Notes under the pieces: generated by a model
Told to the model about the DNA's origin: nothing
Databases searched by the model: none
Seen by the model: only the letters and a program-made list of their open reading frames with translations
Sequence record: NC_054911.1
From: Escherichia phage ECO4
Length of the DNA: 64,000 nt
Direction: 5' to 3' (one strand)
Made by a program: the position numbers and the translations under genes
Part shown: piece by piece, positions 1-64,000 of the stretch
Numbering within the stretch: position 1 is the first letter of the stretch
Layout of the letters: the number at the start of each line of letters is the position of its first letter

Positions 1-1
1 A

Positions 2-1450
2 CAAGGAAAAGCTGTTTGGTCTTTAGGTACTGAAATTAATTCCGGGACTTTTGTTTTGCATCATTACAAAGAAGACGGGACCCAAGGTCATACATCAAGA
101 TTTAATGCTGATGGTACAGTCAATTTCCCGGATAACGTACAGGTCGGTGGTGGTGAAGCTACTATTGCCCGAAATGGTAATATCTTCTCTGATATTTGGA
201 AAACATTTACTTCGGCAGGCGATATAACTAACATTCGTGATGCGATAGCTACCCGTGTTTCTAAAGAAGGCGACACGATGACAGGCCGCTTAACTCTTAA
301 AACCAACTCGGATGCTGTTGTTATTGATTATCCAGCAGATGAAGCGGGCTATGTTAAGGGTAAAAAAGGTGGCGCTGATAACTGGTATGTCGGTAATGGT
401 GGTGCTGATAATGGACTTGCCTTCTGGAGTTTCCAATCCCAAGGCGGTATTAATATCAACCCGAACGGTGAAGTTATTCTATCTCCACAGGGCACTAGTA
501 TATTCAATATAAACCGTGACCGAATTCATATGAACGGTGCTCACTGGGTTGCGCGTAAATCTGGTGCGTGGGGCGACCAATGGGGCTTAGAAGCACCTTA
601 TTTCCTTGATTTTGGTAGCGTTGGCGAAGATAGTTATTATCCTATTATTAAAGGCCGTTCTGTAATTACTGGTCAAGGATATACTACTTCTGTTGACCTT
701 GGTATTAGACGTACACCACAAGCCTGGGGACAAGCGATAATTCGAGTAGGTAATGCCGAGCGTGGCGACGGGCCTGTGGGTGTTTTCGAATTCCACTCTA
801 GCGGTTTATTTTACGCCCCGTCTTTAGTCCAGACTCCTGCCATTGGTGTTGGTACTGTTAACGGATTAGGCTCTCCTAGTATTGCTATCGGTGATAATGA
901 CACAGGATTATCACACGGCGGTGATGGCCGAATCAATATGGTTGCCGATGGTATGCATATTGCATCTTGGTCTGGCTCTTACCATATCCATGAAGGTCTT
1001 TGGGATACCACTGGTGCCTTGTGGACTGAAACAGGAAGAGCTATTATTTCTTTTGGTCATTTAGTCCAACAACACGATGGCTATTCAACATTTGTTCGTG
1101 ACGTTTATGTTCGTTCTGATATTCGTGTTAAAAAAGACCTTGTTAAATTTGAAAATGCTTCACAAACACTTTCAAAAATTAACGGTTACACTTATATGCA
1201 GAAACGTGGCCTGGATGAAGAAGGTAATCAGAAATGGGAACCTAATGCTGGTTTAATTGCTCAAGAAGTTCAAGCTATTTTGCCTGAATTAGTTGAAGGT
1301 GACCCTGATGGCGAAGCTTTACTTCGTTTGAACTATAACGGTGTAATTGGTTTAAATACAGCTGCAATCAATGAGCATACTGCAGAAATTGCAGAACTTA
1401 AATCAGAAATCGAAGAACTTAAAGCATTAGTTAAATCATTGTTAAAATAA
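2..1450 (+). CDS. 37: Long tail fibre distal subunit gp37, 3' partial (reading frame open to window start; listed ORF begins at TTG 56)
   Basis: Frame is open from position 2; C-terminal sequence and position immediately upstream of gene 38 and holin t; ends ...[14 protein letters not shown]. Confidence 0.8.
1115..1447 (+). other. Intramolecular chaperone / auto-processing (peptidase S74-like) domain at gp37 C-terminus
   Basis: Motif [10 protein letters not shown] followed by about 110 aa ending in a coiled coil, as in auto-cleaving tail fibre and tailspike chaperone domains. Confidence 0.55.
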
Positions 1451-1452
1451 TA

Positions 1453-1476
1453 AGAGGGGCTTCGGCCCCTTGGAGG
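1453..1476 (+). other. GC hairpin (GAGGGGC-TTCG-GCCCCTT) between genes 37 and 38, directly abutting the gene 38 SD
   Basis: Perfect stem with UUCG loop; no T-run follows, so probably an RNA stability or processing element rather than a terminator. Confidence 0.4.
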
Positions 1477-1481
1477 TTTAT

Positions 1482-2258
1482 ATGGCAGTAGCAGGACCGT
1501 GGATAGGAATTTCTGCATTGGCACAGACTGGAGACCATTGGATGGCAGGAGCAGCCGCAAGATTAAGATTGGGTGTTCCTTGCTGGATGAGTCAATTTGC
1601 AGGTCGCTCACGAGAAATTATTCACACGCTTGGAGCAGACCATAACTTCAATGGTCAATGGTTCCGAGATAGATGTTTTGAGGCAGGTAGTGCACCTATA
1701 GTGTTTAATATTACAGGTGATTTAGTATCATATTCTAAAGATGTTCCTTTATTCTTCATGTACGGAGATACACCAAATGAATATGTTCAGTTAAATATAC
1801 ATGGCGTAACGATGTATGGACGTGGCGGTAATGGTGGTAGCAATAGTCCTGGCTCAGCTGGAGGTCATTGTATTCAAAACGATATTGGTGGGAGACTAAG
1901 AATTAATAATGGTGGAGCTATTGCTGGCGGTGGCGGTGGCGGTGGCGGCGGATATTATTCTCCTTTTTCACAAATGAGATTAACCTTTGGCGGTGGTGGT
2001 GGGCGTCCGTTTGGTGCACCTGGCGGATCTATTGATATGCAATCAGGCGCAACTGCTGGTACTATTTCTGCACCTGGCTCAGGATCCGTGAATGGTATCT
2101 ATAATGGTGGAAACGGTGGTGAAGTAGGTTCCGCGGGAGGTAGATGCAATATTCGCGGTCAAGGATCTGAATATAATGGCGGCGCTGCGGGTTATGCTGT
2201 CATAGGGTCTGCTCCAACGTGGCAAAATGTTGGAGCAATATATGGTCCAAGAGTATAA
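1482..2258 (+). CDS. 38: Tail fibre adhesin gp38 (T2-type, glycine-rich motifs)
   Basis: SD GGAGG 5 nt before ATG 1482; poly-Gly tracts (GGGGGGGGGG, GGGGG) between conserved segments; directly downstream of gene 37. Confidence 0.8.
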
Positions 2259-2288
2259 TGTGAATAAATACCCTTAAAAGGAGGGTCT

Positions 2289-2945
2289 ATGACAGCACCT
2301 AGAATATCATTTTCGCCCTCTGATATTCTGTTTGGTGTTCTAGATCGCTTGTTCAAAGATAACGCTACCGGGAAGGTTCTTGCTTCCCGAGTAGCTGTCG
2401 TAATTCTTTTATTTATGATGGCGATTGTTTGGTATAGGGGAGATAGTTTCTTTGAGTACTATAAGCAATCAAAGTATGAAACATACAGTGAAATTATTGA
2501 AAAGGAAAGAAATGCACGCTTTGAATCTGTCGCCCTGGAACAACTCCAGATAGTTCATATATCATCTGAGGCAGACTTTAGTGCGGTGTATTCTTTCCGC
2601 CCTAAAAACTTAAACTATTTTGTTGATATTATAGCATATGAAGGAAAATTACCTTCAACAATAAGTGAAAAATCACTTGGAGGATATCCTGTTGATAAAA
2701 CTATGGATGAATATACAGTTCATTTAAATGGACGTCATTATTATTCCGACTCAAAATTTGCTTTTTTACCAACTAAAAAGCCTACTCCCGAAATAAACTA
2801 CATGTACAGTTGTCCATATTTTAATTTGGATAATATCTATGCTGGAACGATAACCATGTACTGGTATAGAAATGATCATATAAGTAATGACCGCCTTGAA
2901 TCAATATGTGCTCAGGCGGCCAGAATATTAGGAAGGGCTAAATAA
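2289..2945 (+). CDS. t: Holin T
   Basis: 218 aa; sequence MTAPRISFSPSDILFGVLDRLFKDNATGKV... matches T4 holin; SD GGAGGG upstream. Confidence 0.95.
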   Translation: MTAPRISFSPSDILFGVLDRLFKDNATGKVLASRVAVVILLFMMAIVWYRGDSFFEYYKQSKYETYSEIIEKERNARFESVALEQLQIVHISSEADFSAVYSFRPKNLNYFVDIIAYEGKLPSTISEKSLGGYPVDKTMDEYTVHLNGRHYYSDSKFAFLPTKKPTPEINYMYSCPYFNLDNIYAGTITMYWYRNDHISNDRLESICAQAARILGRAK

Positions 2946-3218
2946 TTATTTGTTCGTATACATTTCTAGATATCGATATACACCCTCAAAACCCTCGTTG
3001 AATTCATCGATGAGGGTTTTCTTATCTTCTTGAGTTAATTCAGAAACAATTTTACGAAATGAATTCTGATTTAACTTTCTACCTTCATGCGTTACTCCAA
3101 TCTCATTAAGAAATGCAATAAAATTAGCACGATTCTCAACAATATCTTCTCTGGAAAATTTAATCAAAATAGATGCAACAGTAATAATTTCACGAACTGT
3201 ATCAATGTTTTTATTCAT
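2946..3218 (-). CDS. asiA: Anti-sigma-70 factor AsiA
   Basis: 90 aa, MNKNIDTVREIITVASILIKFSRED... matches T4 AsiA. Confidence 0.95.
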   Translation of the reverse strand: MNKNIDTVREIITVASILIKFSREDIVENRANFIAFLNEIGVTHEGRKLNQNSFRKIVSELTQEDKKTLIDEFNEGFEGVYRYLEMYTNK

Positions 3219-3230
3219 TAACTATACCAC

Positions 3231-3383
3231 TCAATTAGTTGACTTTGTTATAATATCATCAGACGCTTGATTTGTAAACTGGTCTGTGTTATTTTCTTCA
3301 AAAATTTTTTCTACGAATTCCTTGAACGACTCGCGTTCCTGAGCTACATTATGCTCGATTACCTTTTCAAGATTATGACTCAT
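3231..3383 (-). CDS. Small acidic ORF (50 aa), translationally coupled (ATGA) to arn stop
   Basis: ATG overlaps arn TGA; below the 60-aa cutoff of the ORF track; contains the asiA early promoter. Confidence 0.35.
   Translation of the reverse strand: MSHNLEKVIEHNVAQERESFKEFVEKIFEENNTDQFTNQASDDIITKSTN
3247..3279 (-). promoter_or_regulatory. Early promoter-like element upstream of asiA
   Basis: Minus strand GTTTACA, 15-nt spacer, GATATTATAAC. Confidence 0.45.
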
Positions 3384-3658
3384 TCGAAATAATCTTCAAT
3401 TTCGTAATCATGGACATAAATCATTATAGTTTTTAATACATCATCAATACTTTTTCCTGGAGCTGGAATTACGTAAAAATATCCTGCTTTTGAGAGGTCT
3501 TTATAAGTTCCAATCAAGAAATCATTATTCTCAAGATGTAACTCTTCAACTAATTCATTGACAATTGAATGGTATAGGTTTGGTAGAAACTTATATAGCT
3601 TTTCTAGAATATCAATTTTGATTGTGTATTGAACCACGGACTGAGAATCAATAATCAT
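3380..3658 (-). CDS. arn: Arn, anti-restriction (McrBC inhibitor, DNA mimic)
   Basis: 92 aa, acidic; position between asiA and motA as in T4. Confidence 0.75.
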   Translation of the reverse strand: MIIDSQSVVQYTIKIDILEKLYKFLPNLYHSIVNELVEELHLENNDFLIGTYKDLSKAGYFYVIPAPGKSIDDVLKTIMIYVHDYEIEDYFE

Positions 3659-3735
3659 AGACCTTCCCCTTATGTTTCTGTTTGCGATTAGATTCTTTAA
3701 ACGCTTTCTTCTTATCCTTATGGACAGAAGCTTTA

Positions 3736-3960
3736 TTAAAATTGTGTTTTGCGACTAAATTGTTCATAGTGCTGAATTACCTCTCTCAAACACTTGCATG
3801 TGAATGAAAACTTTTTAGCTACACCACATTCAAATATATGTTCTCTTAAATCACGTGTGTCAGTATATCCCATCTCAACAATAAAATGTCTTATTAGATT
3901 TTTATCTTTATCATTGAGAGAATTAAAATAATCGGATTTTGAATTAATTTCCCTGGCCAA
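3736..3960 (-). CDS. Hypothetical protein (74 aa), Cys-containing
   Basis: ORF in arn-motA early cluster. Confidence 0.55.
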   Translation of the reverse strand: MAREINSKSDYFNSLNDKDKNLIRHFIVEMGYTDTRDLREHIFECGVAKKFSFTCKCLREVIQHYEQFSRKTQF

Positions 3961-4240
3961 ATTGAATCACCTTCAGTTGACGTTTTAGTTCTTTTATCAT
4001 TTCTTCGTTCATCGCAATATAAAGATCGCGTAAAGCAGGTTTTAGCATTCCATTTACCGGAGAACTAAATGGGCATACATAATCTTTTCCTACAAGCTTT
4101 TTGGTAAATTCCATATCACAAAATTTAAATGCTGGCTCATTCGCATAAATTCCCCAATTAGTTGACATCATTTTATTGGCATATTCCAGTGCCTGAATTT
4201 GATTCATAATTCCATCGATTTGAAACTTTTTAATATTCAT
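3944..4240 (-). CDS. Hypothetical protein (98 aa)
   Basis: ORF in arn-motA early cluster; overlaps neighbours by a few nt. Confidence 0.6.
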   Translation of the reverse strand: MNIKKFQIDGIMNQIQALEYANKMMSTNWGIYANEPAFKFCDMEFTKKLVGKDYVCPFSSPVNGMLKPALRDLYIAMNEEMIKELKRQLKVIQFGQGN

Positions 4241-4701
4241 TAGTAAAGGTCCTCAGAGTAAAGTTCTTTTTCACTACCACCACGTTCAATACGTACTTGT
4301 CCAGCGTAAGTTGCAATAATCATTGCTTCTTCACGTGTCCAATAATTACTGTATTGGTCAATAAACCCTTGGTCATCATCACAAACTTGTTGAGTAACTA
4401 ATTGAGGTTTAACTACATCTAAAACTTCGGCCATATCTTTAGAATAATGACGAGCACCTGGAATAATAAGAGTTCGTCCATCTTTTAATTTAAAACGGTT
4501 GGCTGCACAGACAATTCGTCGTTGATACTTTTGATTTTCATCCCAATACGCAGTCTGCCAACAAATTTCAGGAACTTCTTTCAGAATATCTTCTTCTGTG
4601 CATTTATAACCATGCGCTTTAAATTTTTCAGCAAGACTTTCTGGAGTTTCACGAGATAAAGGAACATTCAGCATTTTTAAACGATTGATAAATGGGTTCA
4701 T
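4240..4701 (-). CDS. Hypothetical protein (153 aa)
   Basis: ORF, start/stop coupled with neighbours. Confidence 0.6.
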
Positions 4702-5027
4702 TTAAACCATCCTTTAATACGTTGCCACAAAGTTTTCTGTTGAGCTTTGTTAACACCAATTGAGCGAATAACTGGTTGAGATTCCTGGAATTCTTTATAA
4801 TCGGCAAGGTAAATTTCGTAAGCTGCATCTGTAAAGGAACTTATCGCTGCCATGAAATTATTGCGAATACCTACTGGAGCATCTTTACTTTCACGAATAA
4901 TCATGTATTTACCAGTCTTAATCTTTACAATAGTTCCAAGATAAGCTCCATGGTACCAAATATCCCAACCCTCTTGAGTAGGTTCTGCACAACGACGAAG
5001 TTCATTGATAATTTCTAACTTGTTCAT
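4698..5027 (-). CDS. Hypothetical protein (109 aa), motA-proximal
   Basis: ORF, ATGA-type overlap with upstream gene. Confidence 0.6.
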
Positions 5028-5037
5028 TATTTATTCC

Positions 5038-5673
5038 TCACAGTTCAGATGCTACAATGATTACTGCTTCAATGTTTTCTTCCGAGCGTTTAATGTCAAG
5101 ATACACATTACCGTTTTTAGCGATTTTACATGACATTCCGATATCAGTAAATTTCTGAATATGATGTTCCATCATTTTGTATCCAAAAATTCGCATATTT
5201 CCATTGTTGTTAATTTCAAAATTACGAATTCCGTGAGTGCGTTTTTCTAAAATAGCGAGATAGTTACTACGATAAGTTTCGACCTTTTTAAGAACAAATC
5301 CATTTTCATCTAAAAGTTTTAACATGAGGTCTTTATCTTCTTCCATATCAGAAGTAATCTCACGAGCTTTACGAGTTGCTCGTTTTTTCAGTAGTTCCGG
5401 AGCATTTTCCTGTGCGTATAAAGTTGCTGCATTTGAAATAATATCCTGAGCTTCACCAGTAATGATTAATCCATCACCTGATTTCTCCACCAGGCCTTTT
5501 TTAATCAACACCCCAATATTACTATTAACTACTGCGTTACCTAAATCTGGATGCACCTCACGAACTTCTACAGCTGTAATGAAATCTTTCTTAGCAATAG
5601 TAATTAAAATCGCAGCAGTTTTTTCATTCAGAACATCGTTAGAAGCTTTGATGATGTAAGTTACTTTAGACAT
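5038..5673 (-). CDS. motA: Middle transcription activator MotA
   Basis: 211 aa, MSKVTYIIKASNDVLNEKTAAILITIAKKDF... matches T4 MotA. Confidence 0.95.
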   Translation of the reverse strand: MSKVTYIIKASNDVLNEKTAAILITIAKKDFITAVEVREVHPDLGNAVVNSNIGVLIKKGLVEKSGDGLIITGEAQDIISNAATLYAQENAPELLKKRATRKAREITSDMEEDKDLMLKLLDENGFVLKKVETYRSNYLAILEKRTHGIRNFEINNNGNMRIFGYKMMEHHIQKFTDIGMSCKIAKNGNVYLDIKRSEENIEAVIIVASEL

Positions 5674-5712
5674 TTTCTAATCTCCGTAATTCTGTATCAG
5701 TAGTTGATAGTT

Positions 5713-5744
5713 GTATAGTACCACAGTATGCTTTGGTTGTAAAC
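5713..5744 (-). promoter_or_regulatory. T4-type early promoter upstream of motA
   Basis: Minus strand GTTTACA, 18 nt, TACTAT with TGG prefix (TGGTACTATAC); A/T-rich UP-like tract upstream. Confidence 0.55.
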
Positions 5745-5770
5745 CGTTTTGTGAAAAAATTTTTGAAATA

Positions 5771-5797
5771 AAAAAGGGAGAGCCTCGGCTCTCCCTA
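5771..5797 (-). terminator. Rho-independent terminator (GGGAGAGCC-GAGG-CTCTCCC then T-run on minus strand)
   Basis: Perfect stem followed by TTTTTT on the minus strand, downstream of gene 52 and the small ORF. Confidence 0.6.
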
Positions 5798-5800
5798 AAA

Positions 5801-5950
5801 TTACTGCATGACTGTGATAACTGTCATGATAACACGTTGAATTCCGAACGCAAGAAGACCTCCTGCTACGGCAGGAACAACACCTAAACCCGCCAGTAAA
5901 ATGCTACCAGATACTAATGCCGCGCTTGTAATACCAATGAATGGACTCAT
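5801..5950 (-). CDS. Small hydrophobic membrane protein (49 aa), coupled to gene 52 stop
   Basis: ATG overlaps gp52 TGA; MSPFIGITSAALVSGSILLAGLGVVPAVAGG... single TM segment. Confidence 0.45.
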   Translation of the reverse strand: MSPFIGITSAALVSGSILLAGLGVVPAVAGGLLAFGIQRVIMTVITVMQ

Positions 5951-7275
5951 TTGATTTCCTCTAAATCTTTGGTGTATTCTGTAACTACATCAGTAGTTTT
6001 CCAATATTCGTTTTCTTCTTTTTTGGCTTTAGCTTCTTCAGCAAGTTTCTTTGCTTCGTCGGAAGTCATATGAAAAATGTTCATTCCAACTAGTTTATCA
6101 ACATAAGAAGAATACATATCAATTTTAGAAAGTTCTTCGGTCAGTTCTTTGCGAGTTTTACCTTGTACAACAATTTCACCTGAAATTACTTTCTTAATGA
6201 AATGTGCCTTGGCAAAAGCTAAACGAAATGCTGATTCAGTTTCTTTGATTTTGTTATCAATTCGTTTTTGGACATAAGTTTTACGAACTTCAACGAAGTC
6301 TTTGATTAAATCAACTACATTATCGTAAACTTGCAGCTTTCCTTTCTCATTAATGACGGTAATATTCTGGGAACGACGCTCAATCAACCCGAAGTCTTTC
6401 ATAATTTTTGCATGGCGTTCTTCTTCATTATCGCTCAAAGAGTATTCTTTTCGGAATTTAACTTTGAAGCCAAAGCCATGCTCACCACAAGCATCATCCC
6501 ATGTAATGAAGCCTTTATCTTCAAGCGGGTCTAAGATTTTACTCACATAAGTTTCACGATCATACTTATATGGAATCTCAGTGATATGCATTTGAGTTCG
6601 TGAAGTAAACTTATATGTTCCACGAATTTCATATTGCCCATCAATTTCAACGACTTCACCACGAAATTCTGGGAATTCTACCTTCGGTTTAGTTACTTTC
6701 TTTCCTTGAAGAGCTTGCAGTACAGCTTTCTTGACAGAAGAAACACTATGAGGAAGAATGTAAGTTGCATAACCAGTTGCAATACCGGAAACGCCATTAA
6801 GAAGAACAGTAGGAATAATAGGCAAATAGAAAGCAGGCGGAATGTGTTCTTTATCTTGATGTACTGGAGCATATTCAGTATCTTTATATACGTTATAGAA
6901 ATTTTTACTTACACGAGCAAAAATATAACGACTTGCTGCTGCCTTTTGGACAGTACGAGAACCAAAGTTTCCTTGACCGTCTAACAGAGGAAAGTTATTA
7001 TTCCAAGTGTTAGCCATCAAAGCACCTGTGTCTTGCGCAGAGTTTTCACCATGATGATATCCAAGGTCCGCTACACCGCCTGCGATAGAAGCGAGTTTGT
7101 GAAACTTATCTTTATTTCCTCGTGCCAAATCAAGAGCTCGAGCAATAACAAATCGTTGAACTGGCTTAAATCCGTCAATCATATTTGGAATGGCACGATT
7201 TTCAACCGTGTACATAGCATAAGCCAATGCTTCATTATCAATGATACTTTTTAAATCACGATTATTCAGTTGCAT
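5947..7275 (-). CDS. 52: DNA topoisomerase II medium subunit gp52
   Basis: 442 aa, matches T4 gp52 in length and sequence. Confidence 0.95.
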   Translation of the reverse strand: MQLNNRDLKSIIDNEALAYAMYTVENRAIPNMIDGFKPVQRFVIARALDLARGNKDKFHKLASIAGGVADLGYHHGENSAQDTGALMANTWNNNFPLLDGQGNFGSRTVQKAAASRYIFARVSKNFYNVYKDTEYAPVHQDKEHIPPAFYLPIIPTVLLNGVSGIATGYATYILPHSVSSVKKAVLQALQGKKVTKPKVEFPEFRGEVVEIDGQYEIRGTYKFTSRTQMHITEIPYKYDRETYVSKILDPLEDKGFITWDDACGEHGFGFKVKFRKEYSLSDNEEERHAKIMKDFGLIERRSQNITVINEKGKLQVYDNVVDLIKDFVEVRKTYVQKRIDNKIKETESAFRLAFAKAHFIKKVISGEIVVQGKTRKELTEELSKIDMYSSYVDKLVGMNIFHMTSDEAKKLAEEAKAKKEENEYWKTTDVVTEYTKDLEEIK

Positions 7276-7279
7276 AAAT

Positions 7280-7420
7280 TTACCATACTAGTGAATGTAG
7301 TGCCATAATAACATCAGAAATGAAAAGCACGACTTGAATTAATCCGAACATTATTCCGTAATATAATGCTATCAATAAAATAGCAAGGGCTAATGAATAG
7401 CCCAAGATTTTCTTAATCAT
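7280..7420 (-). CDS. Small hydrophobic ORF (46 aa)
   Basis: ATG overlaps the stop of the upstream small ORF; TM-like sequence; position of T4 ac/stp small genes. Confidence 0.3.
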   Translation of the reverse strand: MIKKILGYSLALAILLIALYYGIMFGLIQVVLFISDVIMALHSLVW

Positions 7421-7571
7421 TAGTAGATAACAACACAAATGTTAAATATGCACACATACCCTGAGCTAAAGCTTGCGAAAACACACTGCTGGCATCAATA
7501 CAGATAGTTAAAACACATGCTACTATCCAACAAATAAATGAAATAACTCCTAATAATTTTGCGATATTCAT
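7413..7571 (-). CDS. Small hydrophobic ORF (52 aa)
   Basis: SD GAGGAAAAT before ATG 7571; MNIAKLLGVISFICWIVACVLTICID... membrane peptide. Confidence 0.4.
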   Translation of the reverse strand: MNIAKLLGVISFICWIVACVLTICIDASSVFSQALAQGMCAYLTFVLLSTND

Positions 7572-7581
7572 ATTTTCCTCA

Positions 7582-7599
7582 CTGGCGTCCGAAGACGCC
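7582..7599 (-). other. Hairpin GGCGTC-TTCG-GACGCC immediately upstream of an SD
   Basis: Perfect 6-bp stem with tetraloop; no U-run. Confidence 0.35.
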
Positions 7600-7658
7600 T
7601 TTAGTTTTAAGATTATTACGATAGAACTGCATCACGTGTTCGTTGTGGAAATTACTCA

Positions 7659-8117
7659 TTAATACGCCTGCAAAACGAATTTAAAATTATCAGCCAACAT
7701 ACGGTTCATTTCTTCAAGTGTTTGATACTCAGAATGATGATTACGAGTAAACGCTAAAGCTAACTGTCCTTTTCCAAATCCCGTCGTCAGAGGTTTCATC
7801 TTAGAAGCAGGCAGATAAAATATTGTGTATACCATATTGTTATTTGCAATAGTACGTGCAAGCTGAGACCGACGTTGACGAATATGACTTAGAACTGCAC
7901 TGAATCCTTGCTTAGAACGCTGATTACCTACATAAAATCGTGCAGACACACATGGATTACTAAATGGACGACCATCTAATTTACTTACTAAAAAATAAAA
8001 TCCAGGTTTAGATAAAATATCTTTATGCGGAGTTCCCAAAAACCACTCACCACCCTTGATTGTACCAATAACAGTAGCGCCTGCATTATTCAGATCAGTA
8101 ACAGTCATGTATTTCAT
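7659..8117 (-). CDS. ndd: Nucleoid disruption protein Ndd
   Basis: 151 aa from ATG 8117 ([19 protein letters not shown]...), SD GAGGAAA; the longer ORF-track form is an upstream extension. Confidence 0.9.
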
Positions 8118-8177
8118 ATTAATTTCCTCTAAATTATTTTCTACTCCAAGGCCGCATGAATACACGCGGCCATTAAA

Positions 8178-8393
8178 TTAATCGTCGCAGTCGACGCTCA
8201 ATTCCCAAAACTCTTCTACGGTATAAGTTTCAGTATCATTTTCAATACAGAAACGTTCATTACTGTTATTTGCTAAAGTAGCATTAACTGTCATTTTTTC
8301 GCTAGTGCTCTTAAGAGGTGAAATACGAATTAACTGATCACCGTTATCTAAACAAAAAATTTCACCAACTTTTACATCTTTAAAACTTTTCAT
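8178..8393 (-). CDS. Hypothetical protein (71 aa)
   Basis: ORF with SD (GAGGTGAA). Confidence 0.55.
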   Translation of the reverse strand: MKSFKDVKVGEIFCLDNGDQLIRISPLKSTSEKMTVNATLANNSNERFCIENDTETYTVEEFWELSVDCDD

Positions 8394-8517
8394 AATTCAC
8401 CTCAAGGAGTATAAAATCCAAACGCAGTTGTTGACCATCCCATCCAATATGGAAAATTTGCACCAATGCAATGTAAAACATAAGAATATAAAACCAACCG
8501 CTCAGCAAATTCATCAT
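8380..8517 (-). CDS. Small hydrophobic ORF (45 aa)
   Basis: ATG overlaps upstream stop (ATGATGA). Confidence 0.25.
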   Translation of the reverse strand: MMNLLSGWFYILMFYIALVQIFHIGWDGQQLRLDFILLEVNYEKF

Positions 8518-8732
8518 TTTACACCATTCCAAATTGTTTCAACCACAGATTTTAAGCCATTTTGATGAATGTCCATTCCGACTACCGCCATCAAATAGAT
8601 TCCAACTACAACTGAACCTAAGGCAAAAATCAGCATGAAAATGAATAAAGCCGGAAAAATATTATCGAAAAACCATTCAATAAATGTAAAAGCACTGCGT
8701 TTACGCTTCATATTTTCCTCACATAAATCCAA
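8514..8732 (-). CDS. Membrane protein (72 aa)
   Basis: ORF; hydrophobic segment LFIFMLIFALGSVVVGIYLMAVVG. Confidence 0.55.
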   Translation of the reverse strand: MDLCEENMKRKRSAFTFIEWFFDNIFPALFIFMLIFALGSVVVGIYLMAVVGMDIHQNGLKSVVETIWNGVK

Positions 8733-8832
8733 AGTAAGCGTTTAATACATCAATCATTAAAACGATTAGGAATATACTCAAAACTACTAGTATTATAACT
8801 ACATTCCATATAGCTTTAACAATCTTTTTCAT
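8719..8832 (-). CDS. Small membrane protein (37 aa)
   Basis: SD GGAGGAACAG before ATG 8832; the listed 82-aa ORF would run through the promoter. Confidence 0.4.
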   Translation of the reverse strand: MKKIVKAIWNVVIILVVLSIFLIVLMIDVLNAYFGFM

Positions 8833-8857
8833 TTTCTGTTCCTCCGTAGTTGATAGG

Positions 8858-8890
8858 GTAATAGTACCACAGAGGAACAGTCTTGTAAAC
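8858..8890 (-). promoter_or_regulatory. T4-type early promoter
   Basis: GTTTACA, about 18 nt, TACTAT; near-identical to the 62294-62325 element. Confidence 0.5.
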
Positions 8891-9075
8891 AACTTTTTTA
8901 AAAATATTCGTAATAAATGTGAATACCAACTACTACCGCTGAAACCTGTGCAACCCACCACGCACAAGCAATAAGTACAGAATTCAAAATTTTCATAATA
9001 ACCTCATCACAAAAGTAAATGTTAAACAAATTACTGGAATACTAATTAACCAAACAAAACACCACCATAATGAAC

Positions 9076-9339
9076 TCATAGTTCAATCTCAGCGATTTCC
9101 AAGTGTTTTTGTTTTATTGCCTTTTTAACACAATCATGGACTAAATATGACCATGAATCATTATATTCTCCATTAACTAATCGTTGGAGATCTTCGCGTG
9201 ATGATAAGTAAGGTTGATCTGATTCCCATTTTGATAAAAATACTGCAGTAAAAATATCTCCTTCACCTGTAGTTGAAGTCGTAAATGCAATAAATTCACC
9301 GGTAATTTTATGTTTAGCGTAATAAAATTTAAATTTCAT
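9076..9339 (-). CDS. Hypothetical protein (87 aa)
   Basis: SD GGAGGAGTAAAA before ATG 9339. Confidence 0.55.
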   Translation of the reverse strand: MKFKFYYAKHKITGEFIAFTTSTTGEGDIFTAVFLSKWESDQPYLSSREDLQRLVNGEYNDSWSYLVHDCVKKAIKQKHLEIAEIEL

Positions 9340-9364
9340 TTTTACTCCTCCGTAGCTGATAGTT

Positions 9365-9396
9365 GTATAGTACCACGGTCCTTGTGGCATGTAAAC
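9365..9396 (-). promoter_or_regulatory. T4-type early promoter
   Basis: GTTTAC ... TGGTACTATAC on minus strand. Confidence 0.5.
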
Positions 9397-9412
9397 CATT
9401 TTGTGAAATTTT

Positions 9413-9970
9413 TTAAATGGAAAGATACCATCCGTTGTAGTTGCTTTTTCTTACAACCTTACGAAGGTCTTCTCTGTCACCGATGAACTTCGGAGTGTAC
9501 TGGATGACACCTGGATGAATTTCTTTAGTGTTGAATATAATTATACAGTCAGCGACTTGATGATTTAGAATGGGCCCTAGATTTATTCCAGAACCGTATG
9601 GATACTCTCCGCGGCATCCTGTTGTTACAGAAATCCAACGTGAGTCAGTTTGGTGTGTCTTAACTTCTACACGAAGCCCACAGTATTTTGGATGTGCTAA
9701 AACATCCCATGCATATGTGTACGGATCATCGACATCTTCTTGGCCTTTATTGACATATCCGCTTAGCCAATCTGCTACAAAAAACTCTGCGTACACAGCG
9801 ATACGGCATCTTTCGATAACTTCTGCCTTATCCTGATTTGGATTTTGTTTTAAAGAGTATCTTGCTGTATCAGCAATTTTGACCTTCATTTCACTAGTCA
9901 AGTCACTGTTCGATAGGGTAAATGTCGGAATCTGAAATAGTCTCTGTAAACCCGGATTCGTTTTCTGCAT
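9413..9970 (-). CDS. denB: Endonuclease IV DenB
   Basis: 185 aa, matches T4 DenB in length and sequence. Confidence 0.9.
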   Translation of the reverse strand: MQKTNPGLQRLFQIPTFTLSNSDLTSEMKVKIADTARYSLKQNPNQDKAEVIERCRIAVYAEFFVADWLSGYVNKGQEDVDDPYTYAWDVLAHPKYCGLRVEVKTHQTDSRWISVTTGCRGEYPYGSGINLGPILNHQVADCIIIFNTKEIHPGVIQYTPKFIGDREDLRKVVRKSNYNGWYLSI

Positions 9971-10036
9971 TAAACTTTCCTTTTACGTCGGAATCACTGA
10001 TGTTAATATAATAAATCATAGTTTCCCTTAAAACAA

Positions 10037-10052
10037 AAGGGCCGAAGCCCTT
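10037..10052 (-). terminator. Hairpin AAGGGCCGAAGCCCTT flanked by A-run and T-run (bidirectional terminator-like)
   Basis: GNRA-tetraloop stem between the 64-aa ORF and denB. Confidence 0.5.
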
Positions 10053-10056
10053 TACT

Positions 10057-10251
10057 TTATTTGAATTGTGCAATTCTTTTCTCTAAACAATCTGCGTAAG
10101 ATTTCATTGAGATGAACTGTGAAAGCAGCAGTTCTTGCTCAACTGCACTAACCGTTAGAAACTTTGTGCTTTCTAAAAATTTGCTCAGTGCATTAATTTT
10201 GAGCATTAATTGATCGTATTCTTCTTTTACTCGTGCTTGATAACCTAACAT
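10057..10251 (-). CDS. Hypothetical protein (64 aa)
   Basis: ORF between rIIB and denB. Confidence 0.55.
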   Translation of the reverse strand: MLGYQARVKEEYDQLMLKINALSKFLESTKFLTVSAVEQELLLSQFISMKSYADCLEKRIAQFK

Positions 10252-10263
10252 AATTTTCCTTAG

Positions 10264-10280
10264 TTAAGGGCCGAAGCCCT
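10264..10280 (-). other. Hairpin AAGGGCCGAAGCCCTTA at rIIB stop
   Basis: Same GGGCCGAAGCCC core as four other sites. Confidence 0.4.
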
Positions 10281-11218
10281 TATTTAAATTGTTCAGTAAC
10301 GTCTTCAACTACTTCGTATTGGCAGGTACGCATTTTAGCATCGTTGTAATCAATCGGAATTGATACTACATCACGTGGATGTACTTTAACTTTTACAACT
10401 CGGCTGGTTGAACTGCCAAAGTGACGAATATAAGATTTAGAACACACATGTAGACCACGAGAACAAGTTTGTGTATCATCGTCATTCACACGAGTACGCG
10501 ACATTTTAACTACTTTACCAGGACTGTTATCAAAAGTATTTGAATGGCAGTCAAAGTAATTACTGCGAACTACTTTCCAAGCATAGAAGTAACCATCTTC
10601 TGTAATTTCAATATCGTTTGCTACCAAGAAATCAAAGAGTCGAGATACCGCTTTCTGGCTTGGGTTTTCCAGCAGATTTTCCAAGAACGGAAAATAAAAT
10701 TCAAAGTTTTCACCTTTTTCCATCGAATCGAGAATACGATCAACTAAACCAGACCGTAATTCGATATTTTGATAGAACAAGCTTCCGCCTTCAATTCGAA
10801 CATCGCCGGAAATATATTTTTCAACAGCGCGACGAACATTAATTTTTTGTGCCGCTTCTTCCAACTTATCTGCTACAAGCAGATTAAGAATTTCCTGGAA
10901 GTTTGAATGAGTATTAGGAGTTGCGTTATAAGTTACACCGTCAACAGTAATTGAAATGAATTTTTTAGATGCATTCCAAATAATGTCAGATTTAGCAACT
11001 GGAGCAATAACTGCATCGCTATTAACTTTAATTGTAATATCACCGCTAATAGTAACTTTAGAGCGTTTAGCTTCTTCAGCATTTTTCAAAACACGACGAA
11101 TTGTGTCAACCGATACACCTTGCCAATCAGCCAATTCCTGTTGGGTGTAATTACCGCTTGAATACAATTTAACAATTTCAGCTTGTTCGTTTTTGGTCAG
11201 GCATTTAATATTGTACAT
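10280..11218 (-). CDS. rIIB: rIIB protein
   Basis: 312 aa, position and length match. Confidence 0.95.
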   Translation of the reverse strand: MYNIKCLTKNEQAEIVKLYSSGNYTQQELADWQGVSVDTIRRVLKNAEEAKRSKVTISGDITIKVNSDAVIAPVAKSDIIWNASKKFISITVDGVTYNATPNTHSNFQEILNLLVADKLEEAAQKINVRRAVEKYISGDVRIEGGSLFYQNIELRSGLVDRILDSMEKGENFEFYFPFLENLLENPSQKAVSRLFDFLVANDIEITEDGYFYAWKVVRSNYFDCHSNTFDNSPGKVVKMSRTRVNDDDTQTCSRGLHVCSKSYIRHFGSSTSRVVKVKVHPRDVVSIPIDYNDAKMRTCQYEVVEDVTEQFK

Positions 11219-11229
11219 AATTTTCCTTA

Positions 11230-13407
11230 TTAGGCCGCAAGGGCCTTCATAGTTTTAGCGATTTGGGAAACTTCATCATCACTCAAAGAGTTACGATAAC
11301 CGATGAAGTCGGAAACAATACGGAATTTCTTGGTAAACTCAGCAACCATTTTATCACTATTTTTTGAAGCATTACGTGATAATTCATCAAAGAGATTAGT
11401 TACTGTCCAGATATCATGACCGATGGTATCTTTTCCACCATTGAAATATACACCGCGTAATGAACTAACCATATTAGCGAGTCGTGTATATTCTTCAGAA
11501 ACTTCATCTGTACTGAAGTACTTCATCATAAAATCAAGTTCAGGATACTTGATAATTTTATCAATATATCGCTGAGCTGAACTTGAATAACCTACATACT
11601 TATCATAATCTACATCATCAAAAGCATCTACATATAAATCACGCAAAGCTTCAAAAATACATTGGCACTGACCGAGTTCTTTTACCTTTTTCTGCAAAAG
11701 CGGACGAATAACATAAAACTCATTAATGCCAATAAGATTAGCCATACGAATCAAAATATTCATAGATGGATGACAAAGAGATGTAGTACCATCCATAGAG
11801 AAAATATCAGAACGATGCATATACGCTACATACCCAGTAATTTCATCTGCTTCTGATGTGAGCGTAAATAATTCCTCTTTTTCCCAGCGCCCGTCTTTAA
11901 TTTCAAACTTAAATGCTGTAGCAGCTTTAGGACGAGGAGCTTTACTTTTAACTACCTTTGGAATATAGCTTTTAACTAAAGCTTCAATTTCTGACAAATA
12001 ATGAATGTTAACTTCATCACTTTCAAACATTGCCATAATATCAGGTAGTAAATCAATCTGCGATTCTACTTCCGGATTAATAAACAGAAGACGCTCATTG
12101 TGATGAATATTTAAAGTGTTATTAAATTCACTATCATCTAGCGCATGTGCTAATCCACGGACAATATTAACACGATTTTTAATATTATCAATAACGATAT
12201 TAATTTTTGTTGTATTAATACCAAACAGACGATAACTTGATGCAACGGCTGAAGTTTCATGACTTTGCTTAATGCGTTTCAGTCGAGGGTCAAGATTTAC
12301 TTCATACACCACGCCTGCATTACATAACTTACTGTCAGGTTCAAACATGCTCTGCATCTTTTTATATGACAGATTTTTAGTCGTGAATTTGACTGAATTA
12401 CTAATCATATAATCTCGAGCAGAATACCCCATCTTCATCAATTCACGATATGTGTGACGGGGAGATGTAGATTCTTTAAATCGTTTTACATCTTCATTAA
12501 ATGCTTTCTCACTAAGCTCTTTAACTCGTTCAATAATATTTTTACGAGTACGATCATCCAATGAAAGAGCTTCACGTGATGGAGCAATATCAAGTGAACC
12601 CATTGGAAACTTAATGTAATTTACTTCATTGCGAATGCTTAGCCAGTTACGGTCTCTAATAACACCATCGATAGGATAAACAATACCGCCATAGATAGCA
12701 TATAATCCACCACGATCAGGCCAGTATCTTTCTGGATTTACACCGTAATAATCATCAAAATCCGGAAAATAATCAATTTCGCGGTCAAGACCATTAATAA
12801 TAGCCAAATCTTTGAACGGTCGCATGATATAAGAAACTTCATAAGCAAAGTTTCTAAAGTCTTTTTCTTCAACTGGAACTACGATTTCAATACCAGTTTT
12901 ATCATCTGGACCCATTTCTTTTACGAATGTAGGTTTAATCTGTGGGCCATCACCATCCATGTAAGCTACATAACCACGAATTTCACCTTTATGATACGAA
13001 GTAATACTAAACGTATCAGTATAACTAAACGGAGATTTAGAACCTAAACCAAATCCGCCAATGAAATCGTTAGATTCAGCCTTAGATGAACTGAAGTATG
13101 AATTATACAAACCAGGAGAATTATCATCACCCTGAATATCAAAATCACTCATACCCGGACCAAAATCTCGGCAAACAAATCGTGGATCTAAACGTCCAGG
13201 AACTTGAATGATAAATTTTTCAGGATTTCCATTGAGAGCATGGGCATCAATCATGTTGGTAATCAATTCACGAACAACTGCGCGAATTTTGTTTGTATAC
13301 AAATCAGATGACAGAATTTTAAATACTTTAGGAGATGCTGTGATGCTAAATGCTTTTGATTTAGAACCATTACCAAGAATTGTTTCTTTTTCAGTGGTGA
13401 TAATCAT
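11230..13407 (-). CDS. rIIA: rIIA protein
   Basis: 725 aa, GHKL ATPase-like N-terminus. Confidence 0.95.
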
Positions 13408-13417
13408 AATTTCCTCA

Positions 13418-13621
13418 TTAATTCATATTACGCTTAATAACTTCAGCAACTTCTAGTAGTTCATCTTTAGTTGCGGTGTCGGATTGAATTTTATCTCTAA
13501 TATCTTTAAAGCGGTTTTTAAATTCTTCGGCTTCTCCCATATCGAAAAAGCGTTGAATGATTCTATATTCTCGATGAACTGCTTTATCAAAAAGTTCTAA
13601 ATTTACTTTATATGATTTCAT
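13418..13621 (-). CDS. Hypothetical protein rIIA.1-like (67 aa)
   Basis: ORF directly upstream of rIIA. Confidence 0.65.
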
Positions 13622-13646
13622 TCCAATATCCTCATTTGCCCAATTA

Positions 13647-13676
13647 ATTATACCACATCCTTGTGGTAAAGTAAAC
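13647..13676 (-). promoter_or_regulatory. T4-type early promoter (GTTTAC, 18 nt, TATAAT with TGG prefix)
   Basis: Minus strand GTTTACTTTACCACAAGGATGTGGTATAAT. Confidence 0.6.
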
Positions 13677-15496
13677 TACTGGCTCATCCATTCTTTACGA
13701 AGGTCAGCATTATCTCCCATGAGCATTTCAAAAAGCTCTTTCCAGTTCTCAGGAAGTTTAACAACATCATATACTGGGTTTTGAATCATCTCACGATATT
13801 CAGATTTTTCCAAAGAGCCAAGTCCCTTAATATAACGGATGCTATGTTTAGGTAGAGCATCTTTGGCACTCTCATATTCAGCGACTGTATAAAACCATTC
13901 TTGTTTTTTACCGACCTGAGCGATGATTACAGGAGTTTTGACAAAGCGAATTCTTCCTTGTTCAAACAGTTCTGGCCAATTACTAAAAAATCCGAGCAGA
14001 GAAGGATAAATGCTTCCTAAACCATCATGGTCAGCATCGGTCATAATAGCAATATTATGATAATTCAAGTTTTCAGCTTTTTCACCAAGAACTAATCCAG
14101 TGATTGCGCAAATATCAAATAGTTCTTTGTTTTTAAGCATATCAGCATATGACATACCCCAACTGTTGAGAACTTTACCACGCAATGGATAACCACCATG
14201 AAGTTCTTTATCACGAACATCAATAAGATATCCGATAGCAGAATCACCCTCAGTCAAGAAAAGAGTAGTGTCAGCATCTTTACCGCAAAGATTCGCTTTG
14301 ATATGTTTATGAACTTTAGCTTTAGAAGCCTTTTTAGCTGCTTTAGTTTCTGCTGCTTTTTCTGCTGCTAATTTACGTGCTAAAGCAGCTTCAATAATCG
14401 GCATTAAAGTTGCTTCATTATTTAGAATAGCGCGTGAAATCTTTTTAGCATCAAGCTGAATATGACTACGAATTTCGCCAAATGGAGAAGTCAAACGCTC
14501 TTTAGTTTGAGAATCAAATCGCATGTTTTTCATATCACGGACAAACATAACGATAGTCAAACATTCTTTGACACGTGCTTTAGTGACATCAATTTTGAAC
14601 TTACGTTTGATTTGTGGAATAAGGTCTTCACAAATATCATCCATAACGCAGTCAATGTGATGGCCACCATTCTTAGTATGAATGTTATTGACGTATGTTA
14701 ATTGACGAAAACCATCCGGTGAACGACCAACCGCAATAGAACAATTTTCTTGTTCTTGAACAATAGCATGCTCATCATATTGGCGTGCATATTTCTTAAA
14801 ATTGCCCTGAACCTTTTTACCATTAAAGGTAAATTGAATATCAGGATAAACGACAGCAAGTGTCTGGAGACGATCCAGTGTAATGTCAAGATAAACCTGA
14901 GACAGCTCATTAGTTTCAAATGACATAAAATCAGGAATGAAAGTAACACGAGTTCCTTTCCATTTTCCAGGAATAGTTTCCCAGGATTTATTTTCCATAC
15001 CATTTGAACAACGAACTACAATATTATTTTGACCATCGCCAGTTTCACCGACAAACATCACAGAAAAAATGTTTGTCAAACTAGAACCAACACCATTCAT
15101 ACCACCGGTGACGCGTTCTTTATCATCACCGAAGTTACCACCTGCTTTTGGAATAGTCCAGGCAGCAACAGGACCAGGAATTTCTTCACCGGTAGGTGTT
15201 TTAACCATCGCTTGTGGAATACCGCGACCGTTATCTTCAACTGTTACCTGATTATTTTTAATGGTAACATTAATTTTATTCGCGAATTTAAACTTAGTAC
15301 GAATACCTTCATCTACTGAGTTATCGATAATTTCATCAATAAGCTTAACAAGACCAGGTACATACTGAACACTTTCCCATTTACCAAACAGAAAGCGCTC
15401 ATGCATTTCATTAGCAGAAGAGCCAATATACATGCCGCTACGCTTTTTGATATGTTCAATATCGCTCAGAATTTTAATTTCATTCTTAATCATCAC
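13676..15496 (-). CDS. 39: DNA topoisomerase II large subunit gp39, uninterrupted
   Basis: 606 aa GyrB-like ATPase plus toprim; one continuous ORF, no separate gene 60 or homing endonuclease. Confidence 0.95.
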   Translation of the reverse strand: MMIKNEIKILSDIEHIKKRSGMYIGSSANEMHERFLFGKWESVQYVPGLVKLIDEIIDNSVDEGIRTKFKFANKINVTIKNNQVTVEDNGRGIPQAMVKTPTGEEIPGPVAAWTIPKAGGNFGDDKERVTGGMNGVGSSLTNIFSVMFVGETGDGQNNIVVRCSNGMENKSWETIPGKWKGTRVTFIPDFMSFETNELSQVYLDITLDRLQTLAVVYPDIQFTFNGKKVQGNFKKYARQYDEHAIVQEQENCSIAVGRSPDGFRQLTYVNNIHTKNGGHHIDCVMDDICEDLIPQIKRKFKIDVTKARVKECLTIVMFVRDMKNMRFDSQTKERLTSPFGEIRSHIQLDAKKISRAILNNEATLMPIIEAALARKLAAEKAAETKAAKKASKAKVHKHIKANLCGKDADTTLFLTEGDSAIGYLIDVRDKELHGGYPLRGKVLNSWGMSYADMLKNKELFDICAITGLVLGEKAENLNYHNIAIMTDADHDGLGSIYPSLLGFFSNWPELFEQGRIRFVKTPVIIAQVGKKQEWFYTVAEYESAKDALPKHSIRYIKGLGSLEKSEYREMIQNPVYDVVKLPENWKELFEMLMGDNADLRKEWMSQ

Positions 15497-15547
15497 TTAT
15501 CCTCGTTTGGTTTCGGGAATATTATACTCCGGCAATCATAAAGCTAA

Positions 15548-15565
15548 AGGCCCGAAGGCCTTTTA
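15548..15565 (-). terminator. Hairpin AGGCC-CGAA-GGCCT flanked by A/T runs
   Basis: Stem-loop overlapping the stop of the 89-aa ORF. Confidence 0.4.
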
Positions 15566-15832
15566 TTTAAAACGAATAGTTGAATCCTTAAAGAACAGCC
15601 CAGAACATACTGTTCCTTCTACTTTCTGCCCAGTAGGTCCAATAGCACGAAATCCAGTATGTTGGAAATCATTTTCAGAGCAACCGAACCAGTTATATCC
15701 AGTGATTTCAATATTCGTAAAACCACTCGATGATAAAATTTTAGTTGCATTATCAGCATCAGTACATCCTACTAAAGATACTGCTAATACTAATGCTGCA
15801 ATAGAACGATTAATATATTTCATAGTTTTCAC
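15563..15832 (-). CDS. Putative lipoprotein (89 aa)
   Basis: Signal peptide with lipobox LVGC. Confidence 0.6.
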   Translation of the reverse strand: MKTMKYINRSIAALVLAVSLVGCTDADNATKILSSSGFTNIEITGYNWFGCSENDFQHTGFRAIGPTGQKVEGTVCSGLFFKDSTIRFK

Positions 15833-15856
15833 TTAAATTTAATGGCTTGAAGGAGA

Positions 15857-16204
15857 CTAATAATTCTCAAACGGCTTTCTTTCATCTTTAACTGTAAAAG
15901 AAAGAGGGTCGCCAGATTTCATAGTGATAGTGCATTCAAAATCAAAATCTTCAGGAACTTCTTCGAAGAAGTCAAATTCTTCATCATAAATTAGAACTTC
16001 ACTCCGCAGACTGTGAAGAATTTTTCCAGCATTTCTGCTAGTTGCTGTACTAATCATTGTAACATTATGACCTTTCATATCTTCAACGATAAATTCGCTT
16101 GTAGATATTACGGCATTAATAGAACCATTCCTATTACTAGCAGAAAGTAGATATTTCTTTTCTTCACCTTCGCGAACACGATATTTCTTACCGATTTTAA
16201 ACAT
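15857..16204 (-). CDS. Hypothetical protein (115 aa)
   Basis: ATG 16204; listed ORF start 16210 is GTG overlapping the upstream stop. Confidence 0.55.
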   Translation of the reverse strand: MFKIGKKYRVREGEEKKYLLSASNRNGSINAVISTSEFIVEDMKGHNVTMISTATSRNAGKILHSLRSEVLIYDEEFDFFEEVPEDFDFECTITMKSGDPLSFTVKDERKPFENY

Positions 16205-16206
16205 AA

Positions 16207-16383
16207 TCACCCTTTAAGTAAATCGTAAAAACCGCCATTCACATGCTTAGGAGCAGAAGGCCGACGAGTAGACAAACGATGACATTTAGGGCAAACATCA
16301 TTTTCTCGTTCAGAAATCTTTTTAATTTTTTCATATTCATGCCCGCAATCTTCGGATTGGCATTTATAATCATACATTGGCAT
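16207..16383 (-). CDS. Small zinc-ribbon protein (58 aa, CxxC...CxxC)
   Basis: MPMYDYKCQSEDCGHEYEKIKKISERENDVCPKCH...; stop overlaps next start. Confidence 0.45.
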   Translation of the reverse strand: MPMYDYKCQSEDCGHEYEKIKKISERENDVCPKCHRLSTRRPSAPKHVNGGFYDLLKG

Positions 16384-16385
16384 AA

Positions 16386-16799
16386 TTATTCCTTAAAGTG
16401 TGCTTTCAACATCTGATACAAAGACCATGCCTGTTCATTATTTTCAATAGTAACTTTCATGACGGGAAATTCTGTGAAATCTTCTATCTGTTCTTGCTCT
16501 TCCTGCTCTTCAGCAGCCTGATATGGATTTTCCACTTCATTGAAGAACTCGGCTTCGTTGGTAGAAAGCCAGATAAAGTTTTCGTCAATGACTGTACCTT
16601 GTGTTGAATATCCAACTATGCCAGTAGATGTCACAATTTTAGTAGGACGCCCGTAATAGTCAACATCTAAAATTTTAAAAGGTTCCATACCTAAACGCCG
16701 CGCATAGATTCCGTTATCAGTATGGTCTTTAATAAAAGATTCTTGAGCTTGTTTATTTTTAAATTGATACCATTTATTAACTTCAAATTTAATAGCCAT
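16386..16799 (-). CDS. Hypothetical protein (137 aa), goF-position
   Basis: ORF; acidic C-terminus. Confidence 0.6.
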
Positions 16800-17014
16800 T
16801 AATAAATTTCCTTCCAGTAAGTTGTACCGTCTTCAGTGATTTCACGGAATACACCATAAATCGGTTGTTTATCACCGACTTTCTCATACACATAAACCGA
16901 AGTCAAGTGAGTAAACTTAACGGTATGTTCCTTTTGAACCACTACCAAATCTGGATCAAATAATACATCTTCAAATTCGTCATTAGTGCAATTCTGAACA
17001 ATTTTACGTTTCAT
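16799..17014 (-). CDS. Hypothetical protein (71 aa), cef-position
   Basis: ORF; size matches T4 cef from memory, not verified. Confidence 0.55.
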
Positions 17015-17027
17015 TACAATTTCCTCA

Positions 17028-17297
17028 TTAATTAAACAGTGGAGCGATACGTTTCAGAAGAGTAGCAGCACCTTTGGCGAATTTTACATCATGAAAAACA
17101 GTTTCTTCTTCCGTTACAACACGAACTTTAATGTTTTCACAATCCCAATTTTTACGAACAATCTTCAAAAGCTGCAGTAAATCTTTACATTCAGCAATAT
17201 CGATAACACATCCACGAGAATCTTCCATTATAGCACGATAACCGTAAGCCATACCATAATCGTTGAAAGATTGCTCGATGATAATTAAGTTTTCCAT
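17028..17297 (-). CDS. Hypothetical protein (89 aa)
   Basis: SD GGAGAATAAA before ATG 17297. Confidence 0.55.
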   Translation of the reverse strand: MENLIIIEQSFNDYGMAYGYRAIMEDSRGCVIDIAECKDLLQLLKIVRKNWDCENIKVRVVTEEETVFHDVKFAKGAATLLKRIAPLFN

Positions 17298-17321
17298 TTT
17301 ATTCTCCAAGTTGTTTTCTGT

Positions 17322-17364
17322 ATCAGTAGTTGATATTGATATAGTACCATAATCAACTACTGAT
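17322..17364 (-). repeat. Perfect 13-bp inverted repeat (ATCAGTAGTTGAT / ATCAACTACTGAT) flanking a -10-like TGGTACTAT core
   Basis: Seen directly; 17-nt spacer; no GTTTAC -35 in this copy. Confidence 0.7.
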
Positions 17365-17374
17365 GTATATAGTT

Positions 17375-17872
17375 TTATGAAAAAATTTTAAACTTTATGC
17401 ATAGAGAGTGTTTAATCCAACTTTCAGGAATGACTTTGTATGTTCCTAAAAATACCACGTTGTACAACTTAACGCCATCTTCTACCCATTGATCGGTAAT
17501 GTATCCACACATAGCGCGAGTATAAACAGCCTTTCCATCATCTTTGATAAATTTAAATTCGCAAGGAGCAATGAACTTAATAGCTTGACCGAGTTTCCAC
17601 TTAAAGTCTACACCTACATGCGAAGTATCAATCGTTTCAATTCCTTTAGCGGGAACAGCTTTCAAAAACGCAGATTCAAGAAATTTCGCACGAACATAGC
17701 CAAACTGAGGTTTAGACTTTCCATCTTTAGGAATGATACGCACTTTTACTTCAGAATCTTCATCTTTAACACCATGCTTAAGCTGAATGCTTACAATTTC
17801 GACCAATTTTCCTGCTGCTTTAGAACGGGATTTATTAGATACACGAGCAATTTCACCAATATTAATAATCAT
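17375..17872 (-). CDS. Hypothetical protein (165 aa), motB-region paralog A
   Basis: Shares C-terminal motif TDQWVEDGVKLYNVVF with the next ORF. Confidence 0.65.
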   Translation of the reverse strand: MIINIGEIARVSNKSRSKAAGKLVEIVSIQLKHGVKDEDSEVKVRIIPKDGKSKPQFGYVRAKFLESAFLKAVPAKGIETIDTSHVGVDFKWKLGQAIKFIAPCEFKFIKDDGKAVYTRAMCGYITDQWVEDGVKLYNVVFLGTYKVIPESWIKHSLCIKFKIFS

Positions 17873-17914
17873 AGTTATCTCTCACTTGTTAAAAAGATTT
17901 TATACTCCACAGGA

Positions 17915-17946
17915 CCATTATACTCTGGTCCCAAGAGTTTGTAAAC
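17915..17946 (-). promoter_or_regulatory. T4-type early promoter (GTTTAC, 18 nt, TATAAT with GAG prefix)
   Basis: Minus strand GTTTACAAACTCTTGGGACCAGAGTATAATGG. Confidence 0.55.
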
Positions 17947-17948
17947 TA

Positions 17949-18488
17949 TTAATTCAAAATAGCTACCACTGCACTACGAGGTACTACACTAAAATCACCT
18001 GCATGAACAACGTTCAGAAGTTCAACACCATCTTCAATCCATTGGTCTGTTACCCATCCACAGACCGAAATAAATGGAGTCTTGATAGCTACCGCACGAG
18101 TTAGAAGGTCAGTAGGATCGCATTCTTGAAAGAGGATGAACTCTGCTTCAAAAACTATAGTTTTAATTACTTCATCATTATCTAAACGGCGTACTCGAAT
18201 CACGTAAGCTTTATTCTTATCATACCAGTTACTTTTTGAAAAGCTTTTAACCACAAACTCGCCTTCACCAAAAACATTAGTCAATGCTTTATAACCCAAA
18301 TTTAGTTCAGTAGTTTTAATTTCAGTTTCAACCAGTTTGTAGGTTTTGCCGATTTCAATAGCGGTAGTCATAGTAGGTTCCTTAATTTCCAGTGGTTTAA
18401 CAGGGCATACATAAGTGCTTACAACATCAAAATCAATCAGTTTAGCTACCGGATTTGGTATGTATTCAGGATCATAATTAAATTTCAT
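17949..18488 (-). CDS. Hypothetical protein (179 aa), motB-region paralog B
   Basis: C-terminal motif VTDQWIEDGVELLNVVHAG shared with 17375..17872. Confidence 0.65.
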   Translation of the reverse strand: MKFNYDPEYIPNPVAKLIDFDVVSTYVCPVKPLEIKEPTMTTAIEIGKTYKLVETEIKTTELNLGYKALTNVFGEGEFVVKSFSKSNWYDKNKAYVIRVRRLDNDEVIKTIVFEAEFILFQECDPTDLLTRAVAIKTPFISVCGWVTDQWIEDGVELLNVVHAGDFSVVPRSAVVAILN

Positions 18489-18490
18489 AA

Positions 18491-18991
18491 TTATCTCATT
18501 TCAATAAAATCTACGAGTTCAGCATGCGATTTGCGGAACATTACTTGATGCCCACCAATGATAACTTCATCTTCAGGAACTTCGTATACAGCGAGATAAA
18601 ATCCTTTAGAAGATAATTCTTCCCGCTCTTCTCGTGTGAACCATCTCATCATATCATATTCGCTAGCGAAAGCAAAATGATAAAGAGCTATAAACCATCC
18701 TGGAATATGATATTCTACTCCAACATAATCTTTCTTGAACTTAGTATTAATTACTATATTAGCGTTTTTAACTAATAGTTTATCTTCGTGTGGTAAAGGA
18801 ATTCTTTTATTATTATCGCTATGATGCATAAAATTAGGTCTGTCATAACCTACGTGTAATAGCCACTCTTCGCTACATGAATCTATTATACTCCTGTACG
18901 GCGTTATTTGAACACAAAGATTTCGACGTATTGTTATAGCATCTTCATAATCAAGAATACTAAACGATGATTCAACACGATAAATTTTCAT
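18491..18991 (-). CDS. Hypothetical protein (166 aa)
   Basis: ATG 18991 with SD GAGGATAATAAA; the longer listed form would overlap the promoter. Confidence 0.6.
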   Translation of the reverse strand: MKIYRVESSFSILDYEDAITIRRNLCVQITPYRSIIDSCSEEWLLHVGYDRPNFMHHSDNNKRIPLPHEDKLLVKNANIVINTKFKKDYVGVEYHIPGWFIALYHFAFASEYDMMRWFTREEREELSSKGFYLAVYEVPEDEVIIGGHQVMFRKSHAELVDFIEMR

Positions 18992-19014
18992 TTTATTATC
19001 CTCAGTAGCTATGG

Positions 19015-19048
19015 TGTTATAATACCACAACTAACCGAGGAAGTAAAC
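19015..19048 (-). promoter_or_regulatory. T4-type early promoter-like element
   Basis: GTTTAC ... GTGGTATTATAAC on minus strand. Confidence 0.45.
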
Positions 19049-19054
19049 AACTTT

Positions 19055-19738
19055 TTATCGTTTTGTTGGAAGAGACAGAGGATCGCAATCTTCCTCTGAC
19101 GGAGCATCTTCAAGACCCATAGCGTATCGCAAAGCATACTTCATCATCAGGATGTCTTTCGCACAGTCATGAATAGAATCATGTGCAACGAATCCATCTA
19201 AAGTTCCCTTTGGAAGAGGACACGCGGTCATATCACGAACAAGGAGAAGTGCTTCAATTCTGGTACGAATATCACGCTGATTCCAGAATTTACATGGTTC
19301 TAACTTAAATGTATCAAGCTCATTTTCGGAAACGCCGTTAAGACGTTGAATATCACGAATGAGATCGACTAAAATTGGAAAATCAAACGACATTCCACGG
19401 CACCAGCCTTGAGATTTCCAAGGATCGATATTATGTGCATTGATGTAATCATTAAATTTTGCAATACCATCGATGGTGCTTACATCTTCATCTGATGGTG
19501 CAATATTTTTTCGAGCTTCAGGGGATTGATTCTTCCACCATTCGATAGTACTTTTAGTAAAAAGACGATGTCCTTTTTGGCTTTTTAAATCAAATTTGAT
19601 TTTAATGCCACGTGAAACTAATTCATCAAATGTTTCAACGACTTCTGGATTAGGGTCAAAAGCAATTACAGCTAAATCAATAACAGCTGCCTTTTCGCCG
19701 CTTCCCATTGTTTCAAAATCTATAATAAAATCAAACAT
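19055..19738 (-). CDS. dexA: Exonuclease A (DnaQ-like 3'-5' exonuclease)
   Basis: 227 aa, matches T4 DexA. Confidence 0.9.
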   Translation of the reverse strand: MFDFIIDFETMGSGEKAAVIDLAVIAFDPNPEVVETFDELVSRGIKIKFDLKSQKGHRLFTKSTIEWWKNQSPEARKNIAPSDEDVSTIDGIAKFNDYINAHNIDPWKSQGWCRGMSFDFPILVDLIRDIQRLNGVSENELDTFKLEPCKFWNQRDIRTRIEALLLVRDMTACPLPKGTLDGFVAHDSIHDCAKDILMMKYALRYAMGLEDAPSEEDCDPLSLPTKR

Positions 19739-19980
19739 TAAATTTTCCTTGCTAAATCGCGAATTTGACCTACAGTATAGTCTTGAATATAAACTTTATT
19801 AATAGGCTCATCAATAAATTTTGCCATAGATTCAATGTCTTTTTGTATCTCTTCAAGACTGTATACTATCTTTGAAGCTTTTTCGCGAATAGTAATATTT
19901 TCAGGACCCGGATTTTCTTCAATGACAGCTTTAACATTTGTCATAAGAGATTTAAACTGGTACCAACTCAATTCAATCAT
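19738..19980 (-). CDS. Hypothetical protein (80 aa)
   Basis: ORF between dexA and dda. Confidence 0.55.
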   Translation of the reverse strand: MIELSWYQFKSLMTNVKAVIEENPGPENITIREKASKIVYSLEEIQKDIESMAKFIDEPINKVYIQDYTVGQIRDLARKI

Positions 19981-20233
19981 TAATAATCGCCTTATAAAGA
20001 TAGCTAATTTCGCCTAAAACATAATCACTGATTGTAACAGTTTTCACTTCACCACAAAAGAATTCTAACGCAATTAAATCTCGTTCAATTTCTTCTAATT
20101 GAAGCATTAACTTGCCTGATTCAGTTTTCACATTTTTGCGATTTTTGCTATAAGCTATTTCATAAATTTCGCTTACTTTATCTTGAAGAAGATAAAACTG
20201 ATCTTTAGTTATTTCCACGAATAGCTTCCTCAA
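19973..20233 (-). CDS. Hypothetical protein (86 aa)
   Basis: ORF between dexA and dda. Confidence 0.55.
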   Translation of the reverse strand: MRKLFVEITKDQFYLLQDKVSEIYEIAYSKNRKNVKTESGKLMLQLEEIERDLIALEFFCGEVKTVTISDYVLGEISYLYKAIIND

Positions 20234-20465
20234 ATTTAATTAATAATTTACAGACACTTTCATCTAGTGTAATTACCGTATCTGTATTACTGTGATATGA
20301 TTGTTTTTCAATTCGTTTAATTGCTAATATAGTATCACTTATAAGATAAAGCTTATGAAGGAGCTCAGCTCCTGTTACCATAACATCGAGATTATCTTGC
20401 TTATTAGTATGCTTCCTTATACCATCTATTAGACGATTTAAATATTTTGAATTGATGTTAATCAT
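20205..20465 (-). CDS. Hypothetical protein (86 aa)
   Basis: ORF; overlaps neighbour by 29 nt. Confidence 0.5.
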   Translation of the reverse strand: MININSKYLNRLIDGIRKHTNKQDNLDVMVTGAELLHKLYLISDTILAIKRIEKQSYHSNTDTVITLDESVCKLLIKFEEAIRGNN

Positions 20466-20471
20466 ATAGCC

Positions 20472-21791
20472 TCACACATAAAACACATCATAACGACCAC
20501 GTGTTACACCAACATAAAGAAGCTGCTGAGCTAGTTCAGCATCTGCATAATGAATACAAGGCGTATAAATGAAAGCACGGTCTACAGACATACCCTGAGC
20601 TTTATGGAATGTTGATGCAGGAAGTGCTTTCACTTTACTAAACTGTGATTTAGCATCCCAAAAATCACTCCACGGAGCTTTTCCGCCTTTATTCCAATTT
20701 TTATAAGTTTCTGCCGTTTTACCTAAAAACAGGTTAAACTTATATAGCTCTTCATCAGATGAAATTATTTTAATCTTTTCACGATAATATTCATCATCGC
20801 CGTAAGTTTCTACTGTTAAATCCCAATGACGAATTAAGTATTCTCCAGGAACACCACGAGCTTTAACAAACGTCGATGTATACTCTGCTTCTATAATACG
20901 AACTAATTGTCCGTTATTAAAAATAATTTCTGACACAGGCTTTCCATCAATTTTATATGTTTTAATTAATGGTTCCTGCATTACAATAATTTCACCGACA
21001 ATAAAATCTTTATCAGTTTCAAAAATCTTTTTACGAATAATGCTATTTAACTTGTCAACAGATTTATTCGTAAATGCCATTACGCGATTTTCAAACAAAT
21101 CATCTAGAGATTTGACAATTGAAAAATAATTCACCATAAAATCGCGTAAAGCGGTATCACCAGTAAATCCACGTACTCCATGCCCGTCAACAATTTTATC
21201 ATAAATCCACTTACCGTTACGAACGTCAGTAGCTACATCAATAATAGGAGCATTACTGCGTTTAACTTCAGTAAGTTCACACTGATAAAAATCTTTGTGT
21301 GTAAAGAATGGACTGATATAAGCAGTATTTTCTCCTGGATCAACAGGTCTAATTTGCTTATTATCCCCTATTCCAATTATAGTACACCAAGGTGGAATAG
21401 TTGAAAGCAGAATTTTAAATAGCTTTCTATCATACATTGACACTTCATCGCAGATTAATACCCTGCATTTAGCTAAATCTGGTACTTCCTTCTGTTCAAA
21501 AAGAACATTTTCTTCATATGTTACCGGGTTAATTTTAAGAATGCTGTGAATAGTACTCGCTTCTTTCCCCGACAGTTTTGAAAGAATCTTTTTAGCTGCA
21601 TGTGTAGGAGCTGCCAAAATGATACCAGTTTCACCCGTAGATATTAAAGCTTCAATGATGAACTTAGTAAGAGTAGTCTTACCAGTACCAGCAGGTCCAT
21701 TAATAGTTACATGATGTTTCTTTTCTTTAATAGCCCTCATAACGATGTTAAAGGCATTTTTCTGGCCTTCTGTCAAATCATCAAATGTCAT
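20472..21791 (-). CDS. dda: DNA helicase Dda (SF1B)
   Basis: 439 aa, Walker A GPAGTGKT, matches T4 Dda. Confidence 0.95.
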   Translation of the reverse strand: MTFDDLTEGQKNAFNIVMRAIKEKKHHVTINGPAGTGKTTLTKFIIEALISTGETGIILAAPTHAAKKILSKLSGKEASTIHSILKINPVTYEENVLFEQKEVPDLAKCRVLICDEVSMYDRKLFKILLSTIPPWCTIIGIGDNKQIRPVDPGENTAYISPFFTHKDFYQCELTEVKRSNAPIIDVATDVRNGKWIYDKIVDGHGVRGFTGDTALRDFMVNYFSIVKSLDDLFENRVMAFTNKSVDKLNSIIRKKIFETDKDFIVGEIIVMQEPLIKTYKIDGKPVSEIIFNNGQLVRIIEAEYTSTFVKARGVPGEYLIRHWDLTVETYGDDEYYREKIKIISSDEELYKFNLFLGKTAETYKNWNKGGKAPWSDFWDAKSQFSKVKALPASTFHKAQGMSVDRAFIYTPCIHYADAELAQQLLYVGVTRGRYDVFYV

Positions 21792-22099
21792 CGGAAAGTC
21801 CCTGCAATTGGAATACTAACAATACGCCCAGTATCTAGAATTCGTTGATATAATCTTTGTGTATCTACATCAGGCTTAACATGTTTAACTTCTATTTTAT
21901 TAAACCAAAACTTGCGTGGAGTCTCAACTAGTCTTGGAATTCCCATACCTAAAGCTAGTTTATATTGGTCTTTGAGAGTAGTAAAAACTCTATCAGCAAT
22001 CTCTCTTTCAAAAAACACAGCAGGACGATGTTCATCAAGTGGAACTGGCGCCGTAAATCCGTCTTTGTCTCGGTAAACTATCGCATATACATAAACCAT
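21788..22099 (-). CDS. Hypothetical protein (103 aa)
   Basis: ORF, ATGA coupling to dda. Confidence 0.6.
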   Translation of the reverse strand: MVYVYAIVYRDKDGFTAPVPLDEHRPAVFFEREIADRVFTTLKDQYKLALGMGIPRLVETPRKFWFNKIEVKHVKPDVDTQRLYQRILDTGRIVSIPIAGTFR

Positions 22100-22100
22100 A

Positions 22101-22856
22101 TTATCCTCGGATAAGTTTAAAAATTGAACAATTTAGCGGGTATCCTCTTTTCAGTTTAAGTTTATCAATAAAAGACAAGTTTTGATACCGCTCTACACCT
22201 TGAATAATTTTATCACACATATCATATTGCATTTCTGCTTCTGACAACTTTTTCACAATTTTCCAATCCGAGCCTTTAAGAAGAACGTTCAGTTTAACAA
22301 CTTCAGCGCCTTCTGCTATGCGAGAACCATCAATACGAGCTTTAAGTGCTATAATCCTTAGCTTAATGTCAGAGGTCTGTTTTGATTTAGAAAGCTGAGA
22401 AATGTGTTCAATTCGGTTTTCACGTTTTTTCTGTATAGCTTTAATTTGATTATAAGTCTTTTTGATTTTAGCCCATTTCTTTTCATCTAAATTTAGTTTA
22501 TGAACTTTTTTCGCAGATGAACGACCAATTCGCAAAGCAAATAAATCACGCTTTTCAATCAACTCTTCTAAAGTATAATCAGAACGAAATGTATTATACT
22601 TTTTCTTTACTGCAATAACATTCCCTTTAATGTATCCAATGTTATTATCAAAACGTTCTAATGATAATTTCTCTCCTTCAATACGATTATCAAAAGGTTC
22701 TCCCGAGTAAGCACAAACTTTTTGATCTAAAATGTTCTTAATGTAATTGAAGTCTAAGTTAAAATCTTTAGAACGTCTTTTTGCAGATGCCTGAGTATGC
22801 TCTAAACGACGTTTAATTTTACGAATTTGATTATTAGACATATTATGCAGTTTCAT
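22101..22856 (-). CDS. Hypothetical basic protein (251 aa), srd-position
   Basis: ORF upstream of dda; lysine/arginine-rich; name not verified. Confidence 0.55.
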   Translation of the reverse strand: MKLHNMSNNQIRKIKRRLEHTQASAKRRSKDFNLDFNYIKNILDQKVCAYSGEPFDNRIEGEKLSLERFDNNIGYIKGNVIAVKKKYNTFRSDYTLEELIEKRDLFALRIGRSSAKKVHKLNLDEKKWAKIKKTYNQIKAIQKKRENRIEHISQLSKSKQTSDIKLRIIALKARIDGSRIAEGAEVVKLNVLLKGSDWKIVKKLSEAEMQYDMCDKIIQGVERYQNLSFIDKLKLKRGYPLNCSIFKLIRG

Positions 22857-22887
22857 ATTTTTCTCACATCTTACGGACGATTGACTA

Positions 22888-22921
22888 CTATACTATAACA
22901 TTTTTACTTCAGATTGTAAAC
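22888..22921 (-). promoter_or_regulatory. Early promoter-like element
   Basis: GTTTACA, 17 nt, TTATAGTAT on minus strand. Confidence 0.4.
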
Positions 22922-22978
22922 AACTTTATGCAAAAATGCTTTAAAAATTTCATGGTATAATGAATCTAAGTCCTTCCA

Positions 22979-23581
22979 TTATAGATTAAATCCTTCAAAA
23001 TCAAGAGTATAGATAGTGTATGTTGAATACTTTTTGTACTCATATCTATCTGCAATTCTAAATACACTTCCAGCTGGTATCATTACTTCTTGTTCATCTG
23101 AAACTAATTCCATATTACGATAACGATGGCTATCCGGAAACTTAAAGTTTGGATTGTATTCTTTACAGCGTAGAGCTTTTATAGCATACTCCTGGAAATT
23201 GAATACCATAGGAGCTTTGAATTCAAAAATAACCTGTGTGTTATACTCTAAACCGGAAGCAAAATGTAGAGCTATATTTTTATCATATGAAGCTGATACG
23301 ACTTTATCAAATGTAATAATATCAATTCCTTGATTTAACGCTTGCTTAGTCTCAGCTGGAACACCTCTCCAAAGAGGTTTATCGTTTGGAACCAAACGAG
23401 ATTTGATTATTTCATTTAACCAAGTATGGTCATCTGGTTTGTTGGTAATACAATGAATTAAAAGTTCAATTTCAGATAAATTAAACCCTTCAGAAAGTAA
23501 TTCTTCACGAATAGAAGCACGCACCGATGCATCCATTGATTTTATTTTAAAATCTTTTAGTTGCATTACTGAGTATTTCAT
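22979..23581 (-). CDS. modA: ADP-ribosyltransferase ModA
   Basis: 200 aa; adjacent paralog of 207 aa; sizes match T4 ModA and ModB. Confidence 0.8.
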   Translation of the reverse strand: MKYSVMQLKDFKIKSMDASVRASIREELLSEGFNLSEIELLIHCITNKPDDHTWLNEIIKSRLVPNDKPLWRGVPAETKQALNQGIDIITFDKVVSASYDKNIALHFASGLEYNTQVIFEFKAPMVFNFQEYAIKALRCKEYNPNFKFPDSHRYRNMELVSDEQEVMIPAGSVFRIADRYEYKKYSTYTIYTLDFEGFNL

Positions 23582-24201
23582 TCAACTACCTCAATATCAT
23601 AAACTTTAAATGTTCCAAATGAATCGTGTAATTTTTCTTTTGAAATAGAAGTTATTTTATACTTTCCAATTGGAATCATCCATTCTTGTTCACGCACAAT
23701 CATCATTAAGTTATCAGTACGCTCTGAATCTAATCCATCAGTATCTTCATACGTGTACTTAAACTCAGTATTAGGAGAAGAAAGTATAATATCGCTGATA
23801 TGGTCAGAATAATTAAAAGCTTTATCAGTTTTTAAGCGAAATATTATTTCAGTGAAATACTCAACATAAGAAAAAGAACACGCTGTATGCAAACTAGTAG
23901 TAAATGAATCTACCCTGTTCGTTGAAAACACTTCTCCAACTTGTAAATCTTTAATGAGTTCTTTTGTCGATTTTGATATACCACGATATAATTGATAAGG
24001 CGATTTAGTTAAATGCTTTTTAATGATTTTATTCAACTGTCTGTGAAGAGCTTCATTCTTTTTGGCTTCCATACATTGCCAAAGAACAGACTGCTCAAAG
24101 TCAGTAAATTTTTCACAGACTTTTTTATACATATCATATTGAAAATCAACGCTTTCAGCTTTTATAGATAACTGTTCAACATCTGCAAGATTAATAATCA
24201 T
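23578..24201 (-). CDS. modB: ADP-ribosyltransferase ModB
   Basis: 207 aa, SD GGAGGCTATC. Confidence 0.8.
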   Translation of the reverse strand: MIINLADVEQLSIKAESVDFQYDMYKKVCEKFTDFEQSVLWQCMEAKKNEALHRQLNKIIKKHLTKSPYQLYRGISKSTKELIKDLQVGEVFSTNRVDSFTTSLHTACSFSYVEYFTEIIFRLKTDKAFNYSDHISDIILSSPNTEFKYTYEDTDGLDSERTDNLMMIVREQEWMIPIGKYKITSISKEKLHDSFGTFKVYDIEVVE

Positions 24202-24225
24202 GATAGCCTCCGTATACTTCAGAAG

Positions 24226-24257
24226 CTATCATATCATTGTTAGAAAGGAAAGTAAAC
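24226..24257 (-). promoter_or_regulatory. Early promoter-like element upstream of modB
   Basis: GTTTAC, 15 nt, TGATATGAT. Confidence 0.4.
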
Positions 24258-24268
24258 AACTTTTTGAA

Positions 24269-24451
24269 TTATTTTGCCCAGGGAGCCCAAGGCGGAGGGT
24301 CAAGATGGTATGAAGCTAGTTCTTCTAGAAGAGCATCTGGGGCTTCAATTCCATAATTCTGTAATACTATACGGTATTCTTTCTTATAATCACTAGAATC
24401 ATTCCGGATATTCGTAGAATGATTATCTTCTAACATCTCAAATAAATCCAT
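24269..24451 (-). CDS. Hypothetical protein (60 aa)
   Basis: ORF. Confidence 0.45.
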   Translation of the reverse strand: MDLFEMLEDNHSTNIRNDSSDYKKEYRIVLQNYGIEAPDALLEELASYHLDPPPWAPWAK

Positions 24452-24459
24452 ACTAATTC

Positions 24460-24930
24460 CTAGCGATAAAAACCAAATTGACGATTAGCTTCAATAATTT
24501 TTCTTTCTTCTTCGGACATTCTCCAGCGTAGTCCAACATCAAAATGAGCCCAGACCATCTTAACAAATGCATTTATATCTTTAATATCTTCAATAATGAA
24601 TGTTTTACTTTTAGAAGGTTGACTCGCTAATTTAACTTTATCGTCTTCAAACAGGTCAAAAAGACCATATTCACGAGCTCTTTTATAGCCTTTAATAGTT
24701 AAAGCTTCAGAAGAAGAAAATGGTGAATCAGTATTCTGCAAAATATCTTCAGTATGTTTTATAATTAGAATAACATTTTCTGGATATTTTCTTTCTTTTA
24801 TATCTTTAATTAAAATATCCGGATTTTCTGCTAAAGGAATAATTAATGAGCACTCTTTATCAAGTGTATTTACTGATTTACCTTCTTTAGACATAAATTC
24901 TATTGAATAATGTTTTGCTACTTCAATCAT
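24460..24930 (-). CDS. Hypothetical protein (156 aa)
   Basis: ORF. Confidence 0.6.
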
Positions 24931-25087
24931 TCGATTTCCTCTTGCCTACTAATGGACCGTCAAGAATTTTGTTTTCCTGGATATATTTCTCATTTTCTTC
25001 CATCATTTTACTGCCAATTTTAAGAAGCAAATCCAATGCTTCATTTGCTTTAGCCTTGGCCTCTTCTAACGTCATATCTCTGTTCAT
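24923..25087 (-). CDS. Small ORF (54 aa)
   Basis: Overlaps downstream start by 8 nt; weak SD. Confidence 0.3.
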
Positions 25088-25250
25088 GATTTATCCCCAT
25101 AGATGTCTCTCATCAATTTAAGCGCTGAGCGTTCTAATTTCTTTTCTTTCTCGGCACTAATCATTGATTTCATCCATTCTTCTGATTCGTTCTGCATTTC
25201 TTTATTTGCCTGTTCAACCCAACCATCATCAATATACTCTACTGAACCAT

Positions 25251-25736
25251 TCAAACATTTTCTTCAGAACTTTCATCTGTTTTACCTAAAACAACAGTAG
25301 GAGCATCATCAAATTCATGAATTTTTAGCAAATTTGGATGTAAACTATTCCATACAGAAGAAATAAAGTATGATAAAGCATCTTCACTCGCAATTATAAA
25401 TTTGTTTCCTTTATCTATTTTCCAGTTATATACTGAATCGTACGAATAAAAAGATAAGGGTTTATCATTATATTGTTCTGCGCTAACATTAATGTATTCG
25501 GATTTAGTAAATGCTTCAATTGCTCTAAACGGAATATTTGGTACAGTTTTAATAATACCAATCTTTTTAAGTTTTATTTCAGCATCTTCTGGAACTGGCA
25601 TTGAAACGAAATTTTCTACGAGATACATTGGGTCACAATAACCCTTATCAATCATTACTGCTACTGTAATTGGAACATCTTTAGCAAACGACATACTATT
25701 ACTGCTAATATACATTTCAAACAAAATCGCTTCCAT
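25251..25736 (-). CDS. Hypothetical protein (161 aa), possibly Mrh-like
   Basis: ATG 25736 with SD GAGGAAAATT; size matches my recollection of T4 mrh, not verified. Confidence 0.5.
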
Positions 25737-25744
25737 AATTTTCC

Positions 25745-26086
25745 TCAATCGCAAGATGTAGATGAACAACTAGAATCACAAGAACTTCCACACGAATCGC
25801 CCGTCCATACATGAACAGGAACATTAGTGTCATATGAATCAGAACTAGACTGTGTATTCTGTGCATTAGATGATGTAGTAGGTGTTGACCAGCGCCAAGG
25901 ATTTTTATAATATTCCTGGGCTTCTTCATAAGTCATAGTAACTGCTTCTACTGTTCCATCTCCCATATAAACATATTCAACTACAGTTAAAGGAAGGTAG
26001 TCGTTTGAAATAGGAACTACACCTTCTCCAGGAGCTGTAGAGAAAAAATCCGTAAAGAAATTTTTAAACCAGTTAAAGATAAACAT
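25745..26086 (-). CDS. Hypothetical protein (113 aa) with Cys/Ser-rich C-terminal tail
   Basis: Ends ...[18 protein letters not shown]. Confidence 0.5.
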
Positions 26087-26292
26087 TACAAAAAGCCTCT
26101 CTTGAATTCAACTTGCTTCTCACCATAATCATATCGAATCTCTGCATTAAATTCGACAGAACCATCTGCGTACATCATAAATGAATGCACAACAACTTCT
26201 GTAGACCATGGCTGTAGTTCATATTTCTTCATTACATGCCGTGAAATGATAATATCTAAATCTTCATTTGGTTTAATCCAACGATTTAACAT
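26086..26292 (-). CDS. Hypothetical protein (68 aa)
   Basis: ORF downstream of a canonical early promoter. Confidence 0.55.
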   Translation of the reverse strand: MLNRWIKPNEDLDIIISRHVMKKYELQPWSTEVVVHSFMMYADGSVEFNAEIRYDYGEKQVEFKRGFL

Positions 26293-26316
26293 AGTGCTCT
26301 CCTCTATAAGATAATT

Positions 26317-26348
26317 TTATTATACCATACTCATTTTGGAAAGTAAAC
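26317..26348 (-). promoter_or_regulatory. T4-type early promoter (GTTTAC, 18 nt, TATAAT with TGG prefix)
   Basis: GTTTACTTTCCAAAATGAGTATGGTATAAT. Confidence 0.6.
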
Positions 26349-26363
26349 CGGTAAAATGAAAAA

Positions 26364-26383
26364 GGACTCCCGAAGGAGTCCTT
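26364..26383 (-). terminator. Rho-independent terminator after soc (GGACTCC-TTCG-GGAGTCC then T5)
   Basis: Stem-loop followed by TTTTT on minus strand. Confidence 0.65.
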
Positions 26384-26387
26384 GAAA

Positions 26388-26633
26388 TTATTCACCAGTT
26401 ACTTTCCACAAATCTTCGTTTGCAGCAATCCACGCAGCACGTTGATTTTCTTCATATACAGTAGTATATGCTGCTTTTTCTGAAGGGAATGTCTGGTAAT
26501 GAGCACCAGAAATTTTGTGAACGTCAGAATAAAGAGGGAAAGCTACAGAAATTTCCTTTCCTTCAATTTTCTTATTTCCATCTAATTTCTGCTCAAATGT
26601 TTTGATATTAACATAACCGCGAGTACTAGCCAT
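26388..26633 (-). CDS. soc: Small outer capsid protein Soc
   Basis: 81 aa, MASTRGYVNIKTFEQKLDGNKKIEGKEISVAFPLY... matches T4 Soc. Confidence 0.9.
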   Translation of the reverse strand: MASTRGYVNIKTFEQKLDGNKKIEGKEISVAFPLYSDVHKISGAHYQTFPSEKAAYTTVYEENQRAAWIAANEDLWKVTGE

Positions 26634-26715
26634 GTAATTCTCCTTTTATTTAAATTACATGATTATTTATAATAATTCTCGCGGCTTTTAAGTCGTCGTT
26701 TAAATAAACGAGCTA

Positions 26716-27234
26716 TTAATAACCTCGGTCTTGACGAGCGAAGTTTTCAGCATTCTTCAGATAATAAAGTTTAAAGATTTCTTCAGCAGTAAGGCCGAGA
26801 CCTTGGAACATGTTCAGAACGAAATGAAGAATATCAATCATTTCGAATTTAATTTCCAACTGGTCTTGTGGAGACAAATCAGTAATCAGAGTTTCACGAC
26901 GTTCACCATGCTGCGACTTCCAAGGCTTCCATACAGCAGATGCATCTTTTTCGCCATTGCTCATACCACCAAGAGATGTCAGAAGTTCACGGAATTCATC
27001 GTCAATATAATCTTTCTGATTACGCAGCCAATCGACAACTTCACCTGCAGTAGCCAAATCATCAGGATGACGGTTATATTCAGGTTTATCTTTAGCTAAA
27101 CGAACCTGCAAAGATTTCTGCATATCAAGCATAACTTGCAGTGGGTCTTTTTCGTCACCGAGAATATCCCAATATTCATTTTGAGCTTTATCAGCGCCTT
27201 CGATCAGTTGCGAACATTCATTAAAGTAAGCCAT
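26716..27234 (-). CDS. 56: dCTP pyrophosphatase gp56
   Basis: 172 aa from ATG 27234 (MAYFNECSQLIEG...), SD AAAGGAAAAATA; the listed 203-aa form is an upstream extension. Confidence 0.9.
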   Translation of the reverse strand: MAYFNECSQLIEGADKAQNEYWDILGDEKDPLQVMLDMQKSLQVRLAKDKPEYNRHPDDLATAGEVVDWLRNQKDYIDDEFRELLTSLGGMSNGEKDASAVWKPWKSQHGERRETLITDLSPQDQLEIKFEMIDILHFVLNMFQGLGLTAEEIFKLYYLKNAENFARQDRGY

Positions 27235-27305
27235 TATTTTTCCTTTCAATTCATGGGTTAGTAGATTAATTATACAATAAATATATAAAGCAATAAGGAG
27301 GACAT

Positions 27306-27506
27306 ATGGTACAAAAATTAATGGCACTTGTTAATGCCATAAAAGGTAATAAAAAACGTATAGCTTTTACTATTTCTGCTATGATAGGAATTTTACTCTG
27401 GAATTTTGTTTTATCACCAATTGCTATTGCTCATGGCGTTAATATTCCAGTAATTACTCTCGATACATTCGTAGATTTAGCATTTGCTTTGGTTGGGTTA
27501 ATTTAA
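27306..27506 (+). CDS. Plus-strand small membrane protein (66 aa, two predicted TM helices)
   Basis: Strong SD AAGGAGG 5 nt before ATG; hydrophobic; lies in the gap between 56 and 61 on the opposite strand to all neighbours. Confidence 0.5.
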   Translation: MVQKLMALVNAIKGNKKRIAFTISAMIGILLWNFVLSPIAIAHGVNIPVITLDTFVDLAFALVGLI

Positions 27507-28531
27507 ATCTTAGCATATTTAGATAGCCGCATTTTAGCCATCAACCCTTGGGCAATATTATTTTTCATATATTCCATAATTTGTTCAGGGGTTGCACCTT
27601 CCTTTCTAATCATATCATTAACATCTTTTGATTTCCAGGGAGATTTGTCCCAAAACATAACCCTTTCTCCTGCATCAACCAATTTAGTCATTCGTTTAAT
27701 AGTGTCAGGATGACGAGGTTCATTATCTAAAACCCATACACGTCTATCTTTAAATGGAACAATTTCTAGGTCTAATTGACCACCCGTAATAGCTATACCG
27801 TTTTCAATAAAAAGTGAATCTATAGGTCCTTCTAGAACATATACATCACCATCTTTAACCCGTTCAACTCCATAGATTTTTGTTGCCTCAGGATAAGCTT
27901 TGATGGTGATATATTTTTGAGGAGCATCTTTCTTTAATGCACGTCCTTGAAAAGACTCAGCTTTTCCATTAGCATTATAAATTGGAATAACAAGACGAGG
28001 CTCAGATATTTCCTTTTTATATGTTCCCGGTGCTATACTATTAACTAATTTAGGCCATTCGGTTGTAAACCAAAGATATTTCCATTTATCCTTTGGAATA
28101 CAGCGAGCTTTTACGTATTTTATAATTGGATGGTCTTCCGCCAGTTTATCTAATCTAATACATGACGGAAGAGATTTAATTATTTTCTTCTCAGGTTGTT
28201 TAGAAAGTTCTTTAGGTTTTTCTACTGGACGACTTTTACCTTTTTCTTTTCTTATTTCAAAGATATACTCACGATATAAATCAGGTTCAAACTCCTTTAA
28301 ATATATTCCGATTGGTGCATGATAGTTACAGTTATAACAATGAATATTTCCTTCATTATTATCACCATAATACCATCCACGGGCTTTATTTTGGTCGGTT
28401 TTTGAATCTCCACAAACAGGGCATCTAAACCGCAATTTAAAAGTTGAACTATTATTTACTTGTGTGAATTTAGGTAAATGAGCTAATGCACGATATGCAA
28501 ACTCATTATCAATCCAAGGTATTGATGACAT
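27503..28531 (-). CDS. 61: DNA primase gp61
   Basis: 342 aa; zinc finger CPVCGDS...CYNC; matches T4 gp61. Confidence 0.95.
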   Translation of the reverse strand: MSSIPWIDNEFAYRALAHLPKFTQVNNSSTFKLRFRCPVCGDSKTDQNKARGWYYGDNNEGNIHCYNCNYHAPIGIYLKEFEPDLYREYIFEIRKEKGKSRPVEKPKELSKQPEKKIIKSLPSCIRLDKLAEDHPIIKYVKARCIPKDKWKYLWFTTEWPKLVNSIAPGTYKKEISEPRLVIPIYNANGKAESFQGRALKKDAPQKYITIKAYPEATKIYGVERVKDGDVYVLEGPIDSLFIENGIAITGGQLDLEIVPFKDRRVWVLDNEPRHPDTIKRMTKLVDAGERVMFWDKSPWKSKDVNDMIRKEGATPEQIMEYMKNNIAQGLMAKMRLSKYAKI

Positions 28532-28533
28532 TT

Positions 28534-28698
28534 TTACTCTTCTTTTTCTTTAGATTCCTCTTTTTTCTTTTTAGGAATCTGTTCAGGACCTTTATTTACT
28601 ACAGCGCCTGACGTTGTTCCAGTAGAGATATTTTCAGGATTACCACCTGAATCTCCAGCGACCATATCTTCTTTAATAAATTCTTTATATGTTTTCAT
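28534..28698 (-). CDS. Small hydrophilic ORF (54 aa)
   Basis: SD AGAGG before ATG 28698; stop 2 nt before gp61 ATG. Confidence 0.4.
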   Translation of the reverse strand: MKTYKEFIKEDMVAGDSGGNPENISTGTTSGAVVNKGPEQIPKKKKEESKEKEE

Positions 28699-28710
28699 AT
28701 TAACCTCTAT

Positions 28711-29325
28711 TCATAAAAGCATTAAAATTTGGTCATCAATAGAAACATTTACTTTAGACTGTTTTTCGGATGGTAATTCATATCCACATATTACAATTTT
28801 GTGATCAATATCAAAATACACAGAAGCAATATGATTAATGCTGTTTTCAGTAAAGTCTAAATCAACATCAATATCTTTTTGACCAAAGCCCAAAGGATAA
28901 ATAATGCGAGTAATTCGATTATCTTTAACAAAGATTCCACCGACATACTCTGTACTGCGTTTAAAGTCTACACGCCGACGAAATGAAAAATATTCAGGCT
29001 CTTTATGAGCTCGGCTCATAGGACACAACGAGTAACTAGAATAAGAGATGTCAAATCCTACACCTTCGATATGAGCCATAGCGTCATGATTAAACCAATT
29101 ATAATCGTACGCCAAATCCATTAGATTATAATATGTAAAAGGCACCGGATTAACATCATTAGTCACAAGCATGTAATTAGCAACTGCTATAATTTCATTG
29201 TTTTTAACGAATACAAACCGTGATTGATGCGAATGGCCTGGACCTGCGTTTTCACGATTAATGATATAACACTGGGCACCTTTATATTTGTATGTATCTT
29301 TGCACTTGTGCATTTGATAGAGCAT
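28711..29325 (-). CDS. Hypothetical protein (204 aa), 61.x position
   Basis: ORF between primase and sp; candidate accessory or anti-defence gene by position. Confidence 0.6.
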   Translation of the reverse strand: MLYQMHKCKDTYKYKGAQCYIINRENAGPGHSHQSRFVFVKNNEIIAVANYMLVTNDVNPVPFTYYNLMDLAYDYNWFNHDAMAHIEGVGFDISYSSYSLCPMSRAHKEPEYFSFRRRVDFKRSTEYVGGIFVKDNRITRIIYPLGFGQKDIDVDLDFTENSINHIASVYFDIDHKIVICGYELPSEKQSKVNVSIDDQILMLL

Positions 29326-29618
29326 TATTCACCTACCACTTCAGCGATGATATTTTTGTTATTAAAGTTTTTATCGCAATACAGAACATAATTATACTGC
29401 ATTACACCACCAGACTTAAGCTGTTTTTGTACTTCAGCTTTCATTTCAGGACGATCGCGCTCAACGATATTCATAATATCCGCTTCAATTTGAGTTTCAA
29501 CCTCAGTCTGATCAGCAGTCATAGACCATTCACACAAATCTTTATCATAACCTGCCATAGCAGGCTGAGCAGCACAAGAAGCCAAAGCAAAAATTGTAGC
29601 AAAAATAAATTTTTTCAT
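29325..29618 (-). CDS. sp: Spackle periplasmic protein (superinfection exclusion)
   Basis: 97 aa with cleavable signal peptide MKKFIFATIFALASCAAQPAMA; position between 61 and 41. Confidence 0.75.
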   Translation of the reverse strand: MKKFIFATIFALASCAAQPAMAGYDKDLCEWSMTADQTEVETQIEADIMNIVERDRPEMKAEVQKQLKSGGVMQYNYVLYCDKNFNNKNIIAEVVGE

Positions 29619-29644
29619 GATAATCTCCTCAGTAGTTTATGTTT

Positions 29645-29676
29645 ATATAGTATCTCAATTTCCAACAAAAGTAAAC
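29645..29676 (-). promoter_or_regulatory. Early promoter-like element upstream of sp
   Basis: GTTTAC, 18 nt, TACTATAT. Confidence 0.4.
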
Positions 29677-29678
29677 AG

Positions 29679-29978
29679 TTATTTTAAAACTTCTGTGTAA
29701 TCACATGTTACAAACTGTTTCTCTAGCTTGACGATTTTACGAAAGTATCTTTTACATTGACGAATCTGTCGCTTAGTAGGGCGCACAGCAAACTTAATAA
29801 ATTCCACTCGACCAAATGGAGGGCTTTCTTCTGATGGAATATCTAACACCAATTCCCACGTATCTGCAATAAGTGCTTTGAATTGAGTATTTTTCCTAAC
29901 GTTATACGGAGTAGGTTTAAATAAAACAATATGCATATTATCCTCGGCAATCCACTTCACATACTTTCTTGTCATCAA
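29679..29978 (-). CDS. Hypothetical basic protein (99 aa), 61.4-like position
   Basis: ORF adjacent to dmd. Confidence 0.55.
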   Translation of the reverse strand: MMTRKYVKWIAEDNMHIVLFKPTPYNVRKNTQFKALIADTWELVLDIPSEESPPFGRVEFIKFAVRPTKRQIRQCKRYFRKIVKLEKQFVTCDYTEVLK

Positions 29979-30120
29979 TGAAAGCTTTAACTAATGCTTT
30001 ATTAACTTCAGCATACTGAGTAGTAGCCCATTGAACGTCATCTTTCATCATTGTGGTTTCTTTAGTAAACATGCTTTCATTCTTAAACCACCCCATAAAA
30101 ACTACCTTTACCAATTCCAT
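29938..30120 (-). CDS. dmd: Dmd antitoxin-like protein (inhibitor of RnlA/LsoA)
   Basis: 60 aa, immediately next to gene 41 as T4 61.5. Confidence 0.7.
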   Translation of the reverse strand: MELVKVVFMGWFKNESMFTKETTMMKDDVQWATTQYAEVNKALVKAFIDDKKVCEVDCRG

Positions 30121-30147
30121 AACAATCTCCTCATTTAACCAACAAGA

Positions 30148-30179
30148 CTACTATACCATAGTCTTGTCAGCTTGTAAAC
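30148..30179 (-). promoter_or_regulatory. T4-type early promoter upstream of dmd
   Basis: GTTTACAAGCTGACAAGACTATGGTATAGTAG. Confidence 0.5.
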
Positions 30180-31606
30180 TAAAATTTTAATTCATTTGCC
30201 AAAGCATCTAACTGAGCTCGAGTCGATTCGTTTCTTTGATAGCGATTCTGCTCAGCTTGTATCTGTTGTGAACCTGCTACCTCACTCACTTCAGTTGGAG
30301 TAGAATCTTGTTCAATTTCTACCCATTTCTGATTTCCTTTTTGAACACCCATCAAAAACTTATTCCACTTGTTCTTATCACCATATCGTGATTTGATTTG
30401 CTTAATGAGTTGTTGTTCAGCAGCTGCTAACTCCTCGGTTTCAATGACTGCAAGCATAAAATCAGCTGTTGCTGGAAGACCGGCAGATTCTGCAATATCG
30501 CTCATGTTAACATCAGAAGAATCCCAAGCTTGTTTACCAACCTGTGCTGCAGTCCAAAGAACAGTTTCGGTTTCAACAGCCAGAGCACGCAATTCCTCTG
30601 CAATAGCTTTAACAGTTGTGTAACTATTTTCTGAATAAACTCGGATGCGACAAGATTTACAAATACCCAGATAGTCGACAATAATGATTGTTGGAACAAA
30701 ATTCTTCTTGAGCTTCAATTCGTTTAAAAGTGATCGAAATGTATTAGCATCTGCTCCACCGGTAGGATACTGTTTAACGATTAAACGACCGAGAGTAGAT
30801 TTCTCACACCATTTTTCCATTTTTCCTTTATACTCAGCGTAAGAAATATGCCCATCATCAATGTCATCAAGAGAAACATCAAGCATATTAGCATCAATAC
30901 GCTTAGCACAGACTTCTTCTGCCATTTCCATGGAGATGTAAAGAACATTATGTCCGAGCTGTAAATAATCTGCTGCCAATGAACACAGACCTAATGACTT
31001 ACCAACGTTAACGCCAGCCATTAAAACGTTCAGTGTTCCAGTCTCAGCTCCGCCTTTAGTAATTTTGTTTAGAATTCTGAGTTTAAATGGAACCTTACGA
31101 GCTTTATTCATATAAGATAGCCAACGTGCTTCGTAGTCATCCATCCAATCATGACCAACGTAACTATCAAATGAAATTGATAATGCTTGGCGCATGATGT
31201 CAGGAATAGCACCAACATCCGGCATTTTCTTATTTCGTTTTTCCGGAGGAAGCTCAGCATTAGTTTGAATTTCGATTATTTTAGACGTAGCATTAAACAT
31301 CGCCCTTTGCTGAACATATTTTTCTGTTTCTTTTACTAACCAACTGTGGTCTTCTGGAGAATCGGCTAGTTTTGAAATAAGTGTTTTTACACCAGAATAT
31401 TCTGTTTCAGTAAATGAACTATTTTCTAATGCAACATTTAACGCATTAATAGATGGAACGCTATGGTACTCATTAACATGAGATTTAATTAATTTGAATG
31501 TATTTTTAGCTGGACCACTTTCAAAATATTCTGAATCCATATACGGCCAAACTTTTGAAAAATAAGCTTGATCAAATATGAGATGAGAAAGAATAATTTC
31601 TACCAC
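30179..31606 (-). CDS. 41: Replicative DNA helicase gp41 (DnaB family)
   Basis: 475 aa, Walker A GVNVGKS, matches T4 gp41. Confidence 0.95.
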   Translation of the reverse strand: MVEIILSHLIFDQAYFSKVWPYMDSEYFESGPAKNTFKLIKSHVNEYHSVPSINALNVALENSSFTETEYSGVKTLISKLADSPEDHSWLVKETEKYVQQRAMFNATSKIIEIQTNAELPPEKRNKKMPDVGAIPDIMRQALSISFDSYVGHDWMDDYEARWLSYMNKARKVPFKLRILNKITKGGAETGTLNVLMAGVNVGKSLGLCSLAADYLQLGHNVLYISMEMAEEVCAKRIDANMLDVSLDDIDDGHISYAEYKGKMEKWCEKSTLGRLIVKQYPTGGADANTFRSLLNELKLKKNFVPTIIIVDYLGICKSCRIRVYSENSYTTVKAIAEELRALAVETETVLWTAAQVGKQAWDSSDVNMSDIAESAGLPATADFMLAVIETEELAAAEQQLIKQIKSRYGDKNKWNKFLMGVQKGNQKWVEIEQDSTPTEVSEVAGSQQIQAEQNRYQRNESTRAQLDALANELKF

Positions 31607-31615
31607 ACTTACTCC

Positions 31616-31978
31616 TTAAAAGAATTTAAATTTTTTCTTTGACCTTTTATTAAATGCATCTTGTAGTTGCATTGTAATACATTTTTCTACATGAGGAGCT
31701 AACTCAGCTTTTCTTTCTTGGTCAAGAACAGCAAAGTCCATTACGACTTTTCCATCAACCCAATCTAATTTTGTCACATACACAATGTGTGTAGAACCAT
31801 CTTCTAGTTTAATGACAATCTCCTGGATAACATTTTCCATAGCGGATTTAATTATCTTAAGAGACTCATTAAAAAGACGTTCTTTTCTTTCTTCTTCCCC
31901 CTCCGAAGAGGGGGATTCATCGATAATTTCTAGATCTAAGTCTAAATCATCTTTATTCATTAAATTCTTCCATATCAC
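31616..31978 (-). CDS. 40: Head vertex assembly chaperone gp40
   Basis: 120 aa ORF between uvsX and 41. Confidence 0.7.
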   Translation of the reverse strand: MIWKNLMNKDDLDLDLEIIDESPSSEGEEERKERLFNESLKIIKSAMENVIQEIVIKLEDGSTHIVYVTKLDWVDGKVVMDFAVLDQERKAELAPHVEKCITMQLQDAFNKRSKKKFKFF

Positions 31979-33134
31979 TTAACTGTTCGAGGTCAGTTTC
32001 TAAATCAGCAGCTGATTTACTTTTACTTTCTGGAGATTTAAATTTTTCAACCTTTGAGTTAATCAATTCATCAACTTCAGCTTCAACAATTTCATTACTA
32101 TCAATAGCACCTAACTGATAAGCACGTTTAATAGCATCACGGAATGGTTGATGCTTAAATAAAGGACCCCAGAATGTAGTGCAGTTGGTATCTTTTGCGC
32201 GCCAAGATTTTTCTTCGCGAATCATCTCACCAGTTTCTTCATCAAGAAATTCACGAGCATACCAACCATTTTTAGGTTTTACCACGAATCCTAATTCTAG
32301 AGCCATATCTAACAATCCAGAATAAGGATCGATACCGCCGTCAAATTTAACATCAATAAAGAATTTACTTTTTTCTTTAACGGTACGAGATTTTTCTACA
32401 TTTAGAACAAATTGATACCCTTGAAGATCAGAACCATCTTTAATCTGACGTTTACCGATAATAAATACGGTATCAGCCGAATACATTACGCCTGTACCAC
32501 CTGTCATCACGGTTTTACTAAACATTTCAATTGTTTCAATTGTATGGTTAACCGCAACACATGGAATATTTTTAATGCTAAAGTAAGGAGTAACAATACG
32601 GAATAATGACTTCAGTGATTTAGCACGAGTCATATCTGCCACAGATTTTTCATTCAAGGCATCTTCAGTTTCTTTCTTAGAAGCCATATTACCGATTGAG
32701 TCGATGAATACAATAACTTTTTCACCGCGCTCAATAGCTTCAAGCTGATTCACCATATCAATTTTTAGCTGTTCAACTGACTGAATCGGCGTATGAATTA
32801 CTCGTTCTGGGTCAACCCCCATGGATCGCAAATAAGCTGGAGTAATACCAAATTCGCTATCATAGAATAGACAAACCGCGTCAGGATATTTGTTCAAATA
32901 TGCCGCAACCATAGTCAAAGACATATTTGATTTAAAGTGTTTAGAAGGCCCTGCGAAAATAGTTAAACCAGACTGCATACCGCCATCAATCGCACCAGAA
33001 ATAGCAATATTAAGCATTGGAATTTTTGTACGGATTACATCCTTTTCATTAAAGAATTTAGATGTAGTCAGTTCAGCAGTCATTTTAGAAGTGGAAGCTT
33101 TAATCAAACGGGATTTTAAATCTGCAATAGACAT
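31953..33134 (-). CDS. uvsX: Recombinase UvsX (RecA-like)
   Basis: 393 aa, matches T4 UvsX; acidic C-terminal tail. Confidence 0.95.
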   Translation of the reverse strand: MSIADLKSRLIKASTSKMTAELTTSKFFNEKDVIRTKIPMLNIAISGAIDGGMQSGLTIFAGPSKHFKSNMSLTMVAAYLNKYPDAVCLFYDSEFGITPAYLRSMGVDPERVIHTPIQSVEQLKIDMVNQLEAIERGEKVIVFIDSIGNMASKKETEDALNEKSVADMTRAKSLKSLFRIVTPYFSIKNIPCVAVNHTIETIEMFSKTVMTGGTGVMYSADTVFIIGKRQIKDGSDLQGYQFVLNVEKSRTVKEKSKFFIDVKFDGGIDPYSGLLDMALELGFVVKPKNGWYAREFLDEETGEMIREEKSWRAKDTNCTTFWGPLFKHQPFRDAIKRAYQLGAIDSNEIVEAEVDELINSKVEKFKSPESKSKSAADLETDLEQLSDMEEFNE

Positions 33135-33211
33135 TCATTTTTTCCATAGGCATCATTATATTTTCCTCACTGGTTAAAGATAGGGTAATTATAACACAAT
33201 AAATTTAGGCA

Positions 33212-34060
33212 TTAATCAACTGCTATTGGATGAATAGCATTAAACTTATGAAATGCTTCTGATTTTTCTTTACGCGAAACACACATGCGAAGAACCTTTA
33301 ATGGTTCATCTTCTTCACCCAACGATTTTCGTTTTTCAATATTAGAAGTTTTCCAACGAGCTTGCTCTGGAAACTCTCTATTGATTTGCTCAAGCGCTCT
33401 ATTATGTTTAGAATTACTACGAATTGAACTGCACCCGCCAGGAGCTTGTGCTTTTCCGGATACAACCAGATATTTGAACAAGGCCAAATGTGGATAACCT
33501 TGATTAATTAAATTGAGAAATGCATACATATCTTCGCATAAATCAATTTTTCCATACCCAATTTGTTCTGTCGTAAGTTTTCCGAGGTCATACCATGTAT
33601 TCGTGAATCCATATGAATTTTCACGATAATTACCCCAAGATGAAGTAATTTTAAAAATAGGTAGACGAGCATGGCCATGATAATACCCACAATCCATGGC
33701 ATCCTCAACATATTGAATCAATTCATAGAACTGTTCACGAGTTAATTGATTGACTTTATCTACGCAGCGTCGATCATCTCTTTTTCGCATTGAACTCATA
33801 CGAATAGTAGTATCATCGTCAATCATCCAGATTCGTTGACCTGCATACATATCAGTAATTGCTTTACGAGTACCGGCAATTCCGTTTACATCATCAGGAA
33901 TAGTTATAATTTTAGCTTTAGACCCATAGGCATCATAATAAGCTTTTTCTTCATGTTCACGCACTACAATATGGGGTTCATAATCAGTCGGAAACATATC
34001 AAGGGCAGAAACTGCCCCGACACGCTGATAACTTGGAATTACGAATTGAATCATTTCCAC
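33212..34060 (-). CDS. Putative glucosyltransferase (282 aa, not T4 beta-gt type); candidate beta-1,6-glucosyl-alpha-glucose transferase
   Basis: Occupies the beta-gt locus between uvsX and 42; DDD motif (WMIDDDTT) typical of GT-A enzymes; T4 beta-gt is 351 aa. Confidence 0.55.
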   Translation of the reverse strand: MEMIQFVIPSYQRVGAVSALDMFPTDYEPHIVVREHEEKAYYDAYGSKAKIITIPDDVNGIAGTRKAITDMYAGQRIWMIDDDTTIRMSSMRKRDDRRCVDKVNQLTREQFYELIQYVEDAMDCGYYHGHARLPIFKITSSWGNYRENSYGFTNTWYDLGKLTTEQIGYGKIDLCEDMYAFLNLINQGYPHLALFKYLVVSGKAQAPGGCSSIRSNSKHNRALEQINREFPEQARWKTSNIEKRKSLGEEDEPLKVLRMCVSRKEKSEAFHKFNAIHPIAVD

Positions 34061-34791
34061 TCACCTTTATAGTCTTTTTTCACAATATGAGTTTCGCCAG
34101 TATTCCACCAATGATCAACCAAGTAAAAATGACGAGAATATACATGAAGACTTCCAACATTCCATATAATAGAACCTGCTTTATACTGACGAGTTGAATC
34201 GCCTGCATTCAAATCAGATACTAATTTATCTAATACGTATTTTTGCCATGCATAATCATTACGGAATCCGAAGACCACGTCATTTGAGCGCATGCTTACT
34301 ACTGCATTGACTTTCTTATCACGAATCAGGTACTGTACTGTATTAGTACACATGAAATCTGACATACCATCTTTATTGTAGTCAAATTGCATAGATGGAC
34401 GAGTATAAATCATGATACCACGTCGAGAATCAGGATTTTGACCAAGTTCAGCTAAACACATATCATACTGAGCATAGTTATCTTCTGACCAGATAGCCCA
34501 ACCATAATTCGAGTTAATTTCACCTTTAGAAGATGCTACTTGTTGCCAAATCTTCGGTGTTTCACCTGGAATATCTTTAACAAACAAGCTTTTAGATTTA
34601 TACCATTCAAGTTCACGCTGAATGTATTCATCATTAAGAGCGCCAAAAATAAACGGTTCATCTGCTACAAATGATGCGCCAATAATTTCAATAGTTTTAA
34701 CACCAGTTTTATCAACTACGAAATCTTTTTCTTTTAATGCAAGCCCCAAATGAAGACGGATTTCTTCAACTGTCATAGAGTCACTAATCAT
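34051..34791 (-). CDS. 42: dCMP hydroxymethylase gp42
   Basis: 246 aa, thymidylate-synthase fold, matches T4 gp42. Confidence 0.95.
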   Translation of the reverse strand: MISDSMTVEEIRLHLGLALKEKDFVVDKTGVKTIEIIGASFVADEPFIFGALNDEYIQRELEWYKSKSLFVKDIPGETPKIWQQVASSKGEINSNYGWAIWSEDNYAQYDMCLAELGQNPDSRRGIMIYTRPSMQFDYNKDGMSDFMCTNTVQYLIRDKKVNAVVSMRSNDVVFGFRNDYAWQKYVLDKLVSDLNAGDSTRQYKAGSIIWNVGSLHVYSRHFYLVDHWWNTGETHIVKKDYKGEWK

Positions 34792-34898
34792 TTAAACCTC
34801 AATTGATACATTCATATTTAACTTGTAACAGTAATAAACTCCAACCTAAAATAATAGTTGGAATCATAAGAGGAACCGTTACACTATAGTATATACTT

Positions 34899-34924
34899 AT
34901 TATAATCATCAAGATTAAAAGCAA
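34899..34924 (-). promoter_or_regulatory. MotA-dependent middle promoter for gene 42 (MotA box TTGCTTTTA, then TATAAT)
   Basis: Minus strand CATTGCTTTTAATCTTGATGATTATAAT. Confidence 0.5.
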
Positions 34925-34944
34925 TGCTGCTATAATTTTGCTTT

Positions 34945-35196
34945 TCATTCCTTCTCTCTGATGATAATTACCTGATTTGGCTGCGCAGACTTTTTAGTTT
35001 CACCAGCAATTGACCAAATAAATGTAATAAACCAACCAATAATTGACCAGTTAAACAGTAAAGATGTGAAAAAGATTCCTACTGTCGATTTTGACCCACG
35101 CATCAAGGCGATAAACCATGGAAGCATGTATATAATAATAGCCAACACGCCTGAAACTAAAACCATAAAAATTGAACCTGCTACTAAAGTTTCCAT
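34945..35196 (-). CDS. imm: Immunity to superinfection membrane protein Imm
   Basis: 83 aa, two TM helices; position between 43 and 42. Confidence 0.85.
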   Translation of the reverse strand: METLVAGSIFMVLVSGVLAIIIYMLPWFIALMRGSKSTVGIFFTSLLFNWSIIGWFITFIWSIAGETKKSAQPNQVIIIREKE

Positions 35197-35203
35197 GTTT
35201 TCC

Positions 35204-35584
35204 TCACTTAGTCAAATTTTTTACACATGAATTATAAGAATTCACTACATACTCCATCGGAGCATTTTTACCAGTACGCCATTGGTAATTATTAGCCCAA
35301 TTTGCCCAAAGCATGGCGCAGTAGTTTTCAATTTTTTCTTCGCGTGTAATTACATCTGAATTACGATATGCTTGAGCAGATTCATCTGGACGAATAGCTT
35401 CGTCAAAATTCGCCTGCATTTGTTCTACTGTTTGCTTTGGAGCTTCTTTATAACACTTGATATTAGGATTATAAAATTTGCTTGAACAGTTTACAATTTT
35501 TCCTGCATCAGACTGATTTACTACCGGTCCTTGAGCTACACAACCAGTAAGACCTAATGCAATAACCAAAATAGCGATTTTCAT
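35204..35584 (-). CDS. Putative lipoprotein (126 aa)
   Basis: Signal peptide with lipobox LTGC. Confidence 0.6.
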   Translation of the reverse strand: MKIAILVIALGLTGCVAQGPVVNQSDAGKIVNCSSKFYNPNIKCYKEAPKQTVEQMQANFDEAIRPDESAQAYRNSDVITREEKIENYCAMLWANWANNYQWRTGKNAPMEYVVNSYNSCVKNLTK

Positions 35585-35594
35585 AATAATTTCC

Positions 35595-35831
35595 TCAAAT
35601 GCAAGTAGTAATTACTCCAGTAGTGCTTATGCAGGTATTACCCATTTGCACACCTAAAGATCCATTTGTATTCACATGAAGATTATCGTCAATTTTAACT
35701 GATATTTTACCATTAGTGTGAATAACGGTGCTAGATTCAATCACAGGTTGAGTATCATTTTCAACACTAACAAATGGAACTGCTGCTAATGCAACTAAAC
35801 AAACTGCTAAGCATCCCATAACAATTTTCAT
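35595..35831 (-). CDS. Secreted small protein (78 aa)
   Basis: ATG 35831 with SD GGAG; signal peptide. Confidence 0.55.
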   Translation of the reverse strand: MKIVMGCLAVCLVALAAVPFVSVENDTQPVIESSTVIHTNGKISVKIDDNLHVNTNGSLGVQMGNTCISTTGVITTCI

Positions 35832-35865
35832 TTCATTCTCCAAATCCGTATCAGTAGTTGATAGT

Positions 35866-35898
35866 TGTATAGTACCATAGAAGAACAGGGATGTAAAC
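35866..35898 (-). promoter_or_regulatory. T4-type early promoter (one of three near-identical cassettes)
   Basis: GTTTACA ... TGGTACTATAC. Confidence 0.55.
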
Positions 35899-35977
35899 AG
35901 TTTTGTGAAAAAATTTTTAGGGAATCCAAAGGGTCCAGAATCATCTCTTTTTCATAAGTATAGATTTATATTACTTG

Positions 35978-36000
35978 TATGAAAAAGGGACCCGGAGGTC
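35978..36000 (-). terminator. Rho-independent terminator after gene 43 (GGGACC-TCCG-GGTCCC then T5)
   Basis: Stem-loop plus U-run on minus strand. Confidence 0.6.
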
Positions 36001-36015
36001 CCTAGATTTATTCTA

Positions 36016-38712
36016 TCAGCCAAACAGGAAGTCTAACGAAGCTTTTTCTTCATAGTCCATGCCAGCCGATTCACACATACCCGCAAGCGGTTTAACAAAC
36101 GATTTTTGGAACAAAGTTGAGTAGTCAATCCAAGACAGTACGTCAGAACGAATTTCTTTTGGAAGTTCTGTACCCGACGGCCAAGCAATGCATTTGTCAC
36201 CAAATGGATTTCCTTCACGCAATGGAAGAACCATTACTTTATTTCCATCCAAAATTGGAGCTACACCTAAACCGCTAACAGCTCGACGATAAGTTAGCAC
36301 ACCGCGAATATGGAACGGGCATTTAAATCCTGGCCAACCTTTATCATCATATTTCGCTATATCGTTCGCAGTTTTTACTTCAGCAATAACTTTATAGTCA
36401 AGTTGACGATATTCTTTCTCGAAGTTCTTGTAGTATTCTTGGACAGACTCTTCACCTTCTTGAAGAATACGACGAATACTTTCTTCGAGAGCTTCTTGCA
36501 CTGCTTTTGGTGTTGAACTCTGCTGAGTTTCCATACCCATGATTTTTAGATGCGGTTCAGCAAATCGTTTATCTTCCATATCATAAACGTTCAGAGCATA
36601 ACGCTTTTTCGCTTTCCAAAATCCACCAACACCCTTTGAACCAAGTGGAGGGCAAGAAATAGCTTCACGGTCCATATGCATCAGATGCTCGCGGTTATTC
36701 ATATAATCACATAACTCACGATATGCAACATCAATCATAGGTTCCATCTTTTTCTTACCGAACTGATTCATGAATTCAACTAAATCGTTCTGCTCTTTGA
36801 ATCGGTCAAGACCAACTTTTTCAATAACTTTATCTACACAAACATATACCGAATCAGTATCACCTGCTGCGATGAAATCTTCACCATTAGTTCCGCATAC
36901 TTTATTCAGATATTCATTAATTTTACGAGCAATCCACTGAATACCAACTTGGCCGAAAATTGTGATAGCAGTAGCATTTCGCAAATCATAGTAACGAAAA
37001 TGAATATTACCAAGAGCACCGTAAAGACTGTTAATAAGAATTTTACGGTTCAGCTGATTTGTGTTAGCAAGTGTAGCTGCTTTTTCACATTCTTCAATCA
37101 AACTATTGAGAACAGATTCGGTGTAATTCGATAGTTCATTTAAGAAATCATCACTGAACTTAACATATCGTTCAACTTCAGGTTTAGTTGAACAAGACCC
37201 TGCGCCTTTCATAATAATCTTTTTAATAGCTTCGGCATTCATTTCTTCAGCGAACATTTTCTTTTTCCAATCTTTACGCTGGAAAAATACTTTAGCGATT
37301 TCCTTTGGAATGATACCTTCTTGATGCTTATCATACATCCATCCATTCGGAGAACAAGAATATTCATCACTCGGTTTAGGAGCTGTTCCTGCAATATATT
37401 CATGAATTGGATGAACTTTAAACTGCCCACGAATAGTCTCAGGACTAATGTTAACCTGACGAATAATGCTCGGATACAGAGACGTCAAGTCAAAACTCAT
37501 AATATATCGACGAGCAATTGGTTTAGGTTCAAACACAAATGCACCCGGAAAACTCTGTTTAACGTGCGAACCCTGTTGAGGAATAACCTTATGTTCACCT
37601 TTCAATGAGTTAAAAATAATGGCATCCCAGGTTTTAATAGGACTCATTACACCAGAAAAAGGCATTTTAGCGTAATAAGACATACTTAAAACTAGATCGA
37701 TAAACCCGCGAATTTTATCAATTGCTTGAACTGATTCTACGTCAATGATGTTATAACTAATGTATCGTTGATGATTAGTCTCACGAAGTTTATTAATAGG
37801 ACCGTCGTATGGTAATTTACCTTTTTTGGTTTCATGCTGAGCAACTGATTCCAAAGAGAATGACGGCAAATTAGTAAATGCGAATTTCTTATACAAATCT
37901 AAATAATCAAGAATAGATACGCCATCAATAGAATAAATTTCTTTGCTACCGTACATATTTTGGATAAGTTTAGATTTTACTCGACCGATTGGAGAGAAGC
38001 GTTTCATACTACGTTCACCGAGAACCATTTTAACGCGATTCATGATATACGGAACGTCAAATCCCTCAATATTCCAACCAGTAAAAATAGCAGGTCGTTT
38101 CTGTTCCCAAAGATTAATATATTCCATGAGCATATCACGCTCATTATCGAATGGCATATAAATTACTCGGTCAAGAATTTCTTGAGGAACTTCATCACCA
38201 CCTTCACAGTCAAGCTTAGCAGCTAACTTTGCATCCCATTTTGATACTGAACCATACATTGAATTCAAAAGGTCGAAAACATAAAAACGATCGTCAATTG
38301 AATCATAATGAGTGATAGCATCAATTTCATATTCTGCTTTCATTGGGTCAGGAAATTTATCACCAGTAACCTCAATGTCACAGTTAGCTACACGAACAAA
38401 TTTTCGGTCATAAACAATTTCTGAACCATATGTATCACTGATATAAGCGAGTTTAAAATCGTTCATACCGAGAGCTTCGAGACCGATGTCTTCCATTCTC
38501 TTCATCCAATCTCGAGCATCTTTCATTGATGGAAATTTTTGAGGAGCGCAGTTTTTACCATAGATGTCTTTGTACTTTGACTCTTCCTTACAATGCCTAA
38601 ACATAGTTGGAAGATATTCTACTTCACGAGTACGTTCCTTTCCGTTTTCATCAATATAACGTTCAACAATGTTATTTCCGACTGTTTCGATAGAGATATA
38701 AAATTCTTTCAT
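36016..38712 (-). CDS. 43: DNA polymerase gp43 (family B)
   Basis: 898 aa, exonuclease and polymerase motifs (YGDTDS), matches T4 gp43. Confidence 0.95.
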   Translation of the reverse strand: MKEFYISIETVGNNIVERYIDENGKERTREVEYLPTMFRHCKEESKYKDIYGKNCAPQKFPSMKDARDWMKRMEDIGLEALGMNDFKLAYISDTYGSEIVYDRKFVRVANCDIEVTGDKFPDPMKAEYEIDAITHYDSIDDRFYVFDLLNSMYGSVSKWDAKLAAKLDCEGGDEVPQEILDRVIYMPFDNERDMLMEYINLWEQKRPAIFTGWNIEGFDVPYIMNRVKMVLGERSMKRFSPIGRVKSKLIQNMYGSKEIYSIDGVSILDYLDLYKKFAFTNLPSFSLESVAQHETKKGKLPYDGPINKLRETNHQRYISYNIIDVESVQAIDKIRGFIDLVLSMSYYAKMPFSGVMSPIKTWDAIIFNSLKGEHKVIPQQGSHVKQSFPGAFVFEPKPIARRYIMSFDLTSLYPSIIRQVNISPETIRGQFKVHPIHEYIAGTAPKPSDEYSCSPNGWMYDKHQEGIIPKEIAKVFFQRKDWKKKMFAEEMNAEAIKKIIMKGAGSCSTKPEVERYVKFSDDFLNELSNYTESVLNSLIEECEKAATLANTNQLNRKILINSLYGALGNIHFRYYDLRNATAITIFGQVGIQWIARKINEYLNKVCGTNGEDFIAAGDTDSVYVCVDKVIEKVGLDRFKEQNDLVEFMNQFGKKKMEPMIDVAYRELCDYMNNREHLMHMDREAISCPPLGSKGVGGFWKAKKRYALNVYDMEDKRFAEPHLKIMGMETQQSSTPKAVQEALEESIRRILQEGEESVQEYYKNFEKEYRQLDYKVIAEVKTANDIAKYDDKGWPGFKCPFHIRGVLTYRRAVSGLGVAPILDGNKVMVLPLREGNPFGDKCIAWPSGTELPKEIRSDVLSWIDYSTLFQKSFVKPLAGMCESAGMDYEEKASLDFLFG

Positions 38713-38771
38713 AGATATTCCTTAGTTTATAGCCCGAGTTATTAGGCTCTTGATATATTATACTCCAAATA

Positions 38772-38790
38772 AGGGGCCGAAGCCCCTTGC
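38772..38790 (-). terminator. Hairpin GGGGC-CGAAG-CCCC after regA
   Basis: GNRA-like loop hairpin immediately after regA stop. Confidence 0.45.
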
Positions 38791-39159
38791 TTAATTACCA
38801 ATCGTATATTTAGGAACGAGTTTCCATTCATGTTTTTGTTTAAAAGAAATAACTCGGAAGTTATTAGTTAAATCTTTCATAAAAGTTCTTTGACCAGGGA
38901 CGATTTCAATCAGTCCCCAATCTTCTAACAGCCATGCAATCGAATCACGACGAACTTCATCTTCTTCTGTCATTTCAACTTGACGGCCATCCATACGAAG
39001 CATTTCTTTAAAATGAACGATATAGTATAGTCCTTTTTTCTGAAGAATATGACAGGACTGATACAGAACTTTATCTTTATTATTAGCAATTCCCATACGA
39101 GTCAAAGTTTCTTTTACTTTCAGAAAATCTTCAGGTTTTTTAAGAGTAATTTCAATCAT
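38791..39159 (-). CDS. regA: Translational repressor RegA
   Basis: 122 aa, matches T4 RegA. Confidence 0.9.
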   Translation of the reverse strand: MIEITLKKPEDFLKVKETLTRMGIANNKDKVLYQSCHILQKKGLYYIVHFKEMLRMDGRQVEMTEEDEVRRDSIAWLLEDWGLIEIVPGQRTFMKDLTNNFRVISFKQKHEWKLVPKYTIGN

Positions 39160-39160
39160 T

Positions 39161-39724
39161 TTACCATTCCAATGCTAGTTTTTTGAGTTGTTTCTGTTCT
39201 TTTACGTTCTTAGTCACTTCTTTCAAAAAATCATCCGTGACTAATCCTTTAAGTTCTTTTAATACTAAAGGTAGTTTTCCATTTTTAGTAAGAATTGATT
39301 TATAGTTAATTGCATCATTTGTATTAACTTGATAACGCTTAGCAAGTAACTTAATAATCAATACTTCGGTGGAATCTTCAACTAGTTTTGCCCATTTACC
39401 ATATCTTTTACCACGAGGAACTGCAGCCATTAGATAATTAAAATGGGCTTCATCACTTAAGCCTGATCCAATTAAATTCATAGCATATACAGCCGGCATG
39501 CACTCTGGAAATTGTGATAATGCATTTTCAACCATGAATTTTGAATAATCTTTTTGAGCAATAGAGCATTTAGTTTTATTATTAATAGCTCCAATTATTT
39601 CAAAAAACTCATTTTCAGCTTTTTCTTTAAAAGAATCAGCAGCGGATTGGACAGCTGTCCAATCTTTTGAATACCAAGCAACTTGATGCTCGTTTAATTG
39701 AATATCATCTTCAAATAAGCTCAT
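39161..39724 (-). CDS. 62: Clamp loader small subunit gp62
   Basis: 187 aa from ATG 39724 ([22 protein letters not shown]...), ATGA-coupled to gene 44. Confidence 0.9.
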
Positions 39725-39725
39725 A

Positions 39726-40685
39726 TCACTTCCACTGCATTTCACATGCTAACTGAATGAAAAGATAAGCTAAATGCAATTCAGTATTAGCTGCAATACC
39801 ATGATACTGATTATTTTCACCAACAATTTCATACATACGAATAATACTTTGCGGAGTTACGCGTGTATAGATTTCTTCGGCAAGTTTACCTACGAACCAC
39901 GAATAATCAGCTGCATATTTTGGTGCTAAAGCTCTGAGCTGTTTAACATCTTTATTTTTGAGAGACTCAAGAACATCATCAATAGCACCACGATCGTTAG
40001 TAACCAGTGATAAAATACCAGCATCCAAAACACCTTTAGATGAATAACTATCGAGCTCGCCAATAGTTTTACGAAAATCAGGAAAATTCTTTTTAACCAA
40101 AGCTGCTACAACTTTCATATCAGCTATAGCAATTCCTTCATGCTTGCAGATTTCAGTCAATCGACGAATCATCTGCTTCATCATTTCAATTTTATCTTCA
40201 TCGGTCGGTTGACCGAATGTAATAACTCGGCAGCGTGACTGAAGTGGTTTAATAATACCATCAATATTGTTAGCAGTAATAATAATACTACAGTTTGAAC
40301 TATAAGCTTCCATAAAGGAACGAAGATGTCGCTGAGACTCTGCTAACCCTGAGCGGTCAAATTCATCAATAACGATTACTTTTTGACGACCATCAAATGA
40401 AGCGGCGCTGGCAAAATTAGTCAAAGGACCGCGAACGAAATCAATTTTACAATCTGATCCATTCACAAACATCATATCAGCATTTACATCATGACACAAT
40501 GCTTTTGCTACAGTTGTTTTACCTGTTCCTGGAGAAGGAGAATGAAGAATAATATGTGGAATCTTACCTTTACTTGTAATAGATTTAAAGGTTTCTTTAT
40601 CAAAGGCGGGAAGAATACATTCATCGATAGTAGATGGACGATATTTCTGTTCAAGAATGTGTTCTTTTTCATTTACGGTAATCAT
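39726..40685 (-). CDS. 44: Clamp loader large subunit gp44 (AAA+)
   Basis: 319 aa from ATG 40685, SD GAGGAAATT, Walker A GTGKTT. Confidence 0.9.
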
Positions 40686-40721
40686 AATTTCCTCATTCAA
40701 GTTTTAGTGTAAATTATAAAG

Positions 40722-40735
40722 GGCCGAAGCCCTCT
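40722..40735 (-). terminator. Hairpin AGGGCCGAAGCCCT between genes 45 and 44
   Basis: Exact GGGCCGAAGCCC core. Confidence 0.45.
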
Positions 40736-40736
40736 A

Positions 40737-41423
40737 TTAAAAATCGTGGGTAGAATCAGCTTCAAGAGCTACTACATAATTCGCGTGTTCACCTTCAAAT
40801 TTAGCAGCACCTTGTTTACCTTTTGCCCAGAGCAGAAGTTTATAATTTCCTGGTTGCATTTTCATATTTGCCATATTGATAATAAAATTAAATGTATTTT
40901 CACCATCATAATCACCAAGAGTCAAAGAATATTTAACACGGGTCAGAGCAGAATCTTCTACTTTATTAAAACCGTTAATTACGATTTTACCTTCTTTTAC
41001 CGTGATAGCAATTGTATCAATTTGCAGACCACGAGATACACGCAACAGTTGTTGAAGGTCTTCAGCTTTAATTTCAGTAACAACAGATGCTACCGGGAAT
41101 GGAATTGGTTTATTAGGAGCAACTACTGTACTCGGATCGGCTGCTGGCCAAAAAATTGTTGAACGAGCATCAGCAATTTTAATATTACCATCTTCTGACT
41201 GGGAAATTTCTGCATCATCATTAACTAGAGACAGAATACCGAGAAAACCGTTCAAATCGTAAATTGCTACATCAAAATCAATAACGTCAGAAATATTCGC
41301 TTCTGCATAAGTTGTACCATTAACCGCACGAGTCATAATAAATTGACCGGATTTAAGCATAATACCAGAGTTAATAGTAGCGAAATTTTTCAGCAGAGCA
41401 GTAGTATCTTTAGACAGTTTCAT
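40737..41423 (-). CDS. 45: Sliding clamp gp45
   Basis: 228 aa, matches T4 gp45. Confidence 0.95.
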   Translation of the reverse strand: MKLSKDTTALLKNFATINSGIMLKSGQFIMTRAVNGTTYAEANISDVIDFDVAIYDLNGFLGILSLVNDDAEISQSEDGNIKIADARSTIFWPAADPSTVVAPNKPIPFPVASVVTEIKAEDLQQLLRVSRGLQIDTIAITVKEGKIVINGFNKVEDSALTRVKYSLTLGDYDGENTFNFIINMANMKMQPGNYKLLLWAKGKQGAAKFEGEHANYVVALEADSTHDF

Positions 41424-41454
41424 GTAATTTCCTTCAATTCAAATGAGATTTAAT

Positions 41455-41478
41455 TTTATAACTAATTTAATAAAGCAA
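41455..41478 (-). promoter_or_regulatory. MotA-dependent middle promoter for gene 45 (MotA box TTGCTTTA, then TATAAA)
   Basis: Minus strand AATTGCTTTATTAAATTAGTTATAAAATT. Confidence 0.55.
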
Positions 41479-41868
41479 TTAACGATTAAAATCAGCCGCA
41501 ATTGTTTCCGCAACAATTTGTGCAGCAACAATTAGACGTTCATCTGCATTACCACAATAATCGTCTTCAAGGCGTTCACCACATGAAGTCATAATAAATT
41601 TAGCACCGGCGTTTAGGGATTCTGCAGTATGTTTGCGCATTAGTTCAATCCATTTATCACTCACTTCGCGATCGATGGCTTCATAATACGCATGGCGAGC
41701 AGGTGCAGATTTAATTTTGCTCTGAATAACTTCCATTGCGTTATCAGAAAGAGACAAAACCCATGCTCGACGAATTTTATTTTGGTTTTGTGGATTTGAT
41801 TCAGAACGCACGTGTTTTGGCTGAATATCTTTTACATCAACAGTATAATTCACAGTAATTTTAGTCAT
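41479..41868 (-). CDS. rpbA: RNA polymerase binding protein RpbA
   Basis: 129 aa, position upstream of 45. Confidence 0.8.
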
Positions 41869-41877
41869 AATACACCT

Positions 41878-42066
41878 TTAGTCATAATAATCAGTAACAG
41901 TCCAAGCTTCATTTCTATTGGACATTATTTTTGTATATTCTGCTTTAAATGCATTCCTAAGCATAGATTCAGTAACTATATGCTCTTCATTAGAAAAATT
42001 ATTTCTCAGAATATATCGTTTTATTTCAGGAAAAGTTAATAAATGCTGTCCAGTTGAATATTCCAT
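41878..42066 (-). CDS. Hypothetical protein (62 aa)
   Basis: ORF between 46 and rpbA. Confidence 0.5.
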   Translation of the reverse strand: MEYSTGQHLLTFPEIKRYILRNNFSNEEHIVTESMLRNAFKAEYTKIMSNRNEAWTVTDYYD

Positions 42067-42121
42067 GTTTTTCCTCCATAGAGATTATACTCTAATAAAT
42101 TAAAGCATAATCTCTTATAAA

Positions 42122-43804
42122 TTAAACCATTACAGTAAATCGACCAACTTTCTTCATTTGAAGATGCTGACCATATTCTTGCGGGTCATGGTCTTTATGC
42201 GAAATTATAAAAACATTAGTGTTTTTCATTGAATTTATAATATTAGCTACACCTTTAATACCTTCGGCATCAAATGACCCATCAAACACTTCATCAAGAA
42301 TTAATGTATTAATACTAACACCAGATACGATAGAAGCAATATCACGCCAAGTAAATAAAAGAGCAATATCAATTCGTGCCTTTTCACCTTCACTAAATGA
42401 AGCATAACTAAAATCTTCACGACCACGGGATTTAATTGTCTCATTAAATTCTTCATCTAATGTAAACACATAATCCGCTTCCATTATTTTAAGATAATGG
42501 TTAATCTGCTTATTAAATAATGGAATGTACTTTTTAATAATAGCACCTTTAATACCAGAATCTTTGAGCATATCAGTCAAAATTCCTCGGTGGTATTTTT
42601 CCATTACTAAATTAGTTTTTGTCTTAACAATTTTATCAAGTTCTTCTTGAAGCAATGCTATTTCATCAGCATGGTCAATAAACTCGGATGATGCTTTTTC
42701 TATAGCTGCTTTAACTTTTTTAGCTTTATCTACTGTCGTGATTAGAGATTGCTTTTTATTGCGAATATCATTTGCCAACGACTGCTGGGTTTTAATATTA
42801 TCTCGGTATTCATCAACAAGAACTTTTAAATTATCACGGTGCGTTGAAAGCTGTTCAAACGAATGCGTACATTCAGAAACTTTATCTTTAATTTTAGAAA
42901 CAACTTTATCACCGGAACTTAATTGTGACAAACAGGTTGGACATAATCCACCTTCGTGATACATATTAATGACTTTATTATACGAGTCAATTTTTGATTT
43001 AATTAAAAATGCTTCTTGACCGATTTTATTAAATGCATCAGTCGGGTCTTCATCCAAAACAATATTAACTAATCTTTCATTAGCTTCTTCTATTTCCGAT
43101 TTTAACGTTCTAGCTTCTTTTGCCAAATCATCATACATATTTTGCAGACGAGTAAGGTTGTCACCCGTTAATTTTTTCTGGCGTTCAACGTTATCATTAT
43201 ATATTTTAATTTGTTGGATAATACTATCTTTTTTAACATCAAGCACTTGGTTTTGTGAATTTAATTCACGTATTAGTGCTTTATTAAGCTTATCCATTTC
43301 AGCTAATGTTCCTACCTCAAGCAGGTCTTCCACAAGCTTTCTTCGCGCAGGGGTCGACAAACCCATGAAAGGGGTATACCCTGCTGTACCAAGGACAACA
43401 ATCTGCTTGAAACTGGCATATGACATTCCGATAAGCTGTTCAAATTCTGCTTGGAAATCTTTACTGCTGGCAGATTCATTAAGACGTGTACCGTTAACGG
43501 TGATTTCGAAAACGTTTGGTTTTTGTCCTCTTTTGATATAGTACTTTTTCTCATCATATTCCATCCACAGTTCAACTAAAAGTTCTTTCTTATTTGTGCT
43601 GTTTATTAATTGACCTTTCTTTACATCACGGAATGGCTTGCCAAAAAGCCCAAATGTGATGGCTTCTAACATAGTAGACTTACCACCGCCATTTCGGCCA
43701 GTAATAAGAGTTTTTTGAACCTTATCTAATTGAATGTCAATAGGATTTCCACCTACTGACATTATATTTTGATACCTAACTCGGTTTAGTTTAAAATTCT
43801 TCAC
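42122..43804 (-). CDS. 46: Recombination endonuclease subunit gp46 (Rad50/SbcC-like)
   Basis: 560 aa, Walker A GRNGGGKST, coiled coil, CPTC zinc hook. Confidence 0.95.
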   Translation of the reverse strand: MKNFKLNRVRYQNIMSVGGNPIDIQLDKVQKTLITGRNGGGKSTMLEAITFGLFGKPFRDVKKGQLINSTNKKELLVELWMEYDEKKYYIKRGQKPNVFEITVNGTRLNESASSKDFQAEFEQLIGMSYASFKQIVVLGTAGYTPFMGLSTPARRKLVEDLLEVGTLAEMDKLNKALIRELNSQNQVLDVKKDSIIQQIKIYNDNVERQKKLTGDNLTRLQNMYDDLAKEARTLKSEIEEANERLVNIVLDEDPTDAFNKIGQEAFLIKSKIDSYNKVINMYHEGGLCPTCLSQLSSGDKVVSKIKDKVSECTHSFEQLSTHRDNLKVLVDEYRDNIKTQQSLANDIRNKKQSLITTVDKAKKVKAAIEKASSEFIDHADEIALLQEELDKIVKTKTNLVMEKYHRGILTDMLKDSGIKGAIIKKYIPLFNKQINHYLKIMEADYVFTLDEEFNETIKSRGREDFSYASFSEGEKARIDIALLFTWRDIASIVSGVSINTLILDEVFDGSFDAEGIKGVANIINSMKNTNVFIISHKDHDPQEYGQHLQMKKVGRFTVMV

Positions 43805-44064
43805 AAAAGATTCCTTTTAATGTATCTTTTAGACCATTCTATCATATCATCATAATCTAAAAAGTATTCATCAAATTCAGCCATGCAAACAACGCCTTGT
43901 GCTGTTTTTGATGTAATATAAATTATTCCAACATATCTAGAATCTTCTTCGGTATAATCAATGTTTGCTATGAATTCATCATTAATGTCAAATGTCGAAA
44001 ACTTCACAGTATGCATCCTTAATACAAGATACGGCCATATCTCGCAATGATTTAGGTGTGTCAT
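43801..44064 (-). CDS. Hypothetical protein (87 aa)
   Basis: ORF between 47 and 46. Confidence 0.55.
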   Translation of the reverse strand: MTHLNHCEIWPYLVLRMHTVKFSTFDINDEFIANIDYTEEDSRYVGIIYITSKTAQGVVCMAEFDEYFLDYDDMIEWSKRYIKRNLL

Positions 44065-44251
44065 TATCTAAAATGTTGAAGTTAAAAGATACAGCCCAGT
44101 CAGTGCAGACCGTGACCTTTTTAATACAATTATCTTCAACCTCTAGCGGTTCAAACCAATATTCAATAATTTCTTTATGCCCAATATCATCTTTTACTTC
44201 GCATTCAAAATGCTGACTCATCATAACATTTTTAAATTCATCAAAAGTCAT
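43988..44251 (-). CDS. Hypothetical protein (87 aa)
   Basis: ORF; overlaps neighbour by 77 nt in another frame. Confidence 0.55.
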   Translation of the reverse strand: MTFDEFKNVMMSQHFECEVKDDIGHKEIIEYWFEPLEVEDNCIKKVTVCTDWAVSFNFNILDNDTPKSLRDMAVSCIKDAYCEVFDI

Positions 44252-45267
44252 TGTGTTGCCTCTACATATAACTGATTTGCATATTGAATAAGTGCTTCAC
44301 GGTCAGAATCAGTGATGTCTGGAATTGCATTAATGTATTCTTCCATCAACGTCTGAAGAGATTGAACTTCAACTTCTTCACTGTCATCTGACTCGACAGA
44401 GTTATCAATCTTTGACACAACTCGTAATGAATGCACAACTTTTTCTAGTTCAGATTCGAACTTCGTTAGATTTTTGTCTACTTCAGTTACTATAACACGT
44501 ACTGATAGATTTGTAAAATCTTTATAGTCAATTTTTCCTTTAAATGGATAATGAATTCTACGATGCCAGGTAGTGTTGTTTGGAATAAATTCCATTCGTT
44601 CTGTTTCTGTATCAAACATCCAGAACCCACGAGGGTCATTCTCGTCACCTGCAGTTAGTGTCCATGGTGTCCCAATATATCTGACGTTAGCAGCCTCAGA
44701 GATAGTATGGAAGTGACCAGACCACACCTCTTTATAAGTCTTAAGGAAATCAGGTTCAAGACCGTGAGATTTCATTCCTTTATAAAAATAAAATCCATTC
44801 AGTTCCCAGTGACCAACACAAAAAGAAGCAGATGAAGTTTTGATGTGCTCAAGAATTTCACCAGTATTTTCTTCGCACATCCAAGGAATTAAATCAATCA
44901 AACATCCGTCAAAATCTACTGTAGTAGGCTTATCATATACTTTAACATTAGGATATTTAGCCAAAAGCTCAGTAGAGGCATTTGGATGCATTACATTTTT
45001 GTAGTGGAGATCGTGATTTCCTACAATAGTATGTAATGTGATTCCAGCGTCATCAAGCATTTGAACTATTTCACGGGCAAACTCCATAGTTTTATGTGTG
45101 ATTGCTTTTCGCACATCAAAAATATCACCATATTGAATCCATACAGTAATTCCATTTTTCTTAGAATATTCTATCGCTTGCTTAATTCCATCAATTTGAA
45201 TACCGCGAATCCACTCATCATCAGCTTTAACGCCTAAATGCCAATCACCCAAGTTTAGTATTTTCAT
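44248..45267 (-). CDS. 47: Recombination endonuclease subunit gp47 (Mre11/SbcD-like)
   Basis: 339 aa, metallophosphatase motifs (GDWH, GNHD). Confidence 0.95.
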   Translation of the reverse strand: MKILNLGDWHLGVKADDEWIRGIQIDGIKQAIEYSKKNGITVWIQYGDIFDVRKAITHKTMEFAREIVQMLDDAGITLHTIVGNHDLHYKNVMHPNASTELLAKYPNVKVYDKPTTVDFDGCLIDLIPWMCEENTGEILEHIKTSSASFCVGHWELNGFYFYKGMKSHGLEPDFLKTYKEVWSGHFHTISEAANVRYIGTPWTLTAGDENDPRGFWMFDTETERMEFIPNNTTWHRRIHYPFKGKIDYKDFTNLSVRVIVTEVDKNLTKFESELEKVVHSLRVVSKIDNSVESDDSEEVEVQSLQTLMEEYINAIPDITDSDREALIQYANQLYVEATQ

Positions 45268-45868
45268 GGTGTCTTTTCCATCCTAATTTAGCTGCTTTTG
45301 AAACCAGTTCTTTAATTTTTCCTTTTGTCCATTCAGGACCAGGAGGTTCATGACATAACATTTGCTTAACTCCGTTATTATACCATTTTTTACCTTTATT
45401 ATGTGATGAAGCTTTAAATTTATTTGACCTTCCTTTTACATAACCTTCTGGAATATAAGGCAAAAAGGCAGATTTTCCTGTTAATGGATCATGTGAATGT
45501 ATATTTCCTTTACAATTATGAGAACCATATAATGGATGATTTTGTCCTTTATTATCTCTTCCAAATGAACCTTTTGGAGCAGCATATGACATATTAAAGA
45601 ATAATGGATTTTTAACTGCATCATGCAATCGTTGATAATATAACTCGCATTTAATAGCTTCTTCACGCGTATCAAATTCAGCTAAAATGCATGAATCAAA
45701 TAAGTGAGGATTATCTGAAAGCTCTTTATTATAAATTTTCTTATACTTTTTAGATAAAACTGAACCATGATATCCAGCTAAATGCCTATCTAAAGACGTA
45801 GATCCAATATAAAAAGGAGGAAGTTTATCTCCACTATATATTGTTAAATAAGTTATATATTTTTTCAT
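45245..45868 (-). CDS. GIY-YIG-like (Seg-type) homing endonuclease candidate, 207 aa
   Basis: N-terminal YITYLTIYSG...PFYIGST resembles GIY-YIG; basic NUMOD-like repeats (NPLYGSHN, GKKWYNNG); overlaps gene 47 start by 23 nt. Confidence 0.5.
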   Translation of the reverse strand: MKKYITYLTIYSGDKLPPFYIGSTSLDRHLAGYHGSVLSKKYKKIYNKELSDNPHLFDSCILAEFDTREEAIKCELYYQRLHDAVKNPLFFNMSYAAPKGSFGRDNKGQNHPLYGSHNCKGNIHSHDPLTGKSAFLPYIPEGYVKGRSNKFKASSHNKGKKWYNNGVKQMLCHEPPGPEWTKGKIKELVSKAAKLGWKRHHENTKLG

Positions 45869-46030
45869 ATATCAAGAACCGTCATTGAAATGCAAAATAA
45901 AATTATTGAAATAAACCCATCTGGTGTGCTAAAGAAACCAATCCAGCATGCTCTAGTGAATAGATAAAATGCAAGAAAAAGTATCACATATCCAAGAAAT
46001 ATCATTATATCAAACTCCGTATAAAGCTAA

Positions 46031-46050
46031 AGGGCCGAAGCCCTTTATTT
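46031..46050 (-). other. Hairpin AAAGGGCCGAAGCCCTTT overlapping the alpha-gt stop codon
   Basis: Exact GGGCCGAAGCCC core. Confidence 0.4.
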
Positions 46051-47247
46051 TGTAATAATGTCAAACTGTTCTTTAAAGCAGAAGCTTGAATCTTGATGCT
46101 GATACAAAAATTCATATGCTTTTTCTCGCTCACGGTCATAAAGAGCTCGGTCAGATGACAGTTCTTTAATACGTTCAAACGTTGATTCCATATCATTTTC
46201 ATCAAACCAAATGATACCGCTATCATGCGAGGTCAAAGGAGTATTATCAACACGGAATTTTAAATTTTCGCCAGTAGATTTCCAAAATACCGGAATTGTT
46301 CCACATGCACCAAGCTCGAGATGAGTATATTCTAAAGAACGTTGTAGATATTTTTTATCCAACTTACTCAGCTGATAACCAAATCCGGATTTACTCATGC
46401 GTTCAAGCATTTCGCTATTTACATAACGGTCAAGAATTTGCGTTGGCAAATTAGGAGCAATTTTAATTTGGTCTACTTGATGAAGACGATAATACTCGTA
46501 TGGAATTCCTTTTTCTTTAATAGGAATGAACGCTGGAGAACGTTCCAGACCTTCCATAATAGTACTTAGTCCTGCAGGTTTAAGATGTTTTTCATGAAAA
46601 TCAAACATCTGATAAAAACCTTTCCATGTAGTCGTACGACCAATCCAACGGTTGATATTCATGTTAATTTCAGAAACATCTTTCCAGTAGGTTGATCTAA
46701 CCTTCGCAATATCCATAGGAGGCTGAAAGTTATATACTGTCGGTGCTTCTTCAATATCATCAAACAGAGAAACTGTTTCAGGATACCATTCTTTCATCAG
46801 AACTTTATTAAAATCACCATTATCAGAATGGCTAAAAATAACATCAGCTCGACGAACAGTTTCTTCTAATCCCAAATTTCGACGCAAAGAAAGAGAAGAA
46901 TGGTCATGTTGATAAACTACAACACGAACAGAAGGTTTAATGTTATCAATAATTTTTTTATAGTTATTAATAGTGTCTTCTTCAACCGAAGTAGCAGGAA
47001 CTGAATTAATAATTAGAATATCACAATCATTTACCAGCTTAAGTGTTTTATCATATTCTTTTGCCAATAAAACCGGAATTGAAAATGATTTATAATCATG
47101 CGCGCAATTACGAGTAAATGATTTATCTTTAGCATAAACCAAAGTTACTTCATGACCATTTTTAATAAACCAATCACGCTGCTCAAGAGAAAATTTAGTT
47201 ACACCGCAACCTTCAAGACCCCGAGCCAGAAAAATGCATACTTTCAT
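46045..47247 (-). CDS. a-gt: Alpha-glucosyltransferase
   Basis: 400 aa, matches T4 alpha-gt. Confidence 0.9.
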   Translation of the reverse strand: MKVCIFLARGLEGCGVTKFSLEQRDWFIKNGHEVTLVYAKDKSFTRNCAHDYKSFSIPVLLAKEYDKTLKLVNDCDILIINSVPATSVEEDTINNYKKIIDNIKPSVRVVVYQHDHSSLSLRRNLGLEETVRRADVIFSHSDNGDFNKVLMKEWYPETVSLFDDIEEAPTVYNFQPPMDIAKVRSTYWKDVSEINMNINRWIGRTTTWKGFYQMFDFHEKHLKPAGLSTIMEGLERSPAFIPIKEKGIPYEYYRLHQVDQIKIAPNLPTQILDRYVNSEMLERMSKSGFGYQLSKLDKKYLQRSLEYTHLELGACGTIPVFWKSTGENLKFRVDNTPLTSHDSGIIWFDENDMESTFERIKELSSDRALYDREREKAYEFLYQHQDSSFCFKEQFDIITK

Positions 47248-47490
47248 TTAATATCCTCATTGTTTTGGTTTATTTTACCAAAAATTTATAAAGCAATATA
47301 GGAGCCGAAGCTCCTATCCACATAATACGCCATACAAAGGCTCATTAGAGCTTCTAAATTTTCTGCGCCTATATGTTATAGTTCCTTCTGCTTTAGCTTT
47401 ATCGTAAGACTCTTTAAAGCGTCTCATCATTTCTACTTTAGAGGAACGAATTTTATTATAATCTATTTCAGAAGTCTGGGTGTTCATCTT

Positions 47491-47697
47491 TCATAACTGC
47501 CACCATTTTTTGACTTGATAAGAATCAACCCACACTTTCATATTAGGGTCTGCTCTTACAATAGGAGGATTAACTTCTTTAATTGAACTATCATGGTATT
47601 CTTTTTCAGAAATTTTCACACAAAGATGACCATTCAAAGATTCAGTAAATCCTGCATTAATTTTAAGACGCTTGAATTTTACGTGTGTAAGCATCAA
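47491..47697 (-). CDS. Hypothetical protein (68 aa)
   Basis: ORF. Confidence 0.45.
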   Translation of the reverse strand: MMLTHVKFKRLKINAGFTESLNGHLCVKISEKEYHDSSIKEVNPPIVRADPNMKVWVDSYQVKKWWQL

Positions 47698-47980
47698 TCA
47701 TATCCTCAATCTGCGATCTAGTAGTCTTCCAAAGAATACTGATGAGTTCATCGTTATATGGCTGTTTCAGAATATCCCGACTTTTCTTGATAGCATATTC
47801 GTATTGAGCAAAATTATTGTTTTCAGCTGCGATCTGAGCGTGCTTATAAAGACGATTCAGTTCGCGTTTGTTTTTAGACAATAACTTATTTGCTTTTCTT
47901 TCTGCTTCAAGACGGTTCTTTTCTTCAATAGAAGAAATAAGCTTTTCCACTTCATCATTAATTTCGGGTTTATCAGTCAT
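47663..47980 (-). CDS. Hypothetical protein (105 aa)
   Basis: ORF, coiled-coil-like. Confidence 0.55.
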   Translation of the reverse strand: MTDKPEINDEVEKLISSIEEKNRLEAERKANKLLSKNKRELNRLYKHAQIAAENNNFAQYEYAIKKSRDILKQPYNDELISILWKTTRSQIEDMIDAYTRKIQAS

Positions 47981-47981
47981 A

Positions 47982-48200
47982 TTATTTCTCTAATATAAAA
48001 TAAAAATCATCATCTGTTAAATGATACCTGTAATTTAATTCTACACCATTAGATTTAAAAGCGGTATCATACGGATTTTCTGGATCAATATCAATGTCAA
48101 GAGCTAAAACTTCCCTGAGATACATTTTAAGTAAATAGGGAATAGCTTCAACTTCAGGTATTTCTTCCAAGAATCCGGAGAGGTTAATCGTTAGCCTCAT
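47982..48200 (-). CDS. Hypothetical protein (72 aa)
   Basis: ORF. Confidence 0.5.
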
Positions 48201-48741
48201 ATAAAAAATCCAAACTAGGAGAATCGTCTACAACACTTTTCTTTTCAGCCCCCGGTGTTCTATAGGTTGATTCTTCGTAATGCGTCATTTTATCGTAGAT
48301 GTCTTGAATAAAAGTTTCATCTACTAACGCAACCATATCGTCGTCACGACTGTCATAGACATTGTGAACGAAGTAACTGTATTTCTTTGCAACTTCCTTA
48401 CGTTCTTTTTTAATACGTTGGACGAATGCATTAAAACAAGCTTGAGTTATATATGCATGTGGGTTTTTATATTTCGTTTCATCAAAATTATGAAGCCCCT
48501 TAATAGAAGCTTCTATACCATCTGCAATCATTTCTTGTTTCCAGGACTGGGTGTATCCTGAAAAGTTGAAACGCTTAGATAAGCCTTCTGCAATAAGCAT
48601 AATGGCTAATCCGATAGTATCATTCTGACGAACTACTTTATTTGGGTCTTTATTATTTGCTAATTCTGTTTTCCAATCAATAATAGCTTGTAAAAGCTCT
48701 TTATTGTTTACGTAATTATATTTAGGCTTAGTTTCTGACAT
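48184..48741 (-). CDS. 55: Late sigma factor gp55
   Basis: 185 aa from ATG 48741 ([24 protein letters not shown]...), SD AAGAGG. Confidence 0.9.
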
Positions 48742-48819
48742 TTTCACCTCTTAGCTCAATTCATAGATCTATTATATCATAATATTTGAAGATCTATCTT
48801 AAAGCATAGAGGATATCAG

Positions 48820-49089
48820 TTATCTAAGTAAGCAGTATGCTTGGAATACTTTCTCCATCATCTTTTTAAATTCATGAATATCTATATAATGACTAGTTAG
48901 ATCAGCATGATATAAAAAGTCTAAAAACTTTTCATGTGTGCTAACATATTCGCTTTCATTTAATTCAGAAACATGGCTTTCCCAATATCCAACACCAGTC
49001 TTATTTGGGAAAAATGAAATTTTCATGTATTGGTCAACATAGAAAATGCCATAATTTTCAATAGTAATAGAAATATTAATAAATTTCAT
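48820..49089 (-). CDS. Hypothetical protein (89 aa)
   Basis: ORF in the 55-nrdH cluster. Confidence 0.5.
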   Translation of the reverse strand: MKFINISITIENYGIFYVDQYMKISFFPNKTGVGYWESHVSELNESEYVSTHEKFLDFLYHADLTSHYIDIHEFKKMMEKVFQAYCLLR

Positions 49090-49301
49090 ACATTCATCAA
49101 CTTAGCCGCTTCAAGAGCTGCATCTAGTGAATCAAATTGGTCAACATATTCAATCAATTCGCCGTAATTGGCATATAACCACCATTGGCTAAATTCATAC
49201 TCAAGGATGAATCCGTTTCCTTCAATTTGAGTTAAACCAATGCCATTTATATTTACTTCATATCCAGCAAGACGCAAATCGTTAATAAGAGCTTCGTTCA
49301 T
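49086..49301 (-). CDS. Hypothetical protein (71 aa)
   Basis: ORF, ATGA coupling. Confidence 0.5.
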   Translation of the reverse strand: MNEALINDLRLAGYEVNINGIGLTQIEGNGFILEYEFSQWWLYANYGELIEYVDQFDSLDAALEAAKLMNV

Positions 49302-49303
49302 AA

Positions 49304-49630
49304 TTATACCTTAGTAATTTTCAGGTCTGCAAATTTTTTCTTGCGTTGATTTTTCATACGACGAATAGTTTTATCGGAAATTTCATGCTTTTGATAAGCT
49401 TTAGATTCTACACCAAAAGCTTTAACATCAAATTCTGACAAGATATATTGAACCAGCAATTCACGGACAGTATTGCGTCCAATCTTCTGATCATTCTGTT
49501 TCATCATCTGATGAAGCTCTTTTTCCCATTTATCCAAAATTTGAGGAGTTACAATATCGCCTTTTTCTAGCAAAGAAACTACTTTATCATATGCGTAAGA
49601 ATTAATGACGTTTTTAATTTGAATAGTCAT
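49304..49630 (-). CDS. Hypothetical protein (108 aa)
   Basis: ORF. Confidence 0.55.
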   Translation of the reverse strand: MTIQIKNVINSYAYDKVVSLLEKGDIVTPQILDKWEKELHQMMKQNDQKIGRNTVRELLVQYILSEFDVKAFGVESKAYQKHEISDKTIRRMKNQRKKKFADLKITKV

Positions 49631-49660
49631 ACATTATCCTCAATTACGTTAAAATTTTAT

Positions 49661-49682
49661 TATCCAAAAAGGGCCGAAGCCC
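49661..49682 (-). terminator. Rho-independent terminator (AAGGGCCGAAGCCCTT with A/T run)
   Basis: Hairpin followed by U-run on minus strand. Confidence 0.55.
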
Positions 49683-49883
49683 TTAGCTAAACTTTTTGGC
49701 ACCCTTCCAGCCTTCGTACATCATTGCGACTGACAATGACAAAGCTCCTTCACATGCTGCATACTTATTATTCCAGAACCAATTTAGAAAAACTTCATCC
49801 TCAATACCATTGTGTTTCATGTTCTGGAAAAAATTGGCGCGTTCTTCACGAAGCTTTTGCGATAATTTAGATTCAGGATTCAT
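49683..49883 (-). CDS. Hypothetical protein (66 aa)
   Basis: ORF. Confidence 0.5.
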   Translation of the reverse strand: MNPESKLSQKLREERANFFQNMKHNGIEDEVFLNWFWNNKYAACEGALSLSVAMMYEGWKGAKKFS

Positions 49884-50099
49884 TTAAATTTCCCAATTAC
49901 CATTTTCATCAATAAATTTAATCCAGTCATTTACTGACCACTTGGTCGTATCGCCTTTTGGAGCAACATTTAAAGTGTATAATCCTTGTTTAAAAAGCAT
50001 TCGTTTGATATTCATATTTTCCTCAGCTGTAACGATAGCACTCGTTTGATTTGCGCTTAGCAACTCGTTGAGAAGTATTGTAATCAAAATCATCGTCAA
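49884..50099 (-). CDS. Hypothetical protein (71 aa)
   Basis: ORF. Confidence 0.5.
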   Translation of the reverse strand: MTMILITILLNELLSANQTSAIVTAEENMNIKRMLFKQGLYTLNVAPKGDTTKWSVNDWIKFIDENGNWEI

Positions 50100-50128
50100 T
50101 GTAAACTGATTTTTTCAACTTTCTTACT

Positions 50129-50356
50129 TCACCACGTAATTGGCGGATTTAGCTCATCTTTAACTTCTGAATCAATACCTTTCATTCTACGCCATTTATC
50201 AGAGCGAAAAATGTTTTCAACCATATCTTTATGACTTACACCATCAGGAGCTTTACGCTTTCCGAAATAGTCATAATCACGCACTTTTAAGTCTTTACGA
50301 CGATACGTTTTACCCATGGAGTTTAATTTCCTTAGCAACTGAACTAAATACAGCAC
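50129..50356 (-). CDS. Hypothetical basic protein (75 aa)
   Basis: ORF. Confidence 0.5.
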   Translation of the reverse strand: MLYLVQLLRKLNSMGKTYRRKDLKVRDYDYFGKRKAPDGVSHKDMVENIFRSDKWRRMKGIDSEVKDELNPPITW

Positions 50357-50492
50357 GATCGCAAATCATGCGTTTATGTAACTTGAGTATAATATAGCAA
50401 ACTTCAAAACTATTTACATGAGTAACACGAACAGCATTACCATTAATGAGATAATACTGTCCCTTTTTAATTTCTTTATCAACCATAACCAT
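50310..50492 (-). CDS. Hypothetical protein (60 aa)
   Basis: ORF downstream of an early promoter. Confidence 0.45.
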   Translation of the reverse strand: MVMVDKEIKKGQYYLINGNAVRVTHVNSFEVCYIILKLHKRMICDRAVFSSVAKEIKLHG

Positions 50493-50519
50493 ATCAATTC
50501 CTCAAAGGCAATTCATATG

Positions 50520-50552
50520 TTAATAATACCACAGTTTGAGCTTGTTGTAAAC
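50520..50552 (-). promoter_or_regulatory. T4-type early promoter-like element
   Basis: GTTTACA ... TGGTATTATTA. Confidence 0.45.
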
Positions 50553-50625
50553 AACTTTGTGAAAATTATTTTAGGGAATGATAAGAAGGGAACGATAGCT
50601 TAGAATGGTAATATACAGAATGTGA

Positions 50626-50650
50626 GAAAGAAAGGCCCAGAGGGCCCGTC
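50626..50650 (-). terminator. Rho-independent terminator (GGGCCC-TCTG-GGCC with flanking T-rich run)
   Basis: Hairpin immediately after the nrdH-like stop. Confidence 0.5.
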
Positions 50651-50974
50651 TTAGTCTTCTATGATATCTCTATCATATCCAAGTGAAATGAGAGTTTCTT
50701 TGAAGTGTTTAATGTTCTTTTGTCTAGAATCATTAATGAAAATGACTGGATAACGAATGTTAAGAGATGTGAATCCAGCGCGTTTAGCAAGAGATACAAT
50801 CAGCGGACGATCATACTCAATCTTACCGTTATTTGTAAGAACTTTATAGAAAGTAAAAGGAGCATTAAGCTCCTTTAGAAGTTTTGTAACTGATTGACAT
50901 CCAGGACAACGACCTACTTCTTCGGGGATGCCATAGATTTCAATCTTATTCTTTAAATTCGAGTTTTGTTCCAC
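50651..50974 (-). CDS. nrdH: Glutaredoxin-like protein NrdH-type (CPGC active site)
   Basis: Redox motif CPGC; probable GTG start 50974 with SD AAGGA; the listed 150-aa form overlaps the upstream ORF. Confidence 0.6.
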   Translation of the reverse strand: MEQNSNLKNKIEIYGIPEEVGRCPGCQSVTKLLKELNAPFTFYKVLTNNGKIEYDRPLIVSLAKRAGFTSLNIRYPVIFINDSRQKNIKHFKETLISLGYDRDIIED

Positions 50975-51257
50975 GAGAAATAATTCCTTGATAAGCCCAG
51001 TATGGCGGGTTAACAGAATCCTCACCAGAGTTTTCTTCAGGAAAATAAACCTGGATAACGAAGCCGGATTCATCAAAGGTGAAATAAGTAGTAGGCAGTT
51101 CACCTAACAAATCGGCACGAGCGTTGATTTCTTCGAGGTCTTGTTCACGTCCAGCCCAGAAGCTTGGGTTCAGACTACATTCATAGAAATAATAGTCATT
51201 ACCGAACATATCAAAACCATTCCAACTCTCTACTACATACCGCTCAAAACTAATCAT
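50946..51257 (-). CDS. Hypothetical acidic protein (103 aa)
   Basis: ORF. Confidence 0.5.
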   Translation of the reverse strand: MISFERYVVESWNGFDMFGNDYYFYECSLNPSFWAGREQDLEEINARADLLGELPTTYFTFDESGFVIQVYFPEENSGEDSVNPPYWAYQGIISRGTKLEFKE

Positions 51258-51259
51258 AA

Positions 51260-51475
51260 TTAAGCCTTTTTATCAAGAACAGCATTCAGCTTGTTAGTAA
51301 TTTTATCCAGACGCTCATTGAACTCGCTAGAAGATAAGCCTTTTTCTGGAGAAATTAAGCTAATCACGAAAAATATAGCAATAAAAGGAATAAGAAAAAT
51401 AGCACCAACTGCCATAAACAGAAAGAATGTTACAGTTGTAAGAAAATCAGCTAAACCTTTACGAAATTTATACAT
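51260..51475 (-). CDS. Membrane protein (71 aa)
   Basis: TM helix FFLFMAVGAIFLIPFIAIFFVISLI. Confidence 0.55.
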   Translation of the reverse strand: MYKFRKGLADFLTTVTFFLFMAVGAIFLIPFIAIFFVISLISPEKGLSSSEFNERLDKITNKLNAVLDKKA

Positions 51476-51590
51476 ATTTTACCCTTAATTGATTAACCAA
51501 GCATTGATAAGCACTAAACTATATTGGGAATAAAATTCTGGACCAAAATGAAAAATCATATCATTTATAGTATCCATAATGTAATTCAAT

Positions 51591-52061
51591 TTAATCATGT
51601 TTCCACACCCCATCGGTATTTGACCAAAGTCGCTGATTATCTGATCCTCGCCACAGCTTTTTGGTCGGAAGATTTTTCTCATACTTCCCATCAATAATAA
51701 CATCAACATATTTAAGCATTTCTAGTTGTTTAATATCTTCAAACTTATATCCTGTCCACAACCAAATGCTTTTATTGGGATAAAGATTTTTAACTGTTTG
51801 AACGATGCAATGAATCACGTCTCTGTTATCAGGATAAAGAGGGTCACCTCCGGTTATAGTTAATCCTTCTATATAATCATTATTCAAACATTCAATTAAT
51901 TGTTCTAGTGTTTCACCAGTGAATGGAATACCATTTCTAGCATTCCATGTTGATTTATTATAACACCCTTCGCATTTATGCAAACAACCTGTAACGAAAA
52001 GAACGACCCTGCATCCAGGGCCATTAACAAAGCAGCACGGGTATATTCTGTCATAATTCAT
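51591..52061 (-). CDS. nrdG: Anaerobic ribonucleotide reductase activating protein NrdG (radical SAM)
   Basis: 156 aa from ATG 52061; CLHKCEGC iron-sulfur motif; ATG overlaps stop of upstream endonuclease ORF. Confidence 0.9.
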   Translation of the reverse strand: MNYDRIYPCCFVNGPGCRVVLFVTGCLHKCEGCYNKSTWNARNGIPFTGETLEQLIECLNNDYIEGLTITGGDPLYPDNRDVIHCIVQTVKNLYPNKSIWLWTGYKFEDIKQLEMLKYVDVIIDGKYEKNLPTKKLWRGSDNQRLWSNTDGVWKHD

Positions 52062-52888
52062 AATAATATCCAATTTTTCCAAGCTTCATCAGTAGAATTA
52101 CAGCGTTTTAGTATAAGATGTCTAGAAACTTTTATGGCATTTGAGCACTTTTTAATTGAATCATATTTAATACCGTCAACTGAAACGGTTTTGCTAATTG
52201 GAGAAATTTTTCCATACATTGGATTTTTTGAACCAACTTGAAGTCCTTTTAAAGCTTTTGAAAGCTTTTGTCTAGATTCCAATGACATGGGAGAATTCTT
52301 TTTACCTTCAATAATTCGCTTGCGATGAAGTTCGCGTTCTTCTTCACTCAAAGAATTGTAATATTTTTTAACACCGTTTGATATAGATAATTTATCTTTC
52401 TCAGACCGCTCTCCAGCTAATTTACTTCTAACATCTTTTCGCTTCATAGCTATGCTTACGGCTTTATTTAAATTTGCTTGATGCTCTGGCGTACGTTTAT
52501 ATTTCTTTAAAGCACGTGAAATAGCTATTTTAGTTTCTTCTGTTCTCTTTTTACCTTTATTTGCTAAACTATTTTTGCGGCGATGTTCAAGTGTCTGTTC
52601 ATAGGCAGTTCCACCTTTTCCACCAGGTTTAATATTATATGTATTTTCTTTTAGACAATACTCTTCGGTTACAAGTTCAGCTTCTTTATCATACATCTGT
52701 TTTTCATTATCAAAAACATGTAAAATTTCTTTATTAAAATTTTTTCTACCATATTTTAATAAAGCGGCACGAATCAATGTTCCTGACCCCATATAACCGT
52801 CATTTATGTTATCGGTGCTATGCGCACCGATATATTCCTTTGAATTAATTATATTTGTTATTTTATAAATTATATAATACCTATGCAT
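52058..52888 (-). mobile_element. Free-standing GIY-YIG homing endonuclease (276 aa) between nrdD and nrdG
   Basis: N-terminus YIIYKITNIINSKEYIGAH (GIY-YIG), NUMOD3-like repeats, C-terminal HTH-like VDGIKYDSIKKCSNAIKVSRHLILKRCNS resembling I-TevI architecture. Confidence 0.75.
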
Positions 52889-54698
52889 GTTTTACTCGTT
52901 TTACCATTTCTTTCATTTTACCTAAATTCCATGGAACAACGCTAGGAGTTCCAAGATATCCGCATGTTCTTCTTATTGTATTCATCTTTTTAGGATCAGT
53001 TTCTCCACAAATAGAACAAATAAATCCGCTTTCAGTAGGAGTCATTTCATGGGTGCTTCCGCATGTAAAACATTTATCTACTGGCATATTAACACCAAAA
53101 TAATCTAAATGTTGTGCAGCATAATCCCATACGGCCTCAAGACCCTTTAAGTTATTTTTCATATCAGGAAGTTCAACATAAGAAATGTGACCACCTGTCG
53201 CAATGAAATGATATGGTGCTTCTCGAGAAATCTTTTCAAACGGAGTAATATTTTCTTCTACTGAAACATGGAAACTGTTAGTGTACCAGCCTTTATCAGT
53301 AACATCCTTTACACTTCCATATTTTTCTGTATCAAGTTTACAGAAGCGATAACAAAGGTTTTCAGCAGGAGTCGAATATAAACTAAAAGCAAATCCAGTT
53401 CTTTCAGTCCACTGTTTAAGATGAGCATTCATTTTAGTTAAAATTTCTTGCCCGATATCACGTCCAACAAGAATATTCAATTCATGAATACCAATGTATC
53501 CTAGGGACACTGAACTTCTACCGTTTTTAAATAACTCAATTATGTCGTCATCAGGTTTAAGACGAACCCCGAATGCACCTTCTTGGTAAAGAATAGGAGC
53601 AACAGTCGCTTTAACTCCTTTTAAGGAACTAATTCTACACATCAAAGCTTCAAAACACAAATCCATACGTTCATTGAATAATTCAACAAATTTCTGTTCG
53701 TTAAATTGTGTTCCAATATAAGAATCTAATGCAATGCGAGGAAGATTCAGTGTTACAACACCAAGATTATTACGTCCATCAAGAATTTCATTACCAGTCG
53801 AATCTTTCCATACGCTCAAGAAACTACGGCAACCCATTGGAGAAACAGGAATAGATGAACCGGTGATAGCTTTATTATTCTTAACTGAAATAATATCAGG
53901 ATACATCCTTTTGCTTGCACACTCTAGAGCAAGCTGCTTAATATCATAGTTCGGATCGTCTTTATAAAGATTAACGCCTTCTTCAACGAACATAACAAGT
54001 TTAGGAAAAATAGGAGTTATCCCATCACGACCAAGACCTTTAATACGATTTTTCAGAATTGCTTTCTGAATCATTCGTTCAGTCCAGTCAGTTCCCGTAC
54101 CAAATGTAATTGTTACAAAGGGAGTCTGTCCGTTTGAACTAAAGAGAGTATTTACTTCATATTCATAAGCTTGGAATGCATCGTATACGTCTTTTTCTGT
54201 TTTAGATTGGGCATAATTCAGTGCATCGGCGATTTGCCATTTTTCTGCGTCCTCGATATGTTTTGCATAGGTGCGTTTAACATAAGGAGAAAGTACTTTA
54301 TCTACATTAGCAAAAGTCGTTCCGCCATATTGATGGGAAGCAACTTGCGCAGTAATTTGTGCCATAATTGCAGTAGCAACGCCAATTGATTTAGGAGTTT
54401 CAATCTGTGCATTACCAAGCTTAAATCCGTTTTCAAGCATTCCTTTTAAATCTACTAAACAACAATTAGTAAATGGAAGAGCAGGGGAATAATCAATATC
54501 ATGGAAATGAATAATTCCGCTTTCATGCGCTTTCATAATAAAAGACGGGACCATATTTTTGGCAATGTGTTTAGACACAATACCAGCCATAAGGTCCCGT
54601 TGAGTTGGAAAAACACGAGAATCTTTATTAGCATTCTCGTTTAAAAGGTCTTTATTAGTTTTATGAATCAATCCTTCAATTTCTTTTTCAATTGTCAT
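52881..54698 (-). CDS. nrdD: Anaerobic ribonucleoside-triphosphate reductase NrdD (class III), intronless
   Basis: 605 aa continuous ORF; C-terminal glycyl-radical motif RRTCGYLG. Confidence 0.95.
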   Translation of the reverse strand: MTIEKEIEGLIHKTNKDLLNENANKDSRVFPTQRDLMAGIVSKHIAKNMVPSFIMKAHESGIIHFHDIDYSPALPFTNCCLVDLKGMLENGFKLGNAQIETPKSIGVATAIMAQITAQVASHQYGGTTFANVDKVLSPYVKRTYAKHIEDAEKWQIADALNYAQSKTEKDVYDAFQAYEYEVNTLFSSNGQTPFVTITFGTGTDWTERMIQKAILKNRIKGLGRDGITPIFPKLVMFVEEGVNLYKDDPNYDIKQLALECASKRMYPDIISVKNNKAITGSSIPVSPMGCRSFLSVWKDSTGNEILDGRNNLGVVTLNLPRIALDSYIGTQFNEQKFVELFNERMDLCFEALMCRISSLKGVKATVAPILYQEGAFGVRLKPDDDIIELFKNGRSSVSLGYIGIHELNILVGRDIGQEILTKMNAHLKQWTERTGFAFSLYSTPAENLCYRFCKLDTEKYGSVKDVTDKGWYTNSFHVSVEENITPFEKISREAPYHFIATGGHISYVELPDMKNNLKGLEAVWDYAAQHLDYFGVNMPVDKCFTCGSTHEMTPTESGFICSICGETDPKKMNTIRRTCGYLGTPSVVPWNLGKMKEMVKRVKHA

Positions 54699-55168
54699 TT
54701 TAAACTCTTTCTAAGCTGCTTCTTAAATGAAGCTATTAATTGTGTTTTGGTGTCAAATTCATTATATTCAAATCCTCTTTGAAGCATCTCAGCCATCATT
54801 TCCTCTTTTCCTAAACGAGAAAATTCCTTTGATTTATCTCCAACGAAGTTAGGGTGAATATTATTTTGGGTGTAATCGGATTTTAAATAAGTAAGTAAAT
54901 TTTCTAACCATTCAAGATAATCAACACCCTGTCCCTTTAATCCAGAACGATTAAATTTATGCTTCATTTGACCTTCTGCAGCATTGCAGAGATTACAGAG
55001 CAATCCACGTACCTTTCCTGCTTTTGGTCCATTTAATTCATGGTCATGGTCAAGGTGATTAGCTTGAACATCAGGATTTAATTCTCGTTGGCAAATTAAG
55101 CATTTACCGTTTTGTGCATTATAAAATTTCTGTTTTTCTTCTTTATATAATTTGCCAGTCAATAACAT
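54695..55168 (-). CDS. 49: Endonuclease VII (Holliday junction resolvase) gp49
   Basis: 157 aa, zinc-binding CLICQ...CNLC, matches T4 endo VII. Confidence 0.9.
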   Translation of the reverse strand: MLLTGKLYKEEKQKFYNAQNGKCLICQRELNPDVQANHLDHDHELNGPKAGKVRGLLCNLCNAAEGQMKHKFNRSGLKGQGVDYLEWLENLLTYLKSDYTQNNIHPNFVGDKSKEFSRLGKEEMMAEMLQRGFEYNEFDTKTQLIASFKKQLRKSLK

Positions 55169-55175
55169 AATAAAA

Positions 55176-55198
55176 CCCTTACCTTAAATAGATAAGGG
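55176..55198 (-). promoter_or_regulatory. Hairpin (CCCTTA / TAAGGG) immediately upstream of the gene 49 start, embedding the SD
   Basis: Seen directly; T4 gene 49 translation is known to be modulated by an upstream hairpin. Confidence 0.4.
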
Positions 55199-55208
55199 TA
55201 TTTATTAT

Positions 55209-55256
55209 TTTCAAGTATTGTAAAACATTCGATGCAATCGCTTATATTGTCGAATC
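55209..55256 (-). repeat. Direct repeat copy A (48 bp)
   Basis: 45/48 identical to 55422..55469; covers the 3' end of the 58-aa ORF. Confidence 0.85.
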
Positions 55257-55387
55257 ATCTTTTTAGTAGGACGAGAATAGGTTCCTACGCAAGTGGTCAT
55301 ATGAGGGTCCGTAGAATGTCCTTTAATAAAAAGTTTCCAAACCTTACCGCCATTTAACTTTTCAGTATAAACCAATTCGGTTTTCAT
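55211..55387 (-). CDS. Small ORF (58 aa) whose last 13 aa duplicate the C-terminus of the downstream 161-aa protein
   Basis: Ends ...QYKRLHRMFYNT versus ...QYKRLNQMFYNT in the neighbour. Confidence 0.4.
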   Translation of the reverse strand: MKTELVYTEKLNGGKVWKLFIKGHSTDPHMTTCVGTYSRPTKKMIRQYKRLHRMFYNT

Positions 55388-55421
55388 TAAAATGTCCTGT
55401 CAGAAAAAGAATTTTGAGTTT

Positions 55422-55469
55422 TTTCAAGTATTGTAAAACATTTGATTCAATCGCTTATATTGCCGAATC
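55422..55469 (-). repeat. Direct repeat copy B (48 bp)
   Basis: Covers the 3' end of ORF 55424..55909. Confidence 0.85.
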
Positions 55470-55909
55470 TTTTGGTCAGAAAAAGAAATTTGAGTTTCAA
55501 GCCATTCAATGTACTCTGCGGCAGCTTGCATTAAATTTCCTTCATAACCATCGTTATTTTCTTGTGCAGCTAATTTAGCTAATGCGTATGAAATACGTTC
55601 ACCTTGAAAATCGGCTTTAGGCTTCTGAACAACTTGATTAGTTCGCTCTACAACTTCTTCAATTTCGCCATTTTCGACTGATTCAGTATTCCACAAGCAC
55701 CAATACGTAATTGGCTTATCATAGATGTTAATAATCTTTCCGTCGGAAAGTTCAATTTCAATAATTCCAGTATCAGGCTCTATATCATCTTCACATTCTT
55801 TTGCAAGTTCACGAACTTTAAAGACAGTACCTGCACTAAGTTCCGGCCAGTAATTACATAGCCCTGTATCAACACGATTAATTCTAAACCACTTATCTAC
55901 TGTAATCAT
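55424..55909 (-). CDS. Hypothetical protein (161 aa), possibly Pin (protease inhibitor)-like by position and size
   Basis: ATG 55909 with SD GGAG; located between 49 and nrdC; identity not verified. Confidence 0.5.
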   Translation of the reverse strand: MITVDKWFRINRVDTGLCNYWPELSAGTVFKVRELAKECEDDIEPDTGIIEIELSDGKIINIYDKPITYWCLWNTESVENGEIEEVVERTNQVVQKPKADFQGERISYALAKLAAQENNDGYEGNLMQAAAEYIEWLETQISFSDQKIRQYKRLNQMFYNT

Positions 55910-56031
55910 GTCCCATCTCCATATCAATTAAGTCATTTATTGTAGGTTCATTATATACTGTTTCTTCATCAGTGTAAACCGGTTCTTCCGGCTCTGGCTC
56001 TACAGTTTCCCATCTAACCGCCCACCAAGGT

Positions 56032-56241
56032 TTAACCCCGAAGCTTATTAAGTTCTTCATAATCAATCCAGGATTCTAATCCTGATGGCAAATCAGATTC
56101 AATTTCCCAAAGAAGCTCTTCAATTTTCTGAAGACGATCTAGTTCTTCGGCTGGAATAGTAACCATTGACGGAGTTCTTGATACACTAATATCGTAAATC
56201 ATATTTACCCCAGTTTGACCATGCAATCGCCGTATTTCCAC
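56032..56241 (-). CDS. Hypothetical protein (69 aa)
   Basis: ORF. Confidence 0.45.
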   Translation of the reverse strand: MEIRRLHGQTGVNMIYDISVSRTPSMVTIPAEELDRLQKIEELLWEIESDLPSGLESWIDYEELNKLRG

Positions 56242-56420
56242 TTAGAAATAGACTTTTCGCCATTAGAATAATAAACTTCGAGTTTAGCACGATTATTTTT
56301 AATTTGAATAACCTTGGCTGTCATCAAAGTTCCATACCCATAATAAACTGCAACCTCATCACCTACATATACCGCGCTTCCGCGGTAGTCATGGATATAA
56401 TCAGTTCCTTCGAGCATCAT
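56205..56420 (-). CDS. Hypothetical protein (71 aa)
   Basis: ORF. Confidence 0.45.
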   Translation of the reverse strand: MMLEGTDYIHDYRGSAVYVGDEVAVYYGYGTLMTAKVIQIKNNRAKLEVYYSNGEKSISKWKYGDCMVKLG

Positions 56421-56680
56421 TTAAAGTATTCCCGCAATTGGTCAAATCCACCAATATGACTTCCATCAGGAGCAAATACCTGGGGCATTGTCAATCCAAT
56501 TTGAGTATCACGACCTAGTTTAGTCAGAAGCTCAGCGATTTTCTCATCATCAAAAACACCTTTTTCCGGCATAATGTTAATAAATTCAAACGGCTGTTTC
56601 TTCACGGTCAAAAGACGTTTTGCATTATCGCAATACACACATTTATGAATGTTGCTATCATAACCATATACTTTAAACAT
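56417..56680 (-). CDS. nrdC: Thioredoxin/glutaredoxin NrdC
   Basis: 87 aa, CVYC active site, matches T4 NrdC. Confidence 0.85.
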   Translation of the reverse strand: MFKVYGYDSNIHKCVYCDNAKRLLTVKKQPFEFINIMPEKGVFDDEKIAELLTKLGRDTQIGLTMPQVFAPDGSHIGGFDQLREYFK

Positions 56681-56681
56681 A

Positions 56682-56924
56682 TTATTCCTTAATTCCTAGT
56701 ACTTGTTTAAAAGTCTCGTCGTAATCAAGACTTTGGCCTGTTTGTTCTTTATGTTTGTATATAATATCACTTACTTCTGATAGCATATTTTTATATGAAC
56801 GAGTTAAAGCAGATTTAAGTACGCTGTACCTATCAGGAAATTTACCATGTTCATTATAATAAGCTATTGCTAATTCACGGACTGCCTTTTCAGCAGCCTC
56901 CATATATTCTTTACGCTTGGTCAT
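56682..56924 (-). CDS. Hypothetical protein (80 aa)
   Basis: ORF. Confidence 0.5.
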
Positions 56925-56926
56925 TT

Positions 56927-57316
56927 TTAATCCAAAATATTATTAGGCATTGGTTGAACACTCACAAGTTCTTTAAAGAACTCAGTAGAGTCAGGCAATT
57001 TAACCATTTCCGGAGCATGCTTACTGAATTTATGTTTACATTGACGGCATTTATATTCAAGCTCTGGTTTACGCCAGTTAATCAACTGAACTTGTTCAGT
57101 ACCGCATTCAGGGCAATTAGGAACGTTTTTAGAAGCTCTTTCACGTCGTTCAACCATAGCCATAATAGCATCCCATGCTGGAGGTTTAAAATCTAAATCA
57201 TCGCAGCCGTGAATCTTTCCACGCATTTCCATATCATCTTCCTCACCAGCCATAATAATTTTAATTAGACTAGAATTACTTGAAGCTGCAATGTCTTCTA
57301 ATAAACGCTTTTTCAT
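56927..57316 (-). CDS. Zinc-ribbon protein (129 aa; CPECG...CRQCKH)
   Basis: Two CxxC pairs; ATGA coupling to upstream gene. Confidence 0.55.
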
Positions 57317-58242
57317 TTCAATACCTCAATAGCATTACGTAAACCATTTGCTTTGGCGGTTAAAGCCTTAAGAACTTTAGTATGCTCTTCAATTTGTTTT
57401 TCAACTTCAGTCAAACGGGCATTGAGATATTCACGTTCTTCACCCAGATTATCAACCTTTTCTACTTTAGGCTCTTTTACAACTGTCTTATATGTATTAG
57501 GGTTCTTCAGTTTAATTAGAATGCGTGAACTGTATAACATTGAACCATTATCTTCGGTTTCGTCATACATTTCCACTACGTCCATAATTTTTAACATCAT
57601 GCGGAGTTTATAAGACAACGAACGAATAGTTTTGTTGTGCTTATTAATTTCTTTAGCTGTCATGGTGCCGAGATTACGTGAGTAATAATAAGGAACCTGG
57701 ATATTAATTAATACTGATGAACCACCTGGCTTGTGTGTTACTTCATCAGCAATAACCCAATCCTTAACATGAACTGTATTTGTACGGTCATCGCCCGCGG
57801 TAAATAGTTTGCGAGCATGCTTAAAAAGCATATTCACTTGGTCATTGAATTGACAAGCAAATTTATCAGCAAATTTAGTTTCAGGAATGGTAGATAACCA
57901 ATCAGCCAAATGGGTCTTTTTAACATCGTTAACAATAGTAAATTCAACCAAATCGGTTATAGATGTCGCAGATTTAATGAAGCTCGGCTTCATAAAGTTT
58001 TTAATGTTATCGCGAGCTACGGTAGAAGATAACATACGAGAACGTTTAAACCATTCAAGCAAATTGCCTAACGAATGAGAATAAGCGTTTTGAGTATCTT
58101 TACAGATATGATTTTCCTGGCCAACATATTGAAGGAAATCACGAAGAATATTATTGATTACTGCTCTGTGCCCGATCTGATAATTACGGTGTTTAGTAAT
58201 AAGACTGTCAAAATAATCAATATAATGTTTACGAGTTTTCAT
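57313..58242 (-). CDS. Paralog family member 1 (309 aa) with C-terminal coiled coil
   Basis: N-terminus MKTRKHYIDYF..., C-terminal heptad-rich ...[31 protein letters not shown]. Confidence 0.65.
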   Translation of the reverse strand: MKTRKHYIDYFDSLITKHRNYQIGHRAVINNILRDFLQYVGQENHICKDTQNAYSHSLGNLLEWFKRSRMLSSTVARDNIKNFMKPSFIKSATSITDLVEFTIVNDVKKTHLADWLSTIPETKFADKFACQFNDQVNMLFKHARKLFTAGDDRTNTVHVKDWVIADEVTHKPGGSSVLINIQVPYYYSRNLGTMTAKEINKHNKTIRSLSYKLRMMLKIMDVVEMYDETEDNGSMLYSSRILIKLKNPNTYKTVVKEPKVEKVDNLGEEREYLNARLTEVEKQIEEHTKVLKALTAKANGLRNAIEVLK

Positions 58243-58294
58243 GTTCTTCTCACTTGGTTAATGATTTATACTCCGAGCCATCCTTGGCTTTAAA

Positions 58295-59296
58295 TTACTT
58301 AATTAACTGTAAAGCTTGTTCAAGACGATCCAAGCGATTAACAGATTCTTCCCAAATCTTTTTAGCCTTCTCATATTCTTTCTGCGCTTTATTAGAAATT
58401 TCTAGAACTTCTTTATAAGCTTTTTCTAGTGCAACAACTTCTGGACGAATTTCTACCGGTTCAGGTGAATCATCAAGATTATCCATTAGTTCCTCAAGGG
58501 TAGTTTCTTCTTTAGGAGTATTCACAATTTCATCACATTTTTGTTGATAAATTTCTTTATCAGTAGGTGAGTACGCGCACTTTACTTCACGAAGACTAAT
58601 TACAATTTTATATCCTTCCCAACCGCATATATTCTTAAAAGGATATGTATGAATATTTTCTACTGTTTCCATACAAAGTAATGCGGTCTCTAATTGACGA
58701 GTTATAGTGCTAGCAATTGAGAAAAATTTATTAATATTCTTTTGGTTAGTTTCTGGTGTAAAAAATCCATAATTCACAAAAATAGATACTTTATTTTTAT
58801 CAAGTTCATATTCTTTTATGATAATCATATCAGAAGCCAAAGGATGAATTTGACGATAATCGCCATAACATAATTTAGAAGCTGATTTTAGAATCTGTCC
58901 TTTGAAAAGTCTGAAATTACTAATCCAACGACGAGTAAAAATATTCTCAGGGTCTTCTTTATTATTAAGATGATAAGAATTAACATCACCGAACCAATTA
59001 TATCCTACTACATCTTTGGTTCGTTTAATTTCTTTCCCAAAATTACCAAGAATATCCCGATTAACCAAATATGAAAGAAGACGAGACTCTTTAAAGGTTT
59101 TCTTGATAACATCTTTATCTACACGGCTAGAAATTTTACGAATTTCATGAATAAATTTAGTAGAAGAAACAATACTTGCATCAACACTATTGAGCCATTG
59201 ATTGATAATAGAAAGAACGCTATTCTGACTAGACACAGGTTTAACTTTATCATCAATAACGCTATTGAATGATTTGATATATTCGTTACGAGTCAT
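58295..59296 (-). CDS. Paralog family member 2 (333 aa) with C-terminal coiled coil
   Basis: ATG 59296 (MTRNEYIKSF...) with SD GGAG; shared internal motif W..F.LF.GQILKSASKL. Confidence 0.65.
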   Translation of the reverse strand: MTRNEYIKSFNSVIDDKVKPVSSQNSVLSIINQWLNSVDASIVSSTKFIHEIRKISSRVDKDVIKKTFKESRLLSYLVNRDILGNFGKEIKRTKDVVGYNWFGDVNSYHLNNKEDPENIFTRRWISNFRLFKGQILKSASKLCYGDYRQIHPLASDMIIIKEYELDKNKVSIFVNYGFFTPETNQKNINKFFSIASTITRQLETALLCMETVENIHTYPFKNICGWEGYKIVISLREVKCAYSPTDKEIYQQKCDEIVNTPKEETTLEELMDNLDDSPEPVEIRPEVVALEKAYKEVLEISNKAQKEYEKAKKIWEESVNRLDRLEQALQLIK

Positions 59297-59324
59297 AATA
59301 ATCTCCTCAGTAGAAAGTAAGAAC

Positions 59325-59354
59325 ATTATACCACATCCTTGTGGCAAAGTAAAC
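59325..59354 (-). promoter_or_regulatory. T4-type early promoter (GTTTAC, 18 nt, TATAAT with TGG prefix)
   Basis: Near-identical to the 13647..13676 element. Confidence 0.6.
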
Positions 59355-60376
59355 TAGTTCAGTGCATTTAGTGCATTGTTCAGTTTAGAACGTTGCTTCG
59401 TAAGATTTTTGACTTTTTCTTGAGCTTTTTCTAGCATCTTTTCAGCTTCTAGCACTTCATTGGTCACTTTAACGAGTTCATCATCTACTGCCTTAAGAGA
59501 CTTCTCAATCGCATCGGCGTGCCATTTTTCTACAGGTTTAAAATTTGAATTTTCAGTAGGAAGAAAACTCACTTTATTAAGTTTACATGCATCTATATTG
59601 CTTGAGCTATACATCCAAAATTTAGGATCGTTTGATGAGTAATTGGATAAATTTAAGATATCTTGCACTTCCTGCTTTTTCTCTTGCGGGACTTCGTCCT
59701 TTCTCAAAAAATCGTATTTAAATGAAACGATCATATCAAGTTCATATGTTGTTGTGTCTAATTTAAATCGCTCAAAACGAGGTAAAATCTTAGACTGAAC
59801 AGCGGCAACAACATCCATATACTTAAATGCTTCTGTCAACTGCGATTTAAGGCATTCGCAAATTGAAAGAGAATTTTTTGTATTAGGTTTAAAGCTAATT
59901 CGCGCAGTTCTGTTATTTTCTTTTAATGGTCTTACTTCCATCTGAAGAGTATAACCATCAAATTTCAGGTTCTTTAAGTTAATGTCAGAACCTTTTAATC
60001 GACTAGCAGTCGACAAAATTTGCTTTAATTGTCTACGGAACAGAGCAATAAATCTCCATTCAATACGATAATGATTTGGATTGAAAAATCCAGATGATAA
60101 ATCGACCTTACTTTGACCAACGCCTTGAACAAATAGAGGATTTTTATAATCAATAGTTTTACAGAAATCTGTGAGCTGCTCACGAGCAGTCATTTGTGTA
60201 ATATACCCCGCTTTACTAAAATTACTCACCCATTCACTGCTATTTAGATATTTAAAGTGATGAATAGCATGATTAACTTTATCAGGGTCTAAATTATTTT
60301 CACACAAAAATGTCATAACATTACGAGTATCGCTGGCAGTACGAACCATATCTTCAATTTGAGAACGAGTTTTCAT
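59354..60376 (-). CDS. Paralog family member 3 (340 aa) with C-terminal coiled coil
   Basis: N-terminus MKTRSQIEDMV...; motif WRFIALFRRQLKQILSTASRL; SD AAGGA. Confidence 0.65.
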   Translation of the reverse strand: MKTRSQIEDMVRTASDTRNVMTFLCENNLDPDKVNHAIHHFKYLNSSEWVSNFSKAGYITQMTAREQLTDFCKTIDYKNPLFVQGVGQSKVDLSSGFFNPNHYRIEWRFIALFRRQLKQILSTASRLKGSDINLKNLKFDGYTLQMEVRPLKENNRTARISFKPNTKNSLSICECLKSQLTEAFKYMDVVAAVQSKILPRFERFKLDTTTYELDMIVSFKYDFLRKDEVPQEKKQEVQDILNLSNYSSNDPKFWMYSSSNIDACKLNKVSFLPTENSNFKPVEKWHADAIEKSLKAVDDELVKVTNEVLEAEKMLEKAQEKVKNLTKQRSKLNNALNALN

Positions 60377-60384
60377 GGTATTCC

Positions 60385-61275
60385 TTAAGATTTAAGTAAA
60401 TCGACAATTTTAATTAACTTTTCACGCTCAGATTTAGCTTTACTACTCAATCCAGATAGTCTGAAAATTTCATCATCATATTGTTGAATAGAAACATTCA
60501 GCTCTTCAATCTGTTTATTAAAATAATCAATTTGTTCAAAATGTTTTTCGTTACTATGAACTGGTACAGGTTTTGTAGGCAATGTAGTTGAACTGGATTC
60601 ATCCGGGCGATAAATTAAAATACAACTTGAACCAATAGGGCATTTTGCACCAGATGAATATTCTAATGTTCCAGATTCTTTTAAAACTTCAAAAGCTAAA
60701 CAGAGATGATGCCCCATATTAACATAATCTGTAGAGTGAGCTCTGATGTAATAATCATCGCCACGAGTACTAAATTTAAAGCATTTAAGGTCTTCTGTAT
60801 TATTAGTCTTAAAAATCATTTGTTTATCTAGACCTTTAGCTAATCGAGCGCCTAATGCTAATAATCGTCTTTGATTTTCCCACAAATCCGCAATCATTTG
60901 ATCGAATGATAATTTTGGCATTAGTCGACCATAAAGGTCATATCCTTTATTATAATTACGAAGGATTTCACTCGCGTTAATACGAGACAATGCTCCAATT
61001 TTATTAAGGGCTTTCATAATGCGATTAGATAAACTCATTCCAGACCCATTTGTTCGCTGCAAATGTTTTTCTAATCCAAATCCAATATCAACTTTAAACT
61101 TATCTAAAATTTCTGCATGAACATCTCTGTCAATAACATTCAAATCCAAAGTTGGGTTAAATCTATGAAAAAATTTATCCGGCTCTCCACGGCGAAATAC
61201 AGTCCATTCATTCATCATTTTTTTATTAACTAAAGATTTAATTACTGCATTGACATTATTAATTACTACTGACAT
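60385..61275 (-). CDS. Paralog family member 4 (296 aa) with C-terminal coiled coil
   Basis: ATG 61275 with SD GAGGAAAAT; motif LWENQRRLLALGARLAKGL. Confidence 0.6.
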   Translation of the reverse strand: MSVVINNVNAVIKSLVNKKMMNEWTVFRRGEPDKFFHRFNPTLDLNVIDRDVHAEILDKFKVDIGFGLEKHLQRTNGSGMSLSNRIMKALNKIGALSRINASEILRNYNKGYDLYGRLMPKLSFDQMIADLWENQRRLLALGARLAKGLDKQMIFKTNNTEDLKCFKFSTRGDDYYIRAHSTDYVNMGHHLCLAFEVLKESGTLEYSSGAKCPIGSSCILIYRPDESSSTTLPTKPVPVHSNEKHFEQIDYFNKQIEELNVSIQQYDDEIFRLSGLSSKAKSEREKLIKIVDLLKS

Positions 61276-61282
61276 ATTTTCC

Positions 61283-61684
61283 TCACTCAATTTTACTAAT
61301 TACGCGAAATAAGATTGAACAGACTATATAAGTACCGCATATAGACTGAACTAATGCCATTCCAAAGAACCAAATAATATTATCAAACCATGTCTGTTTT
61401 ACGTCGAAAGGACGTAAACTTACAGTAATATTATCACCTTTTTCTATTGAAGAATACATCTCTGGGGAAATATATTCACTAAATCTATAACCGTCTTTGA
61501 GTTCATATACGGCAATAAACGATAAACTAGACCCTTTTCCTTGTGTTCCTGTAATGGTATTAACTACAGTAACATCATAATCTTTATAATGCATATAATC
61601 ATTAATTGCGTAATAACCATATGCAATTACTACACATAAACAACATATCAATAAATTCAATCTTTTAATTATCAACTGTTTCAT
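61283..61684 (-). CDS. Membrane protein (133 aa, N- and C-terminal TM segments)
   Basis: Hydrophobic LNLLICCLCVVIAYGYY and IIWFFGMALVQSICGTYIVCSILF. Confidence 0.6.
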   Translation of the reverse strand: MKQLIIKRLNLLICCLCVVIAYGYYAINDYMHYKDYDVTVVNTITGTQGKGSSLSFIAVYELKDGYRFSEYISPEMYSSIEKGDNITVSLRPFDVKQTWFDNIIWFFGMALVQSICGTYIVCSILFRVISKIE

Positions 61685-61739
61685 AATAATCTCAATTAAA
61701 AGGGCTTAGAACCATTATACCATCCTTGGTATAAAGCGG

Positions 61740-62267
61740 TTATGCGAGTACCGTCTTTAACCGTTCTTCAAACTTCCGAAGAGTATTTTGGCGTTCAGCT
61801 CTTTGCTTTTTGTAAGTTTCAATACGCTCTGAAATGAGAGTGTATCGTTCATTTACTGATTCTTTCATAAAATCAGGAATTTGACGAGAAGCTTTAATCT
61901 CGTCAAATTTATCAATAACAGCTTGCTCTTCAGCAATTAAGTTATCATACATTAAAATATCTTTCTTGATGAACTCAATATCTTCTTGAGTTACACGAGA
62001 TAATTTAGATGCTTTATCCTTTTTGTACTGTTCGTTAGTATCACGAGACCAGTGTAATGTACGATTTTTATTCGTATTCTTATAAATTTCTACAATACCA
62101 ATCTCATCAATAATAACGATCCAATTCCAACGGGATTTGTAAATTTGTCCTCCATCAACAGTGATTTCACCTCCGATTGAGATGTCATTAAAGAACTTGC
62201 TTTGTGCTTCAGATTTAAATTTACCATCGTTGTAATTTACCAAGTTGAAAATATCTTTAGCGTTCAT
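61740..62267 (-). CDS. Hypothetical protein (175 aa), coiled-coil C-terminus
   Basis: SD GGAGGAACAG before ATG; downstream of an early promoter. Confidence 0.6.
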   Translation of the reverse strand: MNAKDIFNLVNYNDGKFKSEAQSKFFNDISIGGEITVDGGQIYKSRWNWIVIIDEIGIVEIYKNTNKNRTLHWSRDTNEQYKKDKASKLSRVTQEDIEFIKKDILMYDNLIAEEQAVIDKFDEIKASRQIPDFMKESVNERYTLISERIETYKKQRAERQNTLRKFEERLKTVLA

Positions 62268-62293
62268 TTTCTGTTCCTCCGTAGTTGATAGTT

Positions 62294-62325
62294 GTATAGT
62301 ACCACAGAGGAACAGTCTTGTAAAC
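62294..62325 (-). promoter_or_regulatory. T4-type early promoter
   Basis: GTTTACA ... TGGTACTATAC; near-identical to 8858..8890. Confidence 0.55.
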
Positions 62326-62327
62326 CA

Positions 62328-62642
62328 CTAAAAGAAACTTCTTTCACAATTTTTTCCACTGAACCAGGCGCTCACTGCTTTCTTGGTCTCAGGAGCAGTG
62401 TTATCCATAAACCATTCAAAGGCAGCCTTTTTATGATTCTGGAGGGCTTCTCGGGCTTTAATCTGCTCACGGTCTATTAACACTAACATATGAGCCTTTC
62501 TTGTCACCATGGGCTTCTTATGATTTTTTGAATACTCCCAGTCATTTGTCCATCGCATTGTTGTTGCGAACTGAAATACTGCTTCTTTAATTTTAGTTTC
62601 GTAAATTTCACGAGCCTTTGAGTATAACATCACTACCTCCAT
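62328..62642 (-). CDS. Hypothetical protein (104 aa)
   Basis: ORF. Confidence 0.55.
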   Translation of the reverse strand: MEVVMLYSKAREIYETKIKEAVFQFATTMRWTNDWEYSKNHKKPMVTRKAHMLVLIDREQIKAREALQNHKKAAFEWFMDNTAPETKKAVSAWFSGKNCERSFF

Positions 62643-62731
62643 TCATCAGTTTAATTCTAGTCATCTTTTTAATGGCAGTCCATATAATCTATTTCTGAAC
62701 TGCCTTTTTGTCATAGAAGTCCTCTTATGAA

Positions 62732-63700
62732 TTATTTCAAAAGAGTAACCTCAGCAATTTCTTCCCAACCGTTTTTGTCGGTCATAATAAAGTCAGCAAG
62801 ATAAAGAGCAGTACGCAGTGAAACATTGCGTAAACGATTAACATTAACTTTCATCCATGATAATGCTTTATAAGTTTCTTCATCAGAAAGACCGCGCTTT
62901 TGCATCATGTCAGTTGAAAGAATAACATCTTCAACCCTGACCATAATTTCTTCATTAGTGTGAACACCCAAATCTAAATAAACCGAGCGGGACACTAATG
63001 CTTGTAAATGTGGAGCAAGTTTAGTACCACGGTCTAATTCGCGGTCAATGTCAACGTTTGTGATAAAAACAATCGTTCCTTTAAATTCAAACTCACGCTC
63101 AATGCCTTTTTCTTCTAAGTAAGAAGACGCAGTGCTCCAGCAGACTTTACGGGTCTCTCCAGTGTCCAGAGCGGCTTTTAGAAGATTAAGAATGTCCATA
63201 TCAGAGAAAACATCTACATCATCAATCAAAAGGACAGAATTCTCTTCACGATTATTCCAAAGCTGCTCATAAAGACCAATACCAGAGATTTTACCATTAA
63301 TGCTTTTATATTCAATGTATCCAATATCATTTGCTTTATTTAAAGCTTTATCTAAAGAATACGTTTTACCAATACCTGCTGCGCCAGAGATAATTAATGA
63401 ACGAATATTTCCGTTAATAATACCATTCGTCATCATTCCCATAACATTAAATCTTTTATTAATGCGGGTTTTCATATCTTCATATGATTCTTTAACTTCT
63501 TCAACTTTTACACCATCATATGAAATATCTGATTTGTAAACCCAAACACCGCGACGTTTACCGTCAATTTCAACAAAAACTTTACCATCTCCTTGTGCAT
63601 CTACCGGAGCATTATCTGGGAACCATTCGCCTAAGAGCTCAAAAGTTCCAGAGATTTCTTTACCGAAGTAGATACCCTTATTGATAGTTACAGTTTTCAT
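62732..63700 (-). CDS. P-loop NTPase (322 aa)
   Basis: Walker A GAAGIGKT and Walker B-like LLIDDVD; ATG 63700 with SD GGAG. Confidence 0.65.
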   Translation of the reverse strand: MKTVTINKGIYFGKEISGTFELLGEWFPDNAPVDAQGDGKVFVEIDGKRRGVWVYKSDISYDGVKVEEVKESYEDMKTRINKRFNVMGMMTNGIINGNIRSLIISGAAGIGKTYSLDKALNKANDIGYIEYKSINGKISGIGLYEQLWNNREENSVLLIDDVDVFSDMDILNLLKAALDTGETRKVCWSTASSYLEEKGIEREFEFKGTIVFITNVDIDRELDRGTKLAPHLQALVSRSVYLDLGVHTNEEIMVRVEDVILSTDMMQKRGLSDEETYKALSWMKVNVNRLRNVSLRTALYLADFIMTDKNGWEEIAEVTLLK

Positions 63701-63732
63701 TTTATTCTCCAAATCCGTATCAGTTGATAGTT

Positions 63733-63764
63733 GTATAGTACCATAAAGCTTTATGCTTGTAAAC
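63733..63764 (-). promoter_or_regulatory. T4-type early promoter (third copy of the cassette)
   Basis: GTTTACA ... TGGTACTATAC with UP-like A/T tract. Confidence 0.55.
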
Positions 63765-63794
63765 CGTTTTGTGAAAAAATTTTGAAATAAAAAA

Positions 63795-63813
63795 GGGAGC
63801 CCGAAGGCTCCCT
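63795..63813 (-). terminator. Rho-independent terminator (GGGAGCC-TTCG-GGCTCCC then T6)
   Basis: Stem-loop plus U-run on minus strand. Confidence 0.6.
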
Positions 63814-63814
63814 A

Positions 63815-63997
63815 TCATTTATAATAACTTCGATGGTTTTCAAGATAAACCCTCTCAAGGAAGTCATCCCAGAAACCCATGTCTACTTTTTGCTGCATAC
63901 CGTTCTTAGAAGCTTCAATGGATGCTGCTTCTACTTGATCGACCACATCTTCCAAAAACTCTTGAACAGTTTTAAATGGATGTTTACCCAACTTCAC
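63815..63997 (-). CDS. Hypothetical acidic protein (60 aa)
   Basis: ORF at right edge of window. Confidence 0.45.
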   Translation of the reverse strand: MKLGKHPFKTVQEFLEDVVDQVEAASIEASKNGMQQKVDMGFWDDFLERVYLENHRSYYK

Positions 63998-64000
63998 GTC

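Follow-up and report, generated by a model that had tools for sequence, protein, structure and literature searches.

Gene organization of the pin / gene 49 locus

The window analysed here, a stretch of 64,000 nucleotides from Escherichia phage ECO4 (NC_054911.1), belongs to a T4-like phage of the genus Tequatrovirus. A 1261-bp query across the region described below matched 695 phage records with a best identity of 97.9%, and the annotations in these records are nrdD, endonuclease VII, a hypothetical protein and pin. All genes of the locus are encoded on the minus strand (Table 1). The nrdD gene, which in the T4 GT7 record is joined from two pieces around the I-TevII intron, lacks this intron in the window phage. 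Between pin and nrdC, a 69-aa ORF (56032-56241, minus strand) gave a weak, sub-threshold match to the T7 gp5.9 RecBCD inhibitor (PF25708, 20.2 bits versus a cut-off of 24.5, E 5.7e-4); in the RB32 and PST records an ORF annotated as antitoxin has a comparable place next to gene 49.1, on its upstream side, and is likened to it by position alone.

Table 1. Coordinates of genes, repeats and junctions at the pin / gene 49 locus (window numbering).
Feature	Position	Strand	Description
nrdD	52881-54698	-	605-aa ORF, uninterrupted
gene 49 (recombination endonuclease VII)	54695-55168	-	157-aa ORF; essential; lies downstream of the rearrangements; all matching records give endonuclease VII
gene 49 leader hairpin	55167-55208	-	MFE -18.2 kcal/mol, z -3.84
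48-bp repeat, copy A	55209-55256	-	small-ORF 3' end: codons 45-58, stop and 2 nt past it; predicted original copy
small ORF, DUF7279	55211-55387	-	58 aa; homologue of RB32ORF078c and RB69ORF087c; ends IRQYKRLHRMFYNT + stop
non-coding remnant of ancestral pin 3' end	55387-55421	-	AAACTCAAAATTCTTTTTCTGAC AGG ACA TTT TAA
nested 23-nt repeat, copy 1	55399-55421	-	within the non-coding pin remnant
A6 run (T6 on the plus strand)	55419-55424	-	proposed illegitimate junction of fused pin end and old pin 3' remnant; reads CTTGAAAAAACTC
48-bp repeat, copy B	55422-55469	-	pin codons 147 (last nt) to 161 and stop; predicted acquired copy
pin (PinA, predicted host Lon protease inhibitor)	55424-55909	-	161-aa chimeric form from ATG; residues 1-146 PinA family, 147-161 DUF7279 tail; ends IRQYKRLNQMFYNT + stop
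fusion point in pin	55471-55472	-	codon 146 (pin) / codon 147 (small-ORF codon 44); T4 GAC CGA/ATG ATT
nested 23-nt repeat, copy 2	55475-55497	-	inside pin (codons for TQISFSD)
nrdC	56417-56680	-	past pin, gene 49.1 and further small genes

The leader of gene 49 contains a hairpin, beginning 4 nt past the small-ORF stop codon, within which the A and U of the gene 49 AUG are enclosed. None of 200 shuffled sequences folded as well, and the hairpin was also detected as terminator-like; several GenBank records annotate it as a terminator. The leader hairpin and late-promoter arrangement of T4 gene 49 were reportedly described by Barth and co-workers in 1988, and T4 is said to have a stable hairpin around this start codon right after the upstream stop codon, as is likewise found in the window. 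We take the window hairpin to be this translational control element, and it probably serves as such for gene 49. It lies outside the repeat discussed below and matters here only as an invariant boundary, being kept in all four gene architectures of the locus and forming the fixed right-hand limit of every rearrangement seen.

A 48-bp direct repeat at the 3' ends of pin and the small ORF

The initial annotation had pointed to a 48-bp direct repeat with 45 of 48 identical positions that duplicates the 3' end of a gene. Both points were confirmed by re-alignment. Copies A and B are offset by 213 bp, and the match lengthens to 47/51 if begun at 55206. Among all 48-nt direct repeats of the window this pair is the best; in 20 first-order Markov simulations of the window the top 48-nt match reached at most 33/48, and the analytic chance expectation for such a repeat is 7e-13 pairs. 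No third copy was detected in the window on either strand. Read on the minus strand, each copy comprises the final 13-14 codons and the stop codon of an ORF, so that both ORFs end with ...IRQYKRL(H/N)(R/Q)MFYNT. A second direct repeat of 23 nt (22/23 identical, offset 76), absent from the earlier account, is nested with the first. It consists of the pin codons for TQISFSD, which reappear just upstream of the small-ORF start codon.

The small ORF and its C-terminal tail

The 58-aa ORF matched the Pfam family PF23945 (DUF7279) with E 3e-17 and 62.7 bits, compared to a gathering cut-off of 24.5, and phrog_3272 with E 3.4e-34. The PF23945 profile aligned over its entire length (1-53/53) with residues 7-56 of the small ORF and thus includes the tail. 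PF23945 is present in all 10 database homologues of the small ORF, and 25 columns are invariant. Comparison with 8 homologues from Tequatrovirus, Dhakavirus, Gaprivervirus and Mosigvirus yielded dN/dS values of 0.08-0.24. Since in addition the coding sequence of the tail carries many synonymous differences across genera, the tail is conserved as protein and not as a DNA or RNA signal. On this comparative evidence, the 58-aa ORF is a real, conserved protein-coding gene under selection.

RB69 (Mosigvirus), JS10 and UGJNEcP4 (both Dhakavirus) and VR7 (Gaprivervirus) have a DUF7279 homologue at the position just upstream of gene 49. In these four phages the small-ORF homologues end with RPTKKMIRQ(Y/F)KR(L/F)HRxFY, whereas the pin homologues end with ...LERRLS or ...SDEAF and are devoid of the tail. 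RB69ORF087c, RB32ORF078c, JS10 gp075 and VR7 ORF082c share the family, the site upstream of gene 49 and the C-terminal motif with the small ORF of the window, and no substantive difference between them was seen. The small ORF is intact in PEC04 (855-1031 of our locus L006), where it is unannotated in the GenBank record; in other GenBank records it is labelled only as 'hypothetical protein'.

In an AlphaFold2 (AF2) model of the small ORF (pLDDT 81.5, one of five models being confident) three beta-strands are followed by a C-terminal helix (residues 42-56), which roughly corresponds to the segment shared with pin (small-ORF residues 44-58). A Foldseek search of this model against the PDB gave nothing significant (best E 0.27), and a profile search of 1.8 billion representatives returned only a handful of true DUF7279 relatives, i.e. 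a narrow family without a functional lead. The window contains a second member of the family, a 99-aa ORF (29679-29978, minus strand; motif VRPTKRQIRQCKRYFRK; Pfam E 1.9e-20), which directly follows dmd (29938-30120, PF17587, E 1.8e-45) and a gene 41-like helicase ORF. Both DUF7279 genes of the window therefore adjoin a gene countering a host function, dmd and pin, respectively.

PinA and its C-terminal extension

The 161-aa ORF matched PF10465 (Inhibitor_I24) over residues 4-141 with E 8.5e-48 and 162.2 bits (cut-off 27), and phrog_2167 over residues 1-146 with E 3.4e-66. The PinA family models thus end at residue 141 or 146, before the tail; the C-terminal 15 residues are foreign to the family, and the remainder is a bona fide member. 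Unfused pins of the same genus have 148 aa and end with SFSDRAF, pins of 136-144 aa likewise lack the tail, and across genera the unfused pins share the ending ...WLExQxxFSxxxF.

Because the DUF7279 profile includes the tail, the PinA models exclude it and the pins of the outgroups are devoid of it, the tail is, as far as family comparison can tell, native to the small ORF, and pin is the borrower. This is the opposite of the direction proposed in the initial annotation, where the small ORF was thought to have been created with a tail borrowed from its neighbour. Within the window alone both directions look alike. A young small ORF that arose, or received its C-terminus, by copying of the pin 3' end is nevertheless hardly credible: the small ORF is an old DUF7279 gene under purifying selection, its homologues in four genera keep the tail next to tailless pins, and the same motif is present in the second family member at 29679-29978. 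The comparative data refute this origin.

Compared to T4 PinA (pin; PF10465 Inhibitor_I24; UniProt P07068), the window pin shows 97% DNA identity, the same length and the same fusion point. The two differ in the tail allele (QKIRQYKRLNQMFYNT in the window, RMIQQYKRLHQMFYNT in T4) and in what follows, since the window pin precedes an old 3' end remnant and the intact small ORF, whereas the T4 pin abuts the gene 49 leader. Binding and inhibition of Lon protease by T4 PinA were established biochemically, according to literature cited in PMC8835725. From its PinA family membership and its identity to the T4 protein, the window pin is predicted to be a Lon inhibitor as well. A search for a PDB relative or a solved structure of PinA found none.

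In the AF2 model of pin the tail extends the last helix (residues 122-159) with low confidence and without visible packing. The copy B tail of the window pin carries the changes H52N and R53Q (small-ORF numbering) at positions that are invariant in DUF7279. R53Q occurs in every fused pin allele seen except that of PST, as CAA where the small ORF has CGA. H52N belongs to the window allele and R46Q to the T4 pin, both again at invariant sites. Since the tail is altered at these sites, many phages possess an untailed pin and model confidence is low, the pin tail is probably a tolerated passenger under relaxed constraint.

Four arrangements of the locus in Tequatrovirus

Alignment of the region from the pin end to the gene 49 start in 13 phages revealed four types. 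In type A (NBG2, PEC04, IME340, F25, Sa45lw, pSs-1) a 148-aa pin ending with SFSDRAF is followed by the small ORF, the pin stop codon overlapping the small-ORF ATG (TAATG). Type D (T4, slur03, PST) has a 161-aa pin and no small ORF and is 137 bp shorter than A. Type W (the window, RB32, AV119) has the fused pin, then the A6 run and a 35-nt piece of the old pin 3' end with the old stop codon, and finally the intact small ORF; it exceeds A by 76 bp and D by 213 bp. In type E (Kha5h, teqsoen) pin has 148 aa and the small ORF has been lost via a 169-bp deletion between two GTTTTA motifs. The copy A sequence is the small-ORF end of the type A phages NBG2, PEC04, IME340 and pSs-1; that of F25 deviates from it by two synonymous differences, and Sa45lw has a variant (M54A).

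The abundance of the four types was determined with junction-centred queries of 44-50 nt, for which half-matches fall below the E-value limit. Counting by coverage with a 131-nt query was confounded, as non-collinear pieces were merged into one place, and was replaced. IMG/VR scans with pin or the small ORF yielded 6 loci each, too few for population work, and the GenBank phage set was used. The fused junction (W and D together) was found in 364 records and the W junction in 112, 111 of which matched at at least 95% identity; 69 records carry the clean deletion junction of type E, and the small-ORF body is present in 177 records at at least 90% and in 109 at at least 99% identity. This leaves about 252 records for type D and about 65 for type A, and all four types together make about 498, in line with the 499-505 records that contain pin; these counts include GenBank/RefSeq duplicates and close isolates and do not represent independent lineages. 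T4 and T2 are of type D, and T6 carries the fused junction. In two records the match is imperfect: L14 (OQ992558) matches the W junction at only 89% over 55 nt, pointing to a small insertion, and NHEP10 (PQ511148) matches the Mosigvirus fusion junction described below at 79% over 63 nt. They may represent further structural variants at the same spot.

The small ORF is near single-copy, with 265 places in 264 records, and lies next to gene 49 in all 13 small-ORF-bearing records examined. Its presence or absence among genomes and its flanking direct repeats might recall an inserted mobile cassette with a target-site duplication, an idea that can practically be dismissed, being contradicted by the fixed locus (the same site upstream of gene 49 in four genera) and by a segment whose only gene is the DUF7279 ORF, with no transposase or homing endonuclease, and whose 'duplicated target' is the ORF's own coding end.

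Recombination between the repeat copies

A crossover between the 48-bp copies, spaced 213 bp apart, would lead to type D with loss of the small ORF, and a crossover between the 23-bp copies, spaced 76 bp apart, would restore type A with loss of the pin tail. Both predicted products are abundant in nature. The earlier suggestion that the repeat could mediate deletion of the small ORF is borne out by slur03, which matches the window at 100% up to and including copy B (55421 to 55505) and from there on has the sequence that lies downstream of copy A. It corresponds to the window minus exactly 213 bp with one copy left, so that natural genomes exist in which the small ORF is absent precisely at the repeat boundaries. 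T4 and PST have the same length as slur03, as members of the type found in the roughly 252 records. In PST the tail is chimeric: its 5' part has a pin-type junction (GACCAAAAGATTCG), and its 3' part, with CGA and the TAA stop codon, is the small-ORF copy of the RB32 type. Judged from this allele, copies A and B do exchange; PST fits an intramolecular deletion and an intergenomic crossover alike.

Origin of the pin fusion and of the window arrangement

The junction sequences of the relatives uphold the interpretation of the repeat as a footprint of illegitimate or short-homology recombination. Very probably, it is a scar left by recombination where pin borders gene 49 in T-even phages, not a functional device, and has the following history. 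The ancestral pin had 148 aa, ending with ...SFSDRAF, with its stop codon overlapping the small-ORF start codon (TAATG). As the junction sequences show, one blunt, illegitimate in-frame deletion of 137 bp joined pin codon 146 to small-ORF codon 44, taking out the small-ORF body and giving rise to the 161-aa PinA of T4. The T4 sequence ...TCT GAC CGA/ATG ATT CAG CAA... is exactly the type A pin up to codon 146 followed by small-ORF codon 44, with no bases shared at the join. RB32 (CAA ATG ATT) and the window (CAA AAG ATT) have the junction at the T4 position and with the T4 length and differ by one and two substitutions, respectively. All fused pins in the protein database have 161 aa. Together with the common junction codon and the presence of CAA in all tails examined except PST, this points to a single event for the pin fusion in Tequatrovirus. 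Blocked read-through was considered as a reason for the in-frame fusion and rejected: in both other frames of the tail stop codons occur within 1-5 codons, so that the choice of frame was not constrained in this way.

For type W we infer that pin was already fused when an intact small ORF, with 35 nt of the old pin 3' end still attached, was joined behind it by a second illegitimate event at a CTTGAAA / A-run microhomology. The most likely setting would be a mixed infection with a fused-type phage and an F25-like unfused-type phage, A having given rise to D by deletion, and D and an F25-like A to W via one illegitimate and one homologous exchange. The joins read CTTGAAAATAAT in type D, GGCTTGAAACTC in type A and CTTGAAAAAACTC in the window, where the A-run junction contains three A's beyond those predicted from a clean CTTGAAA microhomology join. 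The join between tail and remnant does not differ between the window, RB32 and AV119 and hardly varies among 112 records, arguing for a single origin. Base for base, the remnant corresponds to the 3' end of the functional pin in the unfused types, most closely to that of F25 (GAC AGG GCA TTT TAA), from which the window and AV119 deviate by one substitution each, a different one in either case. The old pin stop codon in the remnant still overlaps the small-ORF ATG. Within the remnant (55388-55398, minus strand), the window and RB32 read AGGACA where F25 has AGGGCA, which yields a Shine-Dalgarno-like AGGA motif some 8 nt ahead of the small-ORF ATG. It might, speculatively, compensate for a lost translational coupling of the small ORF to pin.

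A different order of events is possible, albeit considerably less probable. Type W could have come first by one complex replication error (template switching or partial duplication) in an unfused genome, whereby 76 bp, composed of a copy of the small-ORF tail and a 23-nt duplication of the pin end, would have been inserted into the pin end with the small ORF kept; the T4 types would have followed later via the 48-bp repeats. A single 76-bp block, flanked by the 23-nt repeat, is indeed all that distinguishes the window from the unfused types, and removal of 213 bp from the window type, with the boundaries lying inside the repeat, yields the T4-type alleles. The chimeric tail of PST is in line with this order, and each pin-tail allele of type W has a T4-type partner (window and slur03, RB32 and P0020). 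However, the pristine CGA/ATG junction has been seen only in a T4-type genome, and most T4-type tails are wholly of the copy B type, which would require nearly all crossovers to have occurred in the last 24 nt of the repeat. The small-ORF body of type W is near-invariant (the 109 records at at least 99%), as are the W junctions (111/112 at at least 95%), whereas the fused-junction alleles are more diverse, suggesting that W is the younger type. The order from A via D to W is thus the one suggested by the pristine junction of type D and by the low diversity of the W small ORF. Ordering the events by pin-body similarity failed. The alleles are mosaic and pin-body identity is not linked to architecture; homologous recombination has therefore scrambled the history, and no tree orders the events.

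Independent fusions of pin and DUF7279 genes

Further fusions between pin and DUF7279 genes were found. In the Mosigvirus phage vB_EcoM-ZQ3 and a metagenomic contig a 141-aa pin ends with ...YLERR/FHRDFYNVY. Here, the small ORF was lost through a deletion with an ACGTTT motif at either end, and only its last 9 codons remain, in frame. In two contigs (L031 and L032) a 1-nt deletion fuses an upstream DUF7279 paralogue in frame to the pin N-terminus, resulting in a 191-aa protein. An RB69-like contig (L030) has DUF7279 genes on both sides of pin, the paralogue just upstream of pin being an intact 56-aa ORF (1329-1499). RB69ORF089c of RB69 (L004, 1893-2009; annotated with 38 aa) looks like a copy of this 56-aa paralogue that is frameshifted at an A-run.

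The recurrence of such fusions hints that the tail may not be purely neutral, and it is only suggestive because neighbouring genes of the same direction are readily fused and a third of deletions stays in frame. The basic C-terminal helix of DUF7279 might bind a host or phage partner, possibly Lon, and might have been retained by pin as a functional module that improves or redirects inhibition. Three independent fusions, namely C-terminal in Tequatrovirus, C-terminal at a different junction in Mosigvirus and N-terminal to a paralogue, speak for this explanation, as do the flanking DUF7279 genes in L030 and the fact that the fused form is the majority with 364 of about 498 records. On the other hand, the pin tail has lost DUF7279-invariant residues (R53Q, H52N, R46Q), the Mosigvirus fusion keeps only 9 residues, the tail is modelled with low confidence and no packing, and about 134 Tequatrovirus records as well as most other genera do well with an untailed pin. 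Together with the ease of fusion, for which one third of the events is expected to be in frame, this makes a retained module rather improbable. Somewhat more doubtful still is the wider proposal that the DUF7279 helix is a portable interaction module and that DUF7279 and PinA form a two-component anti-host system, directed e.g. against Lon or another AAA+ machine, for which the fusions would be Rosetta-stone evidence and in which the tail would alter PinA activity or specificity.

Relation to known systems

The shared tail had been noticed by annotators, as the GenBank note of RB32ORF078c reads 'similar to RB69ORF087c, JS98orf087clike, pin', and this note leaves it unexplained. In the literature searched on PinA, DUF7279 and pin fusions we found no account of the origin of the tail and no mention of DUF7279. 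The underlying mechanisms, illegitimate deletion, short-homology recombination and T-even mosaicism, are well known, and the locus is a clear new instance of them.

Overall, our analysis has the consequence that the reference Lon inhibitor, the 161-aa PinA of T4, is a chimera whose last 15 residues stem from a neighbouring gene of another family and are absent from the natural pins of 148 aa and 136-144 aa. This is of use in construct design for structural work on Lon-PinA. Furthermore, the locus exemplifies how one deletion can provide a protein with a new C-terminus, how a gene that was lost can return next to the resulting chimera, and how nested repeats can flip gene arrangements in a phage population. 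It also draws attention to a conserved small gene (DUF7279) that is missing from some annotations, e.g. that of PEC04.

In T4, deletions and duplications between short direct repeats are long familiar from the classical rII end-points and from the plastic regions of T4-like genomes. The rearrangements at the pin / gene 49 boundary resemble them in the short or absent homology at their ends (the clean deletion has GTTTTA, the Mosigvirus fusion ACGTTT and the window junction CTTGAAA / A-run, and the T4 fusion is blunt) and in the occurrence of multiple structural alleles at one locus. They differ from them in that an in-frame chimeric protein became the majority allele and the laboratory reference protein, and in that a later event would have put the lost gene back beside the chimera.

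Follow-up and report, generated by a model that had tools for sequence, protein, structure and literature searches.

A tandem family of diverged T4-like phage genes, nrdC.3 to nrdC.6, that includes the orthologue of the anti-Dsr1 gene nrdC.5

The nrdC.3-nrdC.6 locus

The window, by which we mean the whole 64,000-nt stretch of DNA analysed, is from a Tequatrovirus (T4-like phage), and is 96-97% identical to Tequatrovirus genomes. It has the same gene order as T4, with nrdC and nrdC.1 through nrdC.10, and the synteny of nrdC.2-nrdC.7 extends also to phages T4T and vB_Eco_NR1. A first-pass annotation, made from the sequence alone, had drawn attention to four consecutive minus-strand genes of 309, 333, 340 and 296 aa, and the ORF list has them at that place, in the accessory region between nrdC and mobD. 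They are the orthologues of T4 nrdC.3, nrdC.4, nrdC.5 and nrdC.6, as seen from synteny and the annotation of syntenic records, and the expectation that any T4 counterparts would be among the nrdC.x ORFs can thus be narrowed to exactly these four.

The nrdC.3 gene (57313..58242, minus strand, 309 aa), assigned from the ORF and the annotation of syntenic records, has a full-length match to phrog_1435 (E 1.3e-115), as does nrdC.4 (58295..59296, minus strand; E 9.7e-168), for which the 333 aa are counted from the MTR sequence, the program-made ORF beginning at a TTG 17 codons further upstream. The nrdC.5 gene (59354..60376, minus strand, 340 aa) encodes a protein of Pfam family DUF7235 (PF23882), matched over its full length with 396.6 bits against a cut-off of 30. 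The nrdC.6 gene (60385..61275, minus strand, 296 aa from the second Met) is the most diverged member, with a full-length match to phrog_2257 (E 1.4e-150), and PF26899 (Phage_T4_Y05B) is the precomputed Pfam hit for all of its close relatives. PHROGs thus places the relatives in separate families, phrog_1435 for NrdC.3/NrdC.4 and phrog_2257 for NrdC.6. There was no match to PF23882 from nrdC.3, nrdC.4 or nrdC.6 in the Pfam profile search, and we therefore treat these three as relatives within the superfamily and not as members of DUF7235.

All four ORFs are intact. Identity to the T4 proteins is 61.5% for nrdC.3, 96.1% for nrdC.4, 91.8% for nrdC.5 and 97.0% for nrdC.6, and there are no changes from T4 in residues 51 to 208 of nrdC.5. 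Many GenBank records mislabel nrdC.3-nrdC.6 genes as 'thioredoxin', a widespread annotation error that the present identification corrects.

With regard to neighbouring genes, the membrane protein and the Walker A/B NTPase reported upstream of the array are nrdC.7 and nrdC.10 respectively. The first (61283..61684, minus strand) is a small membrane protein with two hydrophobic segments by hydropathy and no match to the family profiles. The second (62732..63700, minus strand), separated from the array by nrdC.8 and nrdC.9, is a P-loop/AAA-like NTPase with Walker A GAAGIGKT and Walker B VLLIDD, its best Pfam match being AAA_14 with 23.5 bits, under the cut-off of 27. Both are included for context only.

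A consensus scan gave a promoter-like site at 59325..59353 (minus strand; TTTACT-17-TATAAT with an upstream TG) in the spacer between nrdC.5 and nrdC.4, which is a candidate early promoter for nrdC.4, the number of such sites in the region being not above the shuffled expectation. Upstream of nrdC.10 there is a terminator-like hairpin followed by a promoter-like site, and a transcription unit that extends down through the array could begin here.

Relationship of the four proteins

The first-pass annotation took the four proteins to be paralogues on the basis of a shared start, an internal motif and a heptad-rich tail, and these features differ in how far they extend. Three of the proteins begin with MKTR/MTR, the exception being nrdC.6 with MSVVINN. 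The motif W..F.LF..Q.L...AS+L is found in strict form only in nrdC.4 (WISNFRLFKGQILKSASKL, residue 124) and nrdC.5 (WRFIALFRRQLKQILSTASRL, residue 107), with a degenerate version in nrdC.3 (FACQFNDQVNMLFKHARKL) and only a remote one in nrdC.6 (LWENQRRLLALGARLA). The heptad-rich C-terminal helix is present in all four by heptad scan, and in the models of nrdC.5 and nrdC.6. A second collinear motif, [ST]xx[AN]xxx[LI]x[NDK][FY]xK, which was not in the earlier list, is also found in all four (residues 72, 75, 60 and 97).

Among the four proteins BLASTP finds only the nrdC.3/nrdC.4 link (E 5e-7; hhalign 97%), and homologue searches with single proteins and alignments gave close relatives only. Shallow hhalign profiles of 4-7 sequences per group linked nrdC.3 with nrdC.4, and nrdC.4 weakly with nrdC.5, with E of about 0.07-0.2 for nrdC.6 against the others. 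The nrdC.6 link emerged only when distant members from a search of 1.84 billion proteins were added to the profiles. With these enlarged profiles C3/C4 matches C5 at 97.4% (E 1e-11) and C6 at E 1.6e-8, and C5 matches C6 at E 5.7e-9, the links to nrdC.6 being at 95.5-95.9% probability, while reversed-alignment controls gave E of 0.2-0.7. All three pairs of groups are thus at 95-97%, and still at 82-96% when the last 65 residues are removed.

There is also support from intermediate proteins. The single-copy protein of IME523, which is in none of the profiles, matches all three (9e-12, 1e-9 and 2e-19), and a chain of significant links runs from the C3/C4 profile through a Marfa-type protein, an IME523-type protein and P0174 to the C6 profile.

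The lack of any BLASTP match between nrdC.6 and the other three, the shallow-profile values, and the absence of a significant BFVD cross-match between the nrdC.5 and nrdC.6 models would fit with nrdC.6 not being a true paralogue, its resemblance then being due only to chance and to a coiled-coil tail in common. However the nrdC.6 pairs remain at 82-84% without the tails, with the aligned region covering the helix motifs and not the coiled coil, and the second motif, the IME523 matches to the C6, C3/4 and C5 profiles and the order of elements in the AlphaFold models (below) all argue against chance resemblance, which we consider very improbable. As the profile-profile similarity is significant and collinear in regions other than the coiled coil, and the predicted fold is shared, we speak of one superfamily: nrdC.3, nrdC.4, nrdC.5 and nrdC.6 are diverged copies of one protein, as the first-pass annotation had proposed.

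The nrdC.8 protein was considered as a fifth member, the leads being its C-terminal helix and a 175-aa Klebsiella phage protein matched by the nrdC.5 model in BFVD, and was rejected, as it has no match to the family profiles and no heptad-rich segment.

Predicted structures

AlphaFold models of nrdC.5 (m7215416ddae4) and nrdC.6, each made from its own family alignment only, reach a moderate mean pLDDT (64 and 70). Their elements come in the same order: helices at the N-terminus, then an alpha/beta core, a disordered linker and finally a long helix at the C-terminus. The correspondence, compared by element order, agrees with the profile alignment. The core comprises two helices, a beta-hairpin, a helix and a second beta-hairpin; in nrdC.5 it covers residues 100-225 (59702..60079, minus strand; H-H-E-E-H-E-E), and no other part of the model is predicted as well. 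Residues 282-340 of nrdC.5 (59357..59533, minus strand) are a single long heptad-rich helix, presumed to be a coiled coil for oligomerisation, and in both modelled proteins this helix probably forms a coiled coil. The same layout is assigned to nrdC.3 and nrdC.4 from the profile alignments and heptad scan. In P0156 a C-terminal tail of the nrdC.5 type is joined to an unrelated N-terminus.

Foldseek searches with the two models gave no significant match to each other's families, the sole cross-family match being of the nrdC.6 model to a NrdC.5-type protein of vB_EcoM_005 (E 0.42, not significant).

Distribution and divergence

The superfamily comprises 32 clusters among the 1.84 billion representative proteins, and was detected only in T4-like phages that infect Enterobacterales, where it occupies a fixed locus in 1, 3 or 4 copies. 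The nrdC.3 gene is missing from Dhakavirus and Gaprivervirus, and in Kanagawavirus and Marfavirus there is a single family copy. For nrdC.4 and nrdC.5 there are about 550 phage records each, mostly Tequatrovirus, at 88-97% identity. Some public assemblies have fusions, truncations and in one case an internal duplication of family genes (P0056, P0184, P0079).

Identity across genera is 22-27% for nrdC.5, 43-52% for nrdC.4 and 48-50% for nrdC.6, against 75-78% for nrdC.10, 66-69% for nrdC.8, and for nrdC.1 72-80% in JS98, VR26 and MN01 and 55% in Marfa. The family evolves much faster than its neighbours. Within Tequatrovirus identity to T4 is 92-97% except for nrdC.3, where the 61.5% shows an allelic replacement. 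Together with the divergence across genera, the variable copy number and the small number of clusters, this replacement is a signature of an arms race and speaks for an anti-defence role. As the cores are near-invariant within Tequatrovirus, the rapid change is between genera and between paralogues and not between close strains, and it is in this restricted sense that the repeated diversification suggested in the first-pass annotation holds.

The same comparison bears on the neighbours. The proximity of the genes on one strand, and a hairpin and promoter-like site upstream of nrdC.10 that could begin a shared transcription unit, might be taken to indicate that the array forms a functional module with the membrane protein nrdC.7 and the NTPase nrdC.10, such as a machine for transport or remodelling. 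However the association of the array with these genes proposed earlier is not borne out. The nrdC.10 gene occurs in T4, JS98 and IME523, but VR26, MN01 and Marfa retain the family while lacking nrdC.10, and of the loci compared only those of Tequatrovirus have nrdC.7. The identities across genera (75-78% for nrdC.10 and 22-52% for the family) indicate different evolutionary regimes, and plasmid nrdC.5 alone rescued a deletion phage on Dsr1 cells, with nrdC.10 possibly still in the clone. A module of this kind is hardly credible, and nrdC.10 is rejected as part of the system on account of its distribution.

Anti-defence function

For nrdC.5 the description 'function unknown' is outdated. Srikant, Guegler and Laub (eLife 2022; PMC9391042) found that a T4 deletion clone plates again on MG1655 with dsr1 from ECOR17 when T4 nrdC.5 is expressed from a plasmid, and call nrdC.5 an early gene; the study covered only T4 nrdC.5 and gave neither mechanism nor family. 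The support for nrdC.5 is this one complementation experiment, and we found no other literature on its function or on nrdC.3, nrdC.4 or nrdC.6. A 2026 preprint reports that Dsr1 has in common with Avs7 a TPR sensor by which it recognises the major capsid protein, and assigns it to a very large set of immune proteins in bacteria with one and the same capsid-sensing TPR domain (PMC12803255).

The anti-defence role suggested for the array in the first-pass annotation is thus already published for T4 nrdC.5 against Dsr1 (PMC9391042), and for the other three is plausible only. We infer that the nrdC.5 allele of the window is active against Dsr1, and nrdC.3, nrdC.4 and nrdC.6 may have an anti-defence function: as nrdC.5 is known to disarm Dsr1, its paralogues are good candidates for blockers of further defences. 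Searches of PADLOC, NCBIfam, the sequences of solved structures in the PDB and named Pfam families gave no meaningful match, those in PADLOC being weak and of coiled-coil type (BrxC E 0.0018, BrxF E 0.036).

On balance we favour the view that nrdC.3-nrdC.6 are a phage-only family, arising by tandem duplication from a single gene by nrdC.2, of early inhibitors of host immune sensors. NrdC.5 would neutralise Dsr1, a SIR2 NADase whose TPR sensor responds to the major capsid protein, most likely by stoichiometric binding before late proteins appear, and this binding would block either recognition of the capsid protein or activation of the NADase. The nrdC.3, nrdC.4 and nrdC.6 products would act in the same way on other sensors, or on other variants of Dsr1/Avs7 type, and the coiled coil would presumably play a part.

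It is also conceivable, but unlikely, that only nrdC.5 is an anti-defence gene, the others being neutral or decaying duplicates or having unrelated accessory roles, such as host takeover by binding of host proteins. The searched literature has no data for those three, and the loss of nrdC.3 in two genera, the single copies in two others and the rearranged genes in public assemblies would all be accommodated. Against this all four ORFs are intact, nrdC.4 as well as nrdC.5 is in about 550 records, and the conservation of nrdC.4 and nrdC.6 at 43-52% over three genera argues for purifying selection on each copy.

A further alternative concerns the core, as the nrdC.5 model has many matches in BFVD to 'tail completion protein', with probability up to 0.99. 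The core might derive from or mimic a tail terminator or tail completion protein, with the paralogues as early decoys that occupy the pattern-recognition sensors by which the host detects conserved virion proteins, and there are reports of host STAND/TPR receptors that sense the tail terminator, the tail tube and capsid proteins (PMC12803255). However Dsr1 is known to be triggered by the major capsid protein and not by a tail protein, the nrdC.6 model has no tail-protein match among its top 50 in BFVD, and the array proteins have no sequence match to tail terminator or tail completion families in Pfam, PHROG or the PDB. We think this alternative quite unlikely, and decidedly unlikely the fuller version in which a tail-terminator-like virion core, made multivalent by the coiled coil, plugs host TPR sensors with one paralogue per sensor. 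Those sensors would include the Dsr1/Avs7 type and possibly tail-sensing Avs proteins, and the array would then be a general countermeasure to bacterial sensing of conserved phage structural proteins.

Under the favoured interpretation, of a duplicated family of sensor inhibitors, the paralogy gives three ready candidate inhibitors of related sensors in nrdC.3, nrdC.4 and nrdC.6, where the escape of T4 from Dsr1 has so far been just a gene name, nrdC.5. It also defines a domain layout to target by mutagenesis, with the core conserved, the N-terminus and linker variable, and the tail a coiled coil. The gain is incremental: the T4 genome record has included these genes for decades, and for one of them an anti-defence role was already in print.

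Comparison with known systems

The nearest known protein is T4 NrdC.5 (DUF7235, PF23882, anti-Dsr1), for which 59354-60376 in the window is the orthologue, at the same position with 91.8% identity and a full-length PF23882 match, while nrdC.3, nrdC.4 and nrdC.6 are remote paralogues.

For tail terminator and completion proteins (lambda gpU, T5 p142, SPP1 gp17-like, DUF3168) identity is 4-14%, with no profile match. In contrast to gpU-like proteins the array genes are in the early accessory region and not in a tail module, and nrdC.5 has further elements, namely helices at the N-terminus, a linker and a coiled coil.

The T4 genes tifA, dmd, adfA and ipI are likewise non-essential accessory genes, each neutralising one host system and widening host range (PMC9391042). 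They are unrelated in sequence to the array, none is described as a four-copy paralogue array, and tifA, dmd and adfA lie together in an 'anti-TA island' of their own (PMC9391042).

DSAD1, an SPbeta-phage protein that inhibits the sirtuin defence protein DSR2, is likewise a single phage protein blocking a SIR2 NADase sensor with a late virion protein as trigger, DSR2 sensing tail tube where Dsr1 senses capsid protein. No sequence or fold relationship to NrdC.5 was detected in general searches. DSAD1 is not known to be a coiled-coil protein or part of a paralogue array. Its action on DSR2 is the closest analogy for the way in which nrdC.5 may act.

Identity of the genes

By ORF scan the minus-strand ORFs run without a break across the region, and in a megablast search 757 phage records match 56400-64000, of which the top ones cover it in full at 96-97% identity. 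Almost all of these belong to Tequatrovirus, T4-like phages that infect Escherichia, Shigella and Yersinia. In T4 and the T4-named records the gene order is nrdC, nrdC.1, nrdC.2, nrdC.3, nrdC.4, nrdC.5, nrdC.6, nrdC.7, nrdC.8, nrdC.9, nrdC.10, nrdC.11, and the four genes proposed in the first-pass annotation as a paralogue array are therefore, all on the minus strand, nrdC.3 (57313-58242, 309 aa, 61.5% identity to T4), nrdC.4 (58295-59296, 333 aa, 96.1%), nrdC.5 (59354-60376, 340 aa, 91.8%) and nrdC.6 (60385-61275, 296 aa, 97.0%). The suggestion that any T4 counterparts would be among the nrdC.x ORFs was thus correct. The two-TM membrane protein reported near the array is nrdC.7, and the Walker A/B NTPase is nrdC.10, which carries GAAGIGKT and VLLIDD; nrdC.8 and nrdC.9 lie between them.

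In many GenBank phage records the genes nrdC.3 to nrdC.10 are called thioredoxin. No thioredoxin-family match was found for their products, and the label seems to derive from the nrdC prefix of the gene names.

Relationship of the four proteins

BLASTP detects only one pair among the four, nrdC.3 and nrdC.4, with 25% identity over 226 residues (E 5e-7). PHROGs likewise has these two in phrog_1435, with nrdC.5 in phrog_2351 (Pfam DUF7235) and nrdC.6 in phrog_2257. With shallow hhalign alignments, made up of the window, T4, VR26, JS98 and MN01 orthologues only, nrdC.3 and nrdC.4 were linked at 97%, there was just a hint of a link between nrdC.4 and nrdC.5, and none was seen between nrdC.6 and the other three. 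Addition of further NrdC.5 and NrdC.6 relatives linked profile group C3/4 (nrdC.3 and nrdC.4) to C5 (nrdC.5) at 90.7%, E 1.3e-6, over 239 collinear columns.

A superfamily profile searched against 1.84 billion representative proteins gave just 32 clusters at E <= 1e-3, several of them full-length distant family members. The final hhalign profiles include the distant members from this search, and were also run without the last 65 residues and with reversed controls. C3/4 and C5 then match at 97.4% (E 1e-11) at full length and 96% (E 5e-9) without the tail, the reversed controls giving E 0.5 and 0.28 respectively. For C3/4 and C6 (nrdC.6) the values are 95.5% (E 1.6e-8) and 84% (E 8e-6), with reversed controls at 0.73 and 0.24, and for C5 and C6 they are 95.9% (E 5.7e-9) and 82% (E 1e-5), with reversed controls at 0.22 and 0.65.

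Enterobacter phage IME523 has a single-copy protein that is absent from every profile and yet matches all three groups (9e-12, 1e-9 and 2e-19). There is also a chain from C3/C4 to C6 in which each link is significant separately: the strict C3/C4 profile finds a Marfa-type protein over its full length (41.8 bits), this finds an IME523-type protein (tblastn 2e-9), which in turn finds the family-related protein P0174 (tblastn 4e-13), and P0174 matches the strict C6 profile over 170 positions (35.8 bits).

With regard to motifs, the W..F.LF motif said to be shared by the four is exact in nrdC.4 and nrdC.5 but not in nrdC.3 or nrdC.6, while [ST]xx[AN]xxx[LI]x[NDK][FY]xK is common to all four.

Predicted architecture

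For nrdC.5 and nrdC.6, AlphaFold models were made separately, each from the protein's own family alignment only, so that neither could bias the other, and the two have an identical order of elements. A helix pair (105-115 and 117-128 in nrdC.5; 124-133 and 135-147 in nrdC.6) is followed by a first beta-hairpin (144-149 and 157-162; 166-171 and 174-179), a helix (169-185; 184-200) and a second beta-hairpin (190-201 and 209-219; 205-211 and 217-222). A linker, predicted to be disordered in nrdC.5 (pLDDT <50 at 227-281) and of low confidence in nrdC.6 (227-242), then leads to a C-terminal helix (282-339; 242-272 and 278-295). The residue offsets are consistent with the profile alignment. A common fold for the modelled nrdC.5 and nrdC.6 is well supported by the element order; in Foldseek neither model reached the other's family at significant E-values. 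Paralogy of the four genes, as first proposed, is upheld by the enlarged profiles with their weak reversed controls, the IME523 and chain bridges, and this element order.

In the case of nrdC.3, residues 30-86 (57985-58152, minus strand) weakly resemble the SAM-like domain found at the N-terminus of tyrosine recombinases (E 0.0016 in NCBIfam; E 0.074 for Phage_int_SAM_1 in Pfam), with matches that are far under the cut-offs and probably reflect a generic helical bundle.

Distribution and divergence

In every locus examined the family is beside nrdC.2, between nrdC and nrdC.11. There are four copies in Tequatrovirus (window, T4), three (nrdC.4, nrdC.5 and nrdC.6) in both Gaprivervirus (VR26, MN01) and Dhakavirus (JS98), and one each in Kanagawavirus (IME523) and Marfavirus (Marfa). 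T4-like phages of Klebsiella, Citrobacter, Salmonella, Pectobacterium and Edwardsiella also have distant members, and no native-looking members were found in cellular genomes.

Public assemblies include several rearranged forms. In P0056 a deletion of nrdC.4 goes with a fusion between the middle of NrdC.5 and the C-terminal half of NrdC.3; P0184 is a short product of the NrdC.5 N-terminus and the last 12 residues of NrdC.4; and P0156 has the NrdC.5 coiled-coil tail (96% identity) behind an unrelated 115-aa N-terminus. In P0079, which is NrdC.6 from Shigella phage Sf25, an internal stretch of about 80 residues is duplicated in tandem.

Comparison of Tequatrovirus with the JS98, VR26 and MN01 loci shows the family to be far more diverged than its neighbours. 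Cross-genus identity is 22-27% for nrdC.5, 43-52% for nrdC.4 and 48-50% for nrdC.6, as against 66-69% for nrdC.8, 72-80% for nrdC.1 (55% in Marfa) and 75-78% for nrdC.10 (JS98, IME523). Within Tequatrovirus the family cores are almost fixed, with no changes between window and T4 from residue 51 to 208 of nrdC.5. The exception is nrdC.3, present as an alternative allele alongside a changed nrdC.2. The two genes (56927-58242, minus strand) are each about 61% identical to T4 and the flanking genes 96-100%, a pattern that suggests an allele block swapped into an otherwise T4-like region. The nrdC.2 product, with zinc-ribbon CxxC pairs, has 129 aa in the window and 104 aa in T4.

Neighbouring genes

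The proposed link of the array to the P-loop NTPase was not borne out. T4, JS98 and IME523 have nrdC.10, but VR26, MN01 and Marfa lack it while keeping the family; nrdC.7 is confined to Tequatrovirus among the loci compared, and nrdC.8 has no match to the family profiles. The NTPase link is therefore positional only. nrdC.10 (62732-63700, minus strand) is a predicted AAA-like NTPase unusually conserved for an accessory region, its best Pfam matches being below cut-offs.

Between nrdC.11 and nrdC.10 there is a strong GC-rich hairpin, AGGGAGCCTTCGGGCTCCCT (63794-63813, both strands), then a minus-strand T-run and a promoter-like site (63763-63735, minus strand); in phage vB_Eco_NR1 the syntenic hairpin carries a terminator annotation. 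A 63-nt sequence is directly repeated between gene 49 and pin (55194-55256 and 55407-55469; 86% identity at a spacing of 213 nt). The repeat gives rise to an additional 58-aa ORF (55211-55387, minus strand), whose final 14 residues, IRQYKRLHRMFYNT, copy the Pin C-terminus, IRQYKRLNQMFYNT. Neither T4 nor vB_Eco_NR1 has an annotated ORF at the matching place.

Function

T4 nrdC.5 has been published as overcoming Dsr1, a bacterial defence protein with a SIR2 NADase and a TPR sensor. We found one directly relevant paper, in which T4 was evolved on toxIN cells (Srikant, Guegler and Laub, eLife 2022, PMC9391042), and no literature on how nrdC.5 works or on its paralogues nrdC.3, nrdC.4 and nrdC.6. 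DSR1 was still termed “poorly characterized” in a 2026 paper. The TPR sensor of E. coli Dsr1 is homologous to that of Avs7, and its trigger is the phage major capsid protein (2026 preprint, PMC12803255).

As the likeliest mechanism, we suggest that NrdC.5 would be made early and bind Dsr1 ahead of capsid protein accumulation, and that binding would prevent sensing or NADase activation. It may oligomerise through its C-terminal coiled coil, and the other paralogues could act in the same way on other sensors or sensor variants.

A less probable alternative is that the proteins would be virion-fold decoys, with a modelled nrdC.5 core that may resemble tail terminator and tail completion (gpU-like) folds. 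This is a lead and not a finding: scores are modest with other two-layer alpha/beta domains nearly equal, the tail-protein matches did not recur with the nrdC.6 model, and the known trigger of Dsr1 is a capsid and not a tail protein. Among the BFVD matches of the nrdC.5 model is a protein of 175 aa from Klebsiella phage KPV15 (probability 0.99, E 2.6e-3); nrdC.8 (61740-62267, minus strand) is of the same length.

A narrow range limited to phages, a copy number that varies and fast divergence are consistent with a counter-defence family. The first-pass observation is confirmed and extended, and its anti-defence or host-takeover interpretation partly supported. What is new is the union of nrdC.3 to nrdC.6, filed in separate families, as one superfamily, with its domain layout and a history of 1, 3 or 4 copies at a single locus; nrdC.3, nrdC.4 and nrdC.6 thereby become candidates for counter-defence. 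With regard to known systems, the array is an already known T4 gene set, one gene of which has a published counter-defence role.
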